Of a stretch of 64,000 bases of DNA, positions 1 to 64,000 are shown one piece after another; positions within the stretch are counted from its first letter, which is position 1, and the number at the start of each line of letters is the position of its first letter. The notes under the pieces were generated by a model that saw only the letters and a list, made by a program, of their open reading frames with translations, was not told the DNA's origin and did no database searches. A program made the translations under genes and the position numbers. Source of the stretch: an uncultured Candidatus Rokubacteria bacterium (GTDB taxonomy: Bacteria > Methylomirabilota > Methylomirabilia > Rokubacteriales > CSP1-6); the NCBI GenBank assembly GCA_963771355.1, contig CAVYTA010000005.1, forward strand, positions 480,001 through 544,000, in the 5' to 3' direction.

Positions 1-598
1 TCACCAGCACGTGCCGCATCGCCGTCATGACGGCGACCGTGCTCTCGCCGCCGTCGCTGAACTGCGCATACAGCACCTGCTTGGTGGCGTCGTCCACGAC
101 GGCAAGCAGCGTGAGGTACTGCTCGGGCACCAGCGCGAGCCACCGATGGCGGCTGCCGTCGAGATGCAGCAACTCGCCAAAGCAGGGCCGCGGTTCCCGC
201 CGGCGGCGATGGCGGCCCCGGGCGCGGTGCTTGGTCACGAGGCCCGCGGTCTGCAGCGCCTTCTTGACGAAGGCGTAGCTGAACCGGACCCCGTGGTCCG
301 CCCGGGCCCGGCGCCAGAAGTGCCGGACGTTGAACCCGAGATACCGCTCGCGGTACAACCGCAGGACCCGCTCCACCTCAGCCACCGGCGCCCGCTTCGG
401 CGACGGCGTCCGGCAGCGCCGATCGAACAGATCCTCGATCCCCGACCGCTCGAACTTGTAGCGCATCCGCCGGATGCTGCGCGGGCTCCGGCCCAGGATG
501 TCCGCGGCCTGCAGCCAGGTGAGCTGCCCACTGAGAGCTCGTAATATGACCTCGTGCACCTTCATGGCGCGCTCCATGGCGCCGACGGGGTAGCCCAT
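1..598 (-). CDS. DDE transposase, IS1202/ISNCY-like (5' part only; not in ORF track)
   Basis: Manual translation from ATG598 with RBS GAGGAGG: MGYPVGAMERAMKVHEVILRALSGQLTWLQAADILGRSPRSIRR (HTH)...RRRREPRPCFGELLHLDGSRHRW...VVDDAT. Two of the DDE residues are present and the frame is open to the window edge. Confidence 0.88.
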   Translation of the reverse strand, partial: MGYPVGAMERAMKVHEVILRALSGQLTWLQAADILGRSPRSIRRMRYKFERSGIEDLFDRRCRTPSPKRAPVAEVERVLRLYRERYLGFNVRHFWRRARADHGVRFSYAFVKKALQTAGLVTKHRARGRHRRRREPRPCFGELLHLDGSRHRWLALVPEQYLTLLAVVDDATKQVLYAQFSDGGESTVAVMTAMRHVLV

Positions 599-693
599 GG
601 TCACCTCCTCGGTGACCTGTTCTCCCCCGGCGCCGGCTGGGCGCGGTCATTTCACGGTGTTCTCCCGAGCGGTCAAATCACGTATCCCCGACA
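1..693 (-). mobile_element. IS1202-family (former ISNCY) insertion sequence, left part; runs off the window start
   Basis: The minus strand starts TGTCGGGGATACGTGATTTGACCGCTCGGGAGAACACCGTGAAATGACCGC at 693. It has a 5'-TGT end, two copies of the sub-repeat CGTGA(T/A)(T/A)TGACCGC, and is followed by a transposase ORF. Confidence 0.8.
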
Positions 694-710
694 GGCTCCG
701 GATGTCCGGC

Positions 711-739
711 TTGACACCGACCCGGGGGCGGCCGACTAT
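711..739 (+). promoter_or_regulatory. putative sigma70 promoter of the amidohydrolase operon
   Basis: TTGACA-17 nt-GACTAT, upstream of RBS AAGGAG and ATG761. Confidence 0.5.
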
Positions 740-760
740 CGGGGGCCAAAGGAGCATGCC

Positions 761-1972
761 ATGAAAGACGGACTGCGCTTCGTCGACTGCGACATGCACA
801 TCATGGAGCCGCCCGACCTCTTCGACCGCTATCTCGATCCCCGGTTCAAGCATCGCGTCGGCGTCCTGGTGGGCGCCGACGGCCGGCCGCGACGGGGCCC
901 GAGCGGCGCCATCGTCATCGATGGAGTGCCGGCCGGCGACAGCGACCTCCAGCAGTATCGCAAGCGAACCCGGCCCGGGCCGACGCAGAGCAGCCAGCCC
1001 CTGTCGGGATCACGCCTGGCCGACACCGGGCACCTCAATTTCGCGATCACGCGCAACTACGACCCCGAGGCGCAGGTGATGGCCATGGCGATGGAGGGCG
1101 TCGACATCGCCGTCCTCTATCCGACCAGCGGCCTGTCGCTCATCGCGCGTGACAACATGGATCCCGAGCTGTCGCTGGCCCTGTGCCAGGCGTACAACAA
1201 CTGGATTCACGAGTTCTGCCGCTACAGTCCCGAGCGCCTCAAGTTCGTGGCGATGCTGCCGTTCCACGACGTGCACGTGGCCTGCCGCGAGCTGATCCGC
1301 TGCGTGCGCGAGCTCGGCGCGGTGGGCTCGTTCAACCGGCCGAACCTCGTGAATGGGCACTACTGGCACTCGAACTACTGGGACCCGCTCTACACGCTGC
1401 ACGAGGAGCTGGACGTGACGTGGGGCTTTCACGAGGGCACCGGGGCGCCCTACTCCCACATGAACACGCTGTACGGCGAGAATCGCTTCTACCGTCACGT
1501 CGCCAGCCACTGGATCGAGATGCAGCAGGCGTTGATCGCGATGATCATCGGCGGCGTGTTCGAATTCCATCCCAAGCTCCGCGTCGGCTTCCTCGAGGCG
1601 CAGAACTCCTGGGCGCCCGGGCTGCTCTCGCGCATCGAGTGGGACTATCCGCAGTACCGGGACTCGCACGCCCCCTATCTCTCGCTGACGCCGCGCGAGT
1701 ACTTCCGGCGCAACTGCTGGGCGGCGGTCGAGGGAAGCGAGCCGGAGATCGAGGCGACCGCCGGGCTCATCGGGGCCGATCGGATGTGCATCTCGACCGA
1801 CTATCCCCACTTCGACTCCAATTTCCCCCACGTCGCCGAGAACCTCTTGAAGAACGTCCCGCGCGAGATCGCCGCCCAGATCTTCATGGGGGGCGCGCAC
1901 CTCTACGGGTTCGGCGAGGAGCATTTCCAGAAGGCCGCGGCGGCGGTAAACGGAGGACGACATGGCGCCTGA
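761..1972 (+). CDS. amidohydrolase family protein (Amidohydro_2)
   Basis: DCDMH, FHEG and STDYPH metal-binding motifs; start reassigned to ATG761 on the basis of the RBS. Confidence 0.9.
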   Translation: MKDGLRFVDCDMHIMEPPDLFDRYLDPRFKHRVGVLVGADGRPRRGPSGAIVIDGVPAGDSDLQQYRKRTRPGPTQSSQPLSGSRLADTGHLNFAITRNYDPEAQVMAMAMEGVDIAVLYPTSGLSLIARDNMDPELSLALCQAYNNWIHEFCRYSPERLKFVAMLPFHDVHVACRELIRCVRELGAVGSFNRPNLVNGHYWHSNYWDPLYTLHEELDVTWGFHEGTGAPYSHMNTLYGENRFYRHVASHWIEMQQALIAMIIGGVFEFHPKLRVGFLEAQNSWAPGLLSRIEWDYPQYRDSHAPYLSLTPREYFRRNCWAAVEGSEPEIEATAGLIGADRMCISTDYPHFDSNFPHVAENLLKNVPREIAAQIFMGGAHLYGFGEEHFQKAAAAVNGGRHGA

Positions 1973-2339
1973 CAAGATCACGGTGGAGTTCCTGGATGCC
2001 TTCGCGCAGGCCTTCAACCGGCATGACGTGGCGGCGATCCTGGCCGACATGACCGAGGACTGCGTCTTCGAGGCGAGCGCGGGGCCCGACGTCTGCGGGC
2101 GGCGGTACGAGGGCCCGCACGAGGTCGGCAAGGCCTTCGCCGAGGTCTTCGAGACGTTCCCGGACGCGCAGTGGCGGGACGCCCGCCACTTCTTCGTGGG
2201 CGATCGGGGCCTCTCGGAGTGGATATTCAGCGGGACACGGGCGGATGGGACCCGGGTGGAAGTCACCGGCTGCGATGTGTTCACGTTCCGGGATGGCAAG
2301 ATCGCCGTGAAGAACTCGTACCGCAAGCAGCGGACGTAG
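1962..2339 (+). CDS. NTF2/SnoaL-like protein
   Basis: AFNRHD...DCVF...GCDVFTFRDGKI pattern; overlaps the upstream stop. Confidence 0.85.
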   Translation: MAPDKITVEFLDAFAQAFNRHDVAAILADMTEDCVFEASAGPDVCGRRYEGPHEVGKAFAEVFETFPDAQWRDARHFFVGDRGLSEWIFSGTRADGTRVEVTGCDVFTFRDGKIAVKNSYRKQRT

Positions 2340-2364
2340 CGGGCGCGGTGCGCCGGGCTCGCTG

Positions 2365-3847
2365 GTGACCGACCTCGCCGACCGCAGCGCCGTGGAGCTG
2401 GTGGCGGACGTGCGGGCGCGGAAGCTCGGCGTCCGCGATGTGGTGGCCGCGTGCCTGGCGCGGATCGAGCAGACCAACGGCGTCCTGAACGCCGTGTGCA
2501 CGCTGAACCCGGCCGCGCTGGCGGACGCCGAGGCGGCCGATCGCCGGCTCGCGGCCGGGACGCCGGCGCGCCCGCTCGAGGGGATTCCGTTCCTGGTCAA
2601 GGACGTCATCCCGACCCGCGGGCTCCGGACGACGTACGGCTCGAAGCTCCACGAGCACCTCGTCCCCGACGAGGATGCGGTCTCGGTGGAGCGGCTCAAG
2701 GCCGCCGGCGGGATCCTGCTCGGCAAGACCAACACGCCGGAGTTCGCGAGCCGACGTCTACACCACGAACGCGATCTTCGGCCCCACGCGCAATCCGTGG
2801 GATGCCCGCACCACCGCCGGCGGATCCAGTGGCGGATCGGGCGCGGCGGTGGCGGCCGGGATGGCGCCCCTCGCGCTGGGGACCGACTTCGGCGGCTCGG
2901 TCCGCTTGCCCGCCGCCTTCTGCGGCATCGTGGGTCTGCGTCCGGCCCCCGGCCGCATTCCCGTCTACCCGACGGACTTCGCCTGGGACACGCTTGTCGC
3001 GCACGTCCAGGGCCCGATGGCCCGAACCGTCGAGGACGCCGCGCTCATGCTTGCGGTGCTCGTGGGTTCCGACGATCGCGATCCGGCGTCACTTCCCGCC
3101 CAGGGCGTCGATTACGCCGCCGTGGGCCGAGCGGGCGCGGCGCTCGCCGGCCGGCGCTTTGCCTGGTGCGGTGACCTTGGCGGCCTCGTGCCCGTCGATC
3201 CCGACGTGATGCGGGTCACGCTTCAGACGGCACGCGCGCTCGAGGGGCTCGGCGCCATCGTGGAGGAGGTCGCGTTCGACGCGTCCGACCTGAAGGACAT
3301 CATCGCCGGGACCCGTGCCTTCGCGATGGTCGCGCGCTTCGGCGAGCTGGTCGAGGCCCACGGCGCGCGCATGGCGGAGGCGCTGGTGCGCCAGGTGACC
3401 GCCGCCCGCGCGTTCGACGTGAAGGCGGTGGCCCGGGCCGAGCGGATGCGCTCCGCGTACTACCAGCGCCTGCGGGTGCTGCTCGAGCGCTACGACCACG
3501 TGCTCACGCCGACCGCGGGCGTGCCCGCGTTCCGGATCGACCGCCCGCTGCCGACCGAGATCGGCGGCCGCCCGGTCGAGCGGTTCTACGATACGTTCCT
3601 CTTCACCTATGCGTTCAGCGTGACCGGGTTACCCGCCATCTCGGTCCCCTGCGGATTCACCGGGAGCGGACTTCCCGTCGGCCTCCAGATCGTCGGGCGG
3701 CGGCTGCGCGAGGACTCGGTGCTCGAAGCGGCGGCGGCGCTGGCGGCCGGGGCGCCCGACCACTACCGCCGGCCACCGCTGGACCGGCTCCCCGCCGCGC
3801 GCGACCTCCACGAAGAGCTCCGCACGTCCGGCTTCAGCCTCACCTGA
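2365..3847 (+). CDS. amidase (amidase-signature family), +1 frameshift near 2749
   Basis: KD...GKTNTPEF is in one frame and GGSSGGS...GTDFGGSVRLPA in the next; the span is 3n+1. Pseudogene or sequencing error. Confidence 0.85.
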
Positions 3848-4316
3848 CCCGCCACCCCTGCACGGCCAGCCGCAGGGCATACCACGCCATGAGCGCGAGC
3901 CCGATCGGCAGGCTCGCGAAGATGAAGCTCAGCGGAATCTCGATCGCCACGCCGAGCTGGGCGTGCACGTCGAGCGTGGTGCGGATCGAGGACGGCAGCA
4001 GCACGAGGCAGAACACGGCCACCAGCAGCCAGCGGAGCGTCTCCACGACCCGCCGCAGCCGGGGCCCCAGCCACGGCATGATGATCTCCACCGTGATGTG
4101 CTCGCGATCGCGCACGCTCCACGCGGCGGCGAGGAACGCCGTCCACGTCATCACGTAGCGCACGCCCTCTTCCGACCACGCCAGCGGCCGGTCGAAGAGG
4201 TAGCGCGCGAAGACCTGCAGGCTGGCCAGGATGACCAGCACCAGCATGCCGCTGGCGAGCACCCACTGCTTCAGCGAGGTGGGGGTGGCGGGCAGCTCGG
4301 GGTCGAGGCCTTCCAT
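3840..4316 (-). CDS. dctQ: TRAP transporter small permease
   Basis: QVFARY...WSEE...HITVE motifs, about 4 TM; it forms the tail of track ORF 3840..5618. Confidence 0.85.
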   Translation of the reverse strand: MEGLDPELPATPTSLKQWVLASGMLVLVILASLQVFARYLFDRPLAWSEEGVRYVMTWTAFLAAAWSVRDREHITVEIIMPWLGPRLRRVVETLRWLLVAVFCLVLLPSSIRTTLDVHAQLGVAIEIPLSFIFASLPIGLALMAWYALRLAVQGWRVR

Positions 4317-4327
4317 GGGCGGTGGGG

Positions 4328-5618
4328 TCAGTACCGGTTGGCCAGGAAGAGCACGGTCTGGGGGACGAACGCGACGAAGAGCACGATGGCCAGCAGCGCG
4401 ACCAGGAAGGGGATGGAGTCCCGCACGAACTCCGTCATGGTCGCGCCGGTGAGCTGGCAGGCGATGAACATGAGGACGCCGAAGGGCGGCGTGATGCCGC
4501 CGATCATCACCATGCAGATCATCACGATGCCGAAGTGGACGGGGTCCAGCCCGAGCGAGGCGGCCAGGGGAGCCAGGAACGGCGTCGTCATCACCAGGAT
4601 CGCCGTCGCGTCGAAGAAGCAGCCGAGGATGAGCAGCGCGAGGAGGATGAGGAGGAGGGCCACGTGGGGGTTGGTCCCCGAGCCCGCGGATCCAGTCCTC
4701 GATGAGCACGGGCAGCCGCTGGCGCGTGGCCAGGAGCCCGATGACGGAGCCGGTGGCGAGCATCATCAGGAACACGCCCATGGTGGTCGAGGCCCGCGCC
4801 AGGCAGCCGACCAGCGCGGCGAAGGACAGCTCGCGGTAGACCACGACGGCCAGCACCACCGAGTAGAGGACGGCGACCACCGACGCCTCCGTCGGCGTGA
4901 AGATGCCGGCCATCATGCCGCCGATGATGATCACCGGCGCCAGGAGCGAGGGCAGCGCCGCCAGGAACCGCACCCCGATCTCGCGCAGGGGGACGCGCGC
5001 GCCCGCGGGGTAGTTTCGCCGCCAGCTCATCCACCACACCGCGCCCATCATGGCGAAGCCCATCATGGTCCCGGGCACGATGCCGCCCACGAAGAGCTTC
5101 CCGACGGAGACCTCCGCGATGCTCCCGTAGAGGATGGCGGGGATGCTCGGCGGGATGATCGGGCCCACCACCGCCGACGAGGCGGTGACGGCGGCGACGA
5201 AGGCCCGGTCGTACTTGGCGTCGAGCATGGCCTTCACCTCGATGGCGCCCATGCCGGCCACATCCGCGACGGCGGAGCCGCTCATGCCCGAGAAGATCAT
5301 GCTGCCGACGACGTTGACGTGGCCGAGGCCGCCGCGCACGTGCCCCACCAGGCTGTCGGCGAAGCGGAAGATGCGCATGGTGATCTGGCTCGTGTTCAGG
5401 AGCTCGGCGGAGAGGATGAAGAACGGCACCGCGATCAGCAGGAAGGAATCCATGCTGTTCACGATCTTGATCGGCACCGCGGCCAGCGGCACGGTGCCGC
5501 TGACCGCGATGGCCACCAGGGCGGTGAGGCCGAGCGCGAAGGGCACCGGCACCGCGAGCAGGAGCAGGAAGAAGACGAACCCGCCGAAGATCAGGATGAG
5601 GCCGTCGTACGGCGTCAT
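4328..5618 (-). CDS. dctM: TRAP transporter large permease, +1 frameshift in a G4 run near 4676-4679
   Basis: SGSAVAD, IIPPSIP and FTPTEAS motifs; the C-terminal DPVHFG...ITPPFG lies in another frame. Confidence 0.85.
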
Positions 5619-5640
5619 CGGCGGCTCGCGCGCACCCCGC

Positions 5641-6621
5641 TTAGAGCCCGCGGATCTTGGCCAGCCAGGGCGCGTATTCCGGGAACTGCGCGTCCAGCGT
5701 CTTGATGCGCTCCCGGAACGGCGCGAGGTCCGGGGTCAGGACCTCCATGCCCTTCTTCTTGAACTCGTCGAGGAGCTGCGCCTGCTCCTTCGCCACGAAG
5801 TCGTTGTAGTGCTGCTCGGCCGGCACCACCGCCGCGCGGAAGGCGGCCTGGACGTCGGGGGGCAGCGCCTGGAACTTCTTGTCGTTGACCATGAAGGAGA
5901 AGAACCCGGCCGCGTGGTGGGTGAGCACGAGGTACTTGGTGACCTCGTAGATCTTCGCGTGGTAGGAGATCGCGAAGGGATTCTCCTGCGCGTCGATCAG
6001 CCCCTGCTTGAGGCCGAGGTAGACCTCGCCCCACACCATCGGGGTCGGGTTGGCACCGAGCGTCTTCCACGTCTCCATGAAGATCTTGGCCGGGGGCACG
6101 CGGATCTTGAGGCCCTTCACGTCGTCCAGGTTATTGATGGGCCGCTTCACGGTGGTGAGCTCGCGGTAGCCCCGGAAGAGGAGCCCGTTCAGCCGCACGC
6201 CGGTCTTGGCGCGGATCTGCTCGAACATGTCGGCGCCCACCTGGCCCCGGTAGGTCTTGAAGAAGTGGTCGGCGTCGCGGAAGAGGAACGGGTAGACGTG
6301 CAGCCCGGCCAGCGTGTCATAGCGGTCCAGCGCGTTCGGGTCCATGAGCTGGATGTCCTGCGTCCCCGCCCGCAGCGCCTGCGTCTGCTCGTCGTACTTG
6401 CCGAGCTGGTCGGCCGGATAGACCTCGACCACGTACTTGCCCTTGGTGAGCTTCTCGAACTCCTTGGCGAAGATCAGCGCGCTCTGGTGGCAGGGGTCGG
6501 TGGTCGGCGTGCTGTGGCCGAGCACGAGCTTGGTCTGCGCGTCGGCGGCGCTTGCGACGGCCAGGAGTCCGGCGACCACGGTCAGGGCGACGGCAGCGGC
6601 GGCGACACGATGAATGCGCAT
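5641..6621 (-). CDS. dctP: TRAP substrate-binding protein
   Basis: Signal peptide; GLKIRVP and GEVYLGLKQGLIDAQENP motifs. Confidence 0.92.
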   Translation of the reverse strand: MRIHRVAAAAVALTVVAGLLAVASAADAQTKLVLGHSTPTTDPCHQSALIFAKEFEKLTKGKYVVEVYPADQLGKYDEQTQALRAGTQDIQLMDPNALDRYDTLAGLHVYPFLFRDADHFFKTYRGQVGADMFEQIRAKTGVRLNGLLFRGYRELTTVKRPINNLDDVKGLKIRVPPAKIFMETWKTLGANPTPMVWGEVYLGLKQGLIDAQENPFAISYHAKIYEVTKYLVLTHHAAGFFSFMVNDKKFQALPPDVQAAFRAAVVPAEQHYNDFVAKEQAQLLDEFKKKGMEVLTPDLAPFRERIKTLDAQFPEYAPWLAKIRGL

Positions 6622-6792
6622 GAGGCTCCTCCTCAGAGATTCGTCGACGTCGGGACTCTATCACGCGGCCCGGGCTAGACGACGGGGTTTCGCAGCTAGA
6701 GCTGGGGTAGGGCTGGCGCCGACTCGCGTTTGCAGCTCGGGCGCGGTGACGATTCACCTCCCGTTCTTCCTCGCCGTATCGAACTCTGGACA

Positions 6793-6821
6793 TTGACGGT
6801 GTCGGGCGACATCTCTAGCAT
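6793..6821 (+). promoter_or_regulatory. sigma70 promoter of the WD40-RTX-T1SS operon, with an inverted repeat in the spacer
   Basis: TTGACG-17 nt-TAGCAT; the spacer contains TGTCG-GG-CGACA (6800-6811). Confidence 0.6.
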
Positions 6822-6862
6822 CCGCTCGTGATCGGCACACCGTGGAGCCGAAGGAGGAGCGG

Positions 6863-7969
6863 ATGACGAGCAAGGCGGCGACGAGAAGAGTCGGCGGACA
6901 CCACATCGCGTTCGCCACGCTCGTGATCGTTCTCCTGGGCTGGGCGGGGATAGGGGTCGAGCCCGCGTGGCTCAACATCGACGCGTTCCAGTTCTTCGCC
7001 AAGGCGGACGCGGACGCGCCTCGGCTCGTCCGCATGTTCGCTCACGACGGCGAGATCGGCGCCATCGCTTGGAGTCCGGATGGCGAGAGGATCGCCGCGG
7101 GGGGACAGCTCCATCGAGCGCTGATCATCTGGGACGCCCGGTCGGGTGCGCGGCTACACACGCTGGACAAGGAGGATGGGTCCATTACCTCGGTCCGGTG
7201 GAGCGGCGACGGGCGCTACCTGGCCGCGGGAAGGATGTTCACGGCGGCGACGCGGAGCCATGTGGCGATCAACGTCTGGGATGCGCAGACCGGTCGACGG
7301 GTCCATGGCTTTCTGGGGCCGGACCCGGCGCGGCCAGAAGCGAATGACGTGCGCAGTGGTGCGTTGGCCTTCTCCCCCGATAGCACCCTTCTTGCGGCAG
7401 GGCACGTGGGCGCGGTGTCGATCCATGAGGTCGTGACCGGAAAAAGGCTGCCGATCGCGAGGGGACACGTGTCGATTGGCAAGGTTGTCGCATTCACCGC
7501 GGACTCGAGGCTTGTGGTGACATCCGGTCCTGCGCACGGACCCGTCATCCAAGTATTTGACGCGATGTCGGGGATTCCGGTTCGATCCTTTACTGGTGGT
7601 GATCAATCCCCCTTTGCTTTGGCAGTACGGTCTGATGGGCTCGAGATCGCTTCGGCCAACTTCCAGCAGCCGGAGATCAGCGTCTGGGATACGGGTTCAG
7701 GTCGAATTGTGCGCATCTTGACCGGACACACCTGGCCAATCCGCGCCCTCGAATACAGCCGTGATGGTCGGTTCCTGGCATCCGCGGCTCCCGGTGGCGG
7801 CGTGATGCTCTGGGATGCGAAGACCGGGGCCCGCCTGTCGAGCCTGCCGAATCCTTCGGAGTACGTCGACTGTGTCGCGTTCAGTCCCGATGCCCGCTAT
7901 CTGGCCGCTCCATTCGAGCGGACAGTTCGCATCTGGGACATCTCAAACCTTCACTCGCGCCACGAGTGA
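6863..7969 (+). CDS. WD40-repeat beta-propeller protein with N-terminal membrane anchor/signal
   Basis: About 7 repeats such as AWSPDG..IA......LIIWD, GHTWPIRALEYSRDG and VRIWD; hydrophobic N-terminal segment; RBS AAGGAGG before ATG6863. Confidence 0.9.
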   Translation: MTSKAATRRVGGHHIAFATLVIVLLGWAGIGVEPAWLNIDAFQFFAKADADAPRLVRMFAHDGEIGAIAWSPDGERIAAGGQLHRALIIWDARSGARLHTLDKEDGSITSVRWSGDGRYLAAGRMFTAATRSHVAINVWDAQTGRRVHGFLGPDPARPEANDVRSGALAFSPDSTLLAAGHVGAVSIHEVVTGKRLPIARGHVSIGKVVAFTADSRLVVTSGPAHGPVIQVFDAMSGIPVRSFTGGDQSPFALAVRSDGLEIASANFQQPEISVWDTGSGRIVRILTGHTWPIRALEYSRDGRFLASAAPGGGVMLWDAKTGARLSSLPNPSEYVDCVAFSPDARYLAAPFERTVRIWDISNLHSRHE

Positions 7970-7986
7970 GCTAGGAGAGCCGAGCC

Positions 7987-10900
7987 ATGGCCAGCAACCT
8001 GGAATACGCGAAGCTGAGCGCCTATGTCTACAGCGACGGAGGGCCGGCGCGGCCACCGCTTCCACAGGATTGGGTTCCCGTCATGGGATCCAATGGGTTC
8101 CCGCTTCAATCGTGGGGTCCGAGCGGATACTACGGGGCGGTATTTCGCAATGTGGTGACGGGCGAGTACGTCCTTGCGTCGCGGGGAACCGAGATCAGCG
8201 ATCCCGGAGATCGCGCGGCCGACTGGGCGATGTTGAAGGGGCAAGCCCCGAGGGCTCAGCTCAACGATGCTGAAGCGCTGCTGGCTCGCGCAATAGAAGA
8301 GGGCGTGCCGATAGCGAGTCTAACGTACACCGGCCACTCGCTGGGGGGAACGCTCAGCCAGCTTCTGTCGACGGGGAGCATGCGCCCGGCAGTGACATTC
8401 AATGCGGCCCCTGCGCGGGACTTGCTTCCGCAGCTGGGACGCGACCCGGACCGGCAGTATCCGATCGTCGACATCGTCGATCCGGCCGATCCGATTGCGT
8501 CCCTGGGCCGACATCTGGGGACGCGAATTCTGCTCGCGGCGGATTCATTCACTCTCTCGCCGGCCATGATGGCCTTGTACCTGGGCTCGGACCGAGGCGG
8601 GGGCGGGGGCTTCGTCACCATTGCCATGGAGGCGCGGGCGGCCCACTCCATCGACAGCGTGGCCAGAAAGCTCGATGCCGCCTGTTCCATCAACCCGTGT
8701 CCGGTGATCCTCGATCTCGACGGCGATGGGGTGGAGACGCGATCGGTTCAGTCCGCTTCGTTCTTCGACCACAATGCGGACGGATTCGCGGAGCAAACCG
8801 GCTGGGTCGGGGCGGATGACGGTCTGCTGGTCCTGGATCGAAATGGAAACGGGCGGATCGACTCAGGGCGGGAGCTCTTCGGCAATCACACTCTTCTGGC
8901 CAGCGGCATGGAAGCGCAGAACGGCTTCCAGGCGCTTGGCGCGCTGGACACGAACGGGGACGGGAGGGTGGACTCGAACGACCCGGCATTCACCCAGCTT
9001 CGTATCTGGCGTGACGGGGATGGAGACGGTGTCAGTGTTCCCGGCGAGCTGGCCACGCTGTCGGCCTCCGGTGTCCAGTCGATCTCGACCGGTTACGCGG
9101 AGGCGAGTGCGGTCGATCCGCAAGGCAACACGCACCGTCAGGTCGGCTCCTTCACCCGGACGAACGGCACCCAGAGCGTCGCCACGGACGTGTGGTTCAG
9201 CGCGGCCCCTCAGCACACCATTGCCAAGGACTGGATACTGTTGCCTCCGCACATCGCGGAGCTGCCGGTGGCACCGGGGTTCGGGACGGTGCGGGACCTG
9301 AGTCAGGCCATGGTGCGGGACTCGAGCGGCGCTCTGGAAGGGCTCGTCAGGAGCTTCATGTCCCAGACCGACCCTGCGCAGCGCGCGACGACTCTCGAGC
9401 AGATACTGTTCGCCTGGACGGGGACGACGGGTGTCGACCCCTCGAGTCGGGGTTCTCTCATGGACGCTCGGCGGCTTGCGGTCCTCGAGGCGTTCGCGGG
9501 CCGCCCGTTCTTGAATGGATTCGGGCCCAACCCGACCGAGCCGGCGGTGCCTCCGCTCATGGAGGCGTATACGGAGGTGCGCGAGCTCGTCTACGCGGAG
9601 CTGATGCTTCAGACGCACCTGAAGCCGTTGGATGCGCTCATCACCTACGCGTGGGATCCGGTGACCAGGAGCTCACGCGGCGACCTCGCTGCGGTGGCCA
9701 CCGCTCTCGAGGCCCGGCTGGCGCAGGATCCGGCTGGCGGACGGGCGCTGCTCGGCGAGTTCGCGCGGGCCGTCCGTGCGTTGGATGGCGAGGAGACGCT
9801 CGGCTACTGGGCCTTCCGGGATCGCTTGGCGCAGCGTGGCGGGGATCTTCTCTGGGTCATGGATTCTGCGGGCCGGCCGGTGGTCGGAGGCTCCGGCGGC
9901 GGGGAGACGCTCAATGGGACAAACGAGGCCGACGCGCTTCAGGGGGGCGCGGGGGCCGACACTCTCGCCGGCAGGCTCAATGGCGACACGCTGCACGGAG
10001 ACGCGGGCGCGGACGTCCTTTACGGCGAAGACGGGGACGATCACCTGGTGGGCGGAGCCGACGACGACCAGCTGTACGGCGGGGCCGGCGACGACCGGTT
10101 GGAAGGTGGAATTGGTAACGACGACGTGAGCGGTGAGAACGGTAACGACACCCTGGTCGGTGGTGACGGCGACGATCGGCTCGGCGGTAATGATGGTGAC
10201 GACGTTCTTCATGCCGGGCCCGGGCGAGACACCCTGGACGGCGGCCGGGGTAGTGATGTCTATGTGCTCGGGCGGAGTACCGGTCAGGCAACGATCAAAG
10301 ACAACGATTGGGCCTTTCCCGCCACGGACGTGATTCGTGTCGAGACCGGGATTACGCCCAAGGAGGTGATGGCCGCCCGGGACGGGGTCGATCTCGTGCT
10401 TCGCGTGGTGGGAAGTCCGACGGAACTGCGCCTGCACTGGTGGTTCAACGAAGGCTTCGGCTACGAGTACCAGGTGCAGCGAGTGGAGTTCACGGACGGC
10501 ACGGTGTGGACCACCGACACCCTCCGGGACCTGGTCACGCGAGGCACCGAGGGCCCGGACAGCATCACCGGATTCGGTACTTCCGATGTTCTGCGCGGAC
10601 TGGGGGGTGACGATACCCTCGCCGGGGCCGGTGGTGACGACCGTCTGGAAGGCGGCACCGGCAAGGACACGCTCTACGGAGAGAGCGGCAACGACACATT
10701 GCTGGGCGGACCCGGGGACGACGCGCTGGACGGCGGCCTGGACAGCGACACGTATCAGTTCGCCCGCGGGTTCGGGCGAGACACCATCTACGACAACGAC
10801 TGGTGGCGGCCCAGCCTCGATCGCGTCGTGTTCGAGGCGGGGGTGACGCCCGCGGATGTTACCGGGACGAAGGATGGCTCTGACCTTCTGCTCCGCCTCT

Positions 10901-12303
10901 CGGGCGGTACTGACGAGATCCGTCTGCACGGATGGTTCGCCGGCGGCGTGGACTACGCGTATCAGGTGGGCGAGGTTCGATTCGCGGATGGCACCGTCTG
11001 GGACCTGTCTCGCCTGCAGCAGATGGTCTTGCAAGGGACCCCGGGTGCCGACACCATCAATGGCTACGACACGTCCGACGTCATGAATGGCTTCGCGGGC
11101 AATGATCTCCTCTTCGCCTGGGGCGGCGATGACCGACTCGATGGCGGGGCGGGCGCGGACTGGATGCAGGGGGGTACGGGCAACGACACCTACGTCGTCG
11201 ACGAGGTGAGCGATGCGGTCTACGAGTCGCCGGGCCAGGGCAGCGATACCGTCGAGAGCACGATCAGCTACACGCTGGGAGCGAATCTCGAAAACCTGAG
11301 GCTGACCGGTGCGGCTCCCATCAACGGAGCCGGAAACGAGCTTGTCAACTCGCTCACGGGGAATGCCGCCGCAAACGTGCTCGACGGTGGACCGGGGGCG
11401 GATATCATGAGCGGCGGCAAGGGAAACGATACCTACGTGGTGGACAACACGGTGGACAAGGTCCTCGAGTCGTCCGGCCAGGGGGTCGATCGCGTAGTCT
11501 CCACGGTGAGGTACACCCTTCCCTCCAACGTCGAGAACCTGACGCTCTCGGGCTCCGCCGTGGTCGATGCCACCGGGAATTCGCTGAGCAATGTGCTGAT
11601 AGGGAACAGCGCCGCCAACACGCTCAGCGGAGCCGCGGGAGCGGACAGCATGTATGGCGGCGCGGGCAATGACACGTACGTTGTCGACAACGCCGGCGAC
11701 CTCGTAACCGAGCTGGTGGGGGAAGGAGTCGACTCGGTGAAGAGCTCGCGCACCTACGCGCTGACGGGCAATGTGGAGCACCTCATCCTGACCGGGACCG
11801 GAGCCATCAGCGGTACCGGAAACATCCTCGACAATTCGATCACCGGCAATACCGGAGCCAACACGCTGTCGGGAGGGGCCGGGTCGGACGTTCTCACCGG
11901 GGGAAGAGGAAGCGACACGTATCTATTCGGTCGCGGTAGTGGTGTCGATCGGATCGTGGAGAACGATGCGACGACGGGCAACTCGGATCGCGCCCTGCTC
12001 GAGGCCACCATTCGTCCCATCGACATCGTCCTCGACCGTAGTGGAGATAGCCTCCGCCTCGCCTTGTGGGGGAGCCCGGACACGCTGACGGTTCAAGACT
12101 GGTATCGCGGATCGGCGAACCGGGTCGAGACCATTCAGGCGGGAGACGGCCGCCGCCTGGCGTCGACCGGGGTGGACCAGCTGATCCAGGCGATGGCCGG
12201 CTTCAGCGGCAGCACGGGTCTGAGCTGGAGCGAGGCGGTGGAGCAACGGCCCGCGGAGGTGGAAGCCATCCTCAGCGCACACTGGCAGCCGGCGTCGATC
12301 TGA
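7987..12303 (+). CDS. RTX Ca-binding exoprotein: N-terminal lipase domain + FrpC-like self-processing module + RTX repeats
   Basis: ASRGTE, GHS118LGG, TFNA, D168, H220; [10 protein letters not shown]...[19 protein letters not shown]; many GGxGxD nonapeptides; C-terminal [12 protein letters not shown] secretion tail. Confidence 0.9.
11182..11910 (+). repeat. three tandem 243-bp (81-aa) RTX beta-roll units inside the RTX gene
   Basis: NDTYVVD codons at 11182, 11425 and 11668; units are diverged at the DNA level. Confidence 0.8.
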
Positions 12304-12342
12304 GCCCAGCGGACCCCACGCGGCCGTGCAATCCAGGTTGGT

Positions 12343-14514
12343 ATGGACTCGGCTTCTGCCGATTCGAGCCTCTCCGAGAGCGGGGTGCTGGGCCTGGCCA
12401 CGATCGCCCGCTTTCACGGGGTGTCCGTGGACCTCGACGGTCTGCGGCGAGTGCTGGGGGCCTCGGGCGCCCACGTGACCTGCCGCCGCCTCGTTGCCGC
12501 CGCGCGCCGCATCGGTCTGAAGGCGCGTGAGGTCTCGGGAGGCTGGGAGCGGCTCGCTCGTGCGCCCCTCCCGGTGCTGGGAGCGCGCCGGGACGGGCGC
12601 TACGTCATCGTGCTCCGGGTGGACCAGACCCGGGCCCTTGTCCAGGCGCCGGGGACGACGGCGGCGGCCGTCGTGCCACGGGGCCAGTTCGAGGAGGAAT
12701 GGGCGAGGCGTTTCATCCTGCTCGCGAAGCCGAGACTCCCCGCGCCATACCAGGGCCGGTTCGGCCTCGCCTGGTTTGTCCCCTACGTCACACGATACCG
12801 TGGCCCCCTCTCCCAGGTCCTCGTCGCATCGCTGGTCCTGCAGCTCTTCGCCCTCCTCACTCCGCTCACCACCCAGGTGGTGATCGACAAGGTCCTCGTA
12901 CATCGGGGACTGGTCACGCTCGACGTCGTCGCCGCCGGCATGCTTCTCCTCCTCGCGTTCGAGGGCGTACTCGGCGGACTGCGTGCGTACCTCCTGGCGC
13001 ACACCACGAGCCGAATCGACGTGGACCTCGGGATGTGGGTGGTCCGACATACCCTGCGGCTTCCGCTTGCCTACTTCGAGGCGCGACGGGTTGGTGACAC
13101 AGTGGCCCGGATCCGAGAGCTCGAGAGCGTCCGCCACTTCTTGACCGGCCCGCCCCTGACCGCCATCGTCGACACCCTCTTTGCCGGAGTGTTCGTGGTC
13201 ATCATGCTCCTCTACAGCGTGTCCCTCACCGGGGTGGCGGTCGCCGCGCTCCCCGCCTATGCGGTGCTCTCGCTCGTGGTGACGCCGCTCTTGCGTCGGG
13301 CGGTGGAAGAGCGCGCTCAGCGGGGGGCCGAGTCCCACGCCTTTCTCGTGGAGTCGGTCCGGGGTATCGAAACGATCAAGGCGATGGCGGCGGAGCCTCT
13401 CCTCGAGCGCCGATGGGAGGAACACCTCGCGGGCCTCGTGCGCGCGAGTTTCCGAGCCGGGCAGCTCGGTCAAGTCGCCGGGCATATCGCCTCGACCCTC
13501 GGCAAGCTCACCGCGCTGGCCATACTGTGGATGGGCGCGCGCGCGGTCATGGAGGGCGAGCTGACGGTGGGGGAGCTCATCGCCTTCAACATGCTGGCCT
13601 CCCGCGTCACCGGTCCGGTGCTCCGGCTCGTCCAGCTTGGGCAGGAGCTGCAACAGGCTCGCGTGGCGGTCGAGCGCCTGGCGGATCTTCTGGAAGCGCC
13701 GACGGAGGTGCCGGCGTCCGGCTCCCAGCTGTCATCCGGTCGTGTCGAAGGGCGGATCCGGTTCGAAGCGGTCTCATTCTCCTATCGGGTGGGCCATCCG
13801 GATGCGTTACGCGAGCTGTCCTTCGCGATCGAGCCTGGCGAGGTGGTGGGGATCGTGGGCCCGTCGGGGTCGGGCAAGAGCACGGTGGGCAAGCTCCTCT
13901 CCCGCCTGCACGTGCCGCAACGCGGCCGAATCCTCGTGGATGGTCTCGACGTGGCGCATTGCCATCCCGCCTGGTTGCGTCGGCAGGTGGCGGTGGTGCC
14001 CCAGGAGACGACTCTCTTCACCGGTTCGGTGCGGGAGAACATAGCCTGGGCCGATCCCGGCCTGCCGCTGGACAGCGTGATCGGCGCGGCGAAGCTGGCG
14101 GGGGCACACGATTTCATCATGGGGCTTCCGGCAGGCTACGACGCAGCCGTGGGCGAGCACGGCGCCTTGCTGTCGGGAGGTCAGCGACAGCGGCTAGGCC
14201 TCGCCCGCGCCCTCGTCATGCGTCCGGCCATCCTGGTCCTTGACGAGGCCACCAGTGCCCTCGACTACGAATCCGAGCGCGCGATCGAGCGCAACTTGAG
14301 CGTCATCTGTCGCGGTCGGACCGTGCTCGTCATCACCCATCGCTTGAACCTCGTGCGGCGCGCGAACCGCGTTATCGTGCTCGAAGCGGGCGGTCTCCGC
14401 GAGCAGGGTAGCCCAAGCGAGCTGCTCGCCGCGGGCGGGTATTTCGCCGGGTGGGAGCGCGAGCAGCCGGAGCCGCTGCCGCTTCCGCTCCGCGCTCGAG
14501 GCAGTTCCGCGTGA
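12343..14514 (+). CDS. hlyB: type I secretion ABC transporter (HlyB family, C39-like domain)
   Basis: QVVIDKVLVHRG; Walker A GPSGSGKS; LSGGQRQR; LDEATSALD; the C39-like N-terminus lacks the catalytic Cys. Confidence 0.93.
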   Translation: MDSASADSSLSESGVLGLATIARFHGVSVDLDGLRRVLGASGAHVTCRRLVAAARRIGLKAREVSGGWERLARAPLPVLGARRDGRYVIVLRVDQTRALVQAPGTTAAAVVPRGQFEEEWARRFILLAKPRLPAPYQGRFGLAWFVPYVTRYRGPLSQVLVASLVLQLFALLTPLTTQVVIDKVLVHRGLVTLDVVAAGMLLLLAFEGVLGGLRAYLLAHTTSRIDVDLGMWVVRHTLRLPLAYFEARRVGDTVARIRELESVRHFLTGPPLTAIVDTLFAGVFVVIMLLYSVSLTGVAVAALPAYAVLSLVVTPLLRRAVEERAQRGAESHAFLVESVRGIETIKAMAAEPLLERRWEEHLAGLVRASFRAGQLGQVAGHIASTLGKLTALAILWMGARAVMEGELTVGELIAFNMLASRVTGPVLRLVQLGQELQQARVAVERLADLLEAPTEVPASGSQLSSGRVEGRIRFEAVSFSYRVGHPDALRELSFAIEPGEVVGIVGPSGSGKSTVGKLLSRLHVPQRGRILVDGLDVAHCHPAWLRRQVAVVPQETTLFTGSVRENIAWADPGLPLDSVIGAAKLAGAHDFIMGLPAGYDAAVGEHGALLSGGQRQRLGLARALVMRPAILVLDEATSALDYESERAIERNLSVICRGRTVLVITHRLNLVRRANRVIVLEAGGLREQGSPSELLAAGGYFAGWEREQPEPLPLPLRARGSSA

Positions 14515-15836
14515 ATCGCCGCTATCGGATCGATCCTGACGATCTCGAATTCTTGCCGCCCGCCGCCGAGACCCGGGAGCGGCCCCCTTCTCGCCTGGGC
14601 GTCCTCCTTGGGCTGGTGATCGTGCTCGTCTTCGTGGGAGCCATCGTCTGGGCGTACCTCGGAACGGTGGACGTGATCGCGGTAGCTCGGGGACGACTGA
14701 TCCCTAGAGACCGCACGCAGGTGGTGCAGGCTGTCGATCCGGGGGTGATCCGCCGAATTCACGTTCGTGAAGGCGCCACCGTCCGCAAAGGGCAGGCGCT
14801 CGTCGAGCTCGATCCCACCACCAGCGACGCCGAGGGAACGCGACTGGAGCACGAGCTTCTCGATGCGCGGCTGAACGCCGCTCGTCTGCATGCGCTCCTC
14901 GCCGGGGCGGCGAGCCTTTCGCCTCCGCCGGCCGCGCCAGTCGAGGCGGTGATCCTTCAACGCCGGCTGCTCGAGGACCAGCGGTCCGAGCATCAGCGGC
15001 GGCTCGTGGCCGCGGGGCTCGCGACCGAGCAGCGGTCCGCGGCGGTGGCGGCGACGGCCGCGAACGTGGAACGGCTCCAGACCGTCGTGGCCATCCAGAC
15101 GCAGCGGGCGGCGGCTTTCCGGGCATTGCTCGACCAGCAGTTCGTCGCCACGCTCCAGTTTCTCGAAGTCGAGGAGCGCCGAGTGGACAAGGTCCAGGAG
15201 CTTGCAATCGAACGGAGGCGGCTCGAGCAGGAGCACGCCGCCCTCGCGGAAGCGGTGGCCCGCCACGAGGTCATCGACGCCGAGTTCCGAAGCGCACGGC
15301 TCGCCGAGCTCGCGAGCTGGGTTGCTCGCGCGGGCTCGCTCGCCCAGGAGCTGGTCAAGGCCGTCCGCCGCCGCTCGATGCAAAGGCTGTCGTCGCCGGC
15401 GGATGGGGTGGTGCAGCAGCTCGTCGTGCACACCATCGGAGGCGTGGTGGCCGCCGGCCAGCAACTCATGCTGATCGTGCCGGTGGAGGGAGGGCTGGAG
15501 GTCGAGGCGTGGGTGGACAACAAGGACGCGGGCTTCGTGCGAGCCGGTCAGCCGGTTGCGCTGAAGATCGAAACGTTTCCCTTCACGCGATACGGTACTG
15601 TCCCGGGGTCGGTGGTGGCGATCTCCGCGGACGCGGTGTCGGTGGAGCGCGTGGGCTCCGTCTACCTCGCGCGCATCGCGCTGGAGCGCGACGCGGTGGA
15701 TGTGGATGGCGAGATGATCGCGCTCGCGCCCGGGATGAGCGCCGCGGCCGAGATTCAGATCGGCCGCCGCCGCGTCATCGAGTACTTCCTGAGCCCGCTC
15801 CTGCGCCGGAGCTATGAGGCGCTCCGCGAGCGGTGA
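14511..15836 (+). CDS. hlyD: type I secretion membrane fusion protein (HlyD family)
   Basis: EFLPPA, TM, coiled coil, FPFTRYG, PGM..AEIQIGRRRVIEYFLSP; GTG start overlaps the hlyB stop. Confidence 0.93.
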   Translation: MNRRYRIDPDDLEFLPPAAETRERPPSRLGVLLGLVIVLVFVGAIVWAYLGTVDVIAVARGRLIPRDRTQVVQAVDPGVIRRIHVREGATVRKGQALVELDPTTSDAEGTRLEHELLDARLNAARLHALLAGAASLSPPPAAPVEAVILQRRLLEDQRSEHQRRLVAAGLATEQRSAAVAATAANVERLQTVVAIQTQRAAAFRALLDQQFVATLQFLEVEERRVDKVQELAIERRRLEQEHAALAEAVARHEVIDAEFRSARLAELASWVARAGSLAQELVKAVRRRSMQRLSSPADGVVQQLVVHTIGGVVAAGQQLMLIVPVEGGLEVEAWVDNKDAGFVRAGQPVALKIETFPFTRYGTVPGSVVAISADAVSVERVGSVYLARIALERDAVDVDGEMIALAPGMSAAAEIQIGRRRVIEYFLSPLLRRSYEALRER

Positions 15837-15851
15837 GGCGGGGGAGCGGGG

Positions 15852-16232
15852 CTACGGCGCCCCGTTGAAGTTGGAGACCACGGACTGCACGGTGGCCCGG
15901 TAGGCCGCCCCCGGGGTATTCGGGCGCGCCTCCCAGTAGACGCGGCCGCTGGCGAAGTCCTCGTCCACGTAGACGAGCTGCTGGGCGATGGGCTGGCCCG
16001 CGGCATCGAGCGTTTCCAGGAGGAGGCGCGGGCGGCCGCCGCGGCGCCCGCTGAGGCTATAGACATAGCCCCAGACGGTGGGGCGCCCCTTACGATCCGT
16101 GCCGGGGGTGGTTTCCACGCGGAAGTACTGGTCGGTGGTGGTGGTCATGGCGCCGCCCTGGGCGTGGGCGCGGCGCGGCCACGCCAGCACCACCAGGGCG
16201 GTCAGGACGCCGACGAGCGCGCGGCGGGTCAC
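15852..16232 (-). CDS. small exported Ig-like (FxLYD-like) protein, paralog 1
   Basis: TRRAL signal...AHA; QYFRV...WGYVY...LLLETLDAAG...YVD. Confidence 0.75.
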   Translation of the reverse strand: MTRRALVGVLTALVVLAWPRRAHAQGGAMTTTTDQYFRVETTPGTDRKGRPTVWGYVYSLSGRRGGRPRLLLETLDAAGQPIAQQLVYVDEDFASGRVYWEARPNTPGAAYRATVQSVVSNFNGAP

Positions 16233-16647
16233 GCCATTAGTTGCCCGGCGCCGCCGCCGGTCCGGGTCCAGTCGCCGGAGTGGATCGTCACCCGGTAGCT
16301 CGCGCCCGGCTTCTTGGGTCGCACCCAGAAGTAGGTGCGGCCGTCGAACGGCACGTCGCTGTCCACGTGGGCGATCTCCTGGGCGATGGGCTGCCCCGCG
16401 AGCGTCGAGCGACTCCACCAGCAGGCGCACGCGCGCGGCGCCCAGTCCGCTGGAGTTGAGATAGACATAGCCCGAGACGACGGGGCGCCCGCTGCGGTCC
16501 GTGCTGGGCGAGGCGTCGATGCGGAAGTAGCTGCGCCGCGTTCTGCGGGGTGATGCCCTGGGCCTGGGCGTGGCCGGCCCAGCCGGCGAGGAGGAGGGCC
16601 GGCAGCAGGCCGAGCAGGGCGCGGCGGGGGAGGGTCACGGAGCGCAT
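16229..16647 (-). CDS. small exported FxLYD-like protein, paralog 2 (two +1 frameshifts, near 16530 and 16401)
   Basis: Removing two bases gives PRRALL...QYFRID...SGYVY...VRLLVESLDAAGQPIAQEIAHVD...RTYF...SYRVTIHSGDW. Confidence 0.7.
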
Positions 16648-16659
16648 GGTGTGGATGGC

Positions 16660-17049
16660 CTAGAACCCGCCGAGGCGGGTCCAGTCGCCGGAGTGCATCG
16701 TCACGCGGTAGCTCGGGCCCGGCTGGTTCACCCGGGTCTCGAAATAGGCGCGGTTGTAGATGGGGATGTCCTCGTCCACGTAGGCGAGCTGGGAGGCGAC
16801 CGGCTTGCCGGAGGCGTCAAGCGTCTCGATCAGCAGGCGCATCCGGGCATTGCCCTTGCCGCGCGTGTTGTAGACGTAGCCCCAGATGATGTCCCGCCCC
16901 TTCTTGTCCTTGTCGGGGTGGGATTCCAGCCGGAAGTACTGCGGCGCGGTTTCCGCCGTGATGGTCTGCGCTCCCGCCGGGCGGGGGAGGCCCGGCAGGA
17001 GCGGCAGGAGTGGGGTCAGGGCGAGGCCCAGCAGCGCCCGGCGCCTCAC
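16660..17049 (-). CDS. small exported FxLYD-like protein, paralog 3
   Basis: RRRALL signal; QYFRL...WGYVYN...ETLDASG...YVD...RAYF. Confidence 0.8.
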   Translation of the reverse strand: MRRRALLGLALTPLLPLLPGLPRPAGAQTITAETAPQYFRLESHPDKDKKGRDIIWGYVYNTRGKGNARMRLLIETLDASGKPVASQLAYVDEDIPIYNRAYFETRVNQPGPSYRVTMHSGDWTRLGGF

Positions 17050-17444
17050 CGGTTGAACCGGACGAAGTCACCACGGTTCTGGTCGATCCAGTCGTACCAG
17101 ATCACATAGGTCTTGTAGGACGCGCCGACGGTGCGCACGGGATAGGCGAAATAGGCTCGGCCCTGCATCGGGACCACGCTGTCCACGTAGCCCGTGGTGG
17201 TCCCGATCACCTTGCCGCCGGCGTCGAGGGTATCCGTCTCGAGGCGCACCTTGGCATTGCTGTAGTGGAGGTTGTAGACATAGCCGCTGATCACGGTTCG
17301 GTTGCCCTTATTGACGGGCTCGGCGTCGACCCGGAAGAACTGATCGGTGGCCCAGCGCTCGGCGGCCGGCGCGGGGGTGATTCCCAGCCCGGTGGCCAGC
17401 ACCACCGCCAGCGAAACCCCCAACGCCCCAAGGTATCGGCTCAT
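17046..17444 (-). CDS. small exported FxLYD-like protein, paralog 4
   Basis: Sec-type signal; QFFRV...SGYVYN...DTLDAGG...YVD...RAYF; RBS GAGGAG. Confidence 0.8.
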   Translation of the reverse strand: MSRYLGALGVSLAVVLATGLGITPAPAAERWATDQFFRVDAEPVNKGNRTVISGYVYNLHYSNAKVRLETDTLDAGGKVIGTTTGYVDSVVPMQGRAYFAYPVRTVGASYKTYVIWYDWIDQNRGDFVRFNR

Positions 17445-17517
17445 CGCGAGTCTCCTCTCGGAAGGGCCACGGGACCCCCTGTTAACCATAAGACGCTCGG
17501 GAGAGGGCGCGCGTTCC

Positions 17518-17539
17518 CCGGGGGAGAGATTCCCCCCGG
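17518..17539. terminator. GC-rich hairpin downstream of the PhoU-like gene
   Basis: CCGGGGGA...TCCCCCCGG inverted repeat with no U-tract. Confidence 0.3.
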
Positions 17540-17561
17540 TCCGAGCCGGGGGGGGGTCGGG

Positions 17562-18176
17562 TCAGCGGGCCTGGGCCTGGCCCGGGGTGGCGAGGCGGGT
17601 GGCGGCCACCCGGTGGGCAATCTGCCGGCAGTGCCGGGTCACCTCTCGGAGTGAGTCGAGGATGGCCAGGTAGGCGCTCGACGCCTGGGGCTGGCACACC
17701 CCCTCGATCAGCCGGGCCTCATGGGCCTCGGCGTAGCTGCTGGCGACCTCCTGGAAGCGCATGCTCTCGAGCTCCACGTGGCGGGCCAGCACCTGATTGC
17801 CCGTGCGGGTCAGGTCCCGCGCGCATTCGAGGAGCCCATGGGCCCGGTCGAAGAGGTTTCGCACCTCCTGGATACCGCCGTCGGTGAAGGGGGTGGCCTC
17901 GGCCTCCATTTCGCGGAGGCTCCGGATCACGCCCTCCAGGGCGTCGCCGATCCGCTCCACGTGGGACGGGATGAATCGGAGGGGCGCCGTCTCGGCCGGC
18001 CCCCCGAGGAGCCCCTCGGTCAGCTCGGTCTCCCGCTTGTGGATGCTGCGCCCCAGCACCGCGGCCGAGTCCAGGCCGGACGGGTCCTGGTGAATGAAGG
18101 CGGCATGGGTCAGGGTCAGCATCTCGAGGGCATCCTGGAAGATGGGGTAGAGCAGGTCGGCGGTCGGGTTGAGCAT
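17562..18176 (-). CDS. stand-alone PhoU-like domain protein (resembles the cytoplasmic tail of Na/Pi cotransporters)
   Basis: HVERIGD...PFT......HEARLIEGVC.P.AS..YL.ILD helical pattern. Confidence 0.7.
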   Translation of the reverse strand: MLNPTADLLYPIFQDALEMLTLTHAAFIHQDPSGLDSAAVLGRSIHKRETELTEGLLGGPAETAPLRFIPSHVERIGDALEGVIRSLREMEAEATPFTDGGIQEVRNLFDRAHGLLECARDLTRTGNQVLARHVELESMRFQEVASSYAEAHEARLIEGVCQPQASSAYLAILDSLREVTRHCRQIAHRVAATRLATPGQAQAR

Positions 18177-18343
18177 GACCGGGGCCTCCCATATAGGTGT
18201 CGCGATCTCGAAGGATGCGGCGGGGTCTCGACCATGTTAGCCGCCCCGGCATCGGCGATCAAGGGGTGTGACCGCCCGCGCACACTTTTGTCCGGCGCGA
18301 CCCAGACACCCCCCGTATAGAGCCCCTCGGCGTCTCAAGGCCG

Positions 18344-18373
18344 TTGACGCGTCCCGCGCGCTTCGCATAGCAT
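18344..18373 (+). promoter_or_regulatory. putative sigma70 promoter of fbp-fbaB
   Basis: TTGACG-18 nt-TAGCAT. Confidence 0.5.
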
Positions 18374-18388
18374 CGGGGTGGAGACGCC

Positions 18389-19375
18389 GTGACACTCGCC
18401 GAACATCTCGCCGCGCAACGGAGCGCCGTTCCCCAGTATGCGAGCGGTGCGTCGGCCATCATTCAGGCCATCGGATGGGTGGCCCGCGACATCGCGCGCG
18501 CGCTGGCCTATGCGGCCATCCGCGGCGACACCGGGAAGACCGGCGCGCGGAACACCACCGGCGACGAGCAGAAGCCACTCGATCTCTGGTCGCATGACGT
18601 CATGGCGGGCGCGCTCCGCGGTTCGCGTGCCTGCTCCGCGTACGTCTCCGAGGAGGCCGCCGAGCCGATCGAGATGCCGGAAGGCGCGGGCCTGCAGGGC
18701 ATCGTGGTCTGCTGCGATCCCGTGGACGGCTCGTCGAACCTCGATGTCGGCGGCGCGGTGGGCACCATCTTCTCGCTGCGCCCCGCGGGCCGGCGCGACC
18801 CCGCGGGCCCGGCCGCGCTGGGGCCGGTGGACAACCAGGTGGGCGCGGGCTACGTGCTCTACGGCCCCGCCACCGTGCTGGTCTACAGCGTGGGCGCCGG
18901 CACCCACGGCTTCACGCTCGACCGCGAGCGCGGGGAGTTCGTCCTCACGCATCCCGACATCCACGTGCCGAAGAAGGGCAAGACCTACGGCATCAACGAG
19001 GGGAATTTCACCACCTGGCATCCGGGGCAGCGCGCCTTCGTCGAGCATCTCCGCACCCCCGACAAGGGCACTGGGCGGCCCTACGCGCTCCGCTACTCGG
19101 GGGCCATGGTGGCGGACGTGCACCGCACGTTCCTCGACGGCGGCATCTTCATGTATCCCGCGGACATGTCCGATCCCGCCAAGCCCAAGCCCAAGCTCCG
19201 GCTCCTCTACGAGGTCGCGCCCATGGCGTTCCTGGCCGAGCAGGCCGGCGGGCGCGCGAGCACGGGCACGGAGCGGGTGCTGGAGCTCACCGCGAAGGAA
19301 TACCATCAGCGCGCGGCCATCCTGATCGGGAGCGCCGAGGACGTCACGCTCGCCGAATCGTTCTATCGCAGGTAA
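18389..19375 (+). CDS. fbp: class I fructose-1,6-bisphosphatase
   Basis: SEE, DPVDGSSN, RYSGAMVADVHR, KLRLLYE. Confidence 0.95.
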   Translation: MTLAEHLAAQRSAVPQYASGASAIIQAIGWVARDIARALAYAAIRGDTGKTGARNTTGDEQKPLDLWSHDVMAGALRGSRACSAYVSEEAAEPIEMPEGAGLQGIVVCCDPVDGSSNLDVGGAVGTIFSLRPAGRRDPAGPAALGPVDNQVGAGYVLYGPATVLVYSVGAGTHGFTLDRERGEFVLTHPDIHVPKKGKTYGINEGNFTTWHPGQRAFVEHLRTPDKGTGRPYALRYSGAMVADVHRTFLDGGIFMYPADMSDPAKPKPKLRLLYEVAPMAFLAEQAGGRASTGTERVLELTAKEYHQRAAILIGSAEDVTLAESFYRR

Positions 19376-19376
19376 G

Positions 19377-19421
19377 CTGACTCCACCCAGACTGACTCCA
19401 TCCAGACTGAGTCTATCCAGA
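19377..19421. repeat. three tandem 15-bp units between fbp and fbaB
   Basis: CTGACTCCACCCAGA / CTGACTCCATCCAGA / CTGAGTCTATCCAGA. Confidence 0.85.
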
Positions 19422-19434
19422 AAGGACGGGCCCC

Positions 19435-20361
19435 ATGTCGAAGCGCGTGAAGGAGATTCTGAGCTGGTATTCGAGCGACAGCCCCGGGACCCGGACCAAC
19501 CTGGCCCGCCTGCTCAACCACGGTCGCCTGGCCGGCAGCGGCCGGCTCGTCATCCTGCCCGTGGACCAGGGCTTCGAGCATGGCCCCGCGCGGTCCTTCG
19601 CGGTGAACCCGGCCGGCTATGATCCGTCCTATCACTTCCAGCTCGCCATCGACGCCGGCTGCAACGCCTACGCGGCGCCGCTGGGCTTCCTCGAGGCGGG
19701 CGCGGCGGAGTTCGCGGGGGAGATCCCCCTCATCCTCAAGATGAACAACCACGACGTCCTCCACGACGAGAAGGACCCACTGTCCGCGGTGACCGCCTCG
19801 GTGAAGGACGCCCTCCGGCTGGGCGCGGTAGCCGTCGGCTTCACCATCTATCCCGGCTCGACCGCGGCCCAGGTCATGTACCAGCAGTGCCGCGAGATGA
19901 TTCTCGAGGCCAAGTCCCACGGCCTCGCCGCGGTGGTGTGGTCCTACCCGCGCGGCAGCGACATCTCCAAGGCGGGCGAGACGGGGCTGGACGTGGTGGC
20001 CTACGCGGCGCAGATCGCCGCCCAGCTCGGGGCGCACGTGATCAAGGTGAAGCCGCCCACGGAGCACATCGAGCAGGCCGAGGCTAAGAAGGCCTACGAA
20101 AAGGCGGGCGTGCCGATGGGCACCTTGGCCGAGCGCGTGCGTCACGTCGTGCAGTCGGCCTTCGACGGCCGGCGCATCGTGATCTTCTCCGGCGGCGCCA
20201 CCAAGGAGGACGACGAGGCGCTCTTCACGGAGTATCGCGGCATCCGGGACGGCGGCGGGTTCGGCTCCATCATCGGCCGCAACTCCTTCCAGCGGCCGCG
20301 CGACCGCGCGCTCAAGTTCCTGGACACCGTGATGAAGATCTATGCGGGCGAGCTGAAGTAG
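19435..20361 (+). CDS. fbaB: class I fructose-bisphosphate aldolase (DhnA type)
   Basis: ILPVDQGFEHGP, WSYPRG, IKVK (Schiff-base Lys), GRNSFQR. Confidence 0.93.
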   Translation: MSKRVKEILSWYSSDSPGTRTNLARLLNHGRLAGSGRLVILPVDQGFEHGPARSFAVNPAGYDPSYHFQLAIDAGCNAYAAPLGFLEAGAAEFAGEIPLILKMNNHDVLHDEKDPLSAVTASVKDALRLGAVAVGFTIYPGSTAAQVMYQQCREMILEAKSHGLAAVVWSYPRGSDISKAGETGLDVVAYAAQIAAQLGAHVIKVKPPTEHIEQAEAKKAYEKAGVPMGTLAERVRHVVQSAFDGRRIVIFSGGATKEDDEALFTEYRGIRDGGGFGSIIGRNSFQRPRDRALKFLDTVMKIYAGELK

Positions 20362-21324
20362 GTGCCCCCGGCCGCGCCTACGGTTGCGCCCTCGGAGGCG
20401 GAAGTCCGCGGGTATCTGAAGTCGTTGTCGAACTGGGGGCGGTGGGGCGCCGAGGACGAGCTCGGTACCATCAACCTGATCACGCCCGCCAAGCGGCAGG
20501 CGGCCGCGCGGCTCGTGAAAGATGGGGTGAGTGTCACCTGCGCCCGCCCCATCGCCACCGACATCACGCCTGACACCACCTTCCAGCCCCTGCGCTTCAT
20601 GGTGGATTCGGGCGAGGGCCGTGACGCGGTCAGCCCGGAGCGGGCCATCCAGCGCCGCGGGGCGTCCGAGTTCATCGGCATGGTGTTCCACGGCTACACC
20701 ATCACCCACGTGGACAGCCCCGCTCACTACTTCTGGGAGGGTCAGCTCTACAACGGGCGCTCGTGCAACCTCATCACCTCGCGCGAGGGTGCCACCGTCA
20801 ACTCCATCGAGGTGCTGCGCGACGGGGTCGTGAGCCGCGGCGTGCTGCTCGACGTGGCGCGACAGCGGGGCGTGCCGTACCTGGGACCGGGCGAGGGGGT
20901 CATGCCCGCGGACCTCGAGGCGGCCGAGCGCGCGCAGGAGGTGCGCGTGGAGCCGGGCGATCTCCTCCTGGTGCGCACGGGCTACTATGGCCGGCGGCTC
21001 AGCGAGGGGCCGGTGAACCCGCTGCAGGCCGGCAACCCGGCGCTCCACGTGGCGTGCTGCCCCTGGCTCCGGGAGCGCGGGGTGGCGATGATCGGCACCG
21101 ACACCCACAATGACGTGAGCCCGGCGCCGTACCCCGCTCTGGGCAACTCCTTCCACGTGGTGTGTCTCGTCGCCATGGGCCTCTGGCTGATCGACAACGG
21201 CAACCTCGAGGATCTCGCCCGTGCCTGCGCGGAGCGGAATCGCTGGGAGTTCCTCCTCACCGTGGCGCCGCTCCGGCTCAAGGGCGTGACCGGCTCGCCG
21301 GTCAACCCCATCGCGGTGTTCTGA
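20362..21324 (+). CDS. cyclase family metal-dependent hydrolase
   Basis: NWGRWG..DELGTIN, HG..ITHVDSPAH, GSPVNPIA. Confidence 0.88.
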   Translation: MPPAAPTVAPSEAEVRGYLKSLSNWGRWGAEDELGTINLITPAKRQAAARLVKDGVSVTCARPIATDITPDTTFQPLRFMVDSGEGRDAVSPERAIQRRGASEFIGMVFHGYTITHVDSPAHYFWEGQLYNGRSCNLITSREGATVNSIEVLRDGVVSRGVLLDVARQRGVPYLGPGEGVMPADLEAAERAQEVRVEPGDLLLVRTGYYGRRLSEGPVNPLQAGNPALHVACCPWLRERGVAMIGTDTHNDVSPAPYPALGNSFHVVCLVAMGLWLIDNGNLEDLARACAERNRWEFLLTVAPLRLKGVTGSPVNPIAVF

Positions 21325-21346
21325 CCGCGGGGACCCGCGGGCGCCG

Positions 21347-22216
21347 TTGAAGCGCCTCGCCCTGCTGCTCACCGCGCTCGTGGTGGTCGCGGGCGCGCTC
21401 TCCGTGTACTGGGTGGGCGGCCAGCTCGCCGCGCCCGCTCCGCGGGAGATCGGCGCGCCTCCCGCCGATCTGCCCGGCCGCGCGGTCAAGGTGCCGAGCC
21501 CGGCCGCCGGCGTGCTCAAGGGCTGGCTGGTGCCGGGCCGGCGCGACGCGGGCGCCGTGCTGCTGCTCCACGGCGTGCGCGCGAGTCGGCTCGAGATGCT
21601 GGGGCGCGCGCGCTTTCTCCATGCCCGCGGCTATACCGTGATGCTCTTCGACTCGCGCGCGCACGGCGAGAGCGGCGGCCAGCGCATCACCTTCGGCTAT
21701 CTCGAGAGCCTCGACGCGCGGGCGCTGCTGGGCGCGCTCCGCCAGGCCGCCCCCGGCGAGCGCCTCGGGGTGATCGGCATCTCGCTGGGCGGGGTGGCCT
21801 GCCTGGTGGGGCCTCAGCCGCTGCGCGTGCACGCGCTCGTGCTGGAGTCCGTGTATCCGACGCTCGAGGAGGCCATCGACAACCGGCTCGCGATACGGCT
21901 GGGCGCGCTGGGTCCACCGCTGGCCCCACTCCTGACGGTGCAGCTCCGGCCCCGGCTCGGCTTCGGGGTGGAGGACCTGCGGCCCATCGACTCGGTGGAC
22001 CGCGTGGGCGCGCCGCTCCTCGTGATCGCGGGCACCGAGGACCGGCACACGACCATCGTCCAGTCCCGGCGGCTCTTCGCGCGGGCACAGGCGCCCAAGG
22101 AGCTGTGGGAGGTGCCGGGCGCCGGCCACGTGAACTACCACCGCGCTGCGCCGGCGGAATACGAGGCCCGGGTGGGCGGCTTCCTGGCGCGCCACCTGCG
22201 CGACGCGCCCCGCTGA
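21347..22216 (+). CDS. membrane-anchored alpha/beta hydrolase
   Basis: LLHG, HGESGG, GISLGG, D and GAGH triad. Confidence 0.88.
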   Translation: MKRLALLLTALVVVAGALSVYWVGGQLAAPAPREIGAPPADLPGRAVKVPSPAAGVLKGWLVPGRRDAGAVLLLHGVRASRLEMLGRARFLHARGYTVMLFDSRAHGESGGQRITFGYLESLDARALLGALRQAAPGERLGVIGISLGGVACLVGPQPLRVHALVLESVYPTLEEAIDNRLAIRLGALGPPLAPLLTVQLRPRLGFGVEDLRPIDSVDRVGAPLLVIAGTEDRHTTIVQSRRLFARAQAPKELWEVPGAGHVNYHRAAPAEYEARVGGFLARHLRDAPR

Positions 22217-22271
22217 GGAGCCCGCCCGAGGGGGGGTACCGCTGGGCGATCCCTCAGGGTATGATCCGCCC

Positions 22272-22490
22272 ATGCACTCCCTCCGGCAGGGACTGGGCTG
22301 GCTCATGATGACCGCGGCGGGGCTCGTCCTGTTCGTGAGCGTGCTGGCGGTGCTCGAGCAGCTGGGCTGGGGACACTCGGAGGAGCTCGATCCGCTCGTG
22401 GTCGTGACCATGGTCGGAATCTTCGGGGCCGGCGTGGGACTGGGAGCGCTGGGCGTCTATTTCGCGTTCTCCTGGCGCCGGGCCGGCTGA
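22272..22490 (+). CDS. small two-TM hypothetical protein (probably leaderless)
   Basis: Two hydrophobic helices; TATGAT lies 6 nt before the ATG. Confidence 0.6.
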   Translation: MHSLRQGLGWLMMTAAGLVLFVSVLAVLEQLGWGHSEELDPLVVVTMVGIFGAGVGLGALGVYFAFSWRRAG

Positions 22491-22553
22491 ATACCGGTCG
22501 CGCGGCGCCCGAGAAAATTCTGACCCTCCTACCCCCTCGGGTATAATGCCGCC

Positions 22554-22904
22554 ATGACGAATCCCATGACGACTCATCGCTCCGTGCTGCGTCTCTTCGC
22601 CGTCATGCTCGTCGTCGTGATCGCGGGAACGCTCGCGGCGCCCGCGCGCGCGGAAGCGGTAGACTTCTTCGTCATCAGCGCCATCATAAGCGCCGCCGTG
22701 GTCGTGCTCATCGTCGTCGTGTATCTCATCGTCGCCAATACCAGGGGTTCCAAGATGGACGACTCCAAGGGCCCCGAGCCGGTCAAGGTCGCGTGCGTGG
22801 AGTCGGAGACGCAGCCGCGCACGTGCTGGGCGGTGGACAATCCGGAACAGACCGTGAGCTGGGACTCCGTCGTCGTCGTGTCGCAGCTGCAGCCGCAGAG
22901 CTGA
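22554..22904 (+). CDS. hypothetical membrane protein (probably leaderless)
   Basis: Signal-like segment plus TM plus a Cys pair; TATAAT lies 6 nt before the ATG. Confidence 0.65.
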   Translation: MTNPMTTHRSVLRLFAVMLVVVIAGTLAAPARAEAVDFFVISAIISAAVVVLIVVVYLIVANTRGSKMDDSKGPEPVKVACVESETQPRTCWAVDNPEQTVSWDSVVVVSQLQPQS

Positions 22905-22954
22905 GCCGCCGCGCCTACCGCTGACCCGCTCGCCCCACTCCTGAGAGGAGAGTC

Positions 22955-24634
<1,680 letters not shown>

Positions 24635-24643
24635 GGGACGGCG

Positions 24644-25138
24644 TCAGTTCCGCTTCGCGCGGGCGAGGTCGAGCAGGACCAGCGACCAGCCGATGGTGCG
24701 GAGCTGCTCGTCCATGGCGGAGCGGGAGCGGCGCTCGTTGCGGCGCCGGTCGAGCATGGGGGAGTTCTTCTTCTCGCGCCGCTGGCTCACCCGCCGGTCG
24801 AGGATGACCTGCACGGTCTCGTGACCCGCGAAGGCCCGCTTGATCTCCTCGTACAGCTCGCGCCGGTGCCGCGCCACCACCAGCAGATGCTTGGCGATGG
24901 CCACGTCCTCCGCCGTTCGCCGGATGGCCACCCGGCGCGGCCCATTGCCATTGGTCCGATGCCCGCGCGTGGCCGGCCCGGTCTCGAGAAAGCGCCCGAG
25001 CGGGCTCCACGTGCTGCTGCCGCAGGCGGGGCAGGTGGAGTAGCCCAGCTCGAAGCACTCGTCGCAGTCCAGGCACAGGGCGAGCTTTCGAAGGGGAAGA
25101 TGGATGCCGGTAGCCAGGACACGAGCGCGAGTAAGCAT
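24644..25138 (-). CDS. hypothetical protein: Zn-ribbon plus Arg-rich DRR...RR domain
   Basis: CLDC..CF....TCPACGS; VILDRRVSQRR...DRRRNERR; RBS GGAGG. Confidence 0.7.
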   Translation of the reverse strand: MLTRARVLATGIHLPLRKLALCLDCDECFELGYSTCPACGSSTWSPLGRFLETGPATRGHRTNGNGPRRVAIRRTAEDVAIAKHLLVVARHRRELYEEIKRAFAGHETVQVILDRRVSQRREKKNSPMLDRRRNERRSRSAMDEQLRTIGWSLVLLDLARAKRN

Positions 25139-25167
25139 GGACGCCTACACCTCCGGCGCCGTACGCA

Positions 25168-25298
25168 AGCAAGAGTCGATCCAGCAAACCGGGTGTTTGA
25201 AATATCAACTACTTGGAAAACGAGCCCTCGCGGCCTGTGTGCGGAAATTGTCGGACCCGCTACCAGAAGGGGGAACGCATGTCGTCCGCCCGCCGACA
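25168..25298 (-). promoter_or_regulatory. sigma54 promoter + IHF site + putative activator palindrome
   Basis: Minus-strand CTGGATCGACTCTTGCT (GG-N10-GC, 25184-25168); TATCAACTACTTG (25203-25215) is a perfect WATCAANNNNTTR; TGTCG-N9-CGACA (25280-25298). Confidence 0.7.
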
Positions 25299-25325
25299 GT
25301 CTGTTTCTACCCGGTAAAAGCCCGG

Positions 25326-25847
25326 TCAGCCCCCCGGCCGCTCGAACGTGAAGAAGAGGAAGTCGATGTCGCCGGGCGAGTAGCCGAGGTCGGTGAGGAG
25401 CGCGGCCGTCTCGCCGCGGTGGTACTGGGAGTGCAGCAGCACCTGGAGCAGGTAGATCCCCAGCGGCAGCTTGCCCGGCCACTGGTACTGGGGCTCGCTC
25501 CACCGCCCGACGGTGAGCCCGGCGGCCAGCTCGCGCCACCCCTGGTGGCCGCGCCGGAACGCGTCCCGTACGCCCGCGCGCGACTCGAGGTCCACGCCGG
25601 AGGCCGCGATCGCGGCGCCGGCGGCGGCGTCGGTGGCCCGGCCCTCGAAGGCGGCGAGGTAGCCGAGCTGCACATAGGCGACGTGCCGGAGCTGGCCGAA
25701 GATGCTGCCGTGCCCGGCGCCGGTCAACGGACGGTGGTAGGCCTCATCGGGCACGCGGTCGGAGGTCGAGAGGATGCGCTCGTTGGCCCACTCGTTGTAG
25801 TCCACGAGCGTCCGGGCGAGGCTCAGCGAATCGACGGCGTCGCGCAC
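25326..25847 (-). CDS. DinB family protein
   Basis: YNEWANER, SI...LRH, H..YHRGE. Confidence 0.85.
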   Translation of the reverse strand: MRDAVDSLSLARTLVDYNEWANERILSTSDRVPDEAYHRPLTGAGHGSIFGQLRHVAYVQLGYLAAFEGRATDAAAGAAIAASGVDLESRAGVRDAFRRGHQGWRELAAGLTVGRWSEPQYQWPGKLPLGIYLLQVLLHSQYHRGETAALLTDLGYSPGDIDFLFFTFERPGG

Positions 25848-25863
25848 GCGCGGGCTCCGCGGG

Positions 25864-26562
25864 TCAGGCGAGGTCGAAGAGGAGCAGCTCGGTCGGCTCG
25901 TCGGCGCGGATCTCGAGCGCGCCCTCGTTCTCGACGGCGGCCCCGTCGCCGGTCACGAGCGCGGTGCCGTTCACGGTGGCAGCACCGGAGACGAGATGCA
26001 GCCACGCGCCGCGGCCAGGGGCGAGCGGGTGCCGCACCGTCTGGCCCCCGTCCAGCAGGCTCGCGTACACCCGCGCGTCCTGATGGATGGTCACCGAGCC
26101 CTCGGCGGCGTCGCGCGAGGCGATGAGGCGAAGCCGGCCGCGCTTCTCCTCGGCGGGAAACCTCTTCTCCTCGTAGCCGGGGGCGATCCCGCGCTGCTCG
26201 GGGAGGATCCAGATCTGGAGCAGATGGACCGGCTCCTCCTCGGAGCCGTTGTACTCGCTGTGGGTCACGCCCGTGCCCGCGCTCATGCGCTGCACGTCGC
26301 CGGGCCGGATCACCGAGCCGTTGCCCATGCTGTCCTTGTGGCCGAGGGCGCCGGCCAGGACATAGGTGATGATCTCCATGTCCCGGTGGGAGTGCGGGGG
26401 AAAGCCCGCCTTCGGGTCCACGCGATCCTCGTTGATGACGCGCAGGGAGCGAAAGCCCATGTGGGCGGGGTCGTGGTATTCCGAGAACGAGAACGAATGG
26501 TAGGTGTCGAGCCACCCGTGGTCGAAGTGTCCGCGCTCCTTGGCCGGCCGCCGCGTGATCAT
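25864..26562 (-). CDS. pirin family protein (YhhW-like)
   Basis: [32 protein letters not shown]. Confidence 0.92.
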
Positions 26563-26608
26563 GTCGGGTTGTCCCTCCCCCTCCAGCCTCTCACGCCGCG
26601 CAACCGCA

Positions 26609-27376
26609 CTAGCGCGGCTGCATGCGGATGGCACCGTCCAGGCGAATGGTCTCGCCGTTGAGCATCGCGTTCTCCACGATGTGGGCGGCGAGCGCGCCGT
26701 ATTCGGCGGGACGGCCGAGGCGCGGGGGGAAGGGGACCTGCTTGCCCAGCGACATCCGCGCGGGCTCGGGCAACCCGGCCAGCAGCGGAGTGTCGAAGAG
26801 GCCGGGCGCGATGGTGCACACGCGGATGCCGAGCTCGGCGAGGTCGCGCGCGATGGGCAGCGTCATGCCCACGATGCCGCCCTTGGAGGCGGAGTAGGCG
26901 GCCTGCCCGATCTGGCCGTCGAAAGCCGCCACCGAGGCGGTGTTGACGATCACGCCGCGCTCGCCCTCCGCGCTGGGCGCGTTCTTCGCCATGTGGGCGG
27001 CGGCGAGGCGAATGCAGTTGAAGGTGCCGATCAGGTTGACGTGGATCACCCGCGTGAAGCCGGCGAGGTCGGCGGCGCCGCGCTTGCCGAAGGTCTTGTC
27101 GGCGGCGCCGATGCCGGCGCAGTTGACCAGGACGTGCAGCGCGCCGAAGCGCGCGACGGCGGCGTCCAGGGCGGCGGTGACGTCGTCCGCGCTGGTGACG
27201 TCGGCGGCGGCGAAGAGCACGCGATCGCCCAGCTCCTTGGCCACGTCCGCTCCCGCGGAGCGCGCCAGGTCCAGCAGCACCACGCGCCCGCCGGAGGCGA
27301 GGAGGCGCTCGGCGGTGGCCCGGCCCAGGCCCGAGGCGCCGCCGGTGATCACCGCGATGGCATCCGAGATCCGCAT
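26609..27376 (-). CDS. SDR, 3-hydroxyacyl-CoA dehydrogenase type II-like
   Basis: [33 protein letters not shown]. Confidence 0.92.
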
Positions 27377-27468
27377 GGGGGCACTCCTCCTCGAGGCGGT
27401 GTTGGCGACGGCGCCGTAGTATAACAGAGAGGCATGCCCGACTCGTGCCTCCGCCGGCCCCTCTGCCC

Positions 27469-28608
27469 ATGAGTGACGCGCCCCGCTGGATCCGCACCCC
27501 CGACGACATGGGGCGCCTCGCTGCCACGCTCGCGCGGGCGCGCGCCGTCTCGATCGACACCGAGGCGGACAGCCTGCACCACTATCCGGGCAAGCTCTGC
27601 CTCGTCCAGATCGCCACCGCCGCGGGCGAGGGGCATCTGGTGGACCCGCTGCTCCTCGCCGACCTGTCCGCGCTGGGGCCTTGCCTGGCCGATCCCGGCA
27701 TCGTCAAGGTGCTCCACGCCGCCGACAACGACCTCGCGTACCTCAAGCGGCTGCACGCCTTCACGGTGGCGTCCCTCTTCGACACCGCGCTCGCCGCGCG
27801 CTTCCTCGGCGTCACCGCGCTGGGCCTCGACGAGCTGCTGAAGGCCTTCATCGGCGTGGATCCGGGGAAGTCGCGCCAGAAGGACGACTGGTCGCGCCGG
27901 CCGCTCACCGCCGAGCAGGAGACCTACGCGCTCAACGACGTGCTCCACCTCGACGCCCTGCGGGAGCGCCTCACCGAGGATCTACGCGCGAAGGGGCGGC
28001 TTGCCTGGCTCGAGGAGGAGTGCGCGGCGCTGGCGGCGCTCGCGGTGCCGGTGCGGGTGACGGATCCCGACGCGTACCTCGACCTCAAGGGCACCAAGGA
28101 CCTCGATCGCCGCGGCCTCGCCATCCTGCGTGAGCTCTTCCGCGAGCGGGAGCGCCTGGCGCTGGAGCTGGACCGGCCGCCCTTCATGGTCCTGAGCCAC
28201 GACACGCTGGTGCTCCTCGCCACGCGCCGGCCCCTGGATACCGCCGCGCTGCTCGAGGTCCCCGGGTGCACGGTCAAGGTGGAGCGCCGCTTCGGGACCG
28301 TCATCCTCGGCGCCATCGCGCGCGGGCTGGAAGTGCCCGAGGAGGAGCTGCCGGTGCGGACGCCCCGGCCGCGGCCCCACGTGCCCGCCCTCGTGCGCCG
28401 CCGCATCGAGAACCTGCGTGCCTGGCGCACCAAGGCGGCGACCGCGCTCGGCCTCGATCCCGGCTTCTTCTTCCCTCAGCGCCTCATCGACCGGCTTGCC
28501 TCCGACCCGCCCGCCGACGTCGAGGCGCTGGCCCGCACCGACGGCGTCCGCCGCTGGCGCGCCGAGGTGGGCGGCCCCGAGCTGCTCCAGGTCCTGCGCA
28601 CCGCCTGA
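27469..28608 (+). CDS. rnd: ribonuclease D (DEDDy exonuclease + HRDC)
   Basis: DTEAD, LHAADND, FDT, DWSRRPL, YALND; start uncertain (27445 or 27469). Confidence 0.88.
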
Positions 28609-28728
28609 CCCCCGCTTGCCGAGCCCCGGGGTTGGTGGTACCCCTGGGGCAGGAGCGCGGCCCCTCAGGGGCCACGGACTCCGGGTATCCCGGACAATGT
28701 CGTCCCGTTCGGACATGGAGGACGCGCT

Positions 28729-29688
28729 ATGACCTCCCGTCCACGTTACCTCCGCGAAGGCATCATCGGCGGCCTCCTCGGCGCGACCCTCGTCGCCGTC
28801 TGGTTCCTCATCTATGACGCAGCGCGTGGCCGCCCCTTCCGAACACCGGCGCTGCTGGGCGCGGCCACCTTCCAGGGCGTCACCGATCCCTCCACGGTGC
28901 CGATGGCGCCGCACCTGGTCGCGCAGTACACCGTGCTCCACGGCGTGGTCTTTGCCCTCATCGGGATCATCATCGCGTCCCTGATCTGGTCGGCCCAGAG
29001 CCAGCCGGGGCGGCTCCTCACCCTCGTCCTCGTGGTGCTCTGCTTCGAGGTGTTCTTCCTCGCGGTGGTGACGGCGCTGGCCCGACCCGTGCTGGGCGAC
29101 GTGGAATGGTGGGCCATCCTGGTCGCCAATGCGCTGGCCGCGGCGGGCATGCTCGCGTACTTCTTCGTCGGCCACCGCGCCCTCGGCCGGGTGCTCCTCG
29201 GACCGTGGACGCATGTGTTCCGCGAGGGGCTCATGGCCGGGCTCTTCGGCGCTATCGCGGTGGCGCTGTGGTTCCTCGCCATCGACACCGCCGCCGGCGT
29301 GCCGCTGCGCACGCCGGCGCTGCTCGGCGCGGCGGTGCTGGAGGGGCTCCGCGACCCGTGGGCGGTGGTGGTGACGTGGCCGCTGGTGCTGAAGTACACG
29401 CTCATCCACGGGGCGGCCTTCGTCGCCTTCGGCTGGTTCACGGCGGGGCTGCTCGCGCTCGCCGACCGCGAGCCCCGGCTCCTCTTCGCCTTCTTCATGC
29501 TCTTCTGCTGCTTCGAGGTGTTCTTCCTGGTGATGCTGATGATTCTCGCCGAATGGCTCTTCGAGGCGCTGGCGTGGTGGAATATCCTCGCGGCGAATCT
29601 CCTGGCCGCGCTGGTCATGCTCGGCTACTTCTTCCGCGGCCACCGCGTGGCGTGGCGCGCGTTCCTGTCCGCGGGGGAGGAGAGCTAG
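28729..29688 (+). CDS. integral membrane protein made of two ~156-aa internal repeats
   Basis: REG..WF..D...G.P.RTPALLG...YT..HG...FEVFF...WW.IL.AN...YFF.GHR occurs twice. Confidence 0.8.
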   Translation: MTSRPRYLREGIIGGLLGATLVAVWFLIYDAARGRPFRTPALLGAATFQGVTDPSTVPMAPHLVAQYTVLHGVVFALIGIIIASLIWSAQSQPGRLLTLVLVVLCFEVFFLAVVTALARPVLGDVEWWAILVANALAAAGMLAYFFVGHRALGRVLLGPWTHVFREGLMAGLFGAIAVALWFLAIDTAAGVPLRTPALLGAAVLEGLRDPWAVVVTWPLVLKYTLIHGAAFVAFGWFTAGLLALADREPRLLFAFFMLFCCFEVFFLVMLMILAEWLFEALAWWNILAANLLAALVMLGYFFRGHRVAWRAFLSAGEES

Positions 29689-30935
29689 CGGCGCGGACGC
29701 TCCGCCGCGCTCCCGGTGGGAAGCTCGTCGAAGGGCAGCTCCTTGTCCACCCGCACGTCGGCGGGCAGCCCCAGCACGCGCTCGGCGATGATGTTGCGGA
29801 GGATCTCGTCGGTGCCGCCGGCGATGCGGGCGCCCGGGGCGGCGAGGAGCGCCTCCTGGAAGGCGGCCCGCATGGGGCTCAGCCCGGCATCCAGCATGAC
29901 GCCGCCCATGTCCTGAAGATCCAGGGCGAACGAGGCGATGTCCTGGAGCTTGCTCGCGCTGACCACCTTCGCGATCGAGGCCTCCGGCCCCGGCGTCTCC
30001 CCACGCGAGAGCGCGGTCATGGTGCGGAAGCGCGTGTAGCGGAGGCCCTGCTGGCGCACGTACCAGTCCGCCAGCCGCTCGCGCACGGCGGCATTCTCGA
30101 TGGCGGGGCCGTCGGGCAGCTCGGTGTCGCGGACGAGGGCGAACACCTCGTCGAAATCCGGCCCGGCCACGTCGCCCACCGCCAGGCGCTCGTTCATCAG
30201 CGTGGTGATGGAGACGCCCCAGCCCTGGCCCACCGCGCCGAGGCGCTGCGTGTCGGGAACCCGCACATCGGTGAAGTAGACCTCGTTGAAGTTCGAGGCG
30301 CCGGACACCTGCTTGATGCGGCGGACCTCGATGCCGGGCGCGTGCATGTCGAGGAAGAAGAAGGTGAGCCCCTTGTGCTTGGGCGCGCGGGGATCGCTCC
30401 GGGTGACGATGATGCCCCAGTCCGCGAAGTGCGCGCCCGAGGTCCAGATCTTCTGGCCGTTGATGACCCACTCCCCGCCGTCCTTCACCGCGCGCGTGCG
30501 GAGGCCGGCGAGATCCGACCCCGCCGCGGGCTCGGAGAAGAGCTGGCACCAGATCTCCTCGCCGGCCAGGGCCTTCGGCGTGTAGCGCTGCTTCTGCGCC
30601 TCCGTCGCGTAGGCGTGTAGCGTGGGGATACACATGCCGAGCCCGATCTCGAAGTAGCCGCGCGGAACCAGGAAGCGCGCCTCCTCCTGGTTGTAGACCA
30701 CCTGCTGGATGGGCGTGCCGCCGCGGCCGCCGTATTCAGGGGCCCAGGTGATGGCGGCGAGCCCGGCGGCATGCTTCTTCGCCTGCCAGGCCTTGGCCCG
30801 CGCGAGCCCGTCGGCCTCGCCGTAGCGCGCCTTCCACGTCTCCCCCGCATAGGTCCGGCGCTCGGCATTCGCCTCCAGCCACGCGCGCGCTTCCCGGCGG
30901 AACTGCGCTTCCTGGGGGGAATCTGCGAAGTCCAT
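29685..30935 (-). CDS. acyl-CoA dehydrogenase
   Basis: WCQLFSEPAAGSDL, NGQKIWTS, IAGGTDEI. Confidence 0.92.
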   Translation of the reverse strand: MDFADSPQEAQFRREARAWLEANAERRTYAGETWKARYGEADGLARAKAWQAKKHAAGLAAITWAPEYGGRGGTPIQQVVYNQEEARFLVPRGYFEIGLGMCIPTLHAYATEAQKQRYTPKALAGEEIWCQLFSEPAAGSDLAGLRTRAVKDGGEWVINGQKIWTSGAHFADWGIIVTRSDPRAPKHKGLTFFFLDMHAPGIEVRRIKQVSGASNFNEVYFTDVRVPDTQRLGAVGQGWGVSITTLMNERLAVGDVAGPDFDEVFALVRDTELPDGPAIENAAVRERLADWYVRQQGLRYTRFRTMTALSRGETPGPEASIAKVVSASKLQDIASFALDLQDMGGVMLDAGLSPMRAAFQEALLAAPGARIAGGTDEILRNIIAERVLGLPADVRVDKELPFDELPTGSAAERPRR

Positions 30936-32066
30936 TTATGTCACCGCCTGCGCCCGGGCAAGGAGGCGCGTGATGAGCTTGTCTTTCCAGCGCGCGGTGC
31001 TGCCGAGGGTCAGCGCGAGCAGCTTGGCGCGGCGATAGTACATGTGGCAGTCGAACTCCCAGGTGAAGCCCATGCCGCCGTGGGTCTGGATATTCTCCTT
31101 GGCGGCGTGGAAGAAGGCCTCGCTCGCGGCCACCCGCGCCGCCGCCGCCGCCACCGGCAGCTCGGCGGCCTCGGTGGACAGCGCCCAGGCGGCGTAGTAG
31201 GCGTTGGAGCGCGCCAGCTCGACGGCGACGTACACGTCGGCGAGCTTGTGCTTGATGGCCTGGAAGGAGCCGATGGGCCGGCCGAAGGCGAAGCGGCCGA
31301 GCGCATAGTCGCGTCCCATCTCGAGCGCGGCCTGCGCCCCGCCCACCTGCTCGAAGGCCACGAGCACGGCGGCGCGATCGAGCAGCCGCTCGACCAGCGG
31401 CCAGCCGGCGCCGGCGGGGCCGAGGGGCTCGGCGGCGGCGCCCTCGAAGGTGATCCGCGCGTGCGAGCGCGTGGGATCCACGGTGGCGACCGGGGCGCGC
31501 GTCACGCCGCCCGCTCCCAGCTCCGCGAGGTAAAGCGACACGGCGGCGGGCGGCCCCTCCGCTGCTTTCGCGGCGACGATGGCGAAGTCCGCCACGTCGC
31601 CGTCGGGCACCGGCAGCTTGGTGCCGCTGAGGCGGCCGTCGCGGGCCACCGTCGCGAGGGCGCCCGGATGCGGCGCCTGCGGGCCCTCGGCCAGCGCGAA
31701 GCAGCCGATGGCCTCGCCCAGGGCCAGGCGCGGGAGCCACCGCTTCTGCTGCTCCGGGGAGCCGGCGAGGAGCAGCGCCTCGGTGGCCAGGTAGACCGAC
31801 GACGAGAAGGGCGTGGGGGCGAGGCTGCGGCCGAGCTCTTCGGCCAGCACGCAGAGCTCGAGATAGCCGAAGCCTGCGCCCCCGTGGCTCTCCGGAATCG
31901 CGGTGCCCATCCACGCGAGCTCGGCCATTCCGCGCCAGAGCTCGCGATCGTAGGGCTCATCCGACTCGAGGATGCGCCGCACCCGGGCGGGCGCGGCGCG
32001 ATCCGCGAGAAACTTGCGGGCCTGGTCGCGGAGGGCCTGCTGCTCCTCCGAGAAGGCGAAATTCAC
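30936..32066 (-). CDS. acyl-CoA dehydrogenase (partner subunit)
   Basis: FGRPIGSFQAIKH, HGGMGFTWE. Confidence 0.92.
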   Translation of the reverse strand: MNFAFSEEQQALRDQARKFLADRAAPARVRRILESDEPYDRELWRGMAELAWMGTAIPESHGGAGFGYLELCVLAEELGRSLAPTPFSSSVYLATEALLLAGSPEQQKRWLPRLALGEAIGCFALAEGPQAPHPGALATVARDGRLSGTKLPVPDGDVADFAIVAAKAAEGPPAAVSLYLAELGAGGVTRAPVATVDPTRSHARITFEGAAAEPLGPAGAGWPLVERLLDRAAVLVAFEQVGGAQAALEMGRDYALGRFAFGRPIGSFQAIKHKLADVYVAVELARSNAYYAAWALSTEAAELPVAAAAARVAASEAFFHAAKENIQTHGGMGFTWEFDCHMYYRRAKLLALTLGSTARWKDKLITRLLARAQAVT

Positions 32067-32075
32067 CGGGCCGCC

Positions 32076-32747
32076 TCAGCCGATGTGCTGGCGGAAGAAG
32101 TCCAGCGTGCGCTGATGGGCCAGCTTGGAGCTCTCGGCGTGATAGCTGCCCCGCTCGTCGCAGTGGAACCCGTGCCCGGCGGGATAGACGTGCATGGGCA
32201 CCGTGGGGTGCGCCTTCTTCACCGTCTCCCAGTGGTCGGGCGGGATGGAGGCGTCGGTCTCGCCCCAGTGGAGCAGGACCGGGCTGCGCGGCGTCTCCGC
32301 GGCCGAGGCGGCCACGCCCCCGCCGTAGTAGCCGACCGCGGCCCCGACGCCGTCGATGCGGGTGGCGGACAGCCAGGCCAGCGTGCCGCCCAGGCAATAG
32401 CCGACCACGCCCACCTTGAGCTTCTCCGCCTGGAGCGCCTTCACCGCGGCGCGGATGTCCGCCACCATGTCGTCGAGCTGGATCTTGGCGCGGGTGGCGC
32501 GGCCGTGCTCGACGTCCGCCGGCGTGTAGCCGATCTCGAAGTTCCGGTCCACGCGATCGAAGATGGCGGGAGCCAGGCAGAGATAGCCCTCGGCGGCAAA
32601 GCTGTCGGTGACCTTCCGGATGTGCTGGTTGACTCCGAAGATCTCCTGGATCACCACGATGCCGCCGCGCGGGGTGCCCGCGGGCTCGGCACGATAGGCG
32701 GAGAACTGATGGCCGTCGTCGGCGGTCAGCGTGATCGACTTGCCCAT
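32076..32747 (-). CDS. dienelactone hydrolase
   Basis: QEIFGVN, GYCLGG, AGHGF. Confidence 0.93.
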   Translation of the reverse strand: MGKSITLTADDGHQFSAYRAEPAGTPRGGIVVIQEIFGVNQHIRKVTDSFAAEGYLCLAPAIFDRVDRNFEIGYTPADVEHGRATRAKIQLDDMVADIRAAVKALQAEKLKVGVVGYCLGGTLAWLSATRIDGVGAAVGYYGGGVAASAAETPRSPVLLHWGETDASIPPDHWETVKKAHPTVPMHVYPAGHGFHCDERGSYHAESSKLAHQRTLDFFRQHIG

Positions 32748-32760
32748 GGGTCGCCCTCCT

Positions 32761-33615
32761 TCAGGCCCGCGTGCGGGCCGTGAACACGGTGATGGGATAG
32801 AGGCAATAATAGTCCGGCCGGGCCAGGATGTGGTCCGGAGAATTCGGCTCGCACAGCGCGGTGCGGCGGCGCCAGTCGTCGTCGCTCAGGAACGGGCGGA
32901 GCCGCTCGCCCCAGTTGCGGCCGAACACCACCTTCGCGATGTAGTCGCGCGCGGCGGGCGGCAGCGGCGCGCGCCGGGTGAGCAGGTAGGTGCGCAGCGA
33001 GCAATCGGCGAGGCCGGCCTCGCCGAGGGACTCCAGCGTGCGCTGGCGCCGCTCCTGGAAGCTGCGCTCGCCGGCCTCGTCCCGGCCGCGCTCCGTCTCC
33101 GCCGCCTGGATGCGCCGCTCGAGGTCCGGATGCCCGGGCAGGAAGAGTGCGGACAGCGCCTGCGACTCCTTCACGATCACGCGGCCGCCCGGGCGGAGCA
33201 CGCGCGTGAACTCCTTGAGCGCGTGAGCGGTGTCCGGGATGTGGTGCAGCACGTCCCCGCACCAGAGCCAGTCGAACGTGCCGTCGGGCGCGTCGATCGC
33301 GGTGCCGTCGCCCACGCGAAATTCGAGCCGCGGGGCCGGCAAGGCGGCGCCCGCCAGCGCCCGCGCCGCCTCCACGCGCTCCTCGCCCGGCTCGATGCCG
33401 AGCACGCGTCCACCGGGTCCCACCGCCTGCGCGAGCCAGAGGGTGTAGAGCCCGACGCCGCAGCCTACGTCGAGGCCGCGCGAGCCGGCGGGGAGCTCCA
33501 GATCGGCGACGAGGGTGTGCGCCTCCGGCTCCTGGAAGCGATTCATTCGCTCCAGCGCGCGGGTGAAGGGCTCGGGTTCCGCCGCCGCTCCTCCCGCGGC
33601 GTGATGATGGCTCAT
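32761..33615 (-). CDS. class I SAM-dependent methyltransferase
   Basis: LDVGCGVG, FD, RVLRPGG. Confidence 0.88.
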   Translation of the reverse strand: MSHHHAAGGAAAEPEPFTRALERMNRFQEPEAHTLVADLELPAGSRGLDVGCGVGLYTLWLAQAVGPGGRVLGIEPGEERVEAARALAGAALPAPRLEFRVGDGTAIDAPDGTFDWLWCGDVLHHIPDTAHALKEFTRVLRPGGRVIVKESQALSALFLPGHPDLERRIQAAETERGRDEAGERSFQERRQRTLESLGEAGLADCSLRTYLLTRRAPLPPAARDYIAKVVFGRNWGERLRPFLSDDDWRRRTALCEPNSPDHILARPDYYCLYPITVFTARTRA

Positions 33616-34046
33616 GCGGGCTTCGCCAGCACGTTGACCTTCACCGTGGTCGCGACCGCGACCGTGCGGTAGAGGGGTCAGCGGGCCTGGTAGACCTCGA
33701 CCAGGGACTCCGCCTGCGCCTGGTCTACCCCGTGGAGCTCGAAGCGCATGCGCACCTCGGCGAAGCGATTGGGCTCGGCCACCGCGCGCACGCCTTCGAT
33801 GGTGACCTCGGTTCGCCGGAGGGGCACGCCCTGCTGCTGGGCGTAGAGCTCGATCAGCGTCACGCCGCAGGAGGACACGCCGGCCAGGAAGGCCTCGCCC
33901 GAGGACAGCGCCTCGTGCGGACCCGAGGGCGAGTCGATGACGAAGTGATTCGTGCGCGCCTGATTGAGCGCCCGGCCGGGCAGGCCGCCGCTGTACGAGC
34001 GCACCGTGTCGACCTTGACCTCCTCGCTCCGCTCGGAACTCATCAT
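33612..34046 (-). CDS. OsmC-like peroxiredoxin, predicted selenoprotein (UGA 33678-33680 read as Sec)
   Basis: E.FLAGVSSC (first Cys), then YQAR-UGA-PLYRTVAVATTVKVNVLAKPA*. The UGA sits at the conserved C-P position, and the true stop overlaps the next ATG (ATGA). Confidence 0.82.
33643..33670 (-). promoter_or_regulatory. putative bacterial SECIS hairpin
   Basis: ACCG-CAC-GGTCGC-[GGTC]-GCGACC-A-CGGT; the G-led apical loop begins 20 nt after the UGA. Confidence 0.75.
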
Positions 34047-34231
34047 GTATCCGCTCCCCTCGATCTTTGGATGGTCACCTCGCCTCCGGCTTCGGCTCCT
34101 ACTGCGGGCTGCGGCTCGCCAATCACGCTCCGCTCGGAACTCATCATGTATCCGCTCCCCTCGATCTTTGGATGGTCACCTCGCCTCCGGCTTCGGCCCC
34201 TACTGCGGGCTGCGGCTCGCCAATCACGCTC
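34025..34231. repeat. tandem duplication of a 101-bp REP-like element
   Basis: Copies start at 34025 and 34126 with one mismatch; a related shorter copy is at 51550-51611. Confidence 0.9.
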
Positions 34232-34637
34232 ATGCGAGGGTGGCCGCGCCCGCGTCGGAGCATTGCTGGTCCTGTTCGCCGGTGCCGCCGCCACAGCCGA
34301 TGCCGCCGATGACCTTGCCCTTGACCACGATGGGCGTGCCGCCGTGGCTCGGCAGCACCTGGCCGGGGAGCACGCTTGCCACGGTGGCGAAGAACACCGA
34401 GCCCTTCTGCGCGCGCTCGGCCAGGTCCGCGGTGGAGGCGCGGAAGTTGGCCGCCGCCGTCGCCTTGGCGCGCGAGGTCTCGGGGCTCAGGAAGCTGGTG
34501 CCGTCCCCCCGCGCCGAGAGGACCAGCCGCCCCGCCTCGTCCACCACCGTCACCGTCATCCCGGTGCCCAGCGCCTTCGCCTTGTCCTGCGCCGCGCGCA
34601 CCGCGCGCTCTGCCATCGCGAGCGTCAGCTCGATCAT
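34230..34637 (-). CDS. GlcG/HbpS family heme-binding protein
   Basis: VVDEAG...R.DG....KA.TA...GG.PI....IGGIG.GG. Confidence 0.88.
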   Translation of the reverse strand: MIELTLAMAERAVRAAQDKAKALGTGMTVTVVDEAGRLVLSARGDGTSFLSPETSRAKATAAANFRASTADLAERAQKGSVFFATVASVLPGQVLPSHGGTPIVVKGKVIGGIGCGGGTGEQDQQCSDAGAATLA

Positions 34638-34657
34638 GGGAGACAGTCCTCTCTCGT

Positions 34658-35455
34658 CTACCGGCCCTTGAACTGCGGCGGGCGCTTCTCCACGAAGGCC
34701 CGGATGCCCTCGCGCGCGTCCTCGGTCTCGAAGCAGATGTTCTGGGCGAAGGTCTCGAACTCGAGGCCACCGCGGAGATCGGTGTTCTCACCGTTGTAGA
34801 GCGCGCGCTTGGCGAGGCGGATGGCGATGGGCGGGCCCGCCGCGATCTTCCCCGCTAGCTCGTAGGCGGCGGGTAGCAGCTCCTCCGGCGAATACACCCC
34901 GCTCACGAGCCCGAGGCGCAGCGCCTCAGTGGCGTCGATCATGTCGCCGGTGAAGATCATTTCGGCCGCCTTCGCCATGCCGATGAGGCGCGGAAGGAAA
35001 TAGGTGCCGCCCCAGTCGGGATGGAGCCCGCGCTTCACGAAGGTTTCGCCGAAGCGCGCGACCGTGGAGGCGAGGCGGATGTCGCAGCCGAGCGCCAGGT
35101 TCATGCCCGCCCCCGCGGCCGCGCCGTTCACGGCGGCGATGATGGGCTGGGGGGCATCGCGCATGGCCAGCAAGGTGCGGTCGCGCGAGGGGGCGACCTT
35201 TTCCAGGATCGGGCGCTCCGTCCGCGACTCCTTGGCCTCGTTCATCGCCTTCACGTCGCCACCGGAGCAGAAGCCCTTGCCGGCGCCGGTGATCACCATC
35301 ACGCGAACCTCGGGATCGCCGCTCGCGCGCACCACCGCGTCATGCAGATCCTCGCGCAGCGTGTCACCGAGGGCGTTCAGGCGCTCGGGGCGGTTGAGGG
35401 TGAGCGTCGCCACCGCGTCCTTCACCTCGTAGAGGAGACACTTGTACGCCGGCAT
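34658..35455 (-). CDS. enoyl-CoA hydratase/isomerase
   Basis: LNRPERLNAL, FCSGGD, AAVNG.AAGAG, AFVEKR.P.F. Confidence 0.92.
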   Translation of the reverse strand: MPAYKCLLYEVKDAVATLTLNRPERLNALGDTLREDLHDAVVRASGDPEVRVMVITGAGKGFCSGGDVKAMNEAKESRTERPILEKVAPSRDRTLLAMRDAPQPIIAAVNGAAAGAGMNLALGCDIRLASTVARFGETFVKRGLHPDWGGTYFLPRLIGMAKAAEMIFTGDMIDATEALRLGLVSGVYSPEELLPAAYELAGKIAAGPPIAIRLAKRALYNGENTDLRGGLEFETFAQNICFETEDAREGIRAFVEKRPPQFKGR

Positions 35456-35496
35456 CGCGTTCTCCAGATGGGTAGACGGTATCGTGGGGCCGCGCC

Positions 35497-36645
35497 TCAG
35501 CCGAGCGCGCCCTCGGCGCGCAGGGCGGCGAGGTCCTCGGTGGAGAAGCCCCAGTCGCGCAGGGCTTCCTCGGTGTGCTCGCCGGCGCGCGCGGGCGGGC
35601 GCGGGATGGCGCCGGGCGTGCGGCTGAACCGCGGTGCGGGGCCGGGCTGCACCACTCCCTCGACCTCGATGAAGGTGCCGCGCGCGCGGTTGTGCGGGTG
35701 GGCCGGCGCCTCCGTGAGCGAGAGCACGGGGGCGAAGCAGACGTCGCTGCCCTCCATGATGCGGCACCACTCATCCCGGGTCTTCTGCTTGAACACCTCG
35801 GTGAGCCGGGCCCGCAGCTCGCCCCAGCGCGTCTTGTCCCGCTGCGGCGGGAGGGGCTCGCCTTCGAGACCGGTGAGACGGAGCAGCTCACCGTAGAACC
35901 GCTTCTCGATGGAGCCGATGGCGATGTACTCGCCGTCCTGCGTCTCGTACACGTCGTACCAAGGCGCGCCGGAGTCGAGGATGTTGTCGCCGCGGTCATC
36001 GTTCCACATGCCCATCGCGCGCATCCCGAACACCGCCGCGGCCAGGGACGCCGCCCCGTCCACCATGGCGGCGTCCACCACCTGGCCGCGCCCCGACTGC
36101 TTCGCCTCGAGGAGCGCGCACACCACGCCGAAGGCGAGATACATGCCGCCCCCGCCGAAGTCGCCCACCAGGTTGAGCGGCGGCACCGGCGCGCCGCCCT
36201 TGCGGCCGATGGAGTGGAGCACGCCGGACAGCGCGATGTAGTTGATGTCGTGGCCGGCCGCGGCCGCCATGGGGCCGTCCTGGCCCCAGCCGGTCATGCG
36301 CCCGTAGACCAGGCGCGGGTTCACGGCGAGGCAGGGGTCGGGCCCGAGACCCAGTCGCTCCATCACTCCGGGGCGAAAGCCCTCGATGAGGGCGTCGGCG
36401 TCGGCGATCAGCCGCTTCATCGCCGCCACCGCTGCCGGGGTCTTGAGATCCATGGCCACCGAGCGGCGGCCACGGTTGAGCACGCTGAAGCGCGGATCCA
36501 CCGGCAGGCCGAGGTCGGCCGATCCGGTGCGGTCCACCCGCAGCACGTCCGCGCCCATGTCCGCGAGCATCATGGCGCAGAACGGGCCGGGCCCGATCCC
36601 CGCGACCTCGATGACGCGAACGCCGGCGAGAGGCCCCGCGCTCAC
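35497..36645 (-). CDS. CaiB/BaiF CoA-transferase (AMACR-like)
   Basis: GIGPGPFC.M.LAD.GA, FRPGVMERLG, GHDINY, DFGGG. Confidence 0.92.
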   Translation of the reverse strand: MSAGPLAGVRVIEVAGIGPGPFCAMMLADMGADVLRVDRTGSADLGLPVDPRFSVLNRGRRSVAMDLKTPAAVAAMKRLIADADALIEGFRPGVMERLGLGPDPCLAVNPRLVYGRMTGWGQDGPMAAAAGHDINYIALSGVLHSIGRKGGAPVPPLNLVGDFGGGGMYLAFGVVCALLEAKQSGRGQVVDAAMVDGAASLAAAVFGMRAMGMWNDDRGDNILDSGAPWYDVYETQDGEYIAIGSIEKRFYGELLRLTGLEGEPLPPQRDKTRWGELRARLTEVFKQKTRDEWCRIMEGSDVCFAPVLSLTEAPAHPHNRARGTFIEVEGVVQPGPAPRFSRTPGAIPRPPARAGEHTEEALRDWGFSTEDLAALRAEGALG

Positions 36646-38105
36646 TTCGTCAGCACGTGCTTGGCGACCGCGTCCTCGACCACGGTCCCCTTGAAGAATT
36701 CGGGATTGAGCGCGGTGTGCAGGCGGGCGGCGTTGGTGAAGGTGAACTCGCGGAAGTCGTCCTCGGTGATGAGCCCGTGCTCCACCAGCTCCCACGCCTC
36801 CTCCAGCACCTCGGTCATGTCGGTCACGTCGAAGTGGCCCACGTCGGAGGAGAAGATCGGATTGAGGCGGTGATAGCCGTGCCGATCGAAGGCCCACGCG
36901 GTCATGGGATCGTCCGCCTCGCAGCCGAAGTAGAAGTGGTCGGCGAACTGGCGCTTGAGCGTGTCCACCGAGTCGATGCCCGCCGCCGCGAAGTCGTCCA
37001 GCTGCTCGCGGTACTCGCGCTCGGTCATCTCCTCCATGGTCTTGAAAGGGGGAACGAGGCTGGGGCCGGCCATCACCTCGTCGAGCTTGTCCTCGTAAGC
37101 CTTGCCGCCGTAGCGCGTGAAGAAGTCCCGGAGCGTCGGACCGTCGAGGTTGAGCGGGCGGAGGTTGGCCTCCATGGCGCGGCCGTTGCGCTTCACCCAG
37201 TGGCCGACCAGGTCGGTGAGGAGATTGCACGCCCAGCCCACGCCGCCCTCCAGCATGGCGAAGCGGAGGGCGGGGAAGCGCTTCACCACGCCGCCGATGA
37301 TGAGGGCCTTCGCGAAGGCGTGGCTGGCCGCGGCGAAGTGGCCGATGTGATTGTAGGTGAAGTTATCCACCGTCTCCCGCCCGTGCCAGCCCATGCTGCC
37401 GGAATGCGCGGTGACCGCCACCTTGAGCTCGAGGCACTTCGCCCAGAACGGGTCGTAGTCGAGATCGCTGTCGTAGGCGAGGGAGTCGATCACCTGACGG
37501 ACGTGCGCGGGGTCGCCGCCCGCCTTCACCGCCGCCGGCACCGGCCGCTTCACGTGGTTGGCGATCATGATGACCTTCATGCCTAGCTCGCGCACCGCGT
37601 AAGTCGCTTCCTCGATGGCCTCCTGCGGCGTGTAGACGGGCACCACCGCCGCCGGCGCGATCCGCGCGCGATAGGGCGCGAACATCTCCGCGTTCATCCG
37701 GTTGACGGCGCGCGCGCAGGCGCGGCGCAGCTCTTCGTCGGGGTTACCCACGTGGAAGAGGCCGAGGGAGGTGTAGAGCAGGCAGAAGTCGATCCCGAAG
37801 TCGTCGAGGCGCTCGTGGAAGAGAGCGGGGACCATGGCGGTGGCGCGGTCCAGCGTGTGGGCCGGCTCGCCCCACCAGGTCGGCCGGTGCTGGCGCCGCT
37901 CCCGGCGCTCCTGGGGGCTCCACTCGTACCAGCCGGCCTCCGTCTGCTTCTTCACGAAGCGATCCGCCACCGACGGGCCCGCCACCTGGCGGAGATAGTC
38001 GAGGAAGATGGGGACCGGCTCCAGCCAGTGGCCATCACCGTCGATCACGGGATGGTCCAGATGGGCGCGGACGGCGGAGGACTTGGAGTCCTTCGAGTAG
38101 GCCAT
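36642..38105 (-). CDS. amidohydrolase family protein
   Basis: IDGDGH, TAHSG, LEGG, SSDVGH. Confidence 0.88.
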   Translation of the reverse strand: MAYSKDSKSSAVRAHLDHPVIDGDGHWLEPVPIFLDYLRQVAGPSVADRFVKKQTEAGWYEWSPQERRERRQHRPTWWGEPAHTLDRATAMVPALFHERLDDFGIDFCLLYTSLGLFHVGNPDEELRRACARAVNRMNAEMFAPYRARIAPAAVVPVYTPQEAIEEATYAVRELGMKVIMIANHVKRPVPAAVKAGGDPAHVRQVIDSLAYDSDLDYDPFWAKCLELKVAVTAHSGSMGWHGRETVDNFTYNHIGHFAAASHAFAKALIIGGVVKRFPALRFAMLEGGVGWACNLLTDLVGHWVKRNGRAMEANLRPLNLDGPTLRDFFTRYGGKAYEDKLDEVMAGPSLVPPFKTMEEMTEREYREQLDDFAAAGIDSVDTLKRQFADHFYFGCEADDPMTAWAFDRHGYHRLNPIFSSDVGHFDVTDMTEVLEEAWELVEHGLITEDDFREFTFTNAARLHTALNPEFFKGTVVEDAVAKHVLTK

Positions 38106-38267
38106 GCGGACTCCTCCCGGAGATTCACATAGACGATACGGGCGGCCAGACCCCGCCGTTCCCGTCCTTGTTAGGGTATTCGAGGGGGCAAGTCAAGACG
38201 GGACCCGGAGGCATTTGCGCTCGACTATGTCCCACCCATAACGTATGGTTCCGTCGGAGGACGGGCC

Positions 38268-39164
38268 ATGGTGATGCACCTGGACGAGCGGGCGGTGCGG
38301 TCGGTGCTCCGGTGGGATCGGCTCATCGCTGCGATGGAGACCGCGCTCACCGCCTTTTCGGGCGGCCGCGTCATTCAGCCCACGCGGAACATGATCACCA
38401 TCGAGGAAGGGAAGCGGTATCTCGGCATCATGCCCGCCGTGGCGGAGGACGCGATGGGGTTGAAGCTCGTGAGCTTCTACCCCGGCAATGCTGGCACGGC
38501 GGTTCCGACTCACCTCGCCATGATCCTCCTGTTCCGGCCGGACACCGGAGAGCCGCTCGCCGTCATGGACGGCCGTCTCATCACGGAGATGCGCACGGCG
38601 GCCGTCTCCGCGGCGGTGACCAAGCGTCTTGCCAACCCCGACAGCCGCGTGCTCGCCCTCCTTGGGAGCGGCGTCCAGGCCGGTGCCCATCTCGAGGCGC
38701 TCTCGACGGTCTGTCACTTCGACGAGATTCGGGTGTGGAGCCGAACACCTGAGCATGCGAGGGACTTCGCGGGAAAGCATGGCGCGCGAGTGATGGATGC
38801 CGAGTCCGCGGTCCGAGGCGCCGACGTGATCGTAACGGCCACCAACGCGCGGGAACCCATTCTGAAGGGCGCCTGGCTCAAGCCCGGGGCCCATGTCAAC
38901 TCGGTGGGATCGCCGCGTCCGGCGTGGCGAGAGCTTGACGATGACGCCATGGCCAGCGTACTGGTCGTCGATTCGCGGGAAGCGGCGCTCAAGGAAGCGG
39001 GAGACGTGATCCTGTCCCGGGCTCAGATCTACGCCGAAGCGGGCGAGATCATCGGCGGCTCCAAGCCGGCCCGCGCGGCGGAGACGACGGTATTCAAGTC
39101 GGTTGGCATCGCCGTCGAGGACATTGCTGCCGCGCGCCTCGTGTACGACGCGACGAGAGCGTGA
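38268..39164 (+). CDS. ornithine cyclodeaminase/mu-crystallin family
   Basis: TEMRTAA, GSGVQA, FKSVGIAVED. Confidence 0.9.
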   Translation: MVMHLDERAVRSVLRWDRLIAAMETALTAFSGGRVIQPTRNMITIEEGKRYLGIMPAVAEDAMGLKLVSFYPGNAGTAVPTHLAMILLFRPDTGEPLAVMDGRLITEMRTAAVSAAVTKRLANPDSRVLALLGSGVQAGAHLEALSTVCHFDEIRVWSRTPEHARDFAGKHGARVMDAESAVRGADVIVTATNAREPILKGAWLKPGAHVNSVGSPRPAWRELDDDAMASVLVVDSREAALKEAGDVILSRAQIYAEAGEIIGGSKPARAAETTVFKSVGIAVEDIAAARLVYDATRA

Positions 39165-39216
39165 GTGGGCTCTGATTGACAGCGGGGGTGGCCGTGTTGT
39201 GTAGTGTGGGCCTGCC

Positions 39217-40866
39217 ATGATCCGAGTGCGCATGCTCGTTCTACTCGGCGTGATGGTCCTTGCCAGCTTCGGCGCTCCGTCCCCACGCGCGGCGGACCTC
39301 CCGCGCTCGGTGGACGGCCAGGCCATCGATCCCGACGCCGAGCTGATCGTCGCCCTCGCCGACGACACCAACAACATGGACCCGCGGATCGGCATGGGCT
39401 CGATCCGCTCCAACTACATCCGCCAGGTCTTCGAGAGCCTGGTGGACGTGGACGCGACGGGGAAGCCCCAGCCGGGGCTGGCGCTCACCTGGCGCGCGGT
39501 GAGCGACAATGTCTGGGAGTTCACCCTCCGCCCCGGGGTGCGCTTTCACGACGGCGAGCCCTTCAACGCCGACACCGTGCTCTTCAACTTCGACCGGATG
39601 TTCCGGAAGAACCTCGACAAATGGGGTATCAAGGACGTGCCCGCCGGCGCCTCCTTCGAGAAGCTCTACCCGATGGTGACGCGCTGGGAGAAGGTCAACG
39701 ACTTCACCGTGCGCGTGCACACGAGCGAGCCGGTGGCCATGCTCTGGGACGCGCTCGGCCGTGAGCCGCTGGTGCCCAAGGCGTACACCATCAAGCACGG
39801 AGTGGAGGGGCTGAACGAGCGGCCGGTGGGCACGGGGCCGTGGCGGATGGTGGAGTGGAAGCGCAAGGACAGCATGCGCTTCGAGCGCTGGGACGGGTAC
39901 TGGGGGACGGCGCCCCTCGTCAAGCGGATGCGCTTCCAGACCATCCCCGAAGGTGCCGCCCGCATCGCCGCCCTTCGCGCGGGCCAGGTGGCGCTCGTCG
40001 AGGCGGTGCCGCCCATCGACGCGGCGGGGCTGGGCCGGGACCCCGCCTTCAAGGTCGTGAGCGCGGCGCAGAAACTCGGCTGCCGGCTCTACGTCAACGG
40101 CCGCCCCCGGGACAAGTACGACTCGGGCGGCAAGGACGGCCTCTTCGCCGAGCCGCGCCTCCGCCTCGCCCTGAACCACGCGATCAACCGCGACGCCATC
40201 ATCAAGAAGATCTTCGGCGGCTACGCCATTGCCAATGCCTCGCCGGTGGCGACGGTGATGTACGGCTACGCCGCGCAGGAGCCCTACGCCTTCGATCCCG
40301 CGCGCGCCAAGGCCCTCCTCGCCGAGGCGGGCTGGCGCGACACCAACGGCGATGGCGTGGCCGACAAGGGTGGGGAGCCACTGGCGCTGCAGCTCTATTT
40401 CCCGGCCAAGCACTACGGACAGGCCTTCGACGAGATGACGGCGGCGGTAGTCGAGATGCTCAAGGACGTGGGCGTGCAGGTGGTGGTCAAGCCCCTGGAC
40501 TTCGGGTCGCTCCTGCAGACGCTGAACAAGGGCACGCTGCCGCACAATGGCGGCTTCACCGCCTGCCGGACCAGCAACAGCGTGGACGCCGAGGATCAGG
40601 TGCGCGACTGGGCGACCTTCACCCTCGTCAACTGGACGCCGTTCCCGCCGGACCTGCTGGCCCTCTATCAGTCGTCGCGGCGCGAGGTCGATCCCGTCAA
40701 GCGTCTCCGCGTGCTGGCCGACCTTCAGAAGCAGATCCGCGACTGGGCGCCGGTGTTGCCGCTCTACCAGGAGATCAAGCTCTACGCGCACAGCGCGCGC
40801 GTGCTCCGGTTCGCGCCGCTGCCCGAGCTGCACATGGACTTCCGCGGCGTGGCCCTCCGGAAATGA
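39217..40866 (+). CDS. peptide/nickel ABC substrate-binding protein (family 5)
   Basis: Signal peptide; F.LRPGV.FHDG, PVGTGPW. Confidence 0.9.
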   Translation: MIRVRMLVLLGVMVLASFGAPSPRAADLPRSVDGQAIDPDAELIVALADDTNNMDPRIGMGSIRSNYIRQVFESLVDVDATGKPQPGLALTWRAVSDNVWEFTLRPGVRFHDGEPFNADTVLFNFDRMFRKNLDKWGIKDVPAGASFEKLYPMVTRWEKVNDFTVRVHTSEPVAMLWDALGREPLVPKAYTIKHGVEGLNERPVGTGPWRMVEWKRKDSMRFERWDGYWGTAPLVKRMRFQTIPEGAARIAALRAGQVALVEAVPPIDAAGLGRDPAFKVVSAAQKLGCRLYVNGRPRDKYDSGGKDGLFAEPRLRLALNHAINRDAIIKKIFGGYAIANASPVATVMYGYAAQEPYAFDPARAKALLAEAGWRDTNGDGVADKGGEPLALQLYFPAKHYGQAFDEMTAAVVEMLKDVGVQVVVKPLDFGSLLQTLNKGTLPHNGGFTACRTSNSVDAEDQVRDWATFTLVNWTPFPPDLLALYQSSRREVDPVKRLRVLADLQKQIRDWAPVLPLYQEIKLYAHSARVLRFAPLPELHMDFRGVALRK

Positions 40867-40870
40867 GTCC

Positions 40871-41794
40871 ATGCGGTCCTTCCTGCTCCGGCGTCTCCTG
40901 CACGCGCTCGTCGTCGTCTGGGGTGTCGTCACCTTCGTGTTCTTTCTCGTCCGCCTCACCGGCGACCCCGCCGCCTTCCTCGTAGACCCCACCGCCACCC
41001 AGGCGGAGATCGAGCACACGCGCCGCCTGCTCGGACTCGACCGCCCCCTCGGCGTGCAGTACGCGGACTTCCTCCTCGCCATCGGGCGGGGCGACTTCGG
41101 CCAGTCCATCCAGGCGCGTCGACCCGCGCTCGGCATCGTCCTGGAGCATCTCTGGCCCGCGACGGCGGTGCTCGCGGCGGCCGCCCTCGTGCTCTCCACC
41201 GTGGCCGCCGTCCCGCTCGGCGTGCTCTCGGCCACGCATCGCGGCGGCTGGGTGGATCACGCGAGCCGGCTCGCCTCGCTCTTCCTGCAGTCCATGCCGG
41301 CGTTCTGGCTGGGTCTCATGCTGATCCTGCTCTTCGCCGTCGAGCTGGGCGGGTTGCTCCCGGCCTACGGGTCGGGATCGCTCCGCCACCTGATCCTCCC
41401 CGCGGTGACGCTCGCGGCGGCCCCGCTCGCCCAGAACGTGCGGCTCATCCGCTCGGGCATGCTCGAGGTGCTCGGCGAGGACTTCGTGCGCACCGCCCGC
41501 GCCAAGGGGCTGGCCGAGCGCGGCGTCATCTATCGCCACGCGCTCCGCAACGCCGCCTTGCCCGTCCTCACCGTCACCGGGCTTTCGCTGGGCTTCATGC
41601 TGAGCGGGGCCATCATCATCGAGACGGTGTTCTCCTGGCCCGGGCTCGGCCGGCTCATCGTGCAGGCGGTGCCCGGCCGTGACTTCCCGGTCATCCAGGC
41701 CGGGGTCTTCGTCTTCGCGGTGATCTTCGTCGCGGTGAACCTCGGCGTGGACCTCCTCTATACAGTGCTGGACCCGCGGGTGCGGCTCTCGTGA
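40871..41794 (+). CDS. peptide ABC permease (DppB-like)
   Basis: GLDRP..QY, TARAKGL, IETVFSWPGLG. Confidence 0.92.
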   Translation: MRSFLLRRLLHALVVVWGVVTFVFFLVRLTGDPAAFLVDPTATQAEIEHTRRLLGLDRPLGVQYADFLLAIGRGDFGQSIQARRPALGIVLEHLWPATAVLAAAALVLSTVAAVPLGVLSATHRGGWVDHASRLASLFLQSMPAFWLGLMLILLFAVELGGLLPAYGSGSLRHLILPAVTLAAAPLAQNVRLIRSGMLEVLGEDFVRTARAKGLAERGVIYRHALRNAALPVLTVTGLSLGFMLSGAIIIETVFSWPGLGRLIVQAVPGRDFPVIQAGVFVFAVIFVAVNLGVDLLYTVLDPRVRLS

Positions 41795-42633
41795 GCCGCC
41801 GCCGCGACCTGCCCGCGCTGGCGGGGCTCGGTGTCATCGCCGCGGTGGTGGTGGTGGCGGCCTTCGCGCCCGCGCTGGCGCCGTCCGACCCCGTGAAGAA
41901 CCGCCTCCTCGACCGCCTCACCCCGCCCATGTGGGCGCAGGGCGGGAGCGCGCGGTATCCGCTCGGCACCGATACCCTCGGGCGCGACGTGCTGAGCCGG
42001 CTCCTCCACGGCGCGCGCATCTCGCTCATCGTGGGGCTCGCCGCCGTCCTCGTCGCGGGCGTGGTGGGGGTGGGACTGGGCCTGGTGGCCGGCTACCGTG
42101 GCGGCTGGGCCGACGATCTCCTCATGCGCCTGGGCGACATCCAGCTTGCCTTCCCCGTGCTCCTCCTCGGGGTGGCCGTCATCGCCGTCCTCGGCGCGAG
42201 CCTGGCCAACATGATCCTCGTGCTGGGGGCGAGCGGCTGGGTCACGTATGCGCGGATCGCGCGCGGCGAGACGCTCTCGCTCAAGGAGCGCGACTTCGTG
42301 GCGGCGGCGCGGGCCCTGGGGGCGCCGGCGAGCCACGTGGTGGCGCGGCATCTTCTCCCCAATGTCCTGCCGTCCCTCATGGTGGTGACGACCTTCTCGG
42401 TGGCGCGCACCATCATCGCGGAGGCTTCGCTGTCCTTCCTGGGGCTGGGCCTGCCGCCCCCCGCGCCGAGCTGGGGCGCCATGCTCGACGAGGGGCGGAA
42501 CTACATCACCACCGGCTGGTGGCTGGCGCTCTTCCCGGGGCTGGCCATCCTCCTGCTCGTGCTCGCCATCAACCTCTGCGGCGACTGGCTGCGTGACGCC
42601 CTGGACCCCCGTATGGAGAAAGGAATCGGATGA
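41791..42633 (+). CDS. peptide ABC permease (DppC-like)
   Basis: LGTD.LGRD, HLLPN, EASLSFLGLG. Confidence 0.92.
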   Translation: MSRRRDLPALAGLGVIAAVVVVAAFAPALAPSDPVKNRLLDRLTPPMWAQGGSARYPLGTDTLGRDVLSRLLHGARISLIVGLAAVLVAGVVGVGLGLVAGYRGGWADDLLMRLGDIQLAFPVLLLGVAVIAVLGASLANMILVLGASGWVTYARIARGETLSLKERDFVAAARALGAPASHVVARHLLPNVLPSLMVVTTFSVARTIIAEASLSFLGLGLPPPAPSWGAMLDEGRNYITTGWWLALFPGLAILLLVLAINLCGDWLRDALDPRMEKGIG

Positions 42634-43091
42634 AGTACTGGGAAGACATCAAGCCGGGCGATACGAGCACGCTCGGCTCGTACACCGTCAGCGCCGAGGA
42701 GATCATCGCCTTCGCGAAGAAGTACGACCCGCAGCCCTTCCATCTGGACGAGGAGGCGGCGCGGCGCAGCATCTTCGGCGGTCTCATCGCCAGCGGCTGG
42801 CACTCGTGCGCGATCATGATGCGCCTGTCGGTGGAGGCCATGCGGCGTGAGGAGATGGCGGGGGTGGGCTCGCCCGGGATCGACTCCTGCCGCTGGCACA
42901 AGCCGGTGCGGGCGGGAGACACCGTCACCGTGCGCACCGAGATCACCGAGACCTGGCCCTCCCGGACCAAGCCGCTGGGCTTCATCCGCCGGAAGGCAGA
43001 GATGCTCAACCAGCATGGAGAAATCGTGCTCACCCTGATCGGCGTAGGGATGTTCCTGCGGCGCGAGGCCGCTCCGGGGAGTGCCGCGTGA
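42630..43091 (+). CDS. MaoC family dehydratase
   Basis: YDPQPFHLD, LIASGWH, PVRAGD. Confidence 0.9.
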   Translation: MKYWEDIKPGDTSTLGSYTVSAEEIIAFAKKYDPQPFHLDEEAARRSIFGGLIASGWHSCAIMMRLSVEAMRREEMAGVGSPGIDSCRWHKPVRAGDTVTVRTEITETWPSRTKPLGFIRRKAEMLNQHGEIVLTLIGVGMFLRREAAPGSAA

Positions 43092-43558
43092 CCGATCTCA
43101 TCTATTTCGAGGACGTGAGGGTGGGCGACACCCATCGCTTCGGCCACTACGCGGTCACGCGCGAGGAGATCATCGAGTACGCGCGGCAGTTCGATCCTCA
43201 GCCCTTCCACGTGGACGAGGAGGCGGCTCGGCGGAGCATGTTCGGCGGCCTCATCGCGAGCGGCTGGCACACCGGCGCCATGCTCATCCGCATGCTCTGC
43301 GACCACGCCATTCCGGGCAGCGCCGCCACCGGGGCGCTGGGCTTCGACGATCTCAAATGGCTCAAGCCGGTGCGCCCGGGCGATGTCCTTGCCGTGGAGA
43401 CGGTGGTGCGCGAGAAGACCGAGTCGCGGAGCCGGCCGGATATCGGCGTGGTCAAGATCGAGAGCCGCGTTCACGACCAGCGGGACGAGACCAAGATGAC
43501 CCTGGTCTCCCTCGTGCTCTACCGGCGGCGGAGCGCGAGCCCGACGGCGACGACATGA
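43088..43558 (+). CDS. MaoC family dehydratase (paralog)
   Basis: FDPQPFHVD, LIASGWH, PVRPGD. Confidence 0.9.
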   Translation: MTDLIYFEDVRVGDTHRFGHYAVTREEIIEYARQFDPQPFHVDEEAARRSMFGGLIASGWHTGAMLIRMLCDHAIPGSAATGALGFDDLKWLKPVRPGDVLAVETVVREKTESRSRPDIGVVKIESRVHDQRDETKMTLVSLVLYRRRSASPTATT

Positions 43559-43582
43559 GGCGGATCTCGCGGCGCTGGGCGC

Positions 43583-44185
43583 TCACGGTGGAGGAGTGGC
43601 GCCCCCGCCGGACGCGCCGAACGGGAACGTCCGGTGGACAGCCCAGCGCGTGATGCCGTCCTCCTCGCCCACCTGGCGGAGGAGCGTCACGTTGTCGAAG
43701 GCGGCGCCGAAGTGCCGCTCGCGGGCGGGCAGAAACGCCCAGAGGTCGGCGAAGCGGGGCCGGCAGTACTCGGCCACCGTCATGTGCGGGCGGAGGCGCT
43801 CGCCGTCGTGCGGCCCCCACGGGAGCCACGCCAGGCCTCGCAGCGCCGCGTGCAGCGACGCCAGCGTGGCCCGCGCCGCCGCCGATAGCGCCACGTTCAC
43901 CCAGACCACGTCTTCGTCGAAGTGCCGGAATCCGCCCACCTCGATGGGACCCGGGCGATTCGTGCGGGCGAACGTCTCGAGGAGCGCCTCGACCGGCGCG
44001 ATGTCCGCGGTCTCGAAGTGGTACTTGACCGTGAAGTGGGCGGGAATGTCCTGCCGGAGGGTGAAGGGGAGGTCGAAGCGCGCGGCGATCTCCGCCACGA
44101 GCGCGCGGTGATACTCGCGCACCGCACCGCCGAAGAAGCACGGGAGAATGTAGCGCGCGGGGGCCTGGCCGCCGGTCCATTGCAC
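43583..44185 (-). CDS. 2H phosphoesterase (2'-5' RNA ligase family)
   Basis: Two HxT motifs (AHFTVK, PHMTVA); GTG44185 inferred as start. Confidence 0.78.
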   Translation of the reverse strand: MQWTGGQAPARYILPCFFGGAVREYHRALVAEIAARFDLPFTLRQDIPAHFTVKYHFETADIAPVEALLETFARTNRPGPIEVGGFRHFDEDVVWVNVALSAAARATLASLHAALRGLAWLPWGPHDGERLRPHMTVAEYCRPRFADLWAFLPARERHFGAAFDNVTLLRQVGEEDGITRWAVHRTFPFGASGGGATPPP

Positions 44186-44192
44186 GCCGCCT

Positions 44193-44207
44193 AGTCTAAG
44201 GTAGACT
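44193..44207. promoter_or_regulatory. back-to-back -10 elements (bidirectional leaderless promoter)
   Basis: AGTCTA-AGG-TAGACT; each TAGACT lies 7 nt before a start codon. Confidence 0.65.
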
Positions 44208-44214
44208 GGCCGCG

Positions 44215-44844
44215 ATGAAAGAGTCCCTGCCCGAGCCATTACCCGCCGACCCCTTGCCGCTGGCCGAGGCCTGGCTCGCCGAGGCGATGAAGGCGGTGAA
44301 GACGGCGACCGCGATGACGCTCGCGACCGTGGACCCCGACGGAAATCCCACCGCGCGCATGGTGATTTGCCGGGGCCTCGACGTGAAGGCAGGCTGGCTC
44401 GTCTTCTATACCGACCGCGAGAGCGCCAAGGGGCGCGCGCTCGCCGCTCGGCCGCGCGCCGCCGCCGTCTTTCACTGGGACGTGTTCGAGCGCCAGATAC
44501 GGGTGGAGGGTCCGGTGACGCTCGCGCCCGACGCCGACTCGGACCGCTACTGGAATACGCGGCCGGTGGAGGCGCAGGTCGCAGCATCGGCGAGTGCGCA
44601 GAGCCAGCCCATTCCGTCTCGCGCGGCGTTCCTGGCGAGGATCGAGGCGGTGACGCGAGGCGCGGCCGACGGGGTATCGCGGCCGCCGCGCTGGGGTGGC
44701 TACCTGATCTGGGCGGAGCGGGTGGAGCTCTGGGTCGGTCAGCCCGGCCGCGCCCACGACCGCGCCGTCTGGACGCGCGCGCTGGCTCCCACGATAGACG
44801 GGTTTTCCGGCGGCGGCTGGACCGGCACCCGGCTCATGCCATGA
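44215..44844 (+). CDS. pdxH: pyridoxamine 5'-phosphate oxidase
   Basis: AMTLAT, RMV, FYT..ES.K, RQIRVEG, WGGY, HDR. Confidence 0.88.
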   Translation: MKESLPEPLPADPLPLAEAWLAEAMKAVKTATAMTLATVDPDGNPTARMVICRGLDVKAGWLVFYTDRESAKGRALAARPRAAAVFHWDVFERQIRVEGPVTLAPDADSDRYWNTRPVEAQVAASASAQSQPIPSRAAFLARIEAVTRGAADGVSRPPRWGGYLIWAERVELWVGQPGRAHDRAVWTRALAPTIDGFSGGGWTGTRLMP

Positions 44845-44860
44845 GCGGAGGCTCTTCCCC

Positions 44861-45817
44861 ATGCTGACCGAGATCGTTGCCGCGCCCCGCGCCTGGCATG
44901 GCCCCACGCTCAGTCCCGATCGCTACCTCCTTCCCATTCCCGACGCGTGCCTGCGCGAGCTCGACGCGGTGGTGGCGGAGCTGCGGAGGGGGCCGGTGCC
45001 CACCCTGCTCCTCGAGCCCGCTCACTTCCAGCTGGAGGCCTGCGGGCGCCTGATGGCCACCGCGCGGGCCCACCTCGACGAGGGAACCGGCGTGGTGGTG
45101 CTGGATCGCCTGCCGCTGGACCGCATGAGCGCGTCCGAGGCGGTGGACGTGTACTGGCTGCTCGCCAATTTCCTCGAGCCGCCGGTGGCGCAGGAGTGGA
45201 AGGGGACGGTGATCTACGACGTGCGCCACGACGGCGGGGCCTATGGCGAGGATACCCGCGGCGCGCTCACGCCGGTGAGCCTCGAGATGCACACCGACAG
45301 CAGCATGGGCGAGGCACCTCCCAACTACCTCGGGCTTCTCTGCCTCGAGACCGCGAAGTCGGGCGGGATGAGCATCGTGTCGAGCGCGCTCGCCGCCCAC
45401 AACCACTTCCTCGAGACCGCGCCCGCTCTGCTCGAGCGTCTGTATCAGGTCTTCTATCGCGATCATCAGGAGTATCAGGCGGCTGACGCCGCCGCGACGA
45501 ATTTCCGGCCGGTATTCGCCTGGGACGGCCGGCTGCGCACGCGCTTCAACGCGCGCCACACCTTCCGGGGCTACGAGAAAACGGGCCGCGTGCTGGACGA
45601 CGCCGGGCGCGAGGCGGTGGCGCGCATGGATGCCTTCTTGCAGGATCCCGCCCACCGCCTGGACCTCTGGCTCGAGCGCGGCCAGATCCAGTTCCTCAAT
45701 AACCGCTTCGTGGTCCACGGCCGCACGAACTACGTGGACCACGACGACCCCGCGCGGCACCGCCACCTCGTCCGGCTCTGGCTCCGCGCCGGCGATCGCC
45801 GCCACTTCCGCGGCTGA
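44861..45817 (+). CDS. TauD/TfdA family Fe(II)/2-oxoglutarate dioxygenase
   Basis: HTD...NN...HGR...RHLVRLW. Confidence 0.88.
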   Translation: MLTEIVAAPRAWHGPTLSPDRYLLPIPDACLRELDAVVAELRRGPVPTLLLEPAHFQLEACGRLMATARAHLDEGTGVVVLDRLPLDRMSASEAVDVYWLLANFLEPPVAQEWKGTVIYDVRHDGGAYGEDTRGALTPVSLEMHTDSSMGEAPPNYLGLLCLETAKSGGMSIVSSALAAHNHFLETAPALLERLYQVFYRDHQEYQAADAAATNFRPVFAWDGRLRTRFNARHTFRGYEKTGRVLDDAGREAVARMDAFLQDPAHRLDLWLERGQIQFLNNRFVVHGRTNYVDHDDPARHRHLVRLWLRAGDRRHFRG

Positions 45818-45962
45818 ACGCGCGCGAGGGGGCGAGTCGGGGCCGGCGGTCCCTTCCGGGACACTCGCGCGGGATGACAATTTTTGAACGTCCGTTGATC
45901 TAGATCGTCAGCGCGATTCCCTGACATCCCTAACGAATTCGATGATTTGCGCGCATTATCAG

Positions 45963-45979
45963 TTGGCACCCCCCGTGCA
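45963..45979 (+). promoter_or_regulatory. sigma54 (-24/-12) promoter of the pilin gene
   Basis: TTGGCACCCCCCGTGCA with GG-N10-GC; upstream GTCAG-N9-CTGAC palindrome (45907-45925) in an AT-rich region. Confidence 0.75.
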
Positions 45980-46053
45980 ACCATAGGAGGCGAAGATCCT
46001 GACGGGGATCCAATACAACAAATCAGAAAATAAAGAAAAAAGGGGAAATAGAA

Positions 46054-46458
46054 ATGCTGAGCTTCTGGCACAAGAAGCGGAAGATGCTGGGCAACCAGCG
46101 CGGCTTCACGCTCATCGAGCTCATGATCGTGGTGGCCATCATCGGTATCCTGGCGGCCATCGCCATCCCGCTGTACGCGAACATCCAGGCTCGCGCCCGC
46201 ATCGCCAAGGCGCAGGCCGACGCCCGTACGCTCGCCTCCGCGGTGAGCATGTACTCGGCCCACATGGGCACGCTCCCGGGCGCGCTCAGCGACCTCAACT
46301 CGGCTCAGACGAACAACCTGGGGCAGACGGCTGGCCCGTTCATGGCCTCCACCCCCGCGTCGCCCGCTGGCTGGACGGCGTATGGGTATACCTCGGCGGC
46401 GGCGGGGACGTTCTCCATCTCGGCCTCCGGCGACGCGACCACCGTCAGCCTGCCGTAA
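46054..46458 (+). CDS. pilA: type IV major pilin
   Basis: Basic leader with G|FTLIELMIVVAIIGILAAIAIP; sigma54 promoter and its own terminator. Confidence 0.88.
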   Translation: MLSFWHKKRKMLGNQRGFTLIELMIVVAIIGILAAIAIPLYANIQARARIAKAQADARTLASAVSMYSAHMGTLPGALSDLNSAQTNNLGQTAGPFMASTPASPAGWTAYGYTSAAAGTFSISASGDATTVSLP

Positions 46459-46500
46459 CGACCTGTACTCACTGCCGGGCACTCACCGCCCGGCACTCGC

Positions 46501-46540
46501 AAACGGGGGAGGGGCGATTGCCCCTCCCCCGCGTTTGTTT
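46501..46540. terminator. intrinsic terminator, probably bidirectional
   Basis: AAAC-GGGGGAGGGGC-GATT-GCCCCTCCCCC-GCGTTTGTTT between convergent genes. Confidence 0.85.
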
Positions 46541-47652
46541 TAGTTCGGCACGATGGCCGCGCGCGTCACGTGCCCCTTGTCCTGCTGGGTGAAGGCCTCG
46601 TTGATCTCCTCGAGCGGGAACTTGTGGGAGACCACCTTGTCCCACGGATACTTCGTGAGCGTGCGCCGCATGAGGTCGAGCGCCCCGCGGAGGTGCTCGG
46701 CCTCGTAGTGGGCGAGTCCGATGATGCGACGGTTCCCGAAGATGATCCAGGAGGGATCGAACTCCGCCTTCCAGCCCACGTTGATGTTGCCGATCTCGAG
46801 ATAGGTGCCCTCGGGGGCGGTCATGCGCAAGCCCTCGTCCACCACGCCGGGATTGCCCACCAGCTCCAGCACCACGTCGCCGCCCCAGCCGTCGGTGAGC
46901 TGCTTGACGCGTGCGATGCGCTCGGCGGCGCTGGAGTCGCGGCGGAGGTCCACCACGTCGGTGGCGCCGAACTTCTTCGCCAGCTCGAGCCGCTCGTCCA
47001 CCCCGTCGATCACCACCACCTGGCTGGCGCCCATCTCCCGCGCCACCGCGCACGCATAGACGCCGAGTCCGCCTGCGCCCTGCACCACCACGGTCTGCCC
47101 CGCCTTCAGCCCGGCGATGTCGAGCCCGGCGTACACCTGCGTGTAGGCGCAGTTGATGCCCGCCGCCATCTCGTCCGTGATCTCGTCGCCCAGCTTGAAC
47201 ACGGCGTGATTGGGCCGGAGGTAGAAGTACTGGCCGAAGCCGCCCTGGAAATGCGGCCACACCTCGCACGAGACCAGCCAGTTCGCCTGGCGCACCGGGC
47301 AGGACTTGAATTGCCGGCGGAGGCAGGCCTTGCAGCGGCCGCAGGGGAAGAAGTAGCGGTACAGCACCCGGTCGCCGACCTTGAGTGGCTGGCCGGCGGA
47401 GTCGGCGGTGACGCCGGGACCGAGCTTGGCCACCGTGCCCACGTGCTCGTGGCCGGTGTTGAGCGGCAGGGGCCGTCCCATCTTCTTGTAGTCCTGCTCG
47501 CCGCGCCAGTAGTGCATGTCCGAGCCGCAGACATTGGCGAGCGCGATCTTGACCAGGATGGCGCCCGGCTCGGGCTCGGGGACGGGATACTCGCGGATCT
47601 CGAACGGGGTGCCGGTTCCGTGGAACACGGCCAGTTGCGCGGTGTCAGGCAT
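46540..47652 (-). CDS. zinc-binding alcohol dehydrogenase (MDR)
   Basis: CGSD, GHE, CGRCKAC...C, GAGGLG. Confidence 0.9.
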   Translation of the reverse strand: MPDTAQLAVFHGTGTPFEIREYPVPEPEPGAILVKIALANVCGSDMHYWRGEQDYKKMGRPLPLNTGHEHVGTVAKLGPGVTADSAGQPLKVGDRVLYRYFFPCGRCKACLRRQFKSCPVRQANWLVSCEVWPHFQGGFGQYFYLRPNHAVFKLGDEITDEMAAGINCAYTQVYAGLDIAGLKAGQTVVVQGAGGLGVYACAVAREMGASQVVVIDGVDERLELAKKFGATDVVDLRRDSSAAERIARVKQLTDGWGGDVVLELVGNPGVVDEGLRMTAPEGTYLEIGNINVGWKAEFDPSWIIFGNRRIIGLAHYEAEHLRGALDLMRRTLTKYPWDKVVSHKFPLEEINEAFTQQDKGHVTRAAIVPN

Positions 47653-47665
47653 GGCGATCTCCTCT

Positions 47666-48748
47666 CTAGTAGCCTTCGCCCAGCAGGGGGAAGGCGCTGG
47701 TGGCATGCGGCAGCGTCACCGGCGTGGCCGGCCGGAGGTAGCTCGGATCCAGCGCGGAAAGTCGCGTGACGCCCAGGAGGCCCAGCGCGATCCGCACCTC
47801 GTCCTCCAGCAGCTCCAGGGTGCGGACGAGTCCGGGCGCCGCCGCGGCGGCGAGGCCGCAGCAGGCCAGGCGTCCGAGGCCGACGACATCGGCGCCGAGC
47901 GCGATCGCCTTGACGATGTCGGTCCCGCGCGCGTAGCCGCCGTCGACGAAGACGGTGGCGCGGCCGCCCACCGCGGCCACCACCTCGGGCAACACCTCGG
48001 TACTGCCCGCGCCGTGGTCGAGCTGGCGCCCGCCGTGGTTGGAGACGTAGACCCCGTCCACCCCGTGCTCGACCGCGATGCCGGCGTCCTCGGCGGTGGC
48101 GATACCCTTGAGAATGAGCGGGATGGAGTGCCGGTCCTTGAACCGCTTGACCTGCTCCCAGGACAGCGCCGCCTGGTAGTCCACGCCGGTGACGTTCTGG
48201 CGCCAGGGCTTCACGAAGCGCCGGGCGAGGTCGCGCTCGCGACGGCTGTACATGGCGGTGTCCACCGTCATGCAGAAGGCGGCATAGCCGTGATTGATGG
48301 CCCGCTTCACGTAGTCGTCCACGAACTGGTCGTCGCCGCGCACGTAGAGCTGGAAGATGCGGAAGTTGTCGGCGGCGGCGGCGGTGGCCTCGAGCCCCGG
48401 GTTGCACGCGGAAGACAGCATCTGCGGCACGCCGAACTCGGCGGAGCCCACCGCGGCGGTGGCGCCGCCGCCCGGCGTGAAGGACTCGATGGAGCCGATG
48501 GGGGCCAGCATCACGGGCAGCCGCACGCGCCGGCCGAAGAGGGTGGAAGAGGGGTCCACCCCGCGCACGTCGCGCAACACGCGCGGGCGGAGGGCGAGGG
48601 AATCCAGGGACTGGCGGTTGCGGCGGAGCGTGGTCTCGGTCTCGGTGCCGCCCATGAGGTAGTCCCACGGGCCGGGGGCGAGGTTGTGCTTTGCCGCCTT
48701 GACGATCTCGTGCAGGGTCTGGAACCGCTCGGCCAGGTTGGACGTCAT
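47666..48748 (-). CDS. FMN-dependent alpha-hydroxy acid oxidase
   Basis: FQLY, TVD, LKG, SNHGGRQLD. Confidence 0.9.
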   Translation of the reverse strand: MTSNLAERFQTLHEIVKAAKHNLAPGPWDYLMGGTETETTLRRNRQSLDSLALRPRVLRDVRGVDPSSTLFGRRVRLPVMLAPIGSIESFTPGGGATAAVGSAEFGVPQMLSSACNPGLEATAAAADNFRIFQLYVRGDDQFVDDYVKRAINHGYAAFCMTVDTAMYSRRERDLARRFVKPWRQNVTGVDYQAALSWEQVKRFKDRHSIPLILKGIATAEDAGIAVEHGVDGVYVSNHGGRQLDHGAGSTEVLPEVVAAVGGRATVFVDGGYARGTDIVKAIALGADVVGLGRLACCGLAAAAAPGLVRTLELLEDEVRIALGLLGVTRLSALDPSYLRPATPVTLPHATSAFPLLGEGY

Positions 48749-50757
48749 GGCTCTCCTCGGTGGATCCGGTCTGGATCGGGGAAAGGATCCCAGAGGCGGG
48801 CGGCCGCTGCCACCGACAGGTCGACGTCCTCCTCCAGGAGATAGCCGCTCGCCACGAGCGCGATCGCGACCTGTCGCACCTGCGCCAGGTACTCCTCGCG
48901 CGAGGCATAGCGCTCCTCGACCGAGATGCGCGGGTCGCCCGACGCGGCGCCTTCCGCCTGGGTGCGCGGGAAGGGCAGGGTGGCGCCGGCGAAGACCAGG
49001 AGCTGCTCGGCGCCACCGATGTCGGGATGGCGCAGCGTCCAGCCGGTATGGGTGGCGATGGGCACCGCGACCTCGGGCAGGATGATGCCGGCGATCTCGT
49101 TTCCGTCGGCATCCACCGCGGAGACCAGGGAGCCGAAGGCGCGCCCAGGCCGGGGCGGCAGGGTGGACCAGTCGAGACGGCGGGGGCGCGCATGATGTCG
49201 CGGGTAGCTCGATCGGGGGATGCGGGCGAAGGCGGGGGCGAGCCGGTCGGGCGGTACCGCGGTCCCGTCGGCGAGCCGCGGATGTTGGCTCGGCGGAGGC
49301 TCCACGCCTTCCGTCACCCAGCGGTCGAGGTTGACCAGGCAGGCGCGGAGCAGCGCGGAGTAATCCACCACGCCGCGGAGGTTCTGTGACTTGTCCACCG
49401 CGCCGGTGGGGTCGGCCGGCGCGATCTGGACCTGGCTGGGCGGCCAGACGCCGAGACCGTGCTCCGTGCCCGCGAAGTGATACACGCGCACGTTGGGGCC
49501 ATGGGCCAGATCATGCACGCCGTCGGGGTCGGTGTGCAGCAGCGAGGCGTCGCCGCGGTGGTACTCGGCCGAGGTGTTCGTGTAGAACGCGCGCAGCCGG
49601 CTCCCCCGCGCGTCGAGCCGGGCGTGGAGCGCGTCCTTCATCCCCGTGTCGGGATCGGTGGCGGGCAGGTCGGCGAACGGGAAGAGGTGCGCCATCATGT
49701 GGTTGCGGTCCTTCGAGTTCTGCCCGAAGCGCTGGTTGAACTCACCCCGCATCCCGCCCGCGACATTGGAGAAGATCCCGTCGAACGCCTCGCGCCCCGC
49801 CTCGTCGAGATTGAGATCCTCGTAGGCGAGGGTACGGAGGAGGCGGCCGGTCTGCGAGCGGCCATAGGCGTAGGCCCAGCGAAGCGCGCCCGGCGCGGGA
49901 TTGCCCTCGGCGGCCCCACCGTGCTTGAGCCAGGACACGGCTTCCCGCAGCGCCGCCATGGAAAGCCCCAGCACGGGCGCGCCCTCGGCGGTGTAGGTGA
50001 CCTGGTAGAGCCGGCCCTTCTCGAAGCCGCCTTCTAGTTGGATGTGGCGCGAGTCGGAAACCACGCGGCCATGGTCCACTCGTGCGAAGCGCCAGCGCTC
50101 GCGCGGGATGGTCTCGGCCGGGCCGTCGGGCTGGTCACGCACCGTGAGGAGGGCGTCGCGCTCCTCGAGGTCGGCGGCGCGGTAGGCGAGGTGTCCGCGG
50201 TCCGATAGGAGGAAGTCGCCGACGTTCGCGCTCGCCTGGAGCTGGGTGTAGACGCGGCCGCGGAGCGGGCGCCCCGCCGCGTCGCGCGCCTCGGGCGCCT
50301 GCATCCGATGGAGGCCGGCGATCTCCGGCACGTCGCACTGCCAGCCGCAGGAGATCACCACCCAGCCCCGCTTCATGAGAAAGCCATCGCCCACGTCGAT
50401 GGGCGGGTTGGGATCCGACCCGGGGACGAAGGCGGGGCGCGTGGCGCGGTTGAAGTTGGGCACGGAGACGGTATTGCCGCGATTGACCACGTCGAGCAGC
50501 ACGCGCCCGCTGCACCGGCTGCGGTCCAGGGGCAGCAGGATTGAGACGTCGCTCCACCACTCGACGCGGCCGGCGGCATTGCGTGGGGCCAGCTCCACGT
50601 CGGTGATGCGCCGGTTCGCGGGGTGAAGCGGGTCGATGGCGAAGTGGAGCCGACCCTTCAGCTCCTCGTAGGGGCCGACCTCGCCCGCGGGGCCGGCGAA
50701 GGCCACGCCCCCGGCAAGAGAGCGCCGCATGATGAGCTCGAAGCGAGTCACGGCCAT
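48745..50757 (-). CDS. large alpha/beta-hydrolase-domain protein
   Basis: YGRSQTGR, NTSAEY, FAGTEH, VDADGNE; start ATG50757. Confidence 0.8.
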   Translation of the reverse strand: MAVTRFELIMRRSLAGGVAFAGPAGEVGPYEELKGRLHFAIDPLHPANRRITDVELAPRNAAGRVEWWSDVSILLPLDRSRCSGRVLLDVVNRGNTVSVPNFNRATRPAFVPGSDPNPPIDVGDGFLMKRGWVVISCGWQCDVPEIAGLHRMQAPEARDAAGRPLRGRVYTQLQASANVGDFLLSDRGHLAYRAADLEERDALLTVRDQPDGPAETIPRERWRFARVDHGRVVSDSRHIQLEGGFEKGRLYQVTYTAEGAPVLGLSMAALREAVSWLKHGGAAEGNPAPGALRWAYAYGRSQTGRLLRTLAYEDLNLDEAGREAFDGIFSNVAGGMRGEFNQRFGQNSKDRNHMMAHLFPFADLPATDPDTGMKDALHARLDARGSRLRAFYTNTSAEYHRGDASLLHTDPDGVHDLAHGPNVRVYHFAGTEHGLGVWPPSQVQIAPADPTGAVDKSQNLRGVVDYSALLRACLVNLDRWVTEGVEPPPSQHPRLADGTAVPPDRLAPAFARIPRSSYPRHHARPRRLDWSTLPPRPGRAFGSLVSAVDADGNEIAGIILPEVAVPIATHTGWTLRHPDIGGAEQLLVFAGATLPFPRTQAEGAASGDPRISVEERYASREEYLAQVRQVAIALVASGYLLEEDVDLSVAAAARLWDPFPDPDRIHRGEP

Positions 50758-50765
50758 GGGCGGCC

Positions 50766-51536
50766 TCAGTCCGTGCCGACGAGGTGGGGGAGGATCTGGC
50801 CGATGGAGCCGCGCAGGACGGCGTCGGCGAGATCGTCCATGGCGGTGGGCTCGGCGTTGAGGATGACGATGCGCGCGCCCGATTCGCGGGCCACCGGCAC
50901 CACACCCGCGACGGGATAGACGGCGAGGGTGGTGCCCACGGCGAGCAGGAGATCGCAGGATTCGGCCGCCCGCTGCGCCCGCAGCAGATCCTCGCGGACC
51001 AGGCCCTGGCCGAAGGAGATGGTGGCCGACTTGAGGATGCCGCCGCAGGTGCGGCAGGCGGGATCCTCCTCGCCCGCCCGCACGCGCGCGAGCGCGCGCT
51101 GCATGGGGGCGCGCTCGCCGCAGGCCATGCAGGTCACTTCGCGCATGGTGCCGTGGATTTCCACTACCCGCGCGGGATCGGAGCCGGCCTTCTGGTGCAG
51201 GCCGTCCACGTTCTGGGTGATGAGGGTGTGCAGCTTGCCCCGGCGCTCGAGGACCACGAGGGCGCGGTGGCCCGCATTGGGCTCGGCGGTCCACGCGGGC
51301 GACTCGAGCCGGCTCTGCCACGCGCGCTTCCGCACCTCGGGATCGGCCATGTAGTGCTGGAGGGTGGCCATCTGCTCGGCCTTGGGATCGCGCGTCCACA
51401 GGCCCTGGGGACCGCGGAAGTCCGGGATGCCCGACTCCGTGGAGATGCCCGCGCCGGTGAGGACCACCACCCGCTGGGCGGCGTCGACGAGCTTGCGGGC
51501 CGCGTCGAGCTCGGGCCGCTCGGGACCTTTCATCAT
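50766..51536 (-). CDS. cobB: Sir2-family NAD-dependent deacylase
   Basis: GAGISTESGIPDFR, TQNVDGLH, HG, CxxC/CxxC. Confidence 0.9.
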   Translation of the reverse strand: MMKGPERPELDAARKLVDAAQRVVVLTGAGISTESGIPDFRGPQGLWTRDPKAEQMATLQHYMADPEVRKRAWQSRLESPAWTAEPNAGHRALVVLERRGKLHTLITQNVDGLHQKAGSDPARVVEIHGTMREVTCMACGERAPMQRALARVRAGEEDPACRTCGGILKSATISFGQGLVREDLLRAQRAAESCDLLLAVGTTLAVYPVAGVVPVARESGARIVILNAEPTAMDDLADAVLRGSIGQILPHLVGTD

Positions 51537-51549
51537 ATCCGCTAGCTCC

Positions 51550-51611
51550 CCTCGCTCCGCTCGGACCCCATCATGTATCCGCTCGCCTCGCCTTCGGCTG
51601 CGGCTCGCCAA
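51550..51611. repeat. short copy of the REP-like element
   Basis: CCTCGCTCCGCTCGGA..CATCATGTATCCGCTC...GGCTGCGGCTCGCCAA is shared with 34022-34122. Confidence 0.85.
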
Positions 51612-52107
51612 ACTCGCCCTCGAGCTCGTCGAGGCATTCGGCGAGCAGCGCAAAGGCGGCGCGCGTGAAGGCCCACATATTGGCCTCGCGGTCCGCTCGC
51701 CCCGTCTCGATGGTGCGGGAGCGCTCGAGGGGACCGGTCACCGCGATGCAGCTATGGCCGGCGGCGTCGCCGTAGCGGTTGCCGGTGGGGCCGGCGGCGC
51801 CGGTCTCGCCGAGCCCCCAGGTAGTGCCGAGCCCCTCACGGATGGTGCGCGCGTTGAGGAGCGCGGACGCCTCGGTGCTGGATCGGATGCCGCGCACTGC
51901 GTCGTCCGGAATCGCGAGCAGCCGGCGCCGCGCGGCCTGGGTGTAGATCACGCCGCCGCCGAGAAAATACTTGGAGGCGCCCGGAATGGACAGGAGCGCG
52001 GCCGAGATGAGACCGCCGGTGGAGGATTCGGACACGGCCACGGTGTCGCCCCGCGCGACCAGGCGCGCGGCGAGGGGGGCGCAGAGACCGGCCAGGAGCT
52101 CGGGCAC
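51571..52107 (-). CDS. CinA/PncC family protein
   Basis: SESSTGG, GAS.YF.GG..Y, TGAAGP; leaderless TGCTATCCT lies 7 nt before the GTG. Confidence 0.85.
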   Translation of the reverse strand: MPELLAGLCAPLAARLVARGDTVAVSESSTGGLISAALLSIPGASKYFLGGGVIYTQAARRRLLAIPDDAVRGIRSSTEASALLNARTIREGLGTTWGLGETGAAGPTGNRYGDAAGHSCIAVTGPLERSRTIETGRADREANMWAFTRAAFALLAECLDELEGEFGEPQPKARRADT

Positions 52108-52197
52108 GGCGTGGAGGATAGCACGGGGCTTGCCGCCGCGCCCGCGCTTCCCCTATGATCGCGGGGCACTCCTCACCACTCGCCACGGAGGCCACAC

Positions 52198-53022
52198 ATG
52201 GGTCAGCTGGACGGCAAGATCGCCATCGTCACCGGCTCCGGTCGCGGCATCGGGCGCGAGGTCGCGCTCCGCGTGGCGCGGGACGGCGCCAACGTCGTGG
52301 TCAACGATCTCGACGACGAGCCCGCTCGCGAGACCATCGCGCTCATCGAGAAGCTCGGCCGCAAGGCCGTGGCCTGCGTGGGCAACGTCACCGCGACGGA
52401 TTTCGGCGACCGCATCGTGGACACCGCGGTGAAACAGCTCGGCGGCGTGCACGTGATCGTGAACAACGCCGGCTACACCTGGGACAACGTCATCCAGAAG
52501 ATGACCGACGAGCAGTGGTACACCATCATCGACGTCCACGTGACCGCGCCCTTCCGCATTCTCCGCGCCTTCGCCAACTACATCCGGCCGGTAGTCGAGG
52601 CGGAGACCAAGGCCGGCCAGCGCGTCGTCCGGAAGATCGTGAACGTGTCGTCCACCTCCGGCACCAACGGCAATGCCGGGCAGGTGAACTACTCGGCGGG
52701 CAAGGCGGCCATGGTCGGGGTGACCAAGACCCTGGCCAAGGAGTGGGGCCGCTACAACGTCACCGTGAACTGCGTGGCCTTCGGCTATATCCAGACGCGG
52801 CTCACCCAGCCGCTCGCCGAGGGTGAGGCCGGCACCATCGAGGTGGACGGGCGCAAGGTGCGCGTGGGCGTCCAGGGCTCGCGCATCGCAGCCATGAACC
52901 AGACCATTCCCCTCGGCCGCGGCGGCACGCCCGCGGAGGCGGCGGGCGCCATCTATCTTTTCTGCAGTCCCGACTCCGACTACGTGAGCGGACAGACCCT
53001 GGTCGTGACGGGCGGCGTTTGA
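52198..53022 (+). CDS. SDR, 3-oxoacyl-ACP reductase-like
   Basis: TGSGRGIG, NNAG, YSAGK. Confidence 0.9.
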   Translation: MGQLDGKIAIVTGSGRGIGREVALRVARDGANVVVNDLDDEPARETIALIEKLGRKAVACVGNVTATDFGDRIVDTAVKQLGGVHVIVNNAGYTWDNVIQKMTDEQWYTIIDVHVTAPFRILRAFANYIRPVVEAETKAGQRVVRKIVNVSSTSGTNGNAGQVNYSAGKAAMVGVTKTLAKEWGRYNVTVNCVAFGYIQTRLTQPLAEGEAGTIEVDGRKVRVGVQGSRIAAMNQTIPLGRGGTPAEAAGAIYLFCSPDSDYVSGQTLVVTGGV

Positions 53023-53930
53023 TGGCGCGCAAGCCGGCGCTCAGTCTCGCCGCGGTGCCGGGACGGCGGAGCGCGACGCTCGAGCTGGCGCAGCGGATCG
53101 AGAAGGAAGGCTACGCCGGCATCTATTGCCCCAGCATGAACGACGGCCTCGCCCTCTGCGAGGCGCTCGCCCAGGCGACGAAGACCATCCCCTTCGGCAC
53201 CAGCATCGCCAATATCTACACGCGTCACGCCTCGGACTTCGCGAACACCGCCTCCTTCGTGCACGAGATCTCGGGCGGGCGCTTCCGCTTCGGGATCGGC
53301 GTGAGCCACGGGCCCGCGCATCAGCGGCTGGGCGTGAAGCCGGGGAAGCCCCTGGACGACATCCGGAAGTTCGTGGCCGACCTCCGTGAAGGGGCCAAGA
53401 CCGCGGGTGAGCTGCCCCCGGTGGTCCTGGCGACGCTACGCCAGAAGATGGTGGCGCTCTCGGCCGAGATCGCGCAGGGGGCGGTGTGGGCCAATGCCGC
53501 CCGCTCGCACATGGCGGCCTCGCTGCGCCATCTGCCGGAGGCGAAGCGAAAGGATCCCGCCTTCTTCATCGGCAACATGGTCCCCACGGTGGTGTCCGAC
53601 GACCGTGCCGCCGCGGCGGCGGTGAACCGCAAGACCCTCGTCAACTACGTCAGGCTCCCCAACTACCAGAACTACTGGATCGAGGCGGGCTTCGAGGAGG
53701 AGATGCTGGCCATCCGCAAGGCCATCGCCGCACGCGAGGACGATCGCATCCCCTCGCTGATGTCCGATCGCTGGCTGCGCGAGGTGACGCTGTTCGGGTC
53801 CGCCGCGGAAGTGCGCGAGGGCATCGAGGCCTGGTATGCGGCCGGGGTGAATACCCTCATCGTCGTTCCCTCGTCCACCAAGGGCGGCCAGATGGTCGCC
53901 TTCCAGGAAATCATGGAGGCCCTCCGCTGA
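53022..53930 (+). CDS. LLM-class flavin-dependent oxidoreductase
   Basis: GTSIANIYTR, SGGRFRFGIGVSH. Confidence 0.85.
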   Translation: MARKPALSLAAVPGRRSATLELAQRIEKEGYAGIYCPSMNDGLALCEALAQATKTIPFGTSIANIYTRHASDFANTASFVHEISGGRFRFGIGVSHGPAHQRLGVKPGKPLDDIRKFVADLREGAKTAGELPPVVLATLRQKMVALSAEIAQGAVWANAARSHMAASLRHLPEAKRKDPAFFIGNMVPTVVSDDRAAAAAVNRKTLVNYVRLPNYQNYWIEAGFEEEMLAIRKAIAAREDDRIPSLMSDRWLREVTLFGSAAEVREGIEAWYAAGVNTLIVVPSSTKGGQMVAFQEIMEALR

Positions 53931-54568
53931 TGAACGCCCCCGCCGTCGACACCTCCCGGCTCAGCATGCCGCTGTCCGAGGCCATCTTCACCCAGCGCGC
54001 GATCCGGCGCTTCCGGCCCGACCCCATCCCGACCGCGGATCTCCGGCTCATCATCGAGGCGGCGGTGCGGGCGCCCAACGGCGGCAATCAGCAGGTCGGC
54101 CGCTTCCTGGTCCTCACCGACCGCGCGGTGATCCGCGAGTTCGGCGCGCTGTACCGCGAGGCCTGGTGGGCCAAGCGCTGGGACGACCACAAGTGGACCA
54201 AGCCGGAAGACATCCCGCCCGACAACAAGAACTATCGCTCGGCCATGGGCCTGGCGGAGTCCATGAAGGACGCGCCCTGCGTGGTGCTGGCCTTCTCGAC
54301 CGGATCGGGGGGCGCCAACTCCGTGATCCCCGCGGTGCAGAACCTGATGCTGGCCGCGCGCGCGCTGGGGATCGGCTCGGTGCCCACCACGCTGCACGCC
54401 AAGGTGATGGACCGCGTGAACACCCTGCTGAGCATCCCCAAGGACGCGACCTTCCAGTTCTGCGTGCCACTCGGGTATCCGCAGGGATCCTTCGGGCCCA
54501 ATAACCGCCGGCCCACCGCGGAGACCACCTTCCTCGACCGCTGGGGCGGCGCGGTGCCCTGGAAGTAG
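53930..54568 (+). CDS. nitroreductase family protein
   Basis: QRAIRRF, APNGGNQQ, QNLMLAARALGIG, PLGYP. Confidence 0.9.
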   Translation: MNAPAVDTSRLSMPLSEAIFTQRAIRRFRPDPIPTADLRLIIEAAVRAPNGGNQQVGRFLVLTDRAVIREFGALYREAWWAKRWDDHKWTKPEDIPPDNKNYRSAMGLAESMKDAPCVVLAFSTGSGGANSVIPAVQNLMLAARALGIGSVPTTLHAKVMDRVNTLLSIPKDATFQFCVPLGYPQGSFGPNNRRPTAETTFLDRWGGAVPWK

Positions 54569-54582
54569 GAGAGCGCCTCCCG

Positions 54583-55467
54583 ATGCCCACGCCTGTCTTC
54601 CTCGACTACGATCGCGAGGCGCTGGACCGCGAGTACAACAACCGCGCCAAGGTGCCGAACGCGCTGGAGATGCTCGACGGCTTCACGCGCGAGAGCGCCG
54701 AGGCGCGCGCGGTGCTGCTGTCCCGCCTCGACCTCGCCTACGGCGCGCATCCGGGGGAGCGGCTGGATGCCTTCGCGCCCACCACCCCGCCGCCGGGCGG
54801 AGGCGGAGCGCCCATCCACCTCTTCATCCACGGCGGCTACTGGCAGTGGCTCGACAAGGCCGACTTCAGCTTCGTGGCGCGTGCGTTCGCGCCGGCGGGC
54901 GCCATCACCGTGGTGATCAACTATGCCCTGATGCCCGCCGTCTCCATGGACGAGCTGGTGCGGCAGTGCCGCGCCGCCGCGGCGTGGACGTTCCGCAACG
55001 CGCCGTCGCTCGGCGGTGACCCCGAGCGGCTCTTCGTCTCCGGCCACTCGGCGGGGGGCCATCTCACCGCCATGCTCCTGGCCACTGACTGGCCGCGCTT
55101 CGAGGCGGGGCTTCCGCCGGGGCTGGTCAAGGGGGGCGTGGCTCTCAGCGGGCTTTACGATCTGGAGCCCATCCGCCTCTGCTATCTCAACGACGCGCTG
55201 AAGCTCTCGCCCGAGGCCGCGCGGCGCCATAGCCCCATTCACCTCCGACCCGCGCATCCGCGCCCGCTGCTGCTCGCGGTGGGTGGCCTCGAGGGCCCGG
55301 AATATCACCGGCAGGTGGAGGCGCTCGCCGCGCCCTGGCGAGCCCAGGGGATGCCCATCGAGGTGCTGGACCAAGCGGGCCACGATCACTTCACCATCGT
55401 GATGCAGCTCGCCGATCCCGATTCTCCGCTCAGTCGCGCCGCGCGCGCCCAGATGGGACTCGCCTAG
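54583..55467 (+). CDS. alpha/beta hydrolase (arylformamidase-like)
   Basis: HGGYW, GHSAGG, SG.YDL, DHF. Confidence 0.88.
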   Translation: MPTPVFLDYDREALDREYNNRAKVPNALEMLDGFTRESAEARAVLLSRLDLAYGAHPGERLDAFAPTTPPPGGGGAPIHLFIHGGYWQWLDKADFSFVARAFAPAGAITVVINYALMPAVSMDELVRQCRAAAAWTFRNAPSLGGDPERLFVSGHSAGGHLTAMLLATDWPRFEAGLPPGLVKGGVALSGLYDLEPIRLCYLNDALKLSPEAARRHSPIHLRPAHPRPLLLAVGGLEGPEYHRQVEALAAPWRAQGMPIEVLDQAGHDHFTIVMQLADPDSPLSRAARAQMGLA

Positions 55468-55481
55468 GCTGTCGCCACCGG

Positions 55482-55865
55482 CTACTTCTGGACTTCCAGC
55501 TTGACCTTGGCTTTCCCCGCCCTCACGAATCCGAGCTCCTCGGCCGCGTGCCGCGTGACATCGATCACCGCCGTGGTCGAGGCGGCCATGCGGTCGTTGA
55601 TGGTGACCACGACGCTCTTGCCATTCGCGACATTTCTCACCTTCACCTTGGTCCCAAAGGGGAGCTTCTTGTGGGCCGCCGTGAGCCCGTTCTTGCGGTA
55701 GATGTCCCCGCTGGCCGTCCTCTTTCCTTCGAACTTGTCGCTGTAGAAAGTGGCGACACCCGCCTCGCCGGTCCGAGCGGTGGCACTGTCCGCCATCGAC
55801 ACCGTCACGAGCATCACGAGGAGGGTCATCATCCTCGGTGACGGACTCCTGCCCCGAGCGTTCAT
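55482..55865 (-). CDS. rlpA: RlpA-like lytic transglycosylase (DPBB domain only)
   Basis: TASG, TAAHKKLPFGT, INDR, IDV. Confidence 0.85.
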   Translation of the reverse strand: MNARGRSPSPRMMTLLVMLVTVSMADSATARTGEAGVATFYSDKFEGKRTASGDIYRKNGLTAAHKKLPFGTKVKVRNVANGKSVVVTINDRMAASTTAVIDVTRHAAEELGFVRAGKAKVKLEVQK

Positions 55866-56908
55866 CGCGGGCTCGTGTCCTCCGCGCGCGCGAGCCTGAT
55901 GAGGCGGGCGAGGGTGGCGAGGCGCTCGTCGAGCGTCCGCCCCGCGGGCTCGACGCGCAAGGTCGTGATGCCCGCCGCGCGGTAGGCGGCGAGCCGCGCC
56001 CGCACCATGGCCTCGGTGCCGATGAGATTGGTCTTGAGCACGAGCTCGTCGGGCACGCGCGCGGTCGCCTCGTCGCGACGGCCGGCCAGCCAGAGGCGCT
56101 GCACCTCCTCCGCGGTGTCGACGTAGCCCGCCCGGCGAAAGGCGTCGTTGTAGAAGTTGTGCCGCGCCGAGCCCATGGCCCCCAGCGTGAAGGCTAGTCC
56201 CGGCCGCCGCTCGGCGATCAGCTCCTCCACGTGGTCGCCGAAGGCCACGGTGCCGCCCGCCTGGAGGTCGAGGTCGGCCAGCGTACGCCCGGCGCGTGCC
56301 GCCCCGCGGGCGAGGGGATCGAGGAACACGCCTGCGTGCTCGGGCATGAAGGAGGTGCCGAGCCAGCCGTCCGCGACCTCGCCGGTGAACTCGAGACTCT
56401 TCGGCGATAGCGTGGCCAGGTACACGGGAATGGGCGGCACCGCGCGCGCGCCCGAGCGGAGAGCTTTGCCCTCGCCGCCGGGGAGGGGAAGCTGGTACAC
56501 CTGGCCCTGGTAGGTGAGCCGCTCGCCGCGCGCCACCAGCCGGACGATCTCGATGATCTCGCGCATCCGCTGCACCGGCCGGTCGAAGACGATGCCGTGC
56601 CAGCCCTCGATCACCTGCGGGCCGCTCACCCCCAGCCCCAGCACGAAGCGGTGGTTCGACATCGCGGAGAGGCTCATGGCCGTCATCGCCACCAGCGCCG
56701 GCGTCCGCGTGCCCGCCTGCATGATGCCGGTGCCGAGCCGGAGGCGGGTGGTGCGCGCGGCGAGATAGGCCAGCGGCGTGACCGCGTCGTGCCCCCACGC
56801 CTCCGCCGACCACACGTCGTCGGCGCCCAGGCGCTCCGCCTCCTCCACGTAGGTGGCGGCGGTGGGCCAATCGTCGACCGCGAGCCGCTTGGAGATCGCG
56901 ATTCGCAC
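55862..56908 (-). CDS. LLM-class (F420-dependent-like) oxidoreductase
   Basis: AEAWG.D, GTGI, LGLGVSGPQVIEGWHG. Confidence 0.88.
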   Translation of the reverse strand: MRIAISKRLAVDDWPTAATYVEEAERLGADDVWSAEAWGHDAVTPLAYLAARTTRLRLGTGIMQAGTRTPALVAMTAMSLSAMSNHRFVLGLGVSGPQVIEGWHGIVFDRPVQRMREIIEIVRLVARGERLTYQGQVYQLPLPGGEGKALRSGARAVPPIPVYLATLSPKSLEFTGEVADGWLGTSFMPEHAGVFLDPLARGAARAGRTLADLDLQAGGTVAFGDHVEELIAERRPGLAFTLGAMGSARHNFYNDAFRRAGYVDTAEEVQRLWLAGRRDEATARVPDELVLKTNLIGTEAMVRARLAAYRAAGITTLRVEPAGRTLDERLATLARLIRLARAEDTSPR

Positions 56909-56943
56909 GGGATGGCGCCCGCGCTCAGGCCAGCGAGGCGGCG
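56895..56943. repeat. 49-bp direct repeat, copy 1
   Basis: 44/49 identical to 58382-58430. Confidence 0.85.
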
Positions 56944-56996
56944 CCGTCGAGGCGGATGCCGCGGCCGAAGTAGCGGCTCGGGAATTCGATGTTCAT
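56925..56996 (-). pseudogene. collapsed in-frame relic of the dinB gene (23 aa)
   Basis: MNIEFPSRYFGRGIRLDGAASLA* matches the start, middle and end of 58412..58921. Confidence 0.7.
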
Positions 56997-57004
56997 GAGT
57001 CCGA

Positions 57005-57295
57005 CTACCGACTGCCCTCGCAGAGGTACACATCGGCGGTCATGTAGTCTTGGAGCCCGAAGTACCCGCCTTTCGACTTCCGCTCCGGTGTCAACAGAGC
57101 AACATTGCCACCCAGCCGCGCCGCCTTTTTCTGAAGATCGTCGAGCTCGTTGTCGGCAACGGTGCCAAGCACGCGGCAGCCGCGAACCCGATTCTCGTCA
57201 TTGACGACAAGCACGGCGACGGGTGTTGTCGTCGACGCGCACCCCGCCAGGACCAGCGTCGATAGATACGCTGACACAATCCATCTCGTGCTCAT
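57005..57295 (-). CDS. small lipoprotein, hypothetical
   Basis: Lipobox LAG-C; C..LG.V......L..KAA.LGGN...Y.C pattern; RBS AAGAGG. Confidence 0.75.
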   Translation of the reverse strand: MSTRWIVSAYLSTLVLAGCASTTTPVAVLVVNDENRVRGCRVLGTVADNELDDLQKKAARLGGNVALLTPERKSKGGYFGLQDYMTADVYLCEGSR

Positions 57296-57379
57296 CACCG
57301 AGTCCTCTTTGTCATCGTGTGTGGCACTCCTTGGTTGGGGGCGGCAAGATGTCACCCGCCGCGATGTTTTCCTCGGCCG

Positions 57380-58366
57380 TCACTGGATCACCTGGTCTGC
57401 CTGCAGCAGGAGCGATGGCGGGATGGCCAGACCGAGCGCCCTGGCCGTCTTGAGGTTAATGATCAAGTCGAACTTGGTCGCCTGGGCGATGGGAAGGTCC
57501 CCCGCCCGGGCACCCTTGAGAATCTTGTCGACGTACCCGGCGGCCGCCCGGAAGTTCTCAACCAGGTTCGGGCCATAGCACATGAGGCCGCCGTCATCCA
57601 CCGCTTCGCGGAAAGCATACATGGCGGGAAGCCGACGGCTGGCGGCAAAGGCTACGATCGGCTTCCGGTGAGCGTTGGTGACGGAGTCGGGGAGTAGCAG
57701 GAGGCCGTTGGCCCGCTCTCGGGTGATCGCGTCGAACGCCTTCGGCAAATCCTCAGGCCCTCGCACGTCGAGGAGCTGGAGGCCGACCTTGAGTGTCGCG
57801 CCCGCGGCCTCGGTGGCGGCCCGCCCTTCCCGGTGGAGCTGGTTCGCCGAGCTCCAGAGCACCGCGACGCGCGAGGCGGCCGGCACCGCCTCCTTCAGAA
57901 ACTGCAGTCCCTTCCCGCTCATCTCGACATTGAGCAGCGAGACGCCGGTGATGTTCCCTCCGGGGCGCCCCAGGCTGGGTACGATCCCCGTCCCCACGGG
58001 GTCGCCGACGGCCGCGAGGACGATCGGGATGGTCCGTGTCGCGTTCTTCGCGGCCATCCCGCCCTGGGTGGAGGCCGTGACGAAGATATCTGGTCGACCG
58101 GCGACCAGCTCGGCGGCCAGCGCGGGAAGGCGGTCGATCTGGGCCCCTGCGCTGCGGAAGTCGATCACGAGGTTGCGGCCCTCCACGTAGCCCAGCTCGG
58201 CCAGCCGCTGCTCCAGAGCGCGAACCGGGGCGTCCGAGCGCAGGATGCCGGCGGTGAGCACCGCGATCCGCCAGACCTTGCTCGGCGCTTGCGCCTCCGC
58301 GGCGAGCGGAGCGATCAGAAGCAGAAATGCCGGGACGACCAGCCGAGCGATGCCACGTTTCATCAT
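57380..58366 (-). CDS. orphan ABC substrate-binding protein (ABC_sub_bind family)
   Basis: LGYVEGRN, DPVG.G...SL.RPGGNITG, GGLMCYGP, KILKGA...LP, INLKTA.ALG. Confidence 0.9.
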   Translation of the reverse strand: MMKRGIARLVVPAFLLLIAPLAAEAQAPSKVWRIAVLTAGILRSDAPVRALEQRLAELGYVEGRNLVIDFRSAGAQIDRLPALAAELVAGRPDIFVTASTQGGMAAKNATRTIPIVLAAVGDPVGTGIVPSLGRPGGNITGVSLLNVEMSGKGLQFLKEAVPAASRVAVLWSSANQLHREGRAATEAAGATLKVGLQLLDVRGPEDLPKAFDAITRERANGLLLLPDSVTNAHRKPIVAFAASRRLPAMYAFREAVDDGGLMCYGPNLVENFRAAAGYVDKILKGARAGDLPIAQATKFDLIINLKTARALGLAIPPSLLLQADQVIQ

Positions 58367-58381
58367 GTCCGGCTAACTCGA

Positions 58382-58430
58382 ATCGCCGTGCGCACGGGGT
58401 GGCGCCCGCGCTCAGGCCAGCGCGGCGGCG
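58382..58430. repeat. 49-bp direct repeat, copy 2
   Basis: Covers the dinB 3' end, the spacer and a vestigial LLM start (VRTAI versus VRIAI). Confidence 0.85.
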
Positions 58431-58921
58431 ATCTTCCCCAGCTGCCCGGCGTGGTCGAGATCGTGGAGCCGCATGAAGAGAAGCGTCTCGCGCCAGTTGA
58501 GCGGCCCGAACATGGGATGCTCCACGGTCTCCGTGAGCCGGACGCCCGGGTCGGCGGCGAGCGCGCGCGCGAAGAGCGTCTCGCGGTCGGCGGCGAGGAT
58601 CCGCTCCCACTCGCCGGGCGGGTGGACGGGCGCTCCCGCGGGATCCTCGCGCGGCGGGCGCGCGGGCACGGCGGTGCCGTCGAGGATGGCGAGGATGCCA
58701 CCGCCGAAGTAGCGGCCGGCGCCCACCACGTGGGCGAGCACCTCGTTGCCCGACCATTCCTCGGGCGCGGGGCGCTCGGTCCAGCGGGCCACCGGCACCG
58801 CGCGGGCCGCCGCGTGCAGGTCCGCCATGGCGGCGCGCACCTTGTCCACGATGTCGGCGGGCTCGAGCTTGGCGCCTTGCGCGCGCAGATAGCCCCGGAT
58901 GCGCTGGAATTCCTCGTTCAC
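58412..58921 (-). CDS. DinB family protein
   Basis: WS..EVLAH, HP.FG, H.LDH. Confidence 0.85.
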   Translation of the reverse strand: MNEEFQRIRGYLRAQGAKLEPADIVDKVRAAMADLHAAARAVPVARWTERPAPEEWSGNEVLAHVVGAGRYFGGGILAILDGTAVPARPPREDPAGAPVHPPGEWERILAADRETLFARALAADPGVRLTETVEHPMFGPLNWRETLLFMRLHDLDHAGQLGKIAAALA

Positions 58922-61128
58922 CGCACCGCCTCTATCTCGACGAGGCACGAGTTGTAGGTGGTGGCCCCGCAGGGCGCCGCCCGATCCTCGGTGAGGACAT
59001 TGGCGGCGCCGCGCGTGTCGGTGCCGCCGGCGTCGGGCGTGAACCAGGCGCCTTCCTTGATCGACACCACTCCGGGCGCGATGCGGTCGGTGACCCGCGC
59101 CGGCAGCACGGTGGCGCCGCGGTCGTTGAAGACGCGCGCGGGCTGCCCGTCGGCGATGCCGCGCGCGGCGGCGTCGGCGGGATGGATCCAGACGTCCTGC
59201 GGATCCGCGCGCGACAGGATGGGCTGGTTGTCGTGCGTGGAGTGCGTGCGCGCGCGCGACTTGGGCGACACGCACTGCAGCGGATGGCGCGGGTCGACCG
59301 GATGCGGCGGGAGCCAGGTCGGGATGGGCGGGATCGGGCCGAGCCCGCAGGGATCCGGATTCGCGGCCAGGGCCGCGGAGTAAATCTCGATCTTGCCCGA
59401 GGGCGTCGAGAAGGGATGCGCGACGGGGTCGCGCGCTTCCGCGGCGAAGGCCACCGGCTCGGCGGGAGCGGAGAGACGCGCCAGTCCCGCGGCGCGGAAG
59501 GCCTCCCAGTCGTCGATCTCGGGGCCGGCCAGCTCGCGCAGCCACTGGTCCTCGGTCTTGTCGTCGTCCGTGGCCAGCCCGAGACGGCGGGCCAGATCGG
59601 CGCAGATGTCCCGGTCGTTGCGGCACTCGCCCATGGGCGCGATGGCCTGCTTCATGTAGATGACGTAGTGGCCGCTGCCGCTCCACGGCGTGTGCACGTC
59701 ATTGCGCTCCCAGAAGGTGGTGGCGGGGAGCACGATGTCGGCGAACCGCGCGGTGGGGGTCAGGAAGTGATCGTGCACCACCATGAAGTCGAGCCCTTCG
59801 AGGGCGGCCACCGTCTTGCCGATATTGGGGAGCTGGTTCACGAGGTCGCCGCACACGGAGTAGACCAGCTTGATGTCGGCCGGATAGCCACCCGCGCGGC
59901 CGCGCGCCAGGAGATCGGCGAAGAGCGGGGACGCCACGCGCGACTGCGCGGGACTGGGCCCGGCTCCCAGGCGCTTGGCGCCGTGATTGCGCGCGCCCCC
60001 GCTGCAGCCGCTGCTGCCGCCCGGAATGCCCACGTTGCCGGTGAGCGCGGCGAGCGCAAAGGCGGCGCGGTGGAACTGCTCGCCGTAGGCGGTGCGGCCG
60101 GGCGCATAGCCGCACTGCAGCGCGGCCGGCTTCGCGGTGGCGAAGTCGCGCGCGAGCCGGCGGATGGTGGCGGCGGGCACGCCCGTCAAGGGCTCCGCCC
60201 ACTCCGGCGTCTTGCGCACCCCGTCGGCGGCGCCCTCGAGATAGGCCCGGTAGGACGCGCCCGGGGGCGCGCCCGCGGGCAGGTGCGCCTCGTCGAAGCC
60301 CACCACGCAGCGGTCGAGGAAGGCCTGGTCGTGCCGCCCCTCGCTCACGATCACCTCCGCCATCGCGATCAGCATGGCGGCGTCCGTGCCCGGGCGGATG
60401 GCGATGTGCTCATCGGCGATCTGCCGGCTCGTCCGCGTCACCCGCGGGTCCACGCAGATCATCCGGACGCCACCCGCTTTGGCGCGCTGGAGATATTGCA
60501 TGGTGCCGGTGCCGAAGTGCCCGTCCCCGGGGCTCCAGCCCCAGAGCAGCATGAGCCGCGAGTTGACGTAGTCGCCGGGCTCGCGGCCGGAGAACTTGCA
60601 GTCGGCGGCGGGGCCGTAGGTGTGGCGGATGGCGAAGATCTCGGCCTCGTTGGAGAGATTGGACCAGAGCTCGGTGCAGCCGCCCAGCCGGTTGAGCAGC
60701 CGGGGCAGCGAGGATCGGTTGTGGAGCGCGGCGGTGCTCCCGGTGCGCGAGCAGTCGAGGATGGCGGCGGGGCCGTGGGCGTCGACCACTCGGCGCAGCG
60801 CCGCCGCCACTGCGTCGAGGGCCTCGTCCCATGAGATGCGCTCGAACCCGCCCCCGCCGCGCGGTCCCACGCGGCGGAGCGGATGCAGCAAGCGGTCCGG
60901 ATGATTCACGCGCTCCGCCGCCCCGAAGCCGCGCACGCAGGCATGCAGCGGCGGCGTGTCCGGGGTCCAGGGCCGCGGGTCGGTGCTGATGCGCGCGATG
61001 CGGCCGTCCACCACGTGCGCGTTGACCACGCAGCGCCCGCCGCAGTTGTGCGCGCAGGTGGACGTGACCACCGTCTCGCCGGGGCGGCCGGCGGGGCGGG
61101 GCGTCTCGTAGGTGGTGCGGGGAGTCAC
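58918..61128 (-). CDS. molybdopterin oxidoreductase, DMSO-reductase family catalytic subunit
   Basis: CAHNCGGRC...C Fe-S motif, ISWDEA, IRPGTD, ADIVLP, RTHS; no Tat leader. Confidence 0.9.
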   Translation of the reverse strand: MTPRTTYETPRPAGRPGETVVTSTCAHNCGGRCVVNAHVVDGRIARISTDPRPWTPDTPPLHACVRGFGAAERVNHPDRLLHPLRRVGPRGGGGFERISWDEALDAVAAALRRVVDAHGPAAILDCSRTGSTAALHNRSSLPRLLNRLGGCTELWSNLSNEAEIFAIRHTYGPAADCKFSGREPGDYVNSRLMLLWGWSPGDGHFGTGTMQYLQRAKAGGVRMICVDPRVTRTSRQIADEHIAIRPGTDAAMLIAMAEVIVSEGRHDQAFLDRCVVGFDEAHLPAGAPPGASYRAYLEGAADGVRKTPEWAEPLTGVPAATIRRLARDFATAKPAALQCGYAPGRTAYGEQFHRAAFALAALTGNVGIPGGSSGCSGGARNHGAKRLGAGPSPAQSRVASPLFADLLARGRAGGYPADIKLVYSVCGDLVNQLPNIGKTVAALEGLDFMVVHDHFLTPTARFADIVLPATTFWERNDVHTPWSGSGHYVIYMKQAIAPMGECRNDRDICADLARRLGLATDDDKTEDQWLRELAGPEIDDWEAFRAAGLARLSAPAEPVAFAAEARDPVAHPFSTPSGKIEIYSAALAANPDPCGLGPIPPIPTWLPPHPVDPRHPLQCVSPKSRARTHSTHDNQPILSRADPQDVWIHPADAAARGIADGQPARVFNDRGATVLPARVTDRIAPGVVSIKEGAWFTPDAGGTDTRGAANVLTEDRAAPCGATTYNSCLVEIEAVR

Positions 61129-61136
61129 CCGGCGGC

Positions 61137-62231
61137 TCAGTCGAACACGATCACGCCGCGGGCCACCTGCCCCCCGCGCAGGGCCGCGAAGCCCTCGTTG
61201 ATCTGGTCGAGCTTGTAGGTGCGGCTCACGAGCTCGTCGATCTTCAGCCGCCCCTCGAGATAGAGGTCCACGAACTTGGGGAAGTCGATGTTCGGGCGCA
61301 CCGAGCCGTACATGGTGCCCTTGATGGCCTTTTCCTGGAGCGCCATCATGTAGGGCGTGATGGGCGCGCGAACGTTGAGCGCGGCCATACCCACGATGAC
61401 GGCGGTGCCACCGGGACGGATGGCGTCCACGATCTGGAGCGTGGTGGCCTCGCCGCCGATGGCGTCGAAGGCATAATCCACCCCGCGTCCCGCGGTGAGC
61501 TCGCGCACCTTGTCCACCACGTTCTCACGCGAGGCATTGAAGGTGTGGGTGGCGCCGAACTCCTTGGCGTAGGTCAGCTTGCTGTCGAGCAGATCGGCGG
61601 CGGCGATGATGCCGGCGCCGGCCAGCCGCGCGCCCTGCACCACGTTGAGCCCGACGCCGCCGCAGCCGATGACGAGGACCGAGGCGCCCGCCTCCACCTC
61701 GGCGCACCGGGTCACCGCGCCCACGCCGGTGGGTACGCAGCAGCCCATGAGTGCGGCCTGCGGCCACGGCATCTCGTGCCGGATCGGCACCAGCATCTCC
61801 GCCGGGCACACCACCTTCTCGGAGAAGGTGCCGATGCGCGCCATCTGGTTGATGGGGGCCCCGTCCTGGTGCAGGCGATGCGTGCCATCCAGCATGGCCC
61901 ACCGTGCGGACGTGTGTCCGTCGCAGAGGATGGTGCGGCCGATCGAGCAGTAGAAGCAGCGGCCGCAATGCGGGCGGAAGGAGAAGATCACGTGGTCGCC
62001 CGGCTTGACATTGGTGACGCCCGGGCCGACCTCCTCGATCTGGCCCGCCGCCTCGTGGCCCAGCACCATGGGCAGAGGCGGGGTCCAGTCCCCGTTCATG
62101 ATGTGCCAGTCACTGTGGCAGATGCCGGCCGCCTTGACCTTGACGCGGGCCTCGCCCACCTTGGGGCCTTCCTGGGTGAGATCCATGATCTGGAGCGGCT
62201 CATTGGCTCTGTAAAGGACGGCGGCTTTCAT
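61137..62231 (-). CDS. Zn-dependent alcohol dehydrogenase
   Basis: CHSD, GHE, CGRCFYC...C, GCGGVG. Confidence 0.92.
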
Positions 62232-62304
62232 GGATGGCTCTCCCGGGGCTGAGGGGGTGAAGGTCGGCGCCGGCCCGTCCGGCCGTGGGACGAGGATAGT
62301 CGAG

Positions 62305-63522
62305 CTAATCGCGTTTTACCAGGGGCGGGATGCGGTAGAGGGCCGCCGCCGCGCCCAGCGAGAGCACGGCGAGCGCGAGCCACGGCGCGTGGTAGGAGCC
62401 GGTGGCCTCGCGGAGGAATCCGAAGAAGGGCGGCCCCAGGAGCACGCCGGACCACGCGCACGACACCGCCACCCCGGTGAGGAGCCCTGCGTAGCGGTGT
62501 CCGCCCACCTCGGCGGCGAGGGCGAGGTAGAGCCCGACCCAGCCGAAGGCGCCCGCGCCCGCGAAGAAGGCGACGAGGCCCGCGACGGGGGCGGGCAGGG
62601 AGACGCCGGAGGCGAAGATGAGATAGGTCAGCGTCCCGATCAATGAATTGATGATCACGCAGGGCCGGCGGCGGCCGCCGAAGAGCCGGTCGCTGACGAT
62701 GCCCCAGGCGAGCCGGCCGCCGGTGCCGCCCGCCTGCATGACGGCAAGCAAGGCGCCCGCCGCCACCACCGTCCAGCCCAGCGTCTCCCGCGCGTAGAGG
62801 GCGAGGTACGCCAGCACCGAGGCCTGTGTCATGCCCAGCGCGAGGCCGGAGGCCAGGAGCACCGGCAGCGAGCGCGTGGTGAAGAACCGGCCCAGCTCGT
62901 CGAACCGCGGGCGCCCCATCCCGGGGATGATGGCGACGGCGCCGTCGCGCCGCATGCCGACCAGCACCGCCGCGGCGGCCGCGAGCGACGCGAGCGCGGC
63001 CACAGTGAGGGCGTGGCGCCAGCCGGCGGCCAGCGCGATGGACGGCAGCGACAGCGACGCCACGATGCCGCCCACGGTGAGGCCGGTCTGCTTGACGCCC
63101 ATGGCGAAGCCGCGCTCGCGCGCGGGGAAGCGCTCGAGGATGGCCTTGCCGGTGGTCGGATTCACCACTGCCCAGCCCAGCCCGGCGAGGAACAGGAAGC
63201 CCAGCATCACCGGCAGCCCTTGCGCGTGCGCCGCCAGCGCGATCATGGCCCCGGTGAGGCACTGGCCGGCGGCGAGCGTGAGCCGCGCGCCCAGGCGGTC
63301 GGTGAGCCAGCCCGCGGGCAGCGACATCAGCACCCCGCCGAGATAGATCGCGGGCAGGAAGAGTCCGACCTGGGTCCGGGTGAGTCGGAGATCGTCCAGC
63401 AGCAGCGGTGCCAGCGGCGCCACGGCCAGCACCGAGATCGCGCCCAGCGCATGCGCGATCGAGACGAGGGCGAGGAGACGCCAGCGTCCACGGTCGCCTC
63501 GCTCGCTCGGGATCGTCGTCAC
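62305..63522 (-). CDS. MFS transporter
   Basis: G.LTDRLG, FP.RERG.AMG, G.VSDR; about 12 TM. Confidence 0.9.
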   Translation of the reverse strand: MTTIPSERGDRGRWRLLALVSIAHALGAISVLAVAPLAPLLLDDLRLTRTQVGLFLPAIYLGGVLMSLPAGWLTDRLGARLTLAAGQCLTGAMIALAAHAQGLPVMLGFLFLAGLGWAVVNPTTGKAILERFPARERGFAMGVKQTGLTVGGIVASLSLPSIALAAGWRHALTVAALASLAAAAAVLVGMRRDGAVAIIPGMGRPRFDELGRFFTTRSLPVLLASGLALGMTQASVLAYLALYARETLGWTVVAAGALLAVMQAGGTGGRLAWGIVSDRLFGGRRRPCVIINSLIGTLTYLIFASGVSLPAPVAGLVAFFAGAGAFGWVGLYLALAAEVGGHRYAGLLTGVAVSCAWSGVLLGPPFFGFLREATGSYHAPWLALAVLSLGAAAALYRIPPLVKRD

Positions 63523-63669
63523 GTCCTAGGCCTATCACAGCGTGGGGACGGCGAGATGCGGATTTGCCCTTGTCTCGCCCGGCGCCCAGGGATTAGGCTT
63601 CGAACGTTCACCACGATCGAAACGGAGCACGAGCCACAGGGCGGAGTGGGAGCCGAGGAGGCACATCCG

Positions 63670-64000
63670 GTGACACTGTTTGATCTCACGGGGAAGGTGG
63701 CGGTAGTGACGGGCGGCAACGGCGGGATCGGGCTGGGCATGGCGCGCGGGCTCGCCGGCGCCGGCTGCGACGTGGTGGTGGCGGCGCGCAACGCGGACAA
63801 GAGCAGCCGCGCGGTGAAGGAGCTCGAGGGCCTCGGAGTCCGCGCCGCCGCCATCTCGGTGGATGTGGCCGACGAGCCCTCGGTGGAGACGCTGATCGCG
63901 CGCGCGGTCGAGGCCTTCGGACGCATCGACATCGTGGTGAACAACGCCGGCACCAACGTGCGGAAGCCTCCGGAGGAGCTGGCTCTCGCGGAGTGGCACC
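63670..64000 (+). CDS. SDR oxidoreductase (5' part only; not in ORF track)
   Basis: GTG63670 after RBS GAGGAGG: MTLFDLTGKVAVVTGGNGGIG...VNNAG; runs off the window end. Confidence 0.88.
   Translation, partial: MTLFDLTGKVAVVTGGNGGIGLGMARGLAGAGCDVVVAARNADKSSRAVKELEGLGVRAAAISVDVADEPSVETLIARAVEAFGRIDIVVNNAGTNVRKPPEELALAEWH

Follow-up and report, generated by a model that had tools for sequence, protein, structure and literature searches.

A candidate lipase-RTX toxin with an upstream WD40 partner in a type I secretion operon of an uncultured Rokubacteria bacterium

What function is served by an operon in which a WD40 propeller gene directly precedes the gene for a large RTX protein bearing a lipase at its N terminus, and which also encodes an exporter? 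Such an operon lies in a 64,000-nucleotide stretch of DNA, here called the window, from an uncultured Candidatus Rokubacteria bacterium (contig CAVYTA010000005.1, positions 480,001 to 544,000). The original prediction described it as encoding a phospholipase delivered by type I secretion (T1SS) against bacteria or eukaryotes, with the WD40 protein as its immunity factor or chaperone, in an architecture not known to have been described.

Operon layout and export genes

Inspection of the window's open reading frames gives four genes on the same (+) strand, in the order WD40, lipase-SPM-RTX (SPM, self-processing module), hlyB, and hlyD, behind one predicted sigma-70-like promoter (TTGACG-17-TAGCAT; 6793..6821, +; 1 site versus 0.2 expected in shuffles), thereby recovering the single promoter and four tightly linked genes first described. 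A similar site lies upstream of the WD40 gene in 4 of 4 relatives examined. The spacing between the WD40 stop codon and the RTX ATG is, when recomputed, the claimed 17 nt; the gap between the RTX gene and hlyB is 39 nt; and neither hlyC nor tolC has room within the locus, in line with their reported absence. A search of the host genome (G000) for HlyC gave no match (control genomes gave none either), and PADLOC returned nothing meaningful.

The exporter genes comprise an ABC transporter of the HlyB type that includes a C39-like domain (12343..14514, +; TIGR01846 score of 850 against a cut-off of 726; PF03412) and an HlyD-type periplasmic adaptor (14511..15836, +; TIGR01843 score of 354 against a cut-off of 209), whose start at 14511 is likelier than the alternative at 14451 because its GTG overlaps the hlyB TGA (GTGA). 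Two OEP-family genes elsewhere in the genome score above the PF02321 cut-off and below that of TIGR01844, and export would presumably borrow one of these two TolC-like channels. Pieces nearly identical to the WD40, RTX, and hlyD genes occur in contigs of 4 RNA libraries from 3 soil/rhizosphere studies, one piece spanning 7932-8082; these contigs show the presence of the locus, not its transcription, since DNA is a possible source and neighboring genes are covered too.

The lipase-RTX protein and its WD40 partner

The T1SS substrate (7987..12303, +) is a protein of 1438 aa arranged as lipase, SPM-like module, linker, and RTX/HCBP stalk, with no hydrophobic leader at its N terminus. Its class-3-type alpha/beta-hydrolase domain (7987..8682, +) is recognized by conserved motifs and by the fold of its model. 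RGTE starts at residue 66, S118 falls within GHSLGG, TFNA is at 137, and the predicted triad of S118 (8338-8340), D168 (8488-8490), and H220 (8644-8646; all +) is invariant across 39 aligned rows, each position of the compact N-terminal lipase being as originally claimed. The top fold matches of the model are fungal lipases (Z of 17-18) and plant PLA1, and it also aligns with the Enterobacter cloacae T6SS effector Tle (9CYS; Z of 16.3, rmsd of 3.6, 189 residues aligned) and with LipA (2QUA; Z of 16.2). A Pfam-A search did not call the lipase domain, which resembles Tle only weakly in sequence (E of 0.12). The predicted long stalk is borne out by 25 loose G..G.D nonapeptides and three HCBP-related stretches (9892..12300, +; PF00353 in 13 stretches, 208 bits), in a region whose C-terminal part is expected to hold the secretion signal. 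The model of pore-forming hemolysins, NF033943, reaches a score of 253 against a cut-off of 1000 with its best stretch within the repeats, and since the N terminus has a lipase fold, the protein is not, by its N terminus, a pore-forming hemolysin. NF050046, the test for family I.3 lipases, similarly hits repeats only (64 against a cut-off of 670).

The 368-aa WD40 protein, a candidate immunity protein (6863..7969, +), is a beta-propeller with seven WD-type blade ends and a PF00400 match above the cut-off. Of its two possible starts, 6842 and 6863, we prefer the latter, which is preceded by AAGGAGGAG at 6851-6859 and is shared by the 16 closest homologues (368-369 aa). Hydropathy and charge asymmetry predict an N-in/C-out membrane anchor at residues 14-32 (6902..6958, +), a region with a conserved LGWAG..P motif. 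A single N-terminal hydrophobic helix is present in 40/40 close homologues, with a basic N side in 39/40 and a lipobox in 0/40. The propeller is thus predicted to face the periplasm and, because of this topology, a cytoplasmic chaperone role is disfavored. What survives of the proposal that the WD40 protein is an immunity factor or chaperone is, accordingly, an envelope-located cognate partner that co-occurs and co-diverges with the lipase. Prediction of a complex between lipase residues 1-236 and WD40 residues 45-364 scored 0.00 with the controls not folded, and so carries no weight either way.

To relate the operon to its homologues, we compared relatives' loci part by part, using alignments, trees, and percent identity. 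The expectation that a WD40 gene would adjoin homologues was upheld: in 9 of the 11 relatives' loci, a WD40 gene sits immediately upstream, as it does in 9/9 testable relatives that carry the lipase. Of the two loci without it, one sits on a contig that begins inside the lipase, and the other, a sister locus, combines an M23 peptidase cargo with another propeller, of PD40 type, on the same SPM-RTX-T1SS chassis. The system is patchily distributed (11/158 family genomes), and in more distant loci its least conserved parts are the WD40 protein and the lipase (percent identities of 32 for WD40, 37 for lipase, 55 for SPM, 61 for HlyB, and 69 for FBPase in G221; 27, 25, 54, and 55 for WD40, lipase, SPM, and HlyB in G111). 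The statement that lipases of this type occur on antibacterial T4SS/T6SS effectors also held, the same family being joined to an XVIPCD domain in 3/45 short homologues and, in Nevskia, to PAAR; PAAR, VgrG, and XVIPCD delivery signatures are found in homologues only, with none in the window's RTX protein. In the Nevskia locus (L047), two tandem WD40 genes precede the lipase-PAAR gene, and in L049, one WD40 gene precedes a stand-alone lipase.

Fifty loci combine a lipase at the N terminus with a gene closely linked upstream; in these, the upstream partner belongs to another, uncharacterized family in 44, is a WD40 protein in 5, and is something else in 1, and 40/50 partners have an N-terminal hydrophobic segment. 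The 44-member family occurs in 0/158 family-level genomes and is absent from the host genome, so that it and WD40 look like mutually exclusive partner types. This family has no Pfam or NCBIfam match; an FrpD- or Smlt3025-like identity was considered and gained no support, though missing matches do not settle the matter (no PDB sequence match, no Foldseek match at E of ≤0.001, and a best Z of 4.5 among 48,161 chains). Clustering of the 146 cargos ahead of related SPMs gives 66 groups, and arrays of partner-cargo cassettes exist (e.g., L146). At the level of sequence, the comparison shows a conserved chassis of SPM, RTX, and T1SS on which the N-terminal cargo and upstream partner form an exchangeable cassette.

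The self-processing module and its Cys-Pro junction

The general layout is that of FrpD-FrpC of Neisseria meningitidis and ApxIVA of Actinobacillus pleuropneumoniae, in which an upstream envelope partner, a variable N-terminal domain, an SPM, and an RTX stalk are combined with T1SS export. Unlike FrpD-FrpC, the window's operon includes the exporter genes and its cargo is a recognizable lipase, and a WD40 propeller with a predicted helical anchor takes the place of an outer-membrane lipoprotein as partner. The module itself also differs, having Cys-Pro in place of Asp-Pro. The claim of a self-processing module is therefore only partly sustained: the domain at 8701..9219 (+) is a true homologue of the FrpC SPM (6SJW; E of 1e-46; ~47 percent identical; model Z of 23.8, rmsd of 2.5, 166 residues aligned), but the scissile Asp is absent, with Cys238 instead. 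The module keeps W273, W341, L297, G299, G313, and D401, i.e., the Trp pair, the EF-hand-like sites, and the FrpC port residues; of the ligands of the fifth calcium, the equivalent of FrpC D579 is retained (D401) and that of D478 is N300, and the equivalent of FrpC L561 is H383.

Sequence alignment places the Cys238-Pro239 junction (8698..8703, +) at the position of the FrpC scissile Asp414-Pro415. This pair is invariant in 25/25 homologues, is preceded by Pro in at least 90 percent of them, and contains the sole Cys of the protein in 17/25, which argues against a structural disulfide (as an intramolecular bond only) as the role of Cys238. FrpC is no longer cleaved once Asp414 is replaced (D414A), and a Pro before the scissile site leaves cleavage minimal, as reported for its SPM (PMC7846742). 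Given these D414A data and the replacement of Asp by Cys238, the release of FrpC through an Asp anhydride would be unusable here, and canonical clip-and-link by this SPM is not expected.

We tallied the junction residue in the SPMs near that of the window (the top 150 of 25,703 SPM hits). In 154 related single SPMs, only Ser, Asp, Cys, or Thr precedes the module's Pro (Ser, Cys, or Thr in 128), while neighboring positions vary freely; natural sister modules include Ser-Pro (G165, G222) and Asp-Pro (G221) forms. Cys occupies 14/154 junctions despite making up only 0.25 percent of these proteins' residues, and the tree calls for 4 or more separate changes to it. This limited set of residues, the free neighbors, and the recurrent appearance of Cys hint, in the face of some counter-evidence, at a possible nucleophile-type autoproteolysis that is undescribed. 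In the literature searched, which left out most subscription papers, processing is described only at Asp-Pro, with no description of SPM cleavage at Ser/Cys-Pro.

Proposed function and competing readings

The operon probably encodes an antibacterial toxin-immunity system, in which a T1SS-exported lipase-RTX toxin would attack the membranes of rivals and a periplasm-facing WD40 protein would serve as the antidote. Via HlyB/HlyD, the RTX protein would leave the cell unfolded and then fold in extracellular calcium, after which its lipase could act on rivals' membranes; the propeller would bind and block any lipase that reaches the inner membrane of the producer or its kin. How a secreted protein might enter the periplasm of a diderm rival is not obvious, which counts against the toxin-immunity reading. 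For release of the lipase, it is nearly an even call, falling just short of that, that the SPM still cuts, with Cys238 acting as nucleophile and an N-to-S acyl shift taking place at Pro237-Cys238; otherwise, the lipase may act while still attached to the end of the stalk. A wider and rather unlikely generalization is that the locus clearly belongs to a large and so far hardly recognized type I-secreted polymorphic toxin system, in which calcium would trigger the release of toxins from most nearby SPMs through a Ser/Cys/Thr N-to-O/S acyl shift aided by a conserved His. Its layout, held with the same reserve, would be an upstream immunity gene, an N-terminal toxin (lipase, M23 peptidase, and dozens unknown), the SPM, and the RTX stalk. 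The Cys-Pro form would then yield a protein thioester inducible by calcium, and with it a chemistry of autoprocessing that is new to an already known fold. If the nucleophile reading holds, the module would resemble the Ser/Thr/Cys autoproteolytic domains GAIN/MAIN, ZU5, and HINT in using a side-chain nucleophile and a His for an N-to-O/S acyl shift that frees a cargo, although their fold is unrelated to that of the SPM (10.64898/2026.05.12.724683; PMC3482391).

The same toxin-immunity logic could also operate with a Cys-Pro module that is an inert calcium-binding spacer, its Ser/Cys/Thr/Asp merely capping a turn and the lipase never being released, a real possibility that we nevertheless rate as doubtful. 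The dependence of FrpC on Asp414, the Asn in place of D478, and Pro237 ahead of Cys238 all fit such a spacer, as does the tolerance of Pro and Ala at the junction position of tandem SPM-like repeats, from which noncutting SPM folds plausibly exist. Covariation between His383 and position 300 (Asn/Asp) is also not significant (4 independent pairs; p of 0.5), cannot be separated from lineage, and is almost matched by differences at V249. Against a spacer, Asn, a usual turn-capping residue, is found at 0/154 junctions although it accounts for 6.1 percent of residues in these proteins, and so is Ala, at 9.2 percent; the repeated filling of the junction by the rare Cys and the retained port residues point the same way.

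The remaining readings concern the target rather than the module. Damage by the lipase to the membranes of protists or fungi, with the WD40 protein guarding only against incidental self-damage, is improbable as its function: many RTX proteins do act on eukaryotes (PMC3034196), the best fold matches are eukaryotic enzymes from fungi and plants, and a eukaryotic plasma membrane is easier for a large secreted protein to reach than a periplasm, but lipase relatives ride on interbacterial XVIPCD and PAAR carriers, and the locus has no hlyC and matches the hemolysin model in its repeats only. M23 peptidases, whose target is peptidoglycan, are the cargo of the sister locus on this chassis and occur in 3/50 other cargos, and because that locus swaps the lipase for such an enzyme, an antibacterial role is favored over an anti-eukaryote one. 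Comparison supports the T1SS-exported lipase effector first proposed and disfavors the anti-eukaryote one of its two alternative targets. A nutritional or matrix-remodeling exoenzyme, with the WD40 protein as a periplasmic inhibitor like the Inh proteins of serralysins, seems quite improbable. Family I.3 RTX lipases (Serratia LipA and Pseudomonas PML) do combine the common lipase fold with RTX repeats and T1SS export, and protease-inhibitor genes occur in RTX protease operons (PMC3034196); yet those lipases are ~480-620 aa, have no reported SPM, are described as Cys-free and as requiring no additional gene products (PMC3034196), and share 12-15 percent identity with the window's lipase in structural alignment, in contrast to a 1438-aa protein with an SPM, a conserved Cys, and a linked partner. 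The many cargo clusters, tandem partner duplication, cassette arrays, faster divergence of cargo and partner, and patchy distribution instead fit conflict systems. Very improbable is a surface tether or adhesin of the kind proposed for FrpC-FrpD, in which the N-terminal fragment, once cut off, becomes covalently attached to a surface while the partner holds it on the cell. Gene order and SPM are as in that pair, FrpD is described as binding FrpC1-414 at ~0.2 nM and is proposed as its tether, with FrpC read as an adhesin (PMC5233953), and acylation of a target by a thioester formed from the Cys is conceivable; however, the missing lipobox and the conserved single helix predict an inner-membrane/periplasmic site for the WD40 protein, not the cell surface, and the cargo retains its full catalytic triad.

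The preferred toxin-immunity reading has precedents in its separate parts. FrpC/FrpD have been proposed as a T1SS antibacterial effector/immunity pair by Bayer-Santos 2019 (PMC6759196), where X-T4SS effectors are described as sitting behind an upstream immunity gene. Tle-Tli of E. cloacae (7UBZ/9CYS) and the X-Tfe/X-Tfi pairs of Xanthomonadales share with the window's operon the GHSLGG class-3-type lipase fold and an adjacent envelope-located partner (a predicted location for the WD40 protein), but those effectors are injected, whereas the window's lipase is carried on a T1SS RTX stalk; Tli, reported to protect only if periplasmic, is an ankyrin lipoprotein (10.1101/2023.03.28.534661) and not a WD40 protein. 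The RTX bacteriocins RzcA of Rhizobium and XF2407/XF2759 of Xylella are likewise large T1SS-type RTX proteins with a proposed antibacterial role; their mechanism is described as uncharacterized (PMC3034196), and the window's defined enzyme and candidate immunity gene set it apart by description, not by sequence. The claim of an undescribed architecture consequently needs narrowing: the literature searched (most subscription papers lying outside it) yielded no account of WD40 combined with lipase-SPM-RTX, but the layout is known from FrpD-FrpC as presented in PMC6759196, and RTX bacteriocins are known as well. The lipase + WD40 form is the apparently new part.

FrpC-like RTX proteins have gone two decades without an agreed function, being viewed as adhesins or as hypothesized antibacterial effectors, and with an assayable enzyme as cargo and a partner that can be swapped, the effector/immunity hypothesis becomes open to direct testing in Escherichia coli. 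If Ser/Cys/Thr SPMs do cut, the module would be calcium switchable, possibly thioester forming, and useful in protein ligation, and the dozens of unknown cargo-partner pairs would be candidate toxins and immunity proteins. Such an outcome would also provide an uncultured lineage with a defined competition system.

The operon and its lipase cargo

Re-reading the window sequence recovered all four genes, with the spacings, motifs and promoter-like site of the original prediction, the likeliest starts being 6863 for the WD40 gene (a ribosome site lies at 6851-6859, and homologues measure 368 aa) and 14511 for hlyD (a GTGA overlap with the hlyB stop). Both HlyB and HlyD pass NCBIfam cut-offs, the G+C content of the region is slightly below that of the genome (0.65 versus about 0.70), and the closest named relatives among the matches listed are Candidatus Rokubacteria/Methylomirabilota records at 85, 58, and 56 percent, which points to that group as the source of the window. 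A tblastn search found the WD40, lipase and self-processing module (SPM) just once each in the genome, which also encodes two OEP-family channels away from the operon. The minus strand at 15852-17489 encodes a tandem set of three or four small paralogues whose leader peptides contain Arg-Arg; one is weakly FxLYD-like (E 0.005), and the set is conserved beside the operon in same-genus genomes. Because an amidase gene and a TRAP DctM gene (2365-5618) are each broken across frames and single-letter length differences from other contigs occur at 16240 and 16531, the assembly probably contains indel errors outside the operon; a relative genome, G181, has similar breaks within its own copy of the operon.

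A Pfam search of the RTX protein did not call the lipase domain. The predicted triad (S118, D168, H220) is unvarying across 39 aligned rows, and an AlphaFold model of residues 1-415 (pLDDT 83.7) resembles class-3 fungal lipases (Z of 17-18) and the Enterobacter cloacae T6SS effector Tle (9CYS; Z of 16.3, rmsd of 3.6, 189 residues aligned), from which we infer enzyme activity. As had been proposed, lipases of this type occur in T4SS and T6SS effectors: 3 of 45 shorter homologues bear a T4SS XVIPCD domain and a Nevskia homologue a C-terminal PAAR domain, such that, judged by domain content, this family provides cargo for three secretion systems.

The WD40 protein has seven blade-end motifs. All 40 close homologues have a single hydrophobic helix, and none of them has a lipobox; the N-side of the helix is basic in 39, the exception being a sequence that is short at its N-terminus. 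These features predict that the protein is anchored in the inner membrane and that its propeller faces the periplasm. Tli, the partner of Tle, is reported to protect solely from the periplasm (10.1101/2023.03.28.534661); because the same source also describes a cytosolic activating role for Tli, the WD40 protein may, by analogy, have a side-role as a chaperone.

Partner genes across lipase loci

The lipase-SPM query found matches in 13 of 251 phylum genomes, including that holding the window (11/158 in the family and 5/7 in the genus). The expected placement of WD40 beside lipase-SPM-RTX was evident in 9 of 11 relative loci fetched within the phylum, where WD40 is directly upstream of the lipase-bearing gene. 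One of the 11, L022, begins inside the lipase, and L025 (genome G165; 7503-14570) carries an M23 peptidase with a Ser-Pro junction on the same SPM-RTX-hlyB chassis, preceded by a different, PD40-type propeller with a leader peptide. In more distant loci, the WD40 protein and lipase change faster than the SPM, stalk and exporter.

Beyond the phylum, lipase alignment yielded 77 loci from the best 80 of 220 confirmed stretches, 57 of them with an N-terminal lipase and upstream room and 50 with a same-strand upstream gene within -45 to +75 nt of the N-terminal-lipase gene (37 with four or more RTX repeats). The partners in these 50 are a single uncharacterised family (44 loci), WD40 (5) and one other, as counted by an automated scan that overlooked the L046 WD40 gene, which the phylum-locus comparison shows for the same genome. 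Two of the five WD40 cases, Nevskia locus L047 and a Syntrophaceae stand-alone lipase, are without RTX, and the 44-member family fills the same slot; by gene order, the partner thus tracks the lipase rather than the exporter and is exchangeable, as would be expected of immunity genes. In L047 (3728-7038), two tandem WD40 genes, the second bearing a lipobox-like motif, precede a lipase-PAAR fusion, likely a T6SS effector with duplicated beta-propeller immunity.

The 44-member family (L048-L117; e.g., L048:2709-3416), found mostly with RTX-bearing lipases, consists of signal-peptide or lipoprotein-like proteins of roughly 190-260 aa from Proteobacteria, Nitrospirota and others. It is present in 1 of 251 phylum genomes, was absent when searched for in the genome holding the window, and has no match in Pfam, NCBIfam or PDB sequences and no clear one by fold comparison (model pLDDT 83.4), making it a candidate new immunity family.

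The self-processing module and its junction

The homology behind the name "self-processing module" is sound (E of 1e-46 by sequence and Z of 23.8 by model against the FrpC SPM, with the Trp pair and port residues named in PMC7078468 retained), but the scissile Asp-Pro is replaced by Cys238-Pro239. Cys238 is unvarying in 25/25 close homologues and the sole Cys in 17 of them. Because it replaces the Asp whose side chain forms an anhydride in FrpC, where D414A abolishes cleavage (PMC7846742), the clip-and-link chemistry known from FrpC is ruled out. In sister loci the junction is Asp-Pro (G221, G223) or Ser-Pro (G222, G165, G117, G111).

Among the best 150 of 25,703 representative matches, the 88 proteins with one SPM have the junction proline (+1) in 87, the residue before it being Ser in 72, Cys in 7, Asp in 6 and Thr in 2. 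An independent metagenome set, retrieved with patterns that leave the junction free, yielded 81 domains (77 of 78 loci) with Ser in 49, Asp in 21, Cys in 10 and Thr in 1; since both samples were ranked by likeness to the window protein, any statement about "most SPMs" is valid just for its neighbourhood. The 154 pooled, de-duplicated junctions contain 4 residue types at -1 versus 18 at -2 and 17 at -3, in proteins composed of 0.25 percent Cys, 9.2 percent Ala and 6.1 percent Asn, and on a tree of 98 rows junction Cys requires 7 changes, of which well-supported branches force at least 4. In multi-SPM proteins (176 domains), Pro and Ala are frequent at -1 (36 and 35 domains), and the +1 proline is missing in 30. 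Many very large proteins (900-7700 aa, several of them within P0089-P0188) contain SPM-like domains in two to four copies, frequently toward the C-terminus, that either lack the proline or have Pro or Ala in front of it; such domains are probably non-cutting, calcium-binding repeats.

His383 occurs in 109/128 Ser/Cys/Thr-type versus 4/26 Asp-type modules, and calcium-ligand position D478 is Asp in 21/26 Asp-type versus 16/128 other modules. By analogy with GAIN/MAIN domains, whose nucleophile is paired with a His (10.64898/2026.05.12.724683), the junction residue and His383 hint at a nucleophile mechanism. However, the independent pairs behind the His383/D478 covariation number 4 (p 0.5), V249 differs between module types nearly as much, and H383 is not one of the published port residues. 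In addition, Pro at -2, as in the window SPM, gave minimal cleavage of FrpC (PMC7846742). Cleavage by the window SPM is a real possibility, though we lean slightly against it.

Cargo variety and known systems

Clustering of 146 sequences by the first 260 residues ahead of related SPMs gave 66 clusters; the window-type lipase makes up the largest, with 36 sequences. A Pfam scan of 50 cargos identified three M23 peptidases, one LysM, one DUF6973, and five with RTX repeats only, with no match in 40. This variety is, by its arrangement, that of polymorphic toxins with the toxin at the N-terminus, a placement that would suit a C-terminal secretion signal. Four loci (L146, L151, L156, L157) each have two SPM-bearing ORFs with one gene between, and L146 has a signal-bearing gene ahead of each cargo-SPM, resembling toxin-immunity cassette arrays. 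One four-member cargo cluster (L124:2135-2590), without a Pfam match, has motifs that we take to be phospholipase A2-like.

RTX-like repeats with a toxin domain fused at their N-terminal side have been noted (10.1101/2025.01.14.632903), as have lipase-like toxin domains (PMC3482391, whose first 300,000 characters contain no mention of FrpC or WD40), and PMC3034196 lists I.3 RTX lipases as well as RTX bacteriocins whose mechanism is uncharacterised. Every SPM homologue tested in PMC12538545 is reported to have cleaved, the junction residues being given in its supplement. A T4SS effector has homology to N-terminal domains in 221 large proteins, most of them of RTX type (PMC6759196), and FrpC, with its variable N-terminus, has also been read as an adhesin (PMC5472700, PMC5233953). 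Our literature search found neither a WD40 plus lipase-SPM-RTX system nor a Ser/Cys-Pro SPM, in keeping with the original view of the architecture as undescribed, except that its layout is anticipated by FrpD-FrpC, already hypothesised to be a T1SS antibacterial effector and its immunity protein (PMC6759196). The operon shares this layout but lacks Asp-Pro and FrpD; it resembles Tle-Tli in cargo and partner but lacks an injection signature, and by defining features belongs to neither.

The mechanism that we favor, with reasonable though not strong confidence, is that of an antibacterial lipase paired with a WD40 immunity protein: the RTX lipase would be exported by the T1SS through a TolC encoded at a distance and would act on bacteria, and the WD40 propeller, facing the periplasm, would confer immunity.

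Follow-up and report, generated by a model that had tools for sequence, protein, structure and literature searches.

FrpC's self-processing module (SPM) is known solely as an Asp-Pro anhydride machine, from a few proteins of Neisseriaceae and Pasteurellaceae, and relatives that lack the Asp have so far been passed over as probably inactive. In FrpC the scissile Asp is reported to close a five-membered ring on its own carbonyl with cleavage at Asp|Pro, and modules of the Asp type have been reported to cleave (PMC7078468). The same report describes calcium loops at D419-G424 with D456, at D462-E474, from D499, and at D521-E532, a tryptophan pair (W451/W519), and a port formed by W451, L475, G477, G491, and D579-L582, and it indicates that replacement of D478 by Asn is tolerated with moderate slowing (PMC7078468). 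Cleavage is reportedly abolished by D414A and blocked by an Asp, Gly, or Pro immediately before the site (PMC7846742). ApxIVA and ORF1 are described as an antibacterial toxin-immunity pair (preprint 10.64898/2026.10.19.759954, citing Slivenecka 2025), and the same has been proposed for FrpD-FrpC (PMC6759196). An ApxIVA-related homologue of A. pleuropneumoniae with C161-P162 at the site appears in that preprint as a single divergent case, from which activity is not inferable. A literature search, with most subscription papers outside its scope, returned no description or test of Ser/Cys/Thr-Pro modules, and non-Asp cases could appear in supplementary alignments (e.g. Lim 2025 Fig. S1); the Ser/Cys/Thr-Pro subclass of this known module is apparently undescribed.

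We describe here an SPM in which Cys occupies the position of the scissile Asp, encoded within a 64,000-nucleotide stretch of DNA from an uncultured Candidatus Rokubacteria bacterium (the window; Table 1). Residues 239–410 match the FrpC SPM structure 6sjw with an E value of 1.3e-46, beginning at the first residue, Pro415. Foldseek matches 6sjw from predicted models (E 1.4e-20, TM 0.85; pLDDT of the two models 85.7 and 92.7), and fold comparison gives a Z of 25.6 with an rmsd of 2.6 over 167 residues. The module is a member of the FrpC-type self-processing fold family. In the alignment to FrpC (P0340), C238-P239 falls on D414-P415, as the initial annotation had proposed, and the motifs that it quoted are all present. 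All of the calcium loops are kept (D243/D245/D247/G248 with D278, D284-E296, D321-D332, and D343-E354), W273 and W341 align with the W451/W519 pair, and the port residues L297, G299, G313, W273, and D401 are retained, D401 corresponding to D579, which together with D478 is a proposed ligand of the fifth calcium. The departures are N300 for D478, H383 for L561, and W403 for L581.

Table 1. Features of the RTX locus, with positions in the window
Feature	Position	Strand	Basis
WD40 beta-propeller protein with N-terminal hydrophobic export segment	6842..7969	+	Pfam WD40, sequence
RTX protein of 1438 aa with a lipase-like domain, a self-processing module, a FrpC-type helical region and RTX repeats	7987..12303	+	ORF, Pfam, sequence and fold matches
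Lipase-like domain, residues 1-235, GHSLGG motif	7987..8691	+	fold
Predicted triad S118, D168, H220	8338-8340, 8488-8490, 8644-8646	+	homologue conservation
Cys233, unconserved	8683..8685	+	in 4/27 Cys-type homologues
Pro237-Cys238-Pro239, with Cys238 (8698-8700) at the FrpC Asp414 position	8695..8703	+	alignment, homologues
FrpC-type self-processing module, residues 239-410, four calcium loops and Trp273/Trp341 pair	8701..9216	+	sequence, fold
Asn300, at FrpC Asp478 (proposed fifth-calcium ligand)	8884..8886	+	alignment
His383 and Gln385, predicted strand pairing with port strand; enriched in Ser/Cys/Thr modules	9133..9141	+	
Asp401-Val-Trp403-Phe404, port strand (FrpC D579-L582); D-V-W-F typical of Ser/Cys/Thr modules	9187..9198	+	
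Helical region conserved after the module in FrpC-type proteins	9238..9876 (approximate limits)	+	conserved in both classes
RTX calcium-binding repeats and C-terminal region	9904..12303 (start approximate)	+	PF00353, PF06594
HlyB-type type I secretion ABC transporter	12343..14514	+	TIGR01846 above cut-off
HlyD-type type I secretion adaptor	14451..15836	+	TIGR01843 above cut-off

Because Cys replaces the scissile Asp, formation of an aspartic anhydride is impossible here, and by sequence the module lies outside the Asp-Pro clip-and-link class, the Asp before its first Pro being absent. C238 and C233 are the sole cysteines of the protein. Sequencing error or a private mutation can be set aside, since C238 is encoded by TGT, which would have to change at two bases to give Asp, and Cys is present in 27 homologues. 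The genome has just one such module, a match occurs in 13 of 251 genomes from this phylum, and a search of plasmids found 172 records.

The identity of the residue before the module's Pro was tabulated at several depths. A representative search returned 25,743 relatives at E 0.001, of which the best 150 were inspected. Once a near-duplicate of the protein itself is left out, the lipase-module homologues number 31, and the position is Cys in 27 of them and Ser in four. With this protein and one Asp-type relative as queries, searches gathered a broader collection of 583 modules. To reduce seed bias, a profile that starts at the Pro and draws half of its rows from Asp-type modules was run against 1,003 genomes sampled evenly from three other phyla, giving about 390 matches, from which 170 stretches, mainly of the higher-scoring matches, were taken. 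The 141 distinct full modules of this even sample comprise 99 with D-P and 35 with S/C/T-P, so that Asp is the majority state of the family; an apparent majority of Ser, Cys, and Thr was an artefact of seeding the searches with this protein.

Toxin-type modules were defined as those followed by the FrpC-type helical region. The even sample contains 53 of these (28 Asp, 16 Ser, five Cys, two Tyr, one Pro, and one Asn), and 15 of the 53 share 70% identity or more with rows already collected. Combining both samples at less than 70% identity, and excluding seven mis-called rows, yields 202 toxin-type modules with 101 Ser, 74 Asp, 20 Cys, three Thr, and one each of Glu, Val, Pro, and Tyr. Thus 124 of the 202 have Ser, Cys, or Thr at this border position, and none has Ala or Gly. 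At two other Ser-rich columns, Ala is the usual substitute (15 of 25 non-Ser residues at position 365 and eight of 33 at 373), and degenerate repeat copies in giant proteins have Ala, Pro, or Leu at the site in 87 of 174 cases. At position 238 Cys accounts for 18 of 173 residues, against 14 of 29,579 across the module core. The position has changed state at least 11–12 times on two trees, and Ser is encoded by both codon families (33 TCN and 26 AGY, with loci not de-duplicated). The expectation that Cys or Ser would be conserved here therefore held, although the Cys is not a peculiarity of this protein: as judged from these alignments, Ser/Cys/Thr-Pro is a widespread subclass in which Ser is the commonest residue and Cys238 is one of the states.

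Several further groups were noted. A clade in the cyanobacterial-phylum sample combines C-P modules (L176, L177, and L183) with others that have P-P, N-P, Y-P, and Y-S (L267, L179, L181, and L187); the helical region is kept, His383, Trp403, and often Asp401 are missing, and the clade is probably a degenerate end of the family. Very large repeat proteins (L115-L117, L197, L198, L200, and L091) carry C-terminal T-P or S-P modules with D-V-W-F, no His, and no helical region. Proteins of 350–500 aa that end in a divergent D-P module and have no RTX tail (L143-L160) occur in many genomes of the Desulfobacterota-like sample. Giant proteins of the P0011-P0057 group (e.g. P0013, P0016, and P0043) have, close to the C-terminus, three or four degenerate repeats resembling the SPM, with Pro, Ala, Ser, or Leu before the Pro and the port loop deleted, and often have in addition one D-P or S-P module with the helical region near the N-terminus.

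The class of the site residue is tracked by residues of the port. Because D579-L582 form part of the FrpC port, residues 401–404 are port residues. In the pooled set W403 is present in 115 of 124 Ser/Cys/Thr modules as against three of 75 with Asp or Glu (11 of the 75 being gapped here), H383 in 102 of 124 as against two of 75, and D401 in 121 of 124 as against 36 of 75; 102 of the 106 modules with both H383 and W403 are of the Ser/Cys/Thr class. Position 300 runs in the opposite direction, with Asp in 16 of 124 versus 49 of 75, and mostly Asn or Ser in the Ser/Cys/Thr class. In a coupling analysis, positions 401 and 403 are among the top partners of 238, and a hairpin register of i+j=786 is recovered (F389-S397, G387-A399, Q385-D401, and H383-W403), from which we infer, by couplings rather than coordinates, that H383 sits opposite W403 and near the site. 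A four-state test of correlated change, on a tree that draws only on sequence following the module (169 rows), places W403, F404, H383, V402, and D401 at ranks one to five of 26 class-enriched columns with LRT values of 37–63; unrelated columns reach 34, so that the rank alone counts. Tests on independent pairs with three trees (6–8 pairs on well-supported branches) go in the expected direction and are not significant (median p 0.125–1). In Asp modules that branch within groups of Ser relatives, H383 and W403 are mostly missing, although four such modules are exceptions. The initial annotation had offered either inactivity or a different chemistry for a Cys module, and the co-varying port residues appear to lend support to the second.

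His383 was considered as an obligatory catalytic base, a role weakened by its absence from 13 of the 31 close homologues (18 have it) and from seven of the 10 Ser/Cys/Thr modules new in the even sample (three have it). It is found in 25 of 39 Cys modules and 159 of 178 Ser modules.

The arrangement of the locus would suit a secreted toxin carrier. The best fold matches of the lipase-like domain, which Pfam does not recognize at E 1e-4, are the feruloyl esterase 1uza and the T6SS lipase effector 9cys, and the predicted triad is conserved in homologues (S118 in 31/31, D168 in 31/31, and H220 in 30/31). The proposal that the site lies at the lipase boundary agrees with the predicted models, in which C238 is three residues beyond the end of the last predicted lipase helix (222–235). 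With RTX repeats and linked HlyB/HlyD genes, the protein has the attributes of a type I-secreted RTX protein. The transporter reads E-S-G where the C39 catalytic motif, D-C-G, would be, and so probably supplies no protease.

A WD40 homologue is encoded directly upstream in 10 other lipase-module loci, with modules of the Cys (L017 and L094-L096), Ser (L016, L035, L100, and L101), and Asp (L102 and L103) types; in six more distant lipase loci the upstream genes are different. That the same WD40-lipase arrangement is coupled to Cys, Ser, or Asp modules suggests that these are equivalent in function, and Asp modules are reported to cleave (PMC7078468). From its gene order, the WD40 protein is a candidate immunity protein; prediction of a complex between the lipase (1–237) and WD40 (52–375) gave a score of 0.00, which is no answer and speaks neither for nor against. 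Among the 74 N-terminal domains scanned with Pfam, six are Lipase_3, three M23 peptidase, and one phage lysozyme, and most have no recognized enzyme family. A same-strand open reading frame of 100–500 codons lies just upstream in 61 of 80 fetched SPM-RTX genes, about 41–44 of 47 upstream proteins have no Pfam match and four have one, and two cassettes are in tandem at six loci. Together, the variable N-terminal domain, constant carrier, adjacent gene, and spare cassettes make up the layout of polymorphic toxin-immunity systems.

We also note several features of the locus and its relatives. Third-position GC is 0.75–0.81 in the WD40 and RTX genes (6842-12303) and 0.86–0.96 in the upstream genes, which, with the presence of the module in 13 of 251 genomes of the phylum, suggests that the segment is an acquired island. 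In the closest named relative (L017/L098, G181:C17) both the WD40 and RTX genes are fragmented in the assembly, through error or decay. Tandem arrays of an upstream gene and a short or truncated SPM-RTX gene, with differing N-terminal domains, are present at L035, L044, L053, L060, L069, and L086; the genomes G656 (eight matches) and G716 (four) also have tandem arrays, resembling the spare cassettes of polymorphic toxin loci, and Ser and Asp modules are side by side within one array (L060, G656). The genes upstream of L037, L039, L051, L079, and L089 encode a family of small proteins that start M-x-F-V-N-E, lack a signal for export, and go together with a single type of N-terminal domain. These are candidate cytoplasmic immunity proteins, and cytoplasmic immunity, if so, would imply that the toxin domain enters cells.

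There are several plausible models for what a Ser/Cys/Thr-Pro module does. The one that we put forward, at about even confidence, is that it cuts itself by a thiol or hydroxyl route, an N-to-S/O acyl shift, releasing the N-terminal domain. Inteins and the hedgehog, SEA, and GAIN domains use such a shift, in which Cys, Ser, or Thr closes a ring on the preceding carbonyl. Following export by the adjacent HlyB/HlyD system, calcium-driven folding would draw the chain at 236–239 through the narrow port and strain it, as proposed for FrpC; the thiol of Cys238, or the hydroxyl of Ser or Thr in relatives, would then attack the preceding carbonyl through a five-membered ring and give the acyl shift, with the cut at Pro237|Cys238, one residue upstream of where FrpC is cleaved. 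Cys238 would be held in position by Asp401 and Trp403, and His383, where present, would aid activation. Hydrolysis of the thioester, or its capture by an amine or a thiol, would free or cross-link the lipase of about 25 kDa, which likely acts on rival bacteria, with the producer likely protected by the WD40 protein encoded upstream. The acyl shift is favored both because position 238 holds almost exclusively side chains that can attack an amide, with no Ala or Gly among the 202, and because W403, H383, and D401 track the Ser/Cys/Thr class. It is disfavored by four toxin-type modules of the even sample that have Pro, Asn, or Tyr at the site, by the strain in FrpC being proposed at the X-Pro bond rather than the bond preceding it (PMC7078468), and by Pro237, given that Asp, Gly, or Pro before the site blocks FrpC (PMC7846742). 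One of these three residues precedes the site in 32 of 124 Ser/Cys/Thr modules, including 13 of 20 with Cys, and in eight of 74 Asp modules. A Pro at the residue before the site also disfavors intein cleavage.

A second model, which we consider a serious contender without thinking it probable, is that the Ser/Cys/Thr-Pro module is a calcium-folding domain that does not cleave, with the lipase acting while attached to its RTX carrier and the small hydroxyl or thiol doing nothing beyond hydrogen bonding to Asp401 in a tight port shut by Trp403. The loss of FrpC cleavage in D414A is in keeping with this (PMC7846742), as are the replacement of the fifth-calcium ligand D478 in most of the class, the weaker constraint on the preceding residue, which is often Pro or Gly, the dispensability of H383 among close homologues, the retention of fold motifs and D401 in degenerate copies with Pro, Ala, or Leu, and the one clade with Pro, Asn, or Tyr at the position. 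However, a buried Ser that is needed solely for hydrogen bonding should sometimes become Ala, which it has not, and yet Cys has arisen repeatedly. A single conserved Cys in a secreted protein of 1,430 aa is also unusual, and in both classes the site forms the boundary of N-terminal domains that are toxin-like and highly variable.

A third model, in our estimation unlikely, retains the FrpC-like position of the cut at Cys238-Pro239, with Cys or Ser assisting rather than undergoing a shift, either through hydrolysis of a twisted amide by water activated near Asp401, His383, or Ca2+, or through a strained four-membered thiolactone. The port residues are kept, a twisted amide has been proposed at the X-Pro bond (PMC7078468), and Pro237, present in 26 of 31 homologues including the window's protein, suits such a cut better than it does an acyl shift onto Pro. 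Plain hydrolysis, though, needs no Ser, Cys, or Thr and would not exclude Ala. Formation of a four-membered ring from Ser is, moreover, energetically poor. Gating by the redox state of a C233-C238 disulfide, suggested initially and in keeping with the two cysteines lying five residues apart and the lack of any others in the protein, is highly improbable and is rejected as a general mechanism, because C233 is shared by four of the 27 Cys-type homologues, all of them among the closest relatives, C238 is the sole Cys in 19 of the 27, and Ser without a partner Cys is what most modules of the class contain; in this one lineage a disulfide may form and, if it does, would block the thiol.

If the acyl-shift model is correct and the Ser/Cys class cuts, then a single fold accommodates two chemistries of self-cleavage, with a few port substitutions converting one into the other, a large number of proteins predicted to be antibacterial toxins secreted by type I systems gain a means of release, and a calcium-inducible thioester or clean self-cleaving tag would be available for protein engineering, beside NeissLock. 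Extending this, we raise tentatively, and with some doubt, the possibility that roughly half of the FrpC-type modules that bear toxins are autoprocessing domains of an undescribed class, triggered by calcium and using Ser or Cys on the same fold, that evolution has switched repeatedly between anhydride (Asp) and ester or thioester (Ser/Cys) chemistry, and that Cys versions leave a C-terminal thioester on the toxin that is ligatable to target proteins, possibly trapped as a Cys-Pro diketopiperazine. If the class does not cut, then about half of these toxin carriers act without release, and the purpose of clip-and-link is itself called into question.

Among known systems, the C161-P162 homologue related to ApxIVA likewise has Cys-Pro at the SPM boundary, although what the preprint offers on it is a single case, with no class, mechanism, or test attached (10.64898/2026.10.19.759954). 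The acyl-shift autoprocessing domains (intein/hedgehog Hint, SEA, GAIN, and Nup98) share the interchange of Ser, Cys, and Thr at a domain border, here probably beside His and Asp. No relation in fold to these emerged, in that 6sjw alone exceeds a Z of 5 among 48,161 chains, and the other autoprocessing folds in this wide search do not exceed 3.3, an absence that is not exclusion. Cysteinyl-prolyl esters serve chemists as thioester precursors, Cys-Pro driving an N-S shift that is trapped as a diketopiperazine (PMC6566460); the chemical system requires an activated leaving group after the Pro, whereas the protein has none, and such trapping in this protein is speculation by analogy. Were the Cys thioester to form, the module would be a natural counterpart of this Cys-Pro trick and an inducible, genetically encoded thioester tag. 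As in ApxIVA/ORF1 and FrpD-FrpC, the gene immediately upstream of the SPM-RTX gene encodes an exported protein and the N-terminal domain is variable; the locus differs in its lipase fold and upstream WD40 propeller. By analogy, the lipase and WD40 protein would fit the toxin-immunity role reported for ApxIVA and proposed for FrpC/FrpD. The closest relative remains FrpC itself. The two SPMs are 47–49% identical and agree in fold, in having four calcium loops and a Trp pair, in starting with Pro, and in keeping D579 (as D401), and in both proteins the module stands between an N-terminal domain and RTX repeats and secretion is of type I. The two differ here in the Cys at the scissile Asp, the Asn at D478, the His at L561, the Trp at L581, and the Pro before the site.
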